DNA of 27,805 nucleotides, from positions 1 to 27,805 of the forward strand of contig JBHLMI010000029.1 of assembly GCA_048938295.1 (NCBI GenBank), read 5' to 3'. The notes under the pieces are model-generated. The model saw only the letters and a list, made by a program, of their open reading frames with translations, did no database searches and was not told the origin of the DNA. Origin of the DNA: Promethearchaeota archaeon. Its GTDB lineage: Archaea; Asgardarchaeota; Hermodarchaeia; Hermodarchaeales; Hermodarchaeaceae. The number at the start of each line of letters is the position of its first letter. The first letter of the stretch is position 1. Of this stretch, positions 1 to 27,805 are shown piece after piece. The position numbers and the translations under genes were made by a program.

Positions 1-51
1 TGGCGGCTCCATACCTATCAAGCTACAGGTGATCCCAACTTTATTAATCAC
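1..51 (-). CDS. Possible N-terminus of a gene running off the left edge (MINKVGITCSLIGMEPP...)
   Basis: GTG at 51-49 preceded by purine-rich GAAGGTA, open to the window edge. Only 17 codons are visible, so the product cannot be assigned. Confidence 0.3.
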   Translation of the reverse strand, partial: MINKVGITCSLIGMEPP

Positions 52-191
52 TACCTTCTCTTCCAACGAGAAATATCTTGGTAGACGTATGATATTTTCT
101 CCTACTCTTCACCGTCGGTATTGTCACAAAACGTTATTATAACGGATGTTGGAGTTATCAACTCTGAAAACAATACTGGGGACCGCATCTA

Positions 192-1376
192 ATGGTATAC
201 CTTGTTGGTGAAGCGCTCGTTGGAAAAGGAAACGAAATTGCCCATATCGACCTAATTATCGGAGAAAAGTCGGGTCCTGTTGGTACGGCTTTCGCTCATG
301 GAATGACAAATGTCTCACATGGCCATTCCCCCCTCTTAGCAGTTATCAGGCCCAACCTACCACCCAAACCTCACACGCTCATCATACCCAAAGTGACAGT
401 GAAAGATATGGGTGATGCCGAGAAGATCTTTGGTCCGGCTCAAGCTGCTGTGGCCAAAGCCGTTGCCGATGCCCTAGAAGAGGGTATGATTCCCAAAGGC
501 AAAGAGGATGAGTGGGTGATTATTTGTAGTGTTTTCATCCACCCTGACGCTAAGGACTATCGACGGATTTATCATTACAATTATGCCGCAACAAAGCTGT
601 CAATTCAGCGTGCCCTATCCAATTATCCGCCTGTGGACAAAATCTTGTATGACAAGGATCGAGCAACCCATCCAATCATGGGATTTCGGGTACCACGATT
701 ATGGCGACCACCATATCTTCAAATCGCATTAGATCTGCCAAGTATAGAGGCGACCAAGAAGATTATTACAGCCTTACCACGAAGTGATAATATCATCCTC
801 GAAGCAGGCACTCCCCTCATTAAAAGGTACGGAACAACAGTGCTCAGTGATATACGTGAAGTAGCCAAAGACAAATTCTTAGTTGCTGACCTCAAGACAC
901 TTGATGTAGGCAAGGTTGAAGTCGATATGGCATTCGATGAATCCGCAGACGCTGTAGTCGTTGCCGGTTTAGCATCAATTGACACCATAGATCAGTTCAT
1001 CTACGAAACCAATCGTTTAGGGATTTACTCCTTTATTGACATGATGAACGTTGAAGATCCCATCACAAAGCTACAGAGCCTGAAAATGCCACCCAACGTC
1101 ATCATAATGCATCGGGGAATCGACACTGAAGGTCGAGCAGATCATAAGTGGGATGTAGTAAAGGAAGTTAAAGCAGCGTTCAAAGGAAAACGAGTCCTCG
1201 TTTCAGTAGCGGGTGGTATTCAACCTAACAACATCGAAGCGGCTCTCAAAGCCAAAGCTGACATAATTGTCGTTGGCCGCTATATCACCCAATCACGAGA
1301 TATTGAGCGCTCAACCCGGGAATTCCTAACACAGATGCAAGGTGATATTGACCTCTTCCGTGTTCACACCGAATAA
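192..1376 (+). CDS. fae-hps: Bifunctional formaldehyde-activating enzyme / 3-hexulose-6-phosphate synthase
   Basis: N-terminal Fae motifs (GEALVG..EIAHIDLIIG, KVTVK, IFGPAQAAVAKAVAD, VFIHP) followed by an HPS/OMPDC-like barrel (LQIALD, LEAGTPLIK, VADLKTLDVG, VAGGI, IIVVGRYIT). Confidence 0.92.
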   Translation: MVYLVGEALVGKGNEIAHIDLIIGEKSGPVGTAFAHGMTNVSHGHSPLLAVIRPNLPPKPHTLIIPKVTVKDMGDAEKIFGPAQAAVAKAVADALEEGMIPKGKEDEWVIICSVFIHPDAKDYRRIYHYNYAATKLSIQRALSNYPPVDKILYDKDRATHPIMGFRVPRLWRPPYLQIALDLPSIEATKKIITALPRSDNIILEAGTPLIKRYGTTVLSDIREVAKDKFLVADLKTLDVGKVEVDMAFDESADAVVVAGLASIDTIDQFIYETNRLGIYSFIDMMNVEDPITKLQSLKMPPNVIIMHRGIDTEGRADHKWDVVKEVKAAFKGKRVLVSVAGGIQPNNIEAALKAKADIIVVGRYITQSRDIERSTREFLTQMQGDIDLFRVHTE

Positions 1377-1525
1377 GAAGGCCTTTCTACGTCTACCAAA
1401 ATAGATGCTTTCGAAGTGCGTTAGTACTACGTGTACTTTTGTTGAATAGAAAACTTCAAGAGCTTTCACAAACCTTACACCTCTAAGCAATTTATGATGA
1501 AGATTGCTGGGAGTGTATTCCGAAG

Positions 1526-1825
1526 ATGCCTTCGGGTATCAAACGACTCGTTCTAGATGTTCTCAAACCGCATGTCCCCAATCTTGTGGACATTGCAACA
1601 TTGGTTGGAAAAGTTGATGGTGTCGTTGGTGTCAACGTCGCTCTGGTCGAAGTAGACTCTCATACGGAGTCAATTAAAGTAACGGTTGAAGGTGACAACA
1701 TCGGGTTCGAAGAGGTTAAAGCTGCTCTCGAAGCATGTGGTGCCTCGGTTCATTCAATTGATCAAGTAGTTGCAGGACGTACCGTTGTAGAAGAAGTAAA
1801 AACCCATATGGAAAATGGTGGTTAA
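1526..1825 (+). CDS. DUF211 family protein
   Basis: IKRLVLDVLKPH, V.GVN..LVEVD, G.SVHSIDQVVAG match the recalled DUF211 signature. Confidence 0.85.
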   Translation: MPSGIKRLVLDVLKPHVPNLVDIATLVGKVDGVVGVNVALVEVDSHTESIKVTVEGDNIGFEEVKAALEACGASVHSIDQVVAGRTVVEEVKTHMENGG

Positions 1826-2487
1826 TCCTCCAACGCGGCTTTGGATCTTTCAACCGAAGCCTCAACATGAGGTAGCAGGTTCTCGTATAAGGAGTTATAA
1901 AATATCCTTGGGAGAATGTGTAGTATATTGAATACGCGATTCAGAACTCCTCTTACAATAGGTTCTAAAAGAAGAGGGCGACCACTAATTTTTGAAGATA
2001 TGACGGCATCAATTGCTGCTTCCTCAGCCAAAGCATCAATTAACCGAAAGATTGGTCCTGCTTGTTCAAGGTAGTAGGGAAGTCCTCGTTCATCGTATAG
2101 GACAATAATGTCTAACTTTTCAACAATCCGCTTTACATACCACTCTATGCTCGTATCCTTAACATCAAATGATTGGTGAAAGAGGGGCTCTGCTGGTCGT
2201 CGCTTTGCAGTTTGAGGCGCTTCTGCTGAGAAATAGCTGCGAGGAACGAGATTCGGGTAGGTATTAGGATGGCGAAAGGCGATATAGGTGGCGGCGGCAA
2301 AGAGCGCTTCAGGTTCACGTCCAATCTCTTGAGTACCTAGATGATTTGCGAGAATACGCAGCGAGGGCAGGATTAGATCTTGGCGGACCTGTTTTGAAGA
2401 ATACAGGTGATATGCCTGTTTTAAAAATATGGCTGGCACCTTTAACTCTGCCCGTACAGCTTCATCCACTCTAACCTTCGACGCCAA
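1822..2487 (-). CDS. Hypothetical protein with a TFIIB/cyclin-like repeat
   Basis: 221-aa ORF with TTG start. GREPEALFAAATYIAFR...PR...V..SIEWYVKRIVEKL resembles the TFIIB core repeat (GRS.E.L.AA..YIACR...PR...I.R.YK.I...L). No Zn ribbon. Confidence 0.5.
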   Translation of the reverse strand: MASKVRVDEAVRAELKVPAIFLKQAYHLYSSKQVRQDLILPSLRILANHLGTQEIGREPEALFAAATYIAFRHPNTYPNLVPRSYFSAEAPQTAKRRPAEPLFHQSFDVKDTSIEWYVKRIVEKLDIIVLYDERGLPYYLEQAGPIFRLIDALAEEAAIDAVISSKISGRPLLLEPIVRGVLNRVFNILHILPRIFYNSLYENLLPHVEASVERSKAALED

Positions 2488-2588
2488 ATCCGTGGGGCTC
2501 CTCAGAGAACTTACTACCCCTTAAATGAGATATCATCTTACATATATCTTGAGCGGTCTACTGGCAAGGCTGAAGATTCTCTCACTTG

Positions 2589-2966
2589 CTAGGTGACATG
2601 ACCAGATTCCTCAAGATATTGCATTTCTTCAGCAGTCAAATGAGACCTTACGAATTCTATGCCCTTATCCGTCAGTGAAATCTGTGCTATTGTTTCAGTC
2701 TTTGAAAATACAGTTACAAATTTCTGCTTCTTTAATCGTTGAAGGGACGCGAAGATAATCTGGTTTAATTCATCATCGGTGACATTTGGTTTCCCGTCAT
2801 GACGTTGAAATTCTGGGGTATGTTTCAGAACGCGACGTAATGATGCTAACGAGCGACGTCTAGTTTCATAGGGATTAGAATAGAGCCATAATATAAGCAC
2901 ATAATCTATCACTTCTCCTGAATGGTGGCGATACAACTGTTGAGCAAGATAATAGACGGCAGGCAT
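2589..2966 (-). CDS. Hypothetical winged-helix protein
   Basis: 125 aa. C-terminal SLQRLKKQKFV....QISLTDKG pattern is typical of a wHTH recognition helix plus wing. Confidence 0.55.
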   Translation of the reverse strand: MPAVYYLAQQLYRHHSGEVIDYVLILWLYSNPYETRRRSLASLRRVLKHTPEFQRHDGKPNVTDDELNQIIFASLQRLKKQKFVTVFSKTETIAQISLTDKGIEFVRSHLTAEEMQYLEESGHVT

Positions 2967-3023
2967 ATGTTCAATCCATGTTAGCTAGATTGTAAATTTT
3001 AACTTATCAATCCTGGTGAAAAG

Positions 3024-3761
3024 TTAATCTCCCGTCCACCTATAGGTTCCTGTTGAGGTCTTAAGAACGTACCCTTGATTTCGCAACAGATTCAAAGCCT
3101 CTTCAATCCCGGCGCTTGAAACTCCTCCTTCTTCAAGGTGATTGGCCAACTCATCCTGACTTAGCGGAACCGGTGAATTGCGGAGAACATTTCCGAGTAG
3201 CTGGGCAAGTTTTGTTGAACTGACTTTTTTCGTCTGGTTATCAGGAACCTCTCTCTCCTCTGTTATTAGTTGAACTTGCCAAGGCTTGGGTGAAATCAGA
3301 TGTCCTGAACGAATGAGGGCTTCTATCTGCTGAACAACCCAGTCCCAAGGAATTCCGACTTTACGACACTCTTTTTCCAATACTTGGAAGTCAAGTGGGT
3401 TTTTTCGTGCAAGTTGGTATAGAATGCGTTCTAATTCTCGGCGTCGCATGGGTACAGGTTGGATCATCTGTTTGGTATCCTGGAGCTGTTCTAAATTCAG
3501 ATTTGTATCCGGGATGAGTGGTTGGATTTTATCTCGCGATTTCTCCACTGCATCCATGTAATCTTTGTGGTGTTTTCCAGTCTGATAGAGTTTGACTCTT
3601 GCACGGGCAGTCTTTGCATCATCCACAAAGACTGCGCTTAACGGATTAATTTTGAAAATCTTTTGACAGTATACACACAAACGTGTTTGTTGGTGCGTGG
3701 GGGCATAGGTGTAATGCCCACATCTTGGACATCGAATTATGTAAAATCCTTCTCGGGGCAT
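3024..3761 (-). CDS. DUF1922-like Zn-ribbon protein fused to two winged-helix domains
   Basis: Start reassigned to ATG at 3761 (GGTGGTG SD-like upstream). The longer ORF-track start overlaps the + strand gene at 3829. YIIRCPRCG..TY...RLCVYCQK gives two CxxC pairs. IEALIRSGHLISP and ALNLLRNQGYVLKTSTGTYR are wHTH-like. Confidence 0.65.
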   Translation of the reverse strand: MPREGFYIIRCPRCGHYTYAPTHQQTRLCVYCQKIFKINPLSAVFVDDAKTARARVKLYQTGKHHKDYMDAVEKSRDKIQPLIPDTNLNLEQLQDTKQMIQPVPMRRRELERILYQLARKNPLDFQVLEKECRKVGIPWDWVVQQIEALIRSGHLISPKPWQVQLITEEREVPDNQTKKVSSTKLAQLLGNVLRNSPVPLSQDELANHLEEGGVSSAGIEEALNLLRNQGYVLKTSTGTYRWTGD

Positions 3762-3828
3762 CAACACCACCACCGCCACAAGCCTAATTAGCCTTTCGTG
3801 TTTAAAGTCCTCAAGTGGGAAAGACGAG

Positions 3829-4143
3829 ATGAGTTTTGGTTTAGATCCGTATTTCAAAAAGGAAAAACCTGCTAAGAAGAAAGAAACCGAAGCCAAAGAA
3901 GAGAGTAAACCGGAAATTTTAGAATTCACCCCTTCTGGTGCCAGAGATTGGCGGGTCATTCTGGAGGAGACAGTGAAATCCATGGTTCTCTATCCTCATC
4001 TTCTCGATTACACTCGAACCAAAATTCTTCCAAGACATCCCACGATAACCGAAGAGGAACTGGCAATTCAACTCCGTGTTCCTTTAGGTGTGGCAATCGT
4101 ACTTCTTGATAAACTTCAACGTGAGACCCAAGAAACAAAATGA
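3829..4143 (+). CDS. Hypothetical protein with charged N-terminus and C-terminal HTH-like segment
   Basis: 104 aa. ITEEELAIQLRVPLGVAIVLLDKL resembles a helix-turn-helix. Confidence 0.55.
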   Translation: MSFGLDPYFKKEKPAKKKETEAKEESKPEILEFTPSGARDWRVILEETVKSMVLYPHLLDYTRTKILPRHPTITEEELAIQLRVPLGVAIVLLDKLQRETQETK

Positions 4144-4150
4144 CTTGGTT

Positions 4151-4903
4151 TTAGGTCAGCGGATCAGCCGATTGATAAAGATAGAGGAAGTAAATTTTCG
4201 CTAGCTCTCCCAACTCGGTGTGGCTAGTCCAAATTGCTAGAGACTCCGTAGGCTCTGTCGTCAGCATAATTATTGCCTGTTTTTCATCAATAATGGCGCC
4301 ACCACCATAGATTTCCTTTCGCGTCCGGCCTTCGCCAACTGCAGATATAAGTCGTTGCACTTTCTCGGTTAGGGTTTGTTCAGATACTAGAATCTGTATT
4401 TTCACTCCTCGATCACGGAGGTGAAGTAATGTGGGGCTAATGAACTCTATGTCTTCTTCACTGATGATCCCCCATGAAAGAAGCACGCTTCGTTCCGCCT
4501 GTCCGAGTGCAACATTCAACTTTGCCCGGACATTATTCGAACCATGGAGAATATGAACCTCTGGGGCAGAGATTGTTGTTTTTTCATCAAATAATGGCTG
4601 TAGATTTTCGATGACCTGTTGTTCCCATCCTGCTAAACGGTCTTGAGCTGAGAGGAATGCGGCTTTCGCCGTTTCACGAGGGCTTTTGGGAACATAATGC
4701 TTCGGCCGCCCCTGTTCCACAGTAATCCATCCTCCTCGCTCAAGTGCTGCTAAGACATCATATACGCGGCTAAAGGGTATTCGAGAATGTGAACTAACTT
4801 CACTGGCTGTGAGTGCCCCATTTCTGACCAAAGAGATGTAAACACGGGCCTCATAACTACTTAAGCCCAAATTTCGCAGAGCTCGTGTTGTTCCTTCGTC
4901 CAT
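4151..4903 (-). CDS. TrmB family transcriptional regulator
   Basis: LRNLGLSSYEARVYISL, SRIPFSRVYDVL..LE..GWI....GRPKHY wHTH plus C-terminal PLD-like domain. Start is 4903 or 4915. Confidence 0.88.
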   Translation of the reverse strand: MDEGTTRALRNLGLSSYEARVYISLVRNGALTASEVSSHSRIPFSRVYDVLAALERGGWITVEQGRPKHYVPKSPRETAKAAFLSAQDRLAGWEQQVIENLQPLFDEKTTISAPEVHILHGSNNVRAKLNVALGQAERSVLLSWGIISEEDIEFISPTLLHLRDRGVKIQILVSEQTLTEKVQRLISAVGEGRTRKEIYGGGAIIDEKQAIIMLTTEPTESLAIWTSHTELGELAKIYFLYLYQSADPLT

Positions 4904-4993
4904 GCGTTCACCCATTTCAACCACACACCGACACCTCATAACATGCGAAAAAACCTTTTTGGTTACTGTGTGAATTGTTTTACAGGTGATATC

Positions 4994-5917
4994 ATGGGAA
5001 AGATACGACAGCCTGCCGCATTCGGTTTTTATCCTCCAGAAAAAAAGGCCCTTGAAAAATCAATTCATGCGGCATTTGTAGATCTGCACGGTGCTGGGCC
5101 TATTCCCCCACTTAATCCTAAACGTATGAATAGATTAGTTGCCGGTGTTGCTCCGCATGCAGGTTATATCTACTCAGGACCCATCGCTTCCCACCTTTAC
5201 AATGCCATTGCAGGGGAAGGTTTTCCAGAGACATTCATTATCATCGGTACAAAACATAGACCAATGCGCTTTCCTGGAGCCGCTTTGATGTCAGAAGGAG
5301 TATGGGAAACTCCACTAGGCAGGTGCAACATAGACTCCTCTCTTGCTAAATCTGTATTAACTCAAGATCAAGCTTCTTCGACTAACTGTGTCGTGGATAG
5401 TACAGAAGCCCATTTGAATGAGCATTCAGTCGAGGTTCAGTTACCATTTCTCCAATACTTAGGCAAAGACTGTGATTTTCAAATTGTCCCAGTTGTGATG
5501 TCATCTTCGAAGTATTCCATTTGTGAAAAAGTGGGTCTAACAATCGCAGATGCCGTAAAGAAAAGCAAACGTGATGTATTCGTTATCGCTAGCACTGATT
5601 TCACACATTACGGTAAATACTACTACGATTATGCTCCAGTCGGAAGTGGTCCGGTTGACAAAATCATCAAATGGGTTCATGAAACGGATGGCGACCTTAT
5701 TACCAAAATTGAGCAACTGAATGGCAAAGCCCTTCTAGATACTGTAGTACAAAAGAATCGAACTATGTGTGGAGCAAGCGCGGTTGCCACCACCATAGCA
5801 ATAGCAAAAGAGTTAGGTGCTAAACATGGAACGTGTCTGAAATATGCGACAAGCTATGATGTTCGGGGTAGCTCAGAAGCAATTGTTGGTTACGCGGCCA
5901 TTACCCTAAACCGCTAG
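4994..5917 (+). CDS. MEMO1 family protein (AmmeMemoRadiSam system protein B)
   Basis: IRQPAAFGFYP, VAPHAGYIYSG, EHSVEVQLPFLQY, ASTDFTHYG, TMCG, YATSYDV, VGYAA. AGGTGA SD upstream of ATG 4994. Confidence 0.92.
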   Translation: MGKIRQPAAFGFYPPEKKALEKSIHAAFVDLHGAGPIPPLNPKRMNRLVAGVAPHAGYIYSGPIASHLYNAIAGEGFPETFIIIGTKHRPMRFPGAALMSEGVWETPLGRCNIDSSLAKSVLTQDQASSTNCVVDSTEAHLNEHSVEVQLPFLQYLGKDCDFQIVPVVMSSSKYSICEKVGLTIADAVKKSKRDVFVIASTDFTHYGKYYYDYAPVGSGPVDKIIKWVHETDGDLITKIEQLNGKALLDTVVQKNRTMCGASAVATTIAIAKELGAKHGTCLKYATSYDVRGSSEAIVGYAAITLNR

Positions 5918-6516
5918 ACTGCAATTGTCTTTTTTGAAGCATTTTTCCCTTTTTCAAAGGCGGAAATGTTCATGGCGTGATACCTTTCAGGAAGGATTTC
6001 CTTTATAGCCGCAATCACAGTTTCCTCTTTAATGGGAATTAGGTTCAAGCTGATGATAGCTCCAATTAAGACTGTATTCATAGTCAGAATACCTCCTGCC
6101 TCCTGAGCCAGCTTAGCCGCATCGAAGGTGATGACTTTCGCAAACTTGGCTAGGTCCTGTAATATCGCTTCGTCACTAGGGTATTTATCTCGGCCAAGTA
6201 AAACTCCCGTTGGCGTAATTCGGTATTCACCCACAATAATAGTACCAGAAGACATTATTCGATCGACATTTCTTAAGGCTTCAACAGGCTCAACACTCAA
6301 GAGCAAGTTTGCCTTGCCTGTCGGTATAATTGGACCATGAACGCTTTTCCCAATTCGAATAGTACAGTCCACTGCACCGCCTCTCTGAGCCATACCGTGA
6401 ATCTCGCCCATTCGAACGTTTTCTCCTTCAGCGAGTGCCGCTGATGCTAGGATTCGAGCAGCGGTTAGAACACCGGTCCCCCCCACTCCCGTAAACATGA
6501 TGTTATACTCTTTCAT
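5914..6516 (-). CDS. iorB: Indolepyruvate:ferredoxin oxidoreductase beta subunit
   Basis: NIMFTGVGGTGVL, GEIHGMAQRGGAV, LSVEPVEALR. ATG at 6516 overlaps the iorA stop. Confidence 0.9.
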   Translation of the reverse strand: MKEYNIMFTGVGGTGVLTAARILASAALAEGENVRMGEIHGMAQRGGAVDCTIRIGKSVHGPIIPTGKANLLLSVEPVEALRNVDRIMSSGTIIVGEYRITPTGVLLGRDKYPSDEAILQDLAKFAKVITFDAAKLAQEAGGILTMNTVLIGAIISLNLIPIKEETVIAAIKEILPERYHAMNISAFEKGKNASKKTIAV

Positions 6517-8386
6517 TCGCCTTTGCCTCATGAATTGCTTTATAGGGGCAAATCTGCGCGCACACGCCGCATCCTGAACACAAGTCTGCATCAATCGCCG
6601 CGTGTTCACCTATCCAAATAGCTGCGGCACAACCTAATTTATCTGTACACACCCGGCAACCCTGACATTTCTCTGGATCAACCTCATAGGGGATTATTGG
6701 TTCATTAGCACTGCGCTTCCGGGCACTCTCTAAAAGTGCACATGGGCTTCGCGAGATAACCACTGCAGGGCCATCATATGCCAAAGCTTCGCGCATTGCA
6801 CGGATCGATTCCTTGACTTGGAGAGGATCGATTACCTTAACGTAGTCAACCCCCACACCCCGTACCACGGCCTCAATACTGATTTGTTTGCCTGGAACAC
6901 CCATACCAGTCATTCCCGTTCCTGGATGTGGCTGGTGACCGGTCATTGCGGTTGTGTGATTATCCACCACAATAATCTTCACTGGATGTTGGTTGTATAC
7001 CGCATTAACAAGACCGGGAATTCCAGAATGGAAAAACGTGGAATCACCAATAGCTCCCACAATGGGTTTATCCAAAACAGCTGTAAGTCCGCAAGAAGTT
7101 CCGATACTTGATCCCATACAAAGAAGTAAATCAGCCATTTCGAGAGGAGGCTGAATTACCAATGTATAACATCCAATATCTGTTGGGTAAATGCCCTTTC
7201 GTCCAGTTGCAGTCGCGATTTCATAAAATGTTGCACGATGTGGACAACCTGCACAGAGGATAGGAGGCCGGGGAGGAGCTGTGGCAAGAGTTTCAGAAAT
7301 TTTGTTATCAACATCTGCGTATTCCGGTGGTATTGCCTTTCCTAAGGCCTTAGCAACGCCTTCAATGACGGTTCTGGGGGTGAATTCACCAATTTCCGAG
7401 AAATATCCCTGGCTCTTTCCCAGAATTGGAACCATGATCTCTTTTTCTTGTGCGAAAGCACGTGCGTGATTTTCAAGGTAAGGCTTTAGCTCCTCTACGA
7501 CAATGACCTTTTCTTTTGAAGCAACGAACTTCTGAATTTTTTTCTTTGGCAATGGATAAGACATTCCGATCTTGAAGACTGCTGCTTTCAACTGTAACGT
7601 TTCAAGGGCTTCCATTACATAATTAAAACTCACACCAGAAGTAATGATACCGAGTTTTCCTTTTCCAAAGATTTTATTCCACGGAGTTTTTTCTGAGATT
7701 TCTGTAGCTTGATTCACCTTTTCAAGCAGAATTGGGTGTCGCTTTCTAGCGACAGTCGGAACCGGTACAAACCGAAATGGATTTCGTTCAAAATTCGGAT
7801 TATTCCGTGGGGGGCGAATAACTCCTAGCTTAACACCCGAACGTGTATGACTGACACGTGTAGTAACTCGGAGTAACACAGGCTGTTCTAATTCTTCAGA
7901 TAAATCAAAAGCGGCAATAGTCATATCCTTTGCTTCTTGCGGATCTGCTGGCTCGAGCATGGTTGTATCACCTAGCATCGCATATAACCGATTATCCTGC
8001 TCGTTTTGAGAACTCCAGCAGCCAGGATCATCTGCAGACACAATAACCAAGCCCGCTCGAACCCCAATGTAATTTAGCGTCATGAACGCATCAGATGCAA
8101 CGTTGAGCCCGACATGTTTCATGATTACAAGGGATCGGGCATTCGCCACTGCTGCAGCACCTGCCACTTCCATTGCGACTTTTTCATTCGTGCAATACTC
8201 GAAGAAGTAATTCCCCTGCTTAACTGCACGAGAGAGGCTGTCACCTATTTCTGAGGAGGGAGTGCCAGGATAAGTAGCTGCGAGTTCCAATCCTGCCTCA
8301 ATTGCACCACGTGCAATCGCTTCATTTCCTAAAAGCAGATACTGTTTACCAGCTGTTCCCTTTGTTAGAACCTCGGCGATATCCAT
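6503..8386 (-). CDS. iorA: Indolepyruvate:ferredoxin oxidoreductase alpha subunit
   Basis: LLGNEAIARGA, YPGTPSSEI, NEKVAME, MKHVGLNVA, RPPILCAGCPHR, TPP-binding IGDSTFFHSG...DN, C-terminal ferredoxin Cys motifs (CQGCRVC, CSGCGVCAQIC). Confidence 0.93.
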   Translation of the reverse strand: MDIAEVLTKGTAGKQYLLLGNEAIARGAIEAGLELAATYPGTPSSEIGDSLSRAVKQGNYFFEYCTNEKVAMEVAGAAAVANARSLVIMKHVGLNVASDAFMTLNYIGVRAGLVIVSADDPGCWSSQNEQDNRLYAMLGDTTMLEPADPQEAKDMTIAAFDLSEELEQPVLLRVTTRVSHTRSGVKLGVIRPPRNNPNFERNPFRFVPVPTVARKRHPILLEKVNQATEISEKTPWNKIFGKGKLGIITSGVSFNYVMEALETLQLKAAVFKIGMSYPLPKKKIQKFVASKEKVIVVEELKPYLENHARAFAQEKEIMVPILGKSQGYFSEIGEFTPRTVIEGVAKALGKAIPPEYADVDNKISETLATAPPRPPILCAGCPHRATFYEIATATGRKGIYPTDIGCYTLVIQPPLEMADLLLCMGSSIGTSCGLTAVLDKPIVGAIGDSTFFHSGIPGLVNAVYNQHPVKIIVVDNHTTAMTGHQPHPGTGMTGMGVPGKQISIEAVVRGVGVDYVKVIDPLQVKESIRAMREALAYDGPAVVISRSPCALLESARKRSANEPIIPYEVDPEKCQGCRVCTDKLGCAAAIWIGEHAAIDADLCSGCGVCAQICPYKAIHEAKANERV

Positions 8387-8473
8387 CAGATTCACCATCC
8401 TGCCGAACCGTTTAAACGCATTGCAATACACTATTTTACAGTTTGTGATTTATAGTAAAGTGGGTGGCTACAA

Positions 8474-8866
8474 GTGAATCAGTGGCGAATTACCCTAAGG
8501 TCAAAAGAACGTGTTCTAAGTGATGTACTTGACAAAACTGGTGCACATATGATACGACCAAGATATATCAATGAACTAAAAGGGATTTCACAAACTCACA
8601 AAATTAACTTTCAGATACAATCACCTGAAGGGATAAACAAACTTCCTTCAAGTTACGTCGTTGTTGAACTAGTCAAAGACGAGAACAAGATGCCTCCAGT
8701 TATAGGCCTTTTTGAGTATTCCTACGGTGCGATTCGGCTAGTAGCGCTTGATAATGACGAACTCGTTAAGAAGAATGCAGATGATATTATCGCCTTCTTC
8801 GAAGCTCCCCTTCAAAGAGAGACTGGATATTCAGTTCACGTCTATGAGGCGAAAAACAAGTTATAA
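8474..8866 (+). CDS. Hypothetical protein
   Basis: 130-aa ORF (GTG start) filling the gap between iorA and cca, with no competing long ORF. Confidence 0.6.
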   Translation: MNQWRITLRSKERVLSDVLDKTGAHMIRPRYINELKGISQTHKINFQIQSPEGINKLPSSYVVVELVKDENKMPPVIGLFEYSYGAIRLVALDNDELVKKNADDIIAFFEAPLQRETGYSVHVYEAKNKL

Positions 8867-8884
8867 TTTCGTAAACTTTTCGTT

Positions 8885-10309
8885 TTAAGTTAATGTCATA
8901 AATGGTAGTACTGCACGCGTAAGAATCCATAATGCCTGTGCTCCAATCTGTGTTGAGCCGGTTCTAGAAACATCAATAACCGGTAATTTCGAAGAGAGTT
9001 GATTTTCTGATAAATAGTAACGAAGCGCTGTTTCTGCCGATGTAAATGCTCTCGCGATCTTAGTGTAATATCGACCATTTTTCAAAAAGGCTTCAGGATG
9101 TTTTTTTATGAACTGGTTAACGCCTTCAACATGGCTTTGATGCGGTCCTGCTCTTGTATATGACTGACTCACTTTTGCTTTTTCAACGTGAAGCGCAACT
9201 GCGAATATATCACCATGAAAAAGCTCTTCAAAGGTTGCTAATCCGAATCGTGATTCTCCTGTCGGTTCCTGTTCGAGGAAACGTGCAAGTGTTGAGAAAT
9301 AGCGATAGAGTTTATCACGGGTTTTCGTATAATGCCACCCTGTTTGGTCATGAAACTCGATGACAAAGAAGTTTGGTTCCAACAAGCCTAGTTCCGTCTC
9401 AGATAATTGGGGAATGGGTCTTCTGTCAAAAAAAACTTCAGAGGGGCTCTGTAAAAGTTGGCGTGACTGGTGAGTAGTGTAACGGTAGGCACGTTTGGAA
9501 ATACTAGAGGCAATGTTGCGATTAGGATCTACTGGGTCAGATATGATGAAAAAATCGTTAGTGAATTTTCGTTTCAATGAATCAGCATCACGGTTGAAGA
9601 AATCGAGTGGCTGTGGTGTTGACTGAGACAAGTATTCCAATGCTGGTTCTAATTCTTTTGTGTGAAATATTAGCATCTCAGTACTGAAACCCGTAAAGCC
9701 ACTCACACCAACTGGACTCGCATCTCCGTAGACATAAGATGTTTGGAAGAAAGCTTTGAGAAGACGGACATCATCCCGTTGGGCGTCAGTAAGATGCTTA
9801 TCCACAAAATTTGAGTGATGCGGCGTTCGGTCGACAGCGGTGATTGGACCATTGCTAGCAATATAGTCTTTGTTTAAATCGAAGCAAAAAACGATGTCAA
9901 CCTTATAATTATCTATTTGAGCTATTACGTAGGGATGTTCCGCGTAAGCAATTTCAACTTCTTTCGATCCTGCACTTTTTGCAGCGTTAACGGCTACATC
10001 ATTCACCATCTTTTTCAGCAAACGGCGAATCATAGGTTTTCTAGTTTTCTTGTCTTCTAGTGAATCTGACACAATTGACACCGGTAATCCGACGAATATG
10101 TCCAGCTCTTTCCAACCGCGGAGCTGTGTCTGTTTTCGACCCGAAGAACCTTCTAAATTAATAAACGCAAAAGTGATATTTCGCTCGGTTCCTTCGAATT
10201 CAATGGCCTTGCGTATTTTTTCGAAAACTGAGGTTGCTTCTTGAATATCAAACTCGGTTGGTCGAATTTCTTTCAGACACTGAAGCCGTATTGTATCAGG
10301 AATAGACAT
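8885..10309 (-). CDS. cca: Class I (archaeal) CCA-adding tRNA nucleotidyltransferase
   Basis: GS.....T.LRG..ELDIF, YAEHPYV, KVDIV, AVDRTPHH, DVRLLKAF, GFTGFSTEMLI, DPVDPNRNIA. Confidence 0.9.
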   Translation of the reverse strand: MSIPDTIRLQCLKEIRPTEFDIQEATSVFEKIRKAIEFEGTERNITFAFINLEGSSGRKQTQLRGWKELDIFVGLPVSIVSDSLEDKKTRKPMIRRLLKKMVNDVAVNAAKSAGSKEVEIAYAEHPYVIAQIDNYKVDIVFCFDLNKDYIASNGPITAVDRTPHHSNFVDKHLTDAQRDDVRLLKAFFQTSYVYGDASPVGVSGFTGFSTEMLIFHTKELEPALEYLSQSTPQPLDFFNRDADSLKRKFTNDFFIISDPVDPNRNIASSISKRAYRYTTHQSRQLLQSPSEVFFDRRPIPQLSETELGLLEPNFFVIEFHDQTGWHYTKTRDKLYRYFSTLARFLEQEPTGESRFGLATFEELFHGDIFAVALHVEKAKVSQSYTRAGPHQSHVEGVNQFIKKHPEAFLKNGRYYTKIARAFTSAETALRYYLSENQLSSKLPVIDVSRTGSTQIGAQALWILTRAVLPFMTLT

Positions 10310-10378
10310 CGAATTGTTTCTTGGCGGCTATGCTTTTAAGTCATAAAGCCTAAGCCCTATTTCGAGGGAGCTCTACAT

Positions 10379-10834
10379 ATGTTAGATGAAGTGGATTTGC
10401 AGATCCTCCAAGTTCTTCAAACAAATTCGAGAATATCATTCTCTGAGCTAGGACGGAGTGTTGGCTTAAGTGCAACTGCAGCACGAAATCGGATTAACAG
10501 CCTAGTCTCTCGAGGAATAATAACAAAGCTGGGTGCAGAATTCGATTGGGCGAAAATTGGATGGCCAATTCAATCCCTTTTATTAATTCGCACAGAGCAT
10601 GGCAAAGCCGAAGCGGTTGCAAAGCAACTCCACAAAATCCCTCAAATCCTTTCGATAACCAAGACCGCTGGAAACGTCGATTTGGTTGTCCGTCTACTTG
10701 CAGGTGGTATTTCAGATTTCACAGCATTTCTTCATAAATCGCTATCAAAGGTTACTGGAATCACAAGTATTGATACTTTAATGGTGCTCGATGAAGTAAA
10801 TAATACACCACCGCTCCAATCTGAGATACGGTAG
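10379..10834 (+). CDS. Lrp/AsnC family transcriptional regulator
   Basis: LDEVDLQILQVLQTNSRISFSELGRSVGLS....RNRI, C-terminal RAM domain (TAGNVDLVV). Confidence 0.9.
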   Translation: MLDEVDLQILQVLQTNSRISFSELGRSVGLSATAARNRINSLVSRGIITKLGAEFDWAKIGWPIQSLLLIRTEHGKAEAVAKQLHKIPQILSITKTAGNVDLVVRLLAGGISDFTAFLHKSLSKVTGITSIDTLMVLDEVNNTPPLQSEIR

Positions 10835-10835
10835 T

Positions 10836-11486
10836 TTAGAACTCCCGTGCTCTAATTTCTCCGTTCGGAACTGATTCAGCAAAAATCTGAGCCTGAAATT
10901 TCAGAATCTTTACTACAGGGTCCAAATAGCAACTTGGGGGAAGTCCCGCTTTTTGGCAACAACCCTTTAAGAATTCCTCAGCATTCCACCCTTGTTCAGG
11001 GGCAACTTGTGGAAGTAGAAGACCTCGGTGCCAGCCTTTTCCTTGAACAATTAAACCATCAGTACCAATTTTAATTTGGTCCGAAAGTTTGGTCCTATCA
11101 GTCGTTAAGATTTCTTGAGGTAATGTTAGAACACTGGTCTCTACAAGGATGGATTTCAATTCATCGGCACGTACAGGAGGAAATCGGGGGTCTTCGAGTG
11201 CGGAACTCAACGCCGCTTGACGTGTTGCCTCAAGTAAAGAAATCGATTGATAGTGGCTATCTGGTCCAGGTTGTAAATGGCCAATACAACCCCTCAATTC
11301 CCATTTCTGTTCATTTCGCGGATGACGTTTTTTCAGCGTAACAAAAACACTGCGATGTTCCATTAACGCTTCCGACGGCGATTTGGGAAAGGCTGCCTTT
11401 TGATTGTGGAGGATATGGCTTTCAATGGTTTGTCGAGCAAATCCGGTGAGTATTATCCCATCTTCAAGTGTGAGTAGTCTAGTCAT
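10836..11486 (-). CDS. AMMECR1 family protein (AmmeMemoRadiSam system protein A)
   Basis: VFVTL, LRGCIG, ALEDPRFPPV..DEL, ETSVLT, GTDGLIV, GLLLPQVA.EQGW, C.KAGL, FQAQIF.E. Confidence 0.92.
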   Translation of the reverse strand: MTRLLTLEDGIILTGFARQTIESHILHNQKAAFPKSPSEALMEHRSVFVTLKKRHPRNEQKWELRGCIGHLQPGPDSHYQSISLLEATRQAALSSALEDPRFPPVRADELKSILVETSVLTLPQEILTTDRTKLSDQIKIGTDGLIVQGKGWHRGLLLPQVAPEQGWNAEEFLKGCCQKAGLPPSCYLDPVVKILKFQAQIFAESVPNGEIRAREF

Positions 11487-11516
11487 CGCTCTGTCTCCGA
11501 AATACTCTCAAGCAGC

Positions 11517-12317
11517 TTATTTTGGGATGAAATGATTTGCAACTAATCTCACGAGATTACGTCTAATGAGAATGTTTTGCATGATATCTTTTTTCATTAC
11601 GGGTAAAAGGTGTTGGTGTTCACGGAGCAGCAGTTTCGCGGCGTCACCAACGGTCATCTTAGGGGTTGTTGTCAAGTCAGTCTTTGTAAGAATGTTTGAT
11701 ACAAGAAACTCCCGTAATCGCGTACTCTGATACTTGGCGGGAATTTCTCGTCGAAACGCGGCAAATCCGAGTGCTAGCTGCTTCTTTGTAACCAACCCAA
11801 TAATCTTCCCTTCATCAAAAACAGGAAGTCCAGGCATTTTTTCAGCTAAAATTAATTGCCGGGCATGAACCACTCGGTCTGTGGGGCTTACGCTGATCGG
11901 TTTTTCTAATTCTAGGTCTTGCACCCTAATATTGGTGATATCCTGACACTGTTTTACGAAATGCGTATTGGTAATAATACCCACAACTTCTTCTTCTTTC
12001 ACAACGGGTAATGCTCCTTCCTGGCGGTTCAGAAGTAACTTGGCCGCCTCAAATATTTCCAATGATGGATCAACGGTTTGCGGATTGAGCTCCATGACTG
12101 AGCTGATGTGAATGCTTGCAGGTGATAATTTCCCTGCACGTGTAGATCCTAATCGGTCGACAAGATCTAGTTCTGTAATTAATCCAATTAAGCGATTTTC
12201 ATCTGTAACAGGGATTGCAGATATCCCTAGCTTCTCCATGATGTCTAATGCAGCGGGTATGGTCTGATCTTTATCGATGGTCTTCACAGGGCTTGCCATA
12301 ACTTTCTCTACTTGCAT
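11517..12317 (-). CDS. CBS-domain protein (two CBS pairs)
   Basis: Repeated LPV...++GIIT motifs (IPVTDENRLIGLIT, LPVVKEEEVVGIIT, LPVFDEGKIIGLVT). GAGGTGA SD before ATG 12317. Confidence 0.85.
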   Translation of the reverse strand: MQVEKVMASPVKTIDKDQTIPAALDIMEKLGISAIPVTDENRLIGLITELDLVDRLGSTRAGKLSPASIHISSVMELNPQTVDPSLEIFEAAKLLLNRQEGALPVVKEEEVVGIITNTHFVKQCQDITNIRVQDLELEKPISVSPTDRVVHARQLILAEKMPGLPVFDEGKIIGLVTKKQLALGFAAFRREIPAKYQSTRLREFLVSNILTKTDLTTTPKMTVGDAAKLLLREHQHLLPVMKKDIMQNILIRRNLVRLVANHFIPK

Positions 12318-12400
12318 CGACCTCACCTCAATATACAATATTTTCTAATTGCCTTGAAAATACTTTGGCTCTTGCATCTCACTTGATAATAAGTGGTTCC

Positions 12401-14410
12401 TTATTCACTTATGAAGTCAACTGGACCTGGTGGCAACATAGCGATTATCTCATCAATACTTAGGGTGTGAACTTGTCCTTGTAGGTTCTCCGGGGCTTGA
12501 TCAGCAAATTGCTTGCGTATTCGCTTTGCGGCATCTGACGATTTCATCTTTCCCGGAATGATTACAACAAAGACTTCACTCTGACGCTGAACCGCCTGTT
12601 CAGGTCCAGCAATGATCATCGGAAACCCCTCTTCTACGATCAGTCCTACTGCAATACGAACGGCAGCATTTCGAATATAGTTTCTGTCACCTCGAACCAT
12701 CACGGAACCCTTTGGAAGAAATTCTCCTGATGGCGCGCTAAATGAAACTTGGTCCTGCTTCACCCAATAGGTATCTGCTGTACTCCACCCCGCTTTCCAT
12801 GCACGAGAATAACTAACAGCAAAGGTGGCAATTTCAAGAAATTCTTCATCCGTAACTTCTCGCCCCTTGGTTTTCGCAACCACAATGGGTGCCCCTGCGA
12901 AATCAGCATGGAAGAACAAATCCGGTTCTTCAAGATACTTACGGATTAATTGCTGGTTGCTTCCAGCATCCCGTCCTCCAAGAACCAGCATACCATGAGA
13001 TGTTCGAAACCATCTAAATTTCTCATACCAATGCTTTCTTCGCCGTTTAACTAGTTTTTCTGATTCTACCTGAACTAATTCGTCTTCTCGTTTTTCTCGA
13101 AGTCTAGCAATCTTGGCTTCAGTGTCATCAATAGCGATAGTAGCACCTTTCACCTTCTTTTCCAGCTGTTTACTACGCTGAAAGAGTTGGTTAGCGTTAT
13201 CTGTTGCAGATAAACGGATATCCAATGTTAATGTTAACTCATCTAAATCGACATGGATTCGACCTGCATGCTTGTCGATTTTAATAAAAATCAATGCAGC
13301 TGGAATCTGTTTCCCTTTTCCGTCTTCAAGTCGTGCGGTGATATCATCCCAGGATAGATTCTGTTGGCGTGCATCTCGAACGGTAGCTAGAAGTTCTTCA
13401 ACGATATTGAGATGTCGATAGATTGCATTAGCTGCATCACGACTGGATGCAGCACGGGACCGCATATCATCTAGGTGTTGTTGCTGTTGGGTTCGTAGCC
13501 GTTGGAGTTTTGCTAGTTCCTGTTGATACTTATCTTCCACGACCTCAACAGCTGTATCTTCCTTTCGTGTTGAATAGAAGGTATCCAAAGCCTCATTGAA
13601 TGTTAAAAACTTCTTTATCTGGGCATTTAGGTAAAGGCTGTTCTCAGTAGGTATGACTCTTATGGGTTCATTATCTTCGTCGAGGATTATTTGGGGATGA
13701 AGTGGTTCCTCTGTGAGAATACGGAAATACTCCCCTATCCCCTGGTAGAGTGTTTTTCTTTGATTTGCTAAAAGAGTTGAGGCACGTAATTTGGGATCAA
13801 GATTTGCACGTATCAGGATTTCCTCAATCGTGGTGCCGCTCATATTCAGGTTTTGGGTTAGCGTCCGAACTAGCTCATGGTCTGATTCATCAAGGATAGT
13901 GTTTAAGTCCTCTGAAGATACGTTCCGTGGATCCATCGCTCGAAGTGGGGGAAACTGGAAAGGGGCTCCTCGAACAATATCACGATCCTTCATCCGACGA
14001 AACGTCATAGCTGACACGATTCTGTCCTTTGGATCCAGTAGAATCGCATTTCCACCACCGAAAAGCTCAATCACCAAAGTAAACCGTTTTTCGGGTGGCC
14101 CAGCCCGGAGATACACTACACGATCAAAGTCGTGTTGTGCGATATCCGAGACTTTATGATCGCGAAGTTGTTTTCGTAACGCCTTACAGAAAGCTCGGAG
14201 CTTCGCTTCCCGTTCATAGGTGAGTGCAGTGAGGTGCATCCGTTTACCAGGTTCGATTAACAGCCAAGTCTTATTTGGTGAATCAGAACTGAATTTAAAA
14301 AGCAACGTACCGTTAAGTTGATAAATATTCAGAATCCATTTGCCGATTAACTCATCCCTGATTTCACGTAGCATAACGAAAACATCAGATGCGGACATTC
14401 CAGAACTCAC
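12401..14410 (-). CDS. rqcH: Rqc2/NEMF-like ribosome quality-control factor (NFACT family)
   Basis: NFACT-N (QHDFDRVV, LVIELFGGGNAILLD), coiled coil, NFACT-R (WYEKFRWF, GGRDA.SN, FFHADFAGAP, SRAW), and PSGEFLPKGSVMVRG.RNY. Confidence 0.9.
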   Translation of the reverse strand: MSSGMSASDVFVMLREIRDELIGKWILNIYQLNGTLLFKFSSDSPNKTWLLIEPGKRMHLTALTYEREAKLRAFCKALRKQLRDHKVSDIAQHDFDRVVYLRAGPPEKRFTLVIELFGGGNAILLDPKDRIVSAMTFRRMKDRDIVRGAPFQFPPLRAMDPRNVSSEDLNTILDESDHELVRTLTQNLNMSGTTIEEILIRANLDPKLRASTLLANQRKTLYQGIGEYFRILTEEPLHPQIILDEDNEPIRVIPTENSLYLNAQIKKFLTFNEALDTFYSTRKEDTAVEVVEDKYQQELAKLQRLRTQQQQHLDDMRSRAASSRDAANAIYRHLNIVEELLATVRDARQQNLSWDDITARLEDGKGKQIPAALIFIKIDKHAGRIHVDLDELTLTLDIRLSATDNANQLFQRSKQLEKKVKGATIAIDDTEAKIARLREKREDELVQVESEKLVKRRRKHWYEKFRWFRTSHGMLVLGGRDAGSNQQLIRKYLEEPDLFFHADFAGAPIVVAKTKGREVTDEEFLEIATFAVSYSRAWKAGWSTADTYWVKQDQVSFSAPSGEFLPKGSVMVRGDRNYIRNAAVRIAVGLIVEEGFPMIIAGPEQAVQRQSEVFVVIIPGKMKSSDAAKRIRKQFADQAPENLQGQVHTLSIDEIIAMLPPGPVDFISE

Positions 14411-14422
14411 GGAGGTTCACCC

Positions 14423-14779
14423 TTGCCGAAGAAATCTATACCTGAAGAACCGTTGCCATGGAATCAATTTTGGCGTAGTCGAATTACTCCTGAAGACCTA
14501 ATCTATTACACACGACTTATCTTCGCCTTTATTGGAGCAGCAATTGCTTTAGCCTTTAACCTTTCGGGTCCCTTGGGCCTCGTAGGCTTTTTTGTGGGAG
14601 TGGTATTGGTCGTCGTGTCATATCTCATTCCCATTTATATTCTGGGTATTGATCCTGGGGAAGTAGGTGGGCATGGAAAGGGGCTCATGAAGGGCCTAGG
14701 CACTGGAGTGCTAATTTTTCTTGTAGTGTGGTTCTTAGTGTTCAATTTCGTCTACTACTACACAGCTCTGTCTCCGTGA
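14423..14779 (+). CDS. EMC6/Rab5ip (OPTI)-like three-TM membrane protein
   Basis: IYYTRLIFAFIGAAIALAFNLSGPLGLVGF and GLGTGVLIFLVVWFLVFNFVY parallel the EMC6 pattern (Y.R.....G..AG..GL.G..GF and G.......++.W...Y). TTG start with GGAGGT SD. Confidence 0.65.
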   Translation: MPKKSIPEEPLPWNQFWRSRITPEDLIYYTRLIFAFIGAAIALAFNLSGPLGLVGFFVGVVLVVVSYLIPIYILGIDPGEVGGHGKGLMKGLGTGVLIFLVVWFLVFNFVYYYTALSP

Positions 14780-14883
14780 AGGACATTAAGGATTTCGCTC
14801 AAGAATTGAAAAATGTTTGAGGAAACCTTAATAGGTGCCCTTACCCAATGAAGTTTTAGACAGATTTCCATCGAGGGAGTTAA

Positions 14884-15411
14884 GTGAAACTGGATGACAA
14901 GGATTTACATATCCTCTCTTTGCTCCAACAAGATGGACGAGCGAAGTATACACAAATTGCCAGAACTTTGTCGAAGGCAATGAATCAGAGCATTCCAGAT
15001 ACTACTATTTTATTTCGCATTCGTAAACTTCAGCAAGCAGGAGTGATTAAACGCTTCACAGTGAGCGTTGATCAAGAAATGCTTGGATATACTGTATCCG
15101 GTGTCATGTTCATTGAAATTGGTGGCCATATTCTACGCGATATAACAATAGAACATACTCAAAAAATCAAAGCGGAACTTGAAAGCCGTCCTAATGTTAT
15201 CTTTCTTGCGTTAAATGAAAATGAAACCGGGATTTTTGCATTTATACTCGGTAAAAACACAAAGGATCTTCAAGAGATCTTTGACAAATTAAAAGACAAC
15301 CCTGATGTAGTTGATGCTAGACTCTGGTTTCTGAAGCAGCCATCAAAGGGTGATAGTCTGATAGGTACAGGATTACCTATCAATGAAAAGGAGGAAAAAG
15401 AAGATGTCTGA
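14884..15411 (+). CDS. Lrp/AsnC family transcriptional regulator
   Basis: LDDKDLHILSLLQQDGRAKYTQIA, FRIRKLQQAGVIKRFTVSVD..MLGY. Confidence 0.85.
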   Translation: MKLDDKDLHILSLLQQDGRAKYTQIARTLSKAMNQSIPDTTILFRIRKLQQAGVIKRFTVSVDQEMLGYTVSGVMFIEIGGHILRDITIEHTQKIKAELESRPNVIFLALNENETGIFAFILGKNTKDLQEIFDKLKDNPDVVDARLWFLKQPSKGDSLIGTGLPINEKEEKEDV

Positions 15412-16141
15412 GACATCTGAACGGGTGAAAACAGGAATTCCTGGATTAGATGGAATCCTTCATGGTGGATTCATACCAGGAAGTAATGTACTCGTCTCTG
15501 GTGGGGCAGGGACGGGAAAGACGATCTTCTGCATGCAGTTTCTCTATTCAGGTGCGATTAATTTCGGAGATAATGGTGTCTTTGTCACCTTGGAAGAGCG
15601 ACCGAAAGAGTTACGCCACGAAGCAACACGTTTTGGATGGAACTTTGAAAAATTGCAGGAAGAAGAAAAACTGATTATCGTTGACGCTGCCTCAAGCAAG
15701 GCTGGGCTACCGACAACTGAACCACACGCTATTCGAACCGGACTTGATATAAACGCCCTTGCACAAGAAATCTATCGAGTAACAAAGCGAATTAACGCAC
15801 GTCGAATCGTCATCGATTCTGTTTCAGGTCTTGGTATTAGGTTTGAAGGAATTGCTGCCGTGCGAAATGCTATATTCAAACTTTCAAGCCTTCTCCGAGA
15901 GCTTGGGGCGACATCTATCATGACATCAGAAGTGGCCCAAGGCTCGAATGGTTTTAGCCGATATGGGGTTGAAGAATTCATTGCTCAAGGGCTAATTATT
16001 CTCTCCCTCACAGAACAAGATCGAGAGCTTCGACGAAGCCTCGTCGTTAGAAAAATGCGGCAAACCGGTCACAGTCTGAAGCGGTTCCCCTTTGAAATCA
16101 GCAGTTCGGGACTGGTTGTAATGCCAGGTGGCGAACTTTAA
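15404..16141 (+). CDS. Single-domain KaiC-like / RAD55 family ATPase
   Basis: RVKTGIPGLD, Walker A GGAGTGKT, VTLEE, Walker B RIVIDS, GVEEFIAQG, R.L.VRKMR.T.H...FEI. ATG 15404 overlaps the Lrp stop. Confidence 0.9.
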   Translation: MSETSERVKTGIPGLDGILHGGFIPGSNVLVSGGAGTGKTIFCMQFLYSGAINFGDNGVFVTLEERPKELRHEATRFGWNFEKLQEEEKLIIVDAASSKAGLPTTEPHAIRTGLDINALAQEIYRVTKRINARRIVIDSVSGLGIRFEGIAAVRNAIFKLSSLLRELGATSIMTSEVAQGSNGFSRYGVEEFIAQGLIILSLTEQDRELRRSLVVRKMRQTGHSLKRFPFEISSSGLVVMPGGEL

Positions 16142-16154
16142 ACAATCCGCACAC

Positions 16155-16736
16155 TCATAGGAATACACTTGTTAGAATCACTAGAGCAGTGTAAACTATG
16201 AAAATATAGCTAACCAACGGGACCTCAATTTGCCTCCACTGGTTATCTTCAGTTAATAAAAGAGAAAACCGTCGAGTAAACCAAAATATCTTCTTCTCTG
16301 GCTTCTGTGCTCGTTCCTCGCTTCTGGATACTAGCTTCCAGGATAATCTGTTCTGAAACAGAAGCCAAATACTATGGATTCCCACTAATAGATATCCGCC
16401 AAATAAAACGACGAATGGTGCGATAAAAAGCCAGAGTGGATTTAATATCATCCAGGGATAGAGCAACGAGATTGTCAGTATGGCTTTTCCGTCTGCTCCG
16501 CCAAGTACACCAAGGCGGAAACTAGCTATGACAAGGAAAAATACCAACACTGCTTGGAGACCGAACAAAAACCACAAACCTGTTGTTCCAACCCGGTAAA
16601 TCGTGAAGGGCAGGCCAAATAAGCCGATTAACCAAACCGAATTGGATACTTCTCTTACCTGATAATCTTTAATCGCTGCAATTAACAAGAGGAATAACAC
16701 GAATACTGTGGTTATAATAGCAAAAAGCATGTCCAC
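16155..16736 (-). CDS. Prepilin/preflagellin peptidase (A24, FlaK/PibD-like)
   Basis: Multi-TM protein with both catalytic Asp motifs: AAIKDYQVREV and LGGADGK. Confidence 0.8.
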   Translation of the reverse strand: MDMLFAIITTVFVLFLLLIAAIKDYQVREVSNSVWLIGLFGLPFTIYRVGTTGLWFLFGLQAVLVFFLVIASFRLGVLGGADGKAILTISLLYPWMILNPLWLFIAPFVVLFGGYLLVGIHSIWLLFQNRLSWKLVSRSEERAQKPEKKIFWFTRRFSLLLTEDNQWRQIEVPLVSYIFIVYTALVILTSVFL

Positions 16737-16797
16737 TAATAACCCTCGCCATTACAATTTGTCTTATACCTTTAAGAGCCCAACTAATTGAGGTGGA

Positions 16798-17061
16798 TCA
16801 TTCAGCAGTGATTCTTCTCTGTCGTAAGAATCGGATATACAGAAAAATCCCCAAAATAACTAGCGCACCTATCTGGACCGTTATGCCAACTGTAAGCAGA
16901 AGTAGTCCCGCATTTGTCAATCCCGTTATTTTGCTTACAAAGACGATCCCGATACCGCTAAGTAGTAAGATAAAAATGAAAATCGACTCAAGAAATGTTC
17001 CAAATCGACTGAGTAGTGATCGAAGACGAGATCTTTCGGATGGCAAGTTTTTCAACACCAT
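16798..17061 (-). CDS. Small two-TM membrane protein
   Basis: 87 aa with a basic N-terminus, two hydrophobic helices and a basic C-terminus. Co-oriented upstream of the peptidase. Confidence 0.55.
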   Translation of the reverse strand: MVLKNLPSERSRLRSLLSRFGTFLESIFIFILLLSGIGIVFVSKITGLTNAGLLLLTVGITVQIGALVILGIFLYIRFLRQRRITAE

Positions 17062-17173
17062 TACTTCAGAATTTATCAGTTTGAATGGAAGTTGAGCAGT
17101 ATCCTGATTAGCATATAAATGTACGCTAGGTGGCTAGACATTATCGATTCTGAAAATGGAGGAAACAGCACTT

Positions 17174-17470
17174 CTATACGGCATTTATTATTACTTGTTT
17201 TACAGCCGGTTCACATACCTTTCGAACACCATGCTCGCCGGGTTCATAGTGGCTTTTGATAAGCCCTGCTTGTTCAAGTATCTTGACTTGCGCACTAATG
17301 TTTGCTTCAGTTTGTTTTAGTGCTTTGGCGATTCGGCTGACATCCATACTGTTGTCACGAAGAAGAGAGAGAATCTTCCACCTCGTTTTACTGGAAAGCG
17401 CCTTAGCCACATGTGGTACCTCTTCATCGGGTACTTCAAATCGTTCAATCAAGTTTTGGACTCCCGCCAC
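17174..17470 (-). CDS. ArsR/SmtB-family HTH regulator
   Basis: AKALSSKTRWKILSLL, DVSRIAKALKQTEANISAQVKILEQAGLI, G.HG.RK.C. Confidence 0.85.
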   Translation of the reverse strand: MAGVQNLIERFEVPDEEVPHVAKALSSKTRWKILSLLRDNSMDVSRIAKALKQTEANISAQVKILEQAGLIKSHYEPGEHGVRKVCEPAVKQVIINAV

Positions 17471-17689
17471 AATAGTAAATTTGATGAAACAGTAGGCAAT
17501 TCATCGGCTCTCCCTAATATACGTTTCCTATTTAATTAAGCGGAGAGCTATCTAAACATTTAATCACCATGTTGAAGGTTTTTCCCTTAGATTCGGATGC
17601 GAAAACTAGGGGCTCAATAAAGTCGCCTGATAATTAGAGTCAGCATCCTGATAGACCTAATATTTTTTCACTATGGGATACCAGTTCAT

Positions 17690-18598
17690 GTGATCGATGT
17701 GCATCGTTTAGCGAAAATATTGCCAGAACTTCAACCAGAAGAAATCCAAGTTCTTCAAACTCTCGAAGAAATGACTCACCGATTCGAATATGTCCCTGCC
17801 CAAGAAATTAAAAACCGAAGTGCAATTGATGGGGAAGAGGCACTGTTTCTTCTGAGTAAGTTGAATAAAAAGGGTCTAGTTCAAAGGAAAAAAGAACGCT
17901 ATCTCGGCTATCTGATTTCCCAGGCCGGATATGATGCTCTTGCACTTTATGACCTAGCCCAAAAGGATGTGATTATTTCCCTGGGACAACCTTATGGTGT
18001 GGGAAAAGAGTCCACTGTTTACCGCGCTCTCGATGCAGATAATCAAGAGGTGGCTGTGAAATTTTTAAGATGGGGTCGAACAAGCTTTCGACGAGTTCGG
18101 CGTCTGCGCACTCTTAGGGATGAATCATTGCATTCTTGGATGGATTTCAGCCAACGTGCTGCTACACGTGAATTTGCAGCGCTTAAAATACTAGAAAATG
18201 CTGGAGGCAAAGTTCCTAGGCCAATAGCTGTAAATCGCCATGTCATTGTAATGTCAAGAATGTCAGGCGAATTGTTGCTGAATATTATCGAATTGAACAA
18301 CGCGCAAAATATTCTCGAACAAATAATTCAACAAGTCAGATTAGCTTATCACAAAGCGGAGCTTGTTCATGGAGATCTCAGTGAATACAACATATTTGTT
18401 GATGAAAACAATGAGATTACTCTCTTTGATTGGCCACAATGGCAGCCTTTAACACATCCCAATGCTTTATGGTTGCTCAGGCGAGACCTAACGAATGTAA
18501 CCACATTCTTCAGACGGAGATTTCGCATACTATACGATGTCGAAAAAACTCTTGCAAGGGTGATAGCCAATCCAAATGAGAAAAGACGGAATGATTGA
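17690..18598 (+). CDS. rio2: RIO2-type Ser/Thr kinase (N-terminal wHTH)
   Basis: GY.I...GYD.LAL, GVGKES.VY, AVKF, AATREF..L, VPRPI..NRHVIVM, LVHGDLSEYNI, FDWPQ. Confidence 0.9.
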   Translation: MIDVHRLAKILPELQPEEIQVLQTLEEMTHRFEYVPAQEIKNRSAIDGEEALFLLSKLNKKGLVQRKKERYLGYLISQAGYDALALYDLAQKDVIISLGQPYGVGKESTVYRALDADNQEVAVKFLRWGRTSFRRVRRLRTLRDESLHSWMDFSQRAATREFAALKILENAGGKVPRPIAVNRHVIVMSRMSGELLLNIIELNNAQNILEQIIQQVRLAYHKAELVHGDLSEYNIFVDENNEITLFDWPQWQPLTHPNALWLLRRDLTNVTTFFRRRFRILYDVEKTLARVIANPNEKRRND

Positions 18599-20660
18599 GA
18601 GGACTCAAACAATCGTTGGCTTCGATATTCTTCCTCAGAGTTCGCCATCCGCGCGAAAACAACCGCGTTATGCCTTGGCTGTTCTAAAAGGAAATCATGT
18701 TGAAACTGTTGACTCTGTTAGACGCACTGAATTATTGGCAAAAGTTCGTCAAGTGAAACCCGATATCTTTGCTACTGATAATTTGCTTGAGCTAGCTACT
18801 ACTGAAAAAGGTGTAATTGATTTTCTTTCAAAAATTCCTTCAAAAACGCGGATAATTCAGGTAACCGGATCTCCAGTTCATGGGATGACCTCATTATCGA
18901 AGTTATCAAAAAGACATGGATTAGGAGACAAGAAACACCTTGCACCTATTGAAGCGGCAACTATAATCGCTCAGCTTGCCGCCATAGGCGTTGGCACAGA
19001 GATTTCGGTCTTAACTCAAGAAACTCAAATCACAGTCTCGCGATCGAGAAATATTGGTCCCGGTGGTTTTTCTCAAGGCCGATTTCAAAGGCGAATGCAT
19101 GGAGCTATCCAGCAGGTTGCTCGGAACATTATTGAAAAACTCGAGAAATCCCAGATGGATTTCGATCAGTATGAGACACGAACCTCTCATGGCTGGTCAC
19201 GCTGTGTAATCCACATTTATGATTCTATTGATAATGTGACCAGGATTGTCCACTCTGAAGTAAATCGTATTGCAGGAGTAGCAGTACGTATTTCACCCGT
19301 GAAACACCGTACGATTTTGTACCTTCAACAAAAGGATAGGATCGAGCAGCTAAGCCCCCGTCAATCATTAGTTGTTGGCATTGATTCAGGAACAACAGTC
19401 GGCATAGCAATTTCAGACATATCAGGACGAATTATTACCCTTCATAGTGGTCGAGGGATGTCGCGGGGAGATGTGATCCGATATCTTGTCAATTACGGAA
19501 AGCCGATACTTATCACTGCCGATGTGTCACCAGCACCAAACTTCATCGAAAAACTTAGCACCACCCTGCAGGTACCCCTTCATGTACCAGAGCGGTTACT
19601 TTCAGTTGTTGAAAAGCGCGAATTGGCAAAATCATTAGCTAAAGATTCCGAGTTTCAACCCCACAACGCCCATCAGCGGGATGCTTTAGCCGCCATAGGT
19701 AATGTTTTCCTAACTTACGAACGGAAGTTGAAACTTCTCCGAACTCGAATAAACGAGAGCGAAAACCAGCATTCAGTAGCTGAAGCCACCAAGGTGATTC
19801 TACAAGGGGGCCCCATTCATGAGGCCCTTGACAAGTCCATAATATTACCTGATTTGAAACCATTTGAAACTGATTCTCCCAAACCCGCTAGTACCGCAGA
19901 GAAAATTCTCACGATTGAAGAACTTCAAGAGTGTATTCAGCAATTACGGCGACAAGTTAGCTCACTCACACGTCAATTAGAATACGAGAAACACAAACTT
20001 GTACAAAGGGAAGCGACAATTCGGGAAATCGAAGAGAGATCCCGACAAACTGAGCGACAACTGAATCGGGTTTTGAATCTTGAAGAGCGCGAACAAAGAC
20101 GAGATGAAGTAATTCGAAGAAAGAATGAGGAGATCGATAGGCTCCGACATAGAATCGAGAAAACAGATAAGGAACTTGAAAACGCCGAGCAAACGATTTC
20201 GAGCTTGAAACTAATGCGACGCCTAGAAAACCTCGGAGAAGTACAACCTGTTCTCGTGCTTCCGCATTTTTCGCAAGATGACATAAGACGAATAACAACT
20301 CGCTATTCAAAGAGAAAGAGAAAAATCATCTTAATTCAGGATCCAAGTGGTGGTGGCAGTTCAACTGCAGAACAATTAATCGAATTTGGTGTCCAAGTAA
20401 TCATGTCAAACGGGACGATGTCGCATTTAGCACTCGAGCAGTTCACTGCCTCCCATATCCCGGTTATTGAAGCAAAGAAACTACGGATTACGCTGGTTGA
20501 TGAATTTGCGGTTGTCGATGTAAAGCAATTAGAAGAAGAGATTAGAATCTGGCAAGAAGGACATAAAGTTTCGGAACGAGAGGAAGCCGCAGATGCGTTA
20601 GAACGTCTTATAGAGGCATATCGACTCGAAAGACGAAATGAAGAATCAGGACGAAAATAA
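18576..20660 (+). CDS. DUF460-domain protein (RNase H-like fold plus long coiled coil)
   Basis: GFDI, GPGGFSQ.RF.R, VVGID.GTTVGIA, ITADVSPAP, N.HQRDALAA, C-terminal coiled coil. Confidence 0.85.
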   Translation: MRKDGMIERTQTIVGFDILPQSSPSARKQPRYALAVLKGNHVETVDSVRRTELLAKVRQVKPDIFATDNLLELATTEKGVIDFLSKIPSKTRIIQVTGSPVHGMTSLSKLSKRHGLGDKKHLAPIEAATIIAQLAAIGVGTEISVLTQETQITVSRSRNIGPGGFSQGRFQRRMHGAIQQVARNIIEKLEKSQMDFDQYETRTSHGWSRCVIHIYDSIDNVTRIVHSEVNRIAGVAVRISPVKHRTILYLQQKDRIEQLSPRQSLVVGIDSGTTVGIAISDISGRIITLHSGRGMSRGDVIRYLVNYGKPILITADVSPAPNFIEKLSTTLQVPLHVPERLLSVVEKRELAKSLAKDSEFQPHNAHQRDALAAIGNVFLTYERKLKLLRTRINESENQHSVAEATKVILQGGPIHEALDKSIILPDLKPFETDSPKPASTAEKILTIEELQECIQQLRRQVSSLTRQLEYEKHKLVQREATIREIEERSRQTERQLNRVLNLEEREQRRDEVIRRKNEEIDRLRHRIEKTDKELENAEQTISSLKLMRRLENLGEVQPVLVLPHFSQDDIRRITTRYSKRKRKIILIQDPSGGGSSTAEQLIEFGVQVIMSNGTMSHLALEQFTASHIPVIEAKKLRITLVDEFAVVDVKQLEEEIRIWQEGHKVSEREEAADALERLIEAYRLERRNEESGRK

Positions 20661-20679
20661 ATTCCTGATGGAACAGAAC

Positions 20680-20940
20680 CTAGTCTTTGTTTTCCCAGAT
20701 AATTTGGGTAAGATCGGGTTTAATGTATAGGATATTATTTCCCCGAATCAAAACCTCACCAAATTTAGCAGTTGGATTACCATCCATGAGCTCCTCAGCC
20801 CCTTCAAGAACGAGGTTCATGTACATATCAATCTCCTTCAGACGACCTCGATATTCTTTTCCATCTTTGAGTTTAATTAAGATTAAGTTATTTGTAGCCT
20901 TTTGTAAGATTTTGATGGGCTGGTTCTCCACGGTCTTCAA
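20680..20940 (-). CDS. Sm/LSm-like archaeal protein (SmAP)
   Basis: Sm1 (IKLKDGKEYRGRLKEIDMYMNLVLEGAEE) and Sm2 (GEVLIRGNNI) motifs. Confidence 0.92.
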   Translation of the reverse strand: MKTVENQPIKILQKATNNLILIKLKDGKEYRGRLKEIDMYMNLVLEGAEELMDGNPTAKFGEVLIRGNNILYIKPDLTQIIWENKD

Positions 20941-21025
20941 CCTCGAGAGTAGTCCTGCTAATTGTCATTTGACACTTAAAGCTAACGGTCGGATGGATAA
21001 GCAAGGAAACAGAAATTTGCTTCAT

Positions 21026-21571
21026 TTATATCAACTGGAACACTATGCCATCATCCTCATCGGCAAGATTTTCAAACTGTGAAATCAAGGCGAAATCAGC
21101 TTTAATAGCCGATTCGAGTTCATCAAGAGGCAGGGTTTTCGAAAGACTGGTAATTGCACACAGTCCATCTTTTTGTAATACGCGAATCAGTTCGGCAGTT
21201 CCTTGATGAATATCTGCGCAGTTCTGTATAACAGTGATACTGACAACTGTGGGAACACTATGATCCCGAAAGGGTAAGGCTTCAGCTACGGCACACACTA
21301 AGGACACAGTTCGCTGTTTATAATTCTCCTCCTTGATCTGCTCAATAGCATACCTTAACATCTCAACAGCACCATCAACACCCACTATTGGAGAAAATTT
21401 GATTAGCGAAGGTAAACCAATTCCTGTTCCGATTCCCACATCAATGATAGGACCCTCAATGAGAAATGGAGCTATTGCTTGATATTTCATCCGTTGAATC
21501 TGGCGATAACGAAGATGGTAAGTGGGTGCTGACTCATTGTACAATCTAATCTTGTGCACAATTTCTATCAA
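21026..21571 (-). CDS. Class I SAM-dependent methyltransferase
   Basis: IIDVGIGTG motif I, VGVDGAVEML, AEALPFRD.S. Confidence 0.82.
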   Translation of the reverse strand: MIEIVHKIRLYNESAPTYHLRYRQIQRMKYQAIAPFLIEGPIIDVGIGTGIGLPSLIKFSPIVGVDGAVEMLRYAIEQIKEENYKQRTVSLVCAVAEALPFRDHSVPTVVSITVIQNCADIHQGTAELIRVLQKDGLCAITSLSKTLPLDELESAIKADFALISQFENLADEDDGIVFQLI

Positions 21572-21599
21572 TAAGTGAATACTTATTTAGTCATATTGG

Positions 21600-22436
21600 G
21601 TGACTCCGACGGGACTGACTTTGCCTGAGTATGAATATTCAGTTAACGACAAGATTTGGCTTCTTCAGTCACCTTCACTTGAACAAGCCCAAACAATGCT
21701 CAACGATGCCTTATTGCAGAAAAGACTTATCCAAATCATCGGCACATGCTTTGTCGAATATCAAGGTCGTGCCCGCTCTGTGCTGACAGAAGGCGAACGC
21801 CTAATAATTCTGAAACGCGATGGCAGCATTTTAGTTCACAAAGAAAACGGCGTCGAACCAGTAAACTGGCAGCCACCTGGCGCGACCATTAAAGTCACCT
21901 TTGAGAATGACACACTCTTCTTATTCGCCAACCGTGCAAAGCCACGCGAAACGGTTCGAATCGAATTCTACTCTCTCACCATGCTTAGTGCTGCAATCGT
22001 TGAGGATCCCGGCGAATTTAATATGTATTTAACTGAAGCCGAAATGCAACAGATTCTCAGTGCTCATCCTGAACTGATCGAACCCGGGCTCCGTACTATT
22101 CAACGTGAAAGACAGGTAGCACCGGGCTTCATCGATATCTTCGCCCGTGACAACGAAGGGCGTCTAGTAGTCGTTGAAATAAAACGCCGTAGAGCTGATA
22201 GCGAAGCAGTTCATCAACTACACAGCTACATGAAAAGCTTCCAATCTCATGAATCAACTCAACTTCGGGGCATTCTCGTAGCACCCAGTCTCACTAAGGG
22301 TACCTATGCGCTCTTAGAACAACTCGGCTTAGAATACAAAAAAATCGAACCGCAACAATGTGCGACCTACCTTCATCAAACTGGGTCACATAAAATCACA
22401 GATTTTCTTTCCGATTCCGAGAAACAGCAAGACTAG
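21600..22436 (+). CDS. nucS: Endonuclease NucS / EndoMS
   Basis: C.VEYQGRA.S.L..GER..ILK.DGS.LVH, EPVNWQPPG, E.EMQ, GFIDI.A.D, VVVEIKRRRA...AV.QL..Y, RGILVAPS. Confidence 0.92.
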   Translation: MTPTGLTLPEYEYSVNDKIWLLQSPSLEQAQTMLNDALLQKRLIQIIGTCFVEYQGRARSVLTEGERLIILKRDGSILVHKENGVEPVNWQPPGATIKVTFENDTLFLFANRAKPRETVRIEFYSLTMLSAAIVEDPGEFNMYLTEAEMQQILSAHPELIEPGLRTIQRERQVAPGFIDIFARDNEGRLVVVEIKRRRADSEAVHQLHSYMKSFQSHESTQLRGILVAPSLTKGTYALLEQLGLEYKKIEPQQCATYLHQTGSHKITDFLSDSEKQQD

Positions 22437-22978
22437 CTGATGCACGACCAAGCAATTTGGCGAAAGGCTTCTGTAACACCTTGTCCCTCTTTGGCACTAG
22501 TCTCTAAATACCCCCATCCCAGTTGCTCTGCGTATTCCATAGCCTCTTCGGTTGAAGTCTGACGCTGTTCCACTAAATCCACTTTATTCGCTATTAATAC
22601 GGTCGGAACTGCACCCGTTACTTGTGAAACCTCTGTATACCACTGTGGAATATTATCAAATGTCTGACGACGAGAGGTGTCAAAAACTAGAATAATACCA
22701 GCAGCACCACGATAGAAGACAGGACGAACAGAACTAAAATGTGGTTGTCCTGCTAAGTCCCACAACTGTAATCTAACTAACGTATCCCCAAAGTCGAGTT
22801 CTTTTACCGCGAAACTCGTACCAACTTTCATGTTCCATCTGAATTACAGATGGAATGTCATGATATACGATTCGCGGAAATGTCCTTCTGTGTAACGGAT
22901 GATGAGGCTAGTTTTGCCTACGGCTCCATCACCTACGACACAGACTTTGAGTACGTATTGGCGTTGTTGTACACTCAT
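22433..22978 (-). CDS. Rab-like small GTPase, split by a 30-nt BHB intron: exons 22978-22857 and 22826-22433, 171 aa spliced
   Basis: Exon 1 translates as MSVQQRQYVLKVCVVGDGAVGKTSLIIRYTEGHFRESYIM(T), including the G1 P-loop, with a GGAG SD upstream. Exon 2 is in the same frame: VGTSFAVKE..LQLWDLAGQ (G3)..FYRGA..NKVD (G4)..ETSAK (G5). The ORF track shows only 22433-22831 because of an in-frame TAA at 22846-22844. Confidence 0.9.
22827..22856 (-). other. Predicted 30-nt bulge-helix-bulge (BHB) intron in mRNA
   Basis: Minus strand: CATG-AC^A-TTCCATCTG-TAATT-CAGATGGAA-CATG-AA^A. This gives a 4-bp central helix (CATG/CATG), two 3-nt bulges on opposite strands and a perfect 9-bp inner stem. Confidence 0.85.
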
Positions 22979-23148
22979 GTAGCCTTGCTCCTAGCGAGGG
23001 CTCGGTTTGTCTGACTTACGTCTGAAAGCATATATTGGTTTCGTTCATCAAGGGCTTTGGGGGGTAGGTAATTAATTTCGCCCAATGATTTTTATGCAGT
23101 TGAAGGGTGTTAGGGTCACGCTATGAACTATTGGAGCAGAATCTCAAT

Positions 23149-26121
23149 ATGCCAGTTTCAGAACTTCCCAAGAAATTCGATTCTCTCTCCTTAGAACAGG
23201 AGATACTAGAGTTTTGGCAGAAACACCAAGTGTATGACCAGGTCACAGAGCGGCTTAAGAATCGACCAGTCTTCCAATTTCTTGATGGTCCACCTTATAC
23301 CACCGGTGCTATTCATCTTGGAACTGCTTGGAACAAGATTATGAAGGATCTGGTTCTGCGGTATCAGCGGATGCGAGGGCTCCGTGTAATCGATACGCCA
23401 GGATTTGACATGCACGGATTACCCATTGAAGTGCATGTTGAGAAGGAACTGGGCATCAAATCGAAACTGGATATTGAAAAAACAATCGGGGTTGACAGAT
23501 TCACCAAAAGATGCCAAGAGTTTGCTCTCTCGAATTTAGATACCATGACAAAGCAATTTCAACGATTGGGAGTCTGGATGGATTGGAATCGTCCTTACCG
23601 AACCTTAGATAATCCATACATTGAAGGCACCTGGTATCTGATGAAAAAAGCCCATGAACGCGGCTTCCTATACCGGGGACTCCGTTCGATTGATTGCTGC
23701 GTTCGGTGTGAAACAGCCATCGCAAAACGTGAACACGAGTATCGTACAATTGAAGACTATTCAATTTGGGTCAAGTTCCCTGTCATTAATCGAACAGACG
23801 AGTTTATCATCATCTGGACAACAACACCTTGGACATTACCTGCCAATATGGCGGTGATGGTAAATCCTGAATTTCAATATGTTCGAGTTCAAGTTGACAA
23901 GGAAGTATGGATACTCGCAAAGGGACTTGCGAATATAATTCTCCAAGGACTCCTGGACAAGCCGTACAAGGTCATTGAAGAAGTAAAAGGTTCAGATCTC
24001 GTTGGTCTCCGCTATAAGCATCCTCTAGTGGATGAGGTTCCTCGTCAAGCGAAATTCCACCAAGAATCCATAAAAGTTCATTCCATAGTGCCTAGCGACG
24101 AATACGTAACACTTGAACAAGGAACTGGCCTCGTTCATATGGCACCTGGGCATGGTCCCCAAGATTTTGAAGTAGGTGAACGGGAAGGAATTCCCATATT
24201 TTGCCCAGTTACACTTTCTGGCACATTTTCTGAAGAGGGTGGAAAATATGCAGGAATGAAGGTTCAAAAGGCCAGTGAAGTTATTCTTGCAGACCTGCGA
24301 AAGAAGGGCTTACTCATTCATCAAGATACCATTGAACACGAATACGCCCATTGCTGGCGATGTGGTAGCCCCCTAATCTATCTAGCCACAGATCAATGGT
24401 TTTTACGAGTTAGTGATCTTAGTAATGAAATCATCAAGAGGAATGAGGATATCCGATGGATTCCTGACTGGGCAGGTCACACATGGTTCCGAAACTGGGT
24501 ACAAAATCTGCGTGACTGGTGCATCTCCCGCCAACGGTACTGGGGTGCACCTTTACCCATCTGGAACTGTGACAAGTGCAAGCATATAGAAGTTATTGGC
24601 AGTGCAGACGAATTAACCGAAAAAACTGGTAAGAAGCTAGAGAATCTTCATCGTCCCTGGGTCGATGAAGTCACGTGGAGTTGCAGTAAATGTAATGGTA
24701 CTATGTCTCGGGTGAGTGATGTTCTCGATGTATGGTTAGACAGTGGAGTAGCGCCCTGGGCAACACGATGGGCAACCTTCGGGACCAAAGACTTTGATAA
24801 TTGGGAAGCTGCAGAGTTTGTCATCGAAGGTAAAGATCAAATCAGCAATTGGTTTAACACACTCTTCAACTCGACCATGTTGGTGGCAGACAGAGAACCC
24901 TACAGGAACGTGTATATGCATGGATTCACCACTGACGAACAAGGCCGACCTATGTCTAAATCAAAGGGCGTGGGAGTACTTCCCGAGGAAATTGTCGAGA
25001 AAGTCGGGGCAGACACACTCCGAATTTATAGTATCAAAAGCACCGGGCCTGGCGAAGATATGCGCTTCCTCTGGAAGGATGTTGAGGATACCCGGCGCAG
25101 CATTTCGATTCTGTGGAATGTCTACGTTTTTGCTACAACGTTCATGAAAGCCGCAAATTACGATCCAAAATTACATGAATTTAAACTGAAGTTGCTTCAG
25201 GATGAGGATCGTTGGATTCTTTCTCAGTTGCACTTGCTTATCAAGCAAGTCACTGAACGCCTGGACGAATACGAATTACCATACGTCCCCCGGTTAATGG
25301 AAGACTTCGTAGTAAGGGACCTCAGTCGATGGTATATCAAACTCATTCGTCCCCGAACCTGGGTGAGTTCTCAGGACGAAACGAAGACCGCTGCCTTCAC
25401 AACGCTGTATCATGTATTACGGATCCTTCTAGCGGTTCTAGCTCCTGTTCTACCATTCCTAACAGAAAAGATGTACCAAGCCTTGGTCCGACCCGTTGAA
25501 GCAGATGCACCTATTAGTGTTCACATGCTCTCCTGGCCATCTCTAGATCCGAATTTGATTAATCCTGAACTGAGCCAAGAAATGGAGTGGGTGTCTGAGA
25601 TTGTTGATGCAGCGCAGCATATTCGGCAACAAGTGGGACTCAAACTTCGATGGCCCTGTCAACGCCTAGTAATCTTGCCTTCAAAGAAAGAATTCCAATT
25701 GGACCACTTCAGCGACGTGGTCGCCAGTCAAACAAATGTAAAAACTGTTCAAATCCTCAAGAAAGTTAAAGGTGACGATTTGAAAGCGATGGAGCTACCC
25801 TTTGCTACAATATACCTCGACATTTCAGAAACCCCTGAACTCCGTGCTGAACGTCTTTCTCGAGATGTAATCAGACAAATTCAAGCAACTCGCAAAAAAG
25901 CAGGTCTTCACGTTACACAACATATTGAATTATTTGTGGCAACAACGTCAAATGATCTGAGGCAAGCAATTAAGGATACAGCTGATGCTATATCAACGAA
26001 GGTTGGAGCTTCTCAGTTGAATATCAGTGAAGAACTTCCCGCTCTTGAATGGACCGCCAAGGATAAACTCAAATTCGCAAAGGAAAAAATCAGCTTTGCC
26101 TTTTTAGTGAGAAAGAAATAG
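23149..26121 (+). CDS. ileS: Isoleucyl-tRNA synthetase (archaeal/eukaryote type)
   Basis: DGPPYTTGAIHLGT (HIGH), PGFDMHGLPIE, WTTTPWTLP.N, GTGLVHMAPGHG, DWCISRQRYWG, MSKS motif. Start is ATG 23149, or GTG 23107. Confidence 0.96.
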   Translation: MPVSELPKKFDSLSLEQEILEFWQKHQVYDQVTERLKNRPVFQFLDGPPYTTGAIHLGTAWNKIMKDLVLRYQRMRGLRVIDTPGFDMHGLPIEVHVEKELGIKSKLDIEKTIGVDRFTKRCQEFALSNLDTMTKQFQRLGVWMDWNRPYRTLDNPYIEGTWYLMKKAHERGFLYRGLRSIDCCVRCETAIAKREHEYRTIEDYSIWVKFPVINRTDEFIIIWTTTPWTLPANMAVMVNPEFQYVRVQVDKEVWILAKGLANIILQGLLDKPYKVIEEVKGSDLVGLRYKHPLVDEVPRQAKFHQESIKVHSIVPSDEYVTLEQGTGLVHMAPGHGPQDFEVGEREGIPIFCPVTLSGTFSEEGGKYAGMKVQKASEVILADLRKKGLLIHQDTIEHEYAHCWRCGSPLIYLATDQWFLRVSDLSNEIIKRNEDIRWIPDWAGHTWFRNWVQNLRDWCISRQRYWGAPLPIWNCDKCKHIEVIGSADELTEKTGKKLENLHRPWVDEVTWSCSKCNGTMSRVSDVLDVWLDSGVAPWATRWATFGTKDFDNWEAAEFVIEGKDQISNWFNTLFNSTMLVADREPYRNVYMHGFTTDEQGRPMSKSKGVGVLPEEIVEKVGADTLRIYSIKSTGPGEDMRFLWKDVEDTRRSISILWNVYVFATTFMKAANYDPKLHEFKLKLLQDEDRWILSQLHLLIKQVTERLDEYELPYVPRLMEDFVVRDLSRWYIKLIRPRTWVSSQDETKTAAFTTLYHVLRILLAVLAPVLPFLTEKMYQALVRPVEADAPISVHMLSWPSLDPNLINPELSQEMEWVSEIVDAAQHIRQQVGLKLRWPCQRLVILPSKKEFQLDHFSDVVASQTNVKTVQILKKVKGDDLKAMELPFATIYLDISETPELRAERLSRDVIRQIQATRKKAGLHVTQHIELFVATTSNDLRQAIKDTADAISTKVGASQLNISEELPALEWTAKDKLKFAKEKISFAFLVRKK

Positions 26122-26134
26122 GTGTGCCAACACA

Positions 26135-26140
26135 TTTAAG
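26135..26140 (+). promoter_or_regulatory. Putative TATA box of the tRNA gene
   Basis: TTTAAG about 30 nt upstream of the mature tRNA 5' end, in the ileS-tRNA spacer. Confidence 0.35.
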
Positions 26141-26198
26141 CCACGGAAAAACATCACAGATTTCACAAGGGCACGTGGCTTAGCCTGATGGAGCGCCG

Positions 26199-26229
26199 AA
26201 CCGCTGTGCACTTTGCACGGGGTGTGTAT
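26199..26229 (+). other. Non-canonical-position (29/30) BHB-like tRNA intron, 31 nt
   Basis: Central helix GCGC (26193-96) with GTGT (26224-27), two G-U wobbles. Bulges CG^A and AT^G. Inner stem ACC/GGT plus GTGCA/TGCAC. The outer helix is weak (relaxed motif). Confidence 0.7.
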
Positions 26230-26237
26230 GCCTTATA

Positions 26238-26275
26238 TGGAGTCGCTCCGAACATTCGTTTGCGAAGCCTAGGTT
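26238..26275 (+). other. Canonical-position (37/38) BHB tRNA intron, 38 nt
   Basis: C32-T33-T34-A35 pairs with intron TAGG (26270-26273). Bulges are TA^T and TT^A. Inner GG/CC pairs and the outer C31-G39 stem are present. Confidence 0.85.
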
Positions 26276-26317
26276 AGCCGGAGGTCGCGGGTTTGAATCC
26301 CGCCGTGCCCACCACTT

Positions 26318-27805
26318 CTATTTTATCCTTCCTTTCTTTTCAAATTTCTTTGCTACCGTTTCAAAATCTTCGTGAAACGCTGTTTCCTTTGTTATTCTTT
26401 TACGCACTTGAATGAATACCGGAAAACGAGTAGCTTGCCCGACCACCAAGGCTTCTCCCACGCTGAGGCTCGATATTGATGTGAGGGTCGCCTTCGTGAT
26501 TTTTTCAGATGTGGCACGAATATGGTCGAGGTCATAGGGATTAGAAATTCGAAGAAAAATATTGGTTCCACACTGTGAAAGGACTGTTGTCGAAAGCCGA
26601 ACGGGCCGCTGCGAAATAATGCACAACGACAGATTGTATTTACGCCCCTCTCGGGCTATGGTTTCAAGGATTCCCTTTGAATAAGCTAACGCCCGACGTG
26701 CTTCCGGACAGTTGCCCGTGATAAAAGGCCTTCCATTTCTTCTGGCAACAAATGATCCATTTTTGATAGTTATGTCCCATACTTTTCCTACGTAGTTCTC
26801 TCTTGCAATTCTCCTTACATAAGCAAATTTCCGTTTAAACGAGACTAATACCTTGAATTGATTATTTTGTGGCACATGCTTTTTTATTGCTGATAATCCT
26901 AGTCGAAAACATAATTCTTGAAAATCATCAGCGATTTCTTCGTTGTGACCTGCATAGAATGTGATATACCTGTATCCACCCTTGCTATATGTGATATTTC
27001 CATTTCCTTGAACCAATGCATCGAAAAGAATTTTGAGCTGTGATAAAGATGCTTGTTCAAGAAGAATTCTGGGTATTCTATGTGGTTTCTTTTTGAGCCA
27101 AGAGTCGATTTCCTTCGATGCTTTACTTTTGAAATAGAAGTTATTTTCTCTAGTTCGTTTGAATATTTCATCCGGTCTATCGCGCTTATAGATGCTAATA
27201 TCTGGAAATCTTCGCTTGATAACAGTGGTCATCTCAGTTAGTATCTTCTTTTTCGCTTCTGATTGTGATATTTCGTAATTGAAATATTTCTTGTCCTCAA
27301 AATAATGTATGTAACCATCGGTAATTATCCAACTAAGAATTTTGAGTAAATCATCATCAATATCGCATTGCCCCTCTGATTCTATCTTAGTTATCAGGGG
27401 TATTCTTGAAGTACTTGGAAGACTTTCTGCATGTATAAATCGTAAACCAGACCAACACCATTTACGATCACGACCGGTTGTCCGAATATTGCAAAGGACA
27501 CGATGATCCTCTGTTACTAGAGCATCAATGCTCTTTTCGTTAGCTAGTTTTATCAATTCACCGTCATGATTTCGGACAATTATTCTTTCGATTTCGTTTA
27601 ATTCCATTTTTTCAGATTCAGTGTTATAAGAATATGCAAATTCTCCGATTTTTAGATCAGTATATTTCTTCCACCCCTCTTTAGTTAATATCTCGGTATC
27701 TTCACTCAAACAGAATTGGTGTGTTTCTTCGAGGAACACAATTGTGGGAGGGATTGTTCCGTCGCGTCTTAGGTCAAACAAATATCGGAGAACAGCATCG
27801 ACGAT
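26318..27805 (-). CDS. HerA/FtsK-superfamily ATPase (C-terminal part, 5' end outside the window), intein-containing
   Basis: Extein reads IVFLEETHQF|CPEARR...ILETIAREGRKY...IISQRP..LSTTVLSQC.T..FLRISNP.D. The frame is open to the window edge. Confidence 0.88.
   Translation of the reverse strand: MVDAVLRYLFDLRRDGTIPPTIVFLEETHQFCLSEDTEILTKEGWKKYTDLKIGEFAYSYNTESEKMELNEIERIIVRNHDGELIKLANEKSIDALVTEDHRVLCNIRTTGRDRKWCWSGLRFIHAESLPSTSRIPLITKIESEGQCDIDDDLLKILSWIITDGYIHYFEDKKYFNYEISQSEAKKKILTEMTTVIKRRFPDISIYKRDRPDEIFKRTRENNFYFKSKASKEIDSWLKKKPHRIPRILLEQASLSQLKILFDALVQGNGNITYSKGGYRYITFYAGHNEEIADDFQELCFRLGLSAIKKHVPQNNQFKVLVSFKRKFAYVRRIARENYVGKVWDITIKNGSFVARRNGRPFITGNCPEARRALAYSKGILETIAREGRKYNLSLCIISQRPVRLSTTVLSQCGTNIFLRISNPYDLDHIRATSEKITKATLTSISSLSVGEALVVGQATRFPVFIQVRKRITKETAFHEDFETVAKKFEKKGRIK
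26711..27712 (-). mobile_element. Intein (334 aa) with LAGLIDADG-type homing endonuclease domain
   Basis: Starts CLSEDTEIL (block A). Block B is LVTEDHRV. LAGLIDADG-like blocks ILSWIITDGYI and LFDALVQGNGNI. Ends VWDITI....FVA.....ITGN, followed by extein Cys+1. Confidence 0.92.

Follow-up and report, generated by a model that had tools for sequence, protein, structure and literature searches.

The locus and its neighbourhood

The window, by which we mean the whole stretch of 27,805 nucleotides that was analysed, comes from an Asgard archaeon near Candidatus Hermodarchaeota (best ileS locus 94% identical at the protein level). On its forward strand, positions 26169 to 26314 hold a genuine tRNA gene with two introns and an encoded CCA, separated by 47 nt from the stop codon of the upstream ileS. 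The features of the locus are as follows:

23107 to 26121, forward strand: ileS, isoleucyl-tRNA synthetase (IleRS), 1004 aa
26127 to 26141, forward strand: TATA-like box CCAACACATTTAAGC, at -42 to -28 relative to the 5' end of the tRNA
26169 to 26198, forward strand: exon 1, 30 nt; 5' acceptor strand, D-arm and anticodon-stem positions 26-29
26199 to 26229, forward strand: intron 1, 31 nt, at position 29/30, with a relaxed HBh' motif
26230 to 26237, forward strand: exon 2, GCCTTATA; positions 30-37, with the anticodon TAT at 26234 to 26236
26238 to 26275, forward strand: intron 2, 38 nt, at the canonical position 37/38, with an hBHBh' motif
26276 to 26314, forward strand: exon 3; A38, 3' strand of the anticodon stem, variable loop, T-arm, 3' acceptor strand, A73 and CCA (26312 to 26314)

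The product of ileS scored 903 bits with the TIGR00392 model against a cut-off of 621 and matched the Pfam domains tRNA-synt_1, Anticodon_1 and DUF5915. The TATA-like box is present in all members of the genus while its flanking bases drift, and A/T-rich boxes lie equally far upstream in the sister genus and in two further families of Asgard archaea, termed f15 and f2 here (f1 being the family of the present genome). Judging from this box, the tRNA gene probably has a putative promoter of its own. A scan for bacterial-type promoters and terminators found nothing, as expected for an archaeon.

The gene downstream, at 26318 to 27781 on the reverse strand, encodes the C-terminus of a HerA-type helicase together with a weak match to an intein N-terminus (E = 6e-4), and it may be an intein-containing ATPase. 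Elsewhere in the window, a gene for a CCA-adding enzyme lies at 8885 to 10309 on the reverse strand, though nearly all tRNA genes of the genome encode CCA.

Structure of the spliced tRNA

The 5' end of the gene, GGGCACG, is matched by CGTGCCC-A-CCA at the 3' end, and the T-arm, GCGGG/UUUGAAU/CCCGC, stands directly before the 3' acceptor strand. Removal of both introns in silico produced a 77-nt tRNA-Ile(TAT), which ARAGORN folded with all stems perfect. The spliced molecule has the cloverleaf features of RF00005, namely a 7-bp acceptor stem, a 4-bp D stem, 5-bp anticodon and T stems, and a discriminator base. When 1,717 splice variants guided by bulge-helix-bulge (BHB) motifs were scored by brute force, this model alone came out on top, with 7/4/5/5 pairs. 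The anticodon loop, CUUAUAA, is a standard loop of 7 nt with U33, A37 and A38, position 26237 being A. An earlier note on this DNA had placed a tRNA-Ile at exactly these coordinates with the anticodon TAT, and both the cloverleaf obtained after splicing and the invariance of the exons described below bear it out.

The nucleotides U8, A14, G18, G53, U54-U55, A58 and C61, which take part in tertiary structure, are present, while G19 and C56 are replaced by A19 and U56. The D-loop, AGCCUGAUG, carries A19 (26188) instead of the usual G19, and the T-loop, UUUGAAU, carries U56 (26294) instead of the usual C56; G19 and C56 are all but universal in tRNAs. Both replacements occur throughout family f1 but not in the homologues of families f2, f12, f15 and f20, and the other credible tRNAs of this genome all have G19 and C56. 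The two changes together look like a potential compensated tertiary pair, A19-U56.

Structure of the introns

Intron 2 forms a BHB in its full canonical version, hBHBh'. The central 4-bp helix pairs positions 26232 to 26235 with 26270 to 26273 (C32-G, U33.G, U34-A26271 and A35-U) and is flanked by two bulges of 3 nt each, at 26236 to 26238 and 26274 to 26276. The inner helix is made of 26239 to 26240 with 26268 to 26269 and of 26243 to 26246 with 26262 to 26265, and the anticodon stem lies on the other side. The pairing of U34 with an intron A in the central helix, on which the earlier note had relied for reading U34, was thus recovered. The 37/38 intron of that note was also found, as the 38 nt of intron 2, but its picture of a gene with a single intron did not hold because of the second intron of 31 nt at 29/30.

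This second element, intron 1, adopts the relaxed HBh' form, in which h' is present and the outer exon-exon helix h is missing. Its helix, 26193 to 26196 with 26224 to 26227 (G.U, C-G, G.U, C-G), has a bulge of 3 nt on either side and makes use of the D stem's 3' strand. The intron hairpin, 26200 to 26209 with 26215 to 26223, shows compensatory changes in five of nine pairs. As there is no outer helix and the central helix contains two G.U pairs, intron 1 would need an endonuclease of broad specificity. The genome has two genes with the splicing-endonuclease catalytic domain PF01974, located at C1:9416-9670 and C19:2925-3185 and coding for proteins of 188 and 200 aa, and two such genes would fit a heteromeric enzyme, a type assignment taken from the gene count only.

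The junction of exons 1 and 2 could be validated with homologues that are free of intron 1 (G018/L007 of the sister genus, LC30, and the homologues of f2, f15 and f20). In these, GAGCGCCGGCCTTATA is contiguous and equals the predicted exon 1-exon 2 junction, and the alleles lacking an intron at 29/30 read straight across it, which confirms the junction. The 37/38 intron occurs in every homologue found, in all five families, and no allele without it was seen among them; its junction is defined by the cloverleaf and the BHB geometry. Other introns are variable, being located in the T-loop at 58/59 in G007 and the sister genus, in the D-loop in G018, and in the variable region in f12, f15 and f2.

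Two metatranscriptome runs each gave one short unspliced contig from relatives, one of which extends upstream of the putative promoter, and no spliced joints were seen in the RNA contigs of these runs. We did not count the contigs as expression, since they could stem from DNA carry-over or read-through.

The hexamer CCGAAC occurs twice in the gene, at the junction of exon 1 and intron 1 (26196 to 26201) and inside intron 2 (26249 to 26254). Both copies can pair with GTTTG(CG) at 26258 to 26264 of intron 2, and ARAGORN mistook such a pairing for an anticodon stem. Competition for this pairing could make the two introns be spliced in a set order.

Conservation among relatives

All three exons were invariant in 9 of 9 aligned genomes, with variable introns, and the same was seen for 13 copies from the genus. 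The exons are 100% identical although IleRS is only 77-94% identical across the genomes compared. The anticodon TAT and A37 are invariant in the relatives. The variation begins at the exon borders themselves, as the bases flanking exon 2 (26229 and 26238) and the last base of intron 2 vary, i.e. three of the four splice-site neighbours. Among environmental contigs, 16 of the 17 variable positions within the gene fall in introns. Furthermore, the acceptor stem shows compensatory changes across families at 4:69, 5:68 and 7:66.

The two introns are not conserved to the same degree: intron 2 varies markedly less than intron 1, both in the nine aligned genomes and in the 13 genus copies. One may speculate that the precursor plays a part in anticodon modification, with which this conservation would agree.

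Alternative gene models

Neither ARAGORN in default mode nor Rfam at gathering and E-value thresholds detected a tRNA on the unspliced gene. The standard finders fail because the second intron, at 29/30, splits the anticodon stem, and with 69 nt of introns a failure of the unspliced gene in Rfam is expected. When introns were allowed, ARAGORN called a tRNA-Met(CAT) with a 49-nt intron, a model that is implausible with its G33 and a variable arm of 21 nt. Its intron-mode calls on the orthologues were inconsistent (Met, Gly, Asp, Thr and Ile), because these models use variable intron bases.

We considered on these grounds whether the locus might hold no working tRNA-Ile(UAU), either as a pseudogene or as a different tRNA reached through other splice sites such as those of the tRNA-Met(CAT) model. 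The ARAGORN call itself and the sub-threshold Rfam score of the unspliced gene are in line with this idea. However, the ARAGORN model carries the defects just described and changes identity between orthologues, while the other splice models score lower, need three weak introns and leave mismatched stems. A pseudogene is excluded by the invariant exons together with the compensatory stem changes. We therefore regard this alternative as extremely improbable, and the stretch is confirmed as a real tRNA-Ile(UAU) gene.

Decoding of AUA in the genome and its family

How to read AUA as isoleucine without also reading AUG is a classic decoding problem, which bacteria, archaea and eukaryotes have solved differently. 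In the present genome, AUA accounts for 11 per 1000 codons and about 15% of the isoleucine codons, with nine in ileS itself. The usual archaeal route uses tRNA-Ile2(CAU) and TiaS, and the earlier note had proposed that this lineage may have replaced or supplemented it.

The TiaS FLD domain PF08489 had no match in the genome, which is 91.6% complete, while four archaeal controls were positive. Four TiaS proteins from Asgard archaea, used at full length as tblastn queries against the genome, found no match better than E = 0.19. Moreover, tiaS was not found in any of the 18 other members of family f1. The check for tiaS that the earlier note had called for was hence negative, and its replacement proposal for the lineage holds, also because the UAU gene was found only in families lacking tiaS (see below).

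The companion check, for tRNA-Ile2(CAU), gave a less complete answer. A splice-aware tRNA census of the genome recovered about 41 anticodons and is incomplete. It contained tRNA-Ile(GAU) at C47:58531-58633, and the only CAU tRNA in it is the initiator at C47:76913-76987; no tRNA-Ile2(CAU) was found. The census did not find an elongator tRNA-Met either, which marks it as incomplete and leaves room for a split tRNA-Ile2(CAU).

Most of the tRNA genes in this genome have between one and three introns; only 15 have none. The T-loop is interrupted near 58/59 in tRNA-Gly(UCC) (G000:C57:16219-16280, reverse strand), tRNA-Gly(CCC) (C47:50303-50404, forward strand) and tRNA-Lys(CUU) (C7:43017-43114, forward strand).

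We also looked for the TruA/Pus1/Pus3 family (PF01416), which was found in none of the 19 genomes of family f1, whereas 38 of 42 other Asgard relatives have it. If this absence is real, pseudouridines at positions 38-40 would be missing or made by another enzyme.

Distribution across the Asgard phylum

A survey of relatives, as the earlier note had advised, was extended to 400 Asgard genomes, which were searched with two patterns built on the shared anticodon arm and the BHB. Reversed patterns gave no matches as a control, and 27 genuine UAU genes in five families remained after two chance matches had been removed:

Family f1: UAU gene in 17 of 19 genomes, this genome included
Family f2: UAU gene in 4 of 4 genomes
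Family f12: UAU gene in 2 of 3 genomes
Family f15: UAU gene in 3 of 5 genomes
Family f20: UAU gene in 1 of 3 genomes

All five families lack tiaS, and their UAU genes have in common the ileS linkage, the anticodon arm and the 37/38 intron. Closed genomes are among the carriers, namely G039 (Atabeyarchaeum deiterrae, CP147780) and the Odin-type genome G019. Matches in G010 (a second copy), G028, L029 and L042 were rejected as chance, as they fall in coding sequence and show no tRNA features.

As the immediate upstream neighbour of the tRNA gene, in the same orientation, ileS was seen in 17 of 17 loci of family f1, in both f12 genomes, and also in f2, f15 and f20. The conserved gene order in five families suggests that the linkage of the UAU gene to ileS is tight and ancient. 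In a quick IleRS tree, the UAU-linked synthetases all fall in one well-supported Asgard clade, together with an unlinked Loki/f9 subclade. This topology is compatible with one origin and one loss, without being proof of them.

Among the same 400 genomes, tiaS was found in 184; in the families that possess it, nearly every genome gave a match, with E-values of 1e-27 to 1e-46. No genuine UAU gene was found by the pattern survey in these 184 tiaS-positive genomes. Some 158 of the 400 sampled genomes have neither a detectable tiaS nor a UAU gene of this type. The patterns had no match in the tiaS-lacking families f9 (135 genomes), f30, f31 and f26-29, and no tRNA stands beside ileS in these families. 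In G055, no UAU tRNA was present among the tRNAs that Rfam can detect, which number only 28 there.

A CAU tRNA adjoining tiaS in L043 proved to be the initiator and does not bear on the origin of the UAU tRNA. There was no clean correlation of IleRS type with tiaS status, as Baldrarchaeum (f8) is tiaS-positive with a standard archaeal IleRS. In the tiaS-positive families f4, f7 and f18 (loci L091-L093), IleRS is divergent, being 37-38% identical to the IleRS of the window, and forms a separate long-branch clade apart from the other archaeal IleRS.

Discussion

We consider it highly likely that the gene encodes a functional two-intron tRNA-Ile(UAU) that is spliced, charged with isoleucine and used to read AUA in place of the agmatidine-CAU tRNA; splicing, charging and reading are what we infer here. 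Transcription would start from a separate promoter located shortly after ileS, and the splicing endonuclease would cut the precursor at both BHB introns, after which a ligase would join the exons. The product would be a 74-nt tRNA plus CCA with the anticodon loop CUUAUAA. The neighbouring IleRS would charge it with isoleucine, and the tRNA would read AUA through the U34-A pair, thereby standing in for the usual archaeal tRNA-Ile2(CAU) with its agmatidine made by TiaS. Circumstantial pointers to isoleucine charging and AUA reading are the adjacency of ileS and the frequency of AUA, 11 per 1000 codons. Several points count against this explanation: the RNA contigs are unspliced, the tRNA census is incomplete, the genome is 91.6% complete, intron 1 would call for an endonuclease of broad specificity, and U34, if unmodified, would be expected to misread AUG.

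The UAU tRNA could also supplement the usual route rather than replace it, working beside an undetected tRNA-Ile2(CAU) whose C34 is modified by a divergent TiaS or an unrelated enzyme. The incomplete census, with its missed elongator tRNA-Met, gives some room for this, as many tRNAs are hidden by two to three introns. Moreover, the large tiaS-lacking family f9, with its 135 genomes, and families f30 and f31 gave no UAU match, so that another solution may exist in the phylum. Yet tiaS is readily detected where it is present, and none of the 19 genomes of family f1 yielded it; the full-length TiaS queries likewise found nothing in this genome. The mutual exclusivity of the UAU gene and tiaS, with no UAU gene in 184 tiaS-positive genomes, fits replacement. 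We hence hold a supplementing role to be quite unlikely and prefer replacement.

A further alternative is a real tRNA with another decoding range or identity: U34 or U36 might be modified to read beyond AUA, misreading of AUG might be tolerated, or a different synthetase might charge the tRNA. Hints at a lineage-specific handling of this tRNA come from the unusual A19-U56 pair, from the strong conservation of the 37/38 intron and from the missing TruA family. Against this, five families show a tight, ancient linkage of the gene to ileS; this linkage, together with A37, A38 and the standard 7-nt loop with U33, argues for an ordinary isoleucine tRNA. For Nanoarchaeum, Korarchaeum and ARMAN, it is accepted that a UAU tRNA decodes AUA as Ile in this way (PMC8450103, PMC3239211), and UAU decoding has been shown biochemically in Mycoplasma mobile (PMC3575796). 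A different identity or decoding range appears very unlikely to us, even less likely than the supplementing role, and we retain the AUA-reading tRNA-Ile(UAU) as our interpretation.

Published surveys list very few archaea with UAU tRNAs, namely Nanoarchaeum, Korarchaeum and ARMAN. The earlier note had named the first two correctly and omitted ARMAN. The pre-tRNA-Ile(UAU) of ARMAN-2, -4 and -5 has a genomic UAU in lineages without TiaS and without tRNA-Ile(CAU) (Fujishima et al. 2011, PMC3239211). As in the present gene, the 37/38 intron of ARMAN-2 sits in a strict hBHBh' motif, and ARMAN has a splicing endonuclease of broad specificity (PMC3239211). However, ARMAN-2 has one 25-nt intron that is cleaved in vitro by the epsilon2 enzyme, whereas the Asgard gene has two predicted introns, of 31 and 38 nt, in a genome with two separate endonuclease genes. 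It also belongs to another phylum and shows a conserved linkage to ileS.

In Nanoarchaeum equitans as well as in Korarchaeum cryptofilum, a tRNA-Ile3(UAU) likewise removes the need for tRNA-Ile2(CAU) (PMC8450103, PMC6000648), and the UAU gene of Korarchaeum also has one intron. The UAU tRNA of Korarchaeum closely resembles its own tRNA-Ile(GAU) (PMC6000648), whereas the bodies of the UAU and GAU tRNAs differ clearly here. Unlike in these two archaea, the UAU gene described here is old and common to five families. Mycoplasma mobile offers a bacterial parallel, in which the C34-modifying enzyme was lost and a UAU tRNA compensates (PMC3575796). It differs in having a bacterial-type IleRS with a defined Trp-to-Arg adaptation, an unmodified U34 as determined by mass spectrometry, and no introns (PMC3575796).

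Multi-intron tRNA genes have been described for Asgard archaea in a preprint reporting D-arm and T-loop introns that standard tools miss and repeated gains at BHB sites (bioRxiv 10.64898/2026.10.13.758758). Our census shows the same heavy interruption; the preprint makes no mention of Ile, UAU or TiaS (bioRxiv 10.64898/2026.10.13.758758). For Asgard archaea, we found no report in the literature of a UAU tRNA replacing the TiaS route. The strategy itself is known from a few other archaea, and the gene is a sound new example of it and not a new kind of system. What it adds is the linkage to ileS that five families have conserved, a splice junction fixed by alleles without the intron, and the A19-U56 pair.

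The arrangement recalls the eukaryotic tRNA-Ile(UAU), with which it has in common the anticodon UAU, an intron that follows the anticodon after one base on the 3' side, and the lack of a cytidine-conjugating enzyme. To our knowledge, all eukaryotic tRNA introns lie at 37/38, and this position is also the default archaeal tRNA intron site. Being universal in eukaryotes and the default in archaea, the 37/38 position therefore carries little information. In eukaryotes, the TruA/Pus1 family makes the pseudouridines at 34 and 36, and this family was not found in family f1, a difference that renders the eukaryotic Pus1 route unlikely here, given the negative search of 19 genomes. The cytosolic eukaryotic tRNA has the anticodon psi-A-psi (PMC3575796, PMC8879553), and ARMAN-2 (PMC3239211) and Korarchaeum (PMC6000648) also combine UAU with an intron. 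For these reasons, the eukaryote-like arrangement put forward in the earlier note was an overstatement.

A far-reaching scenario would be that the ileS-linked, intron-bearing UAU tRNA is an ancient trait with a single origin, close to the root of a large Asgard clade, where it took over from agmatidine-based decoding, that its 37/38 intron is needed on the precursor for an anticodon modification that blocks misreading of AUG, and that it was the prokaryotic forerunner of the eukaryotic tRNA-Ile(UAU) with its obligatory intron. We judge this scenario as a whole to be unlikely, if somewhat less so than the alternatives weighed above. Direct ancestry to the eukaryotic tRNA is unproven because closed genomes from other lineages of Asgard archaea are among those of the tiaS-positive families.

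Since standard tRNA finders miss or mislabel the gene, AUA would look unreadable in the annotations of these genomes. The gene adds a Hermodarchaeota-like family to the lineages with a UAU tRNA, and at least five Asgard families without tiaS share one ileS-linked tRNA of this kind. With no tiaS found in more than half of the 400 genomes, Asgard archaea are a natural place to ask how a tRNA with U34 avoids AUG, and a place to ask whether the eukaryotic solution for AUA has archaeal roots.
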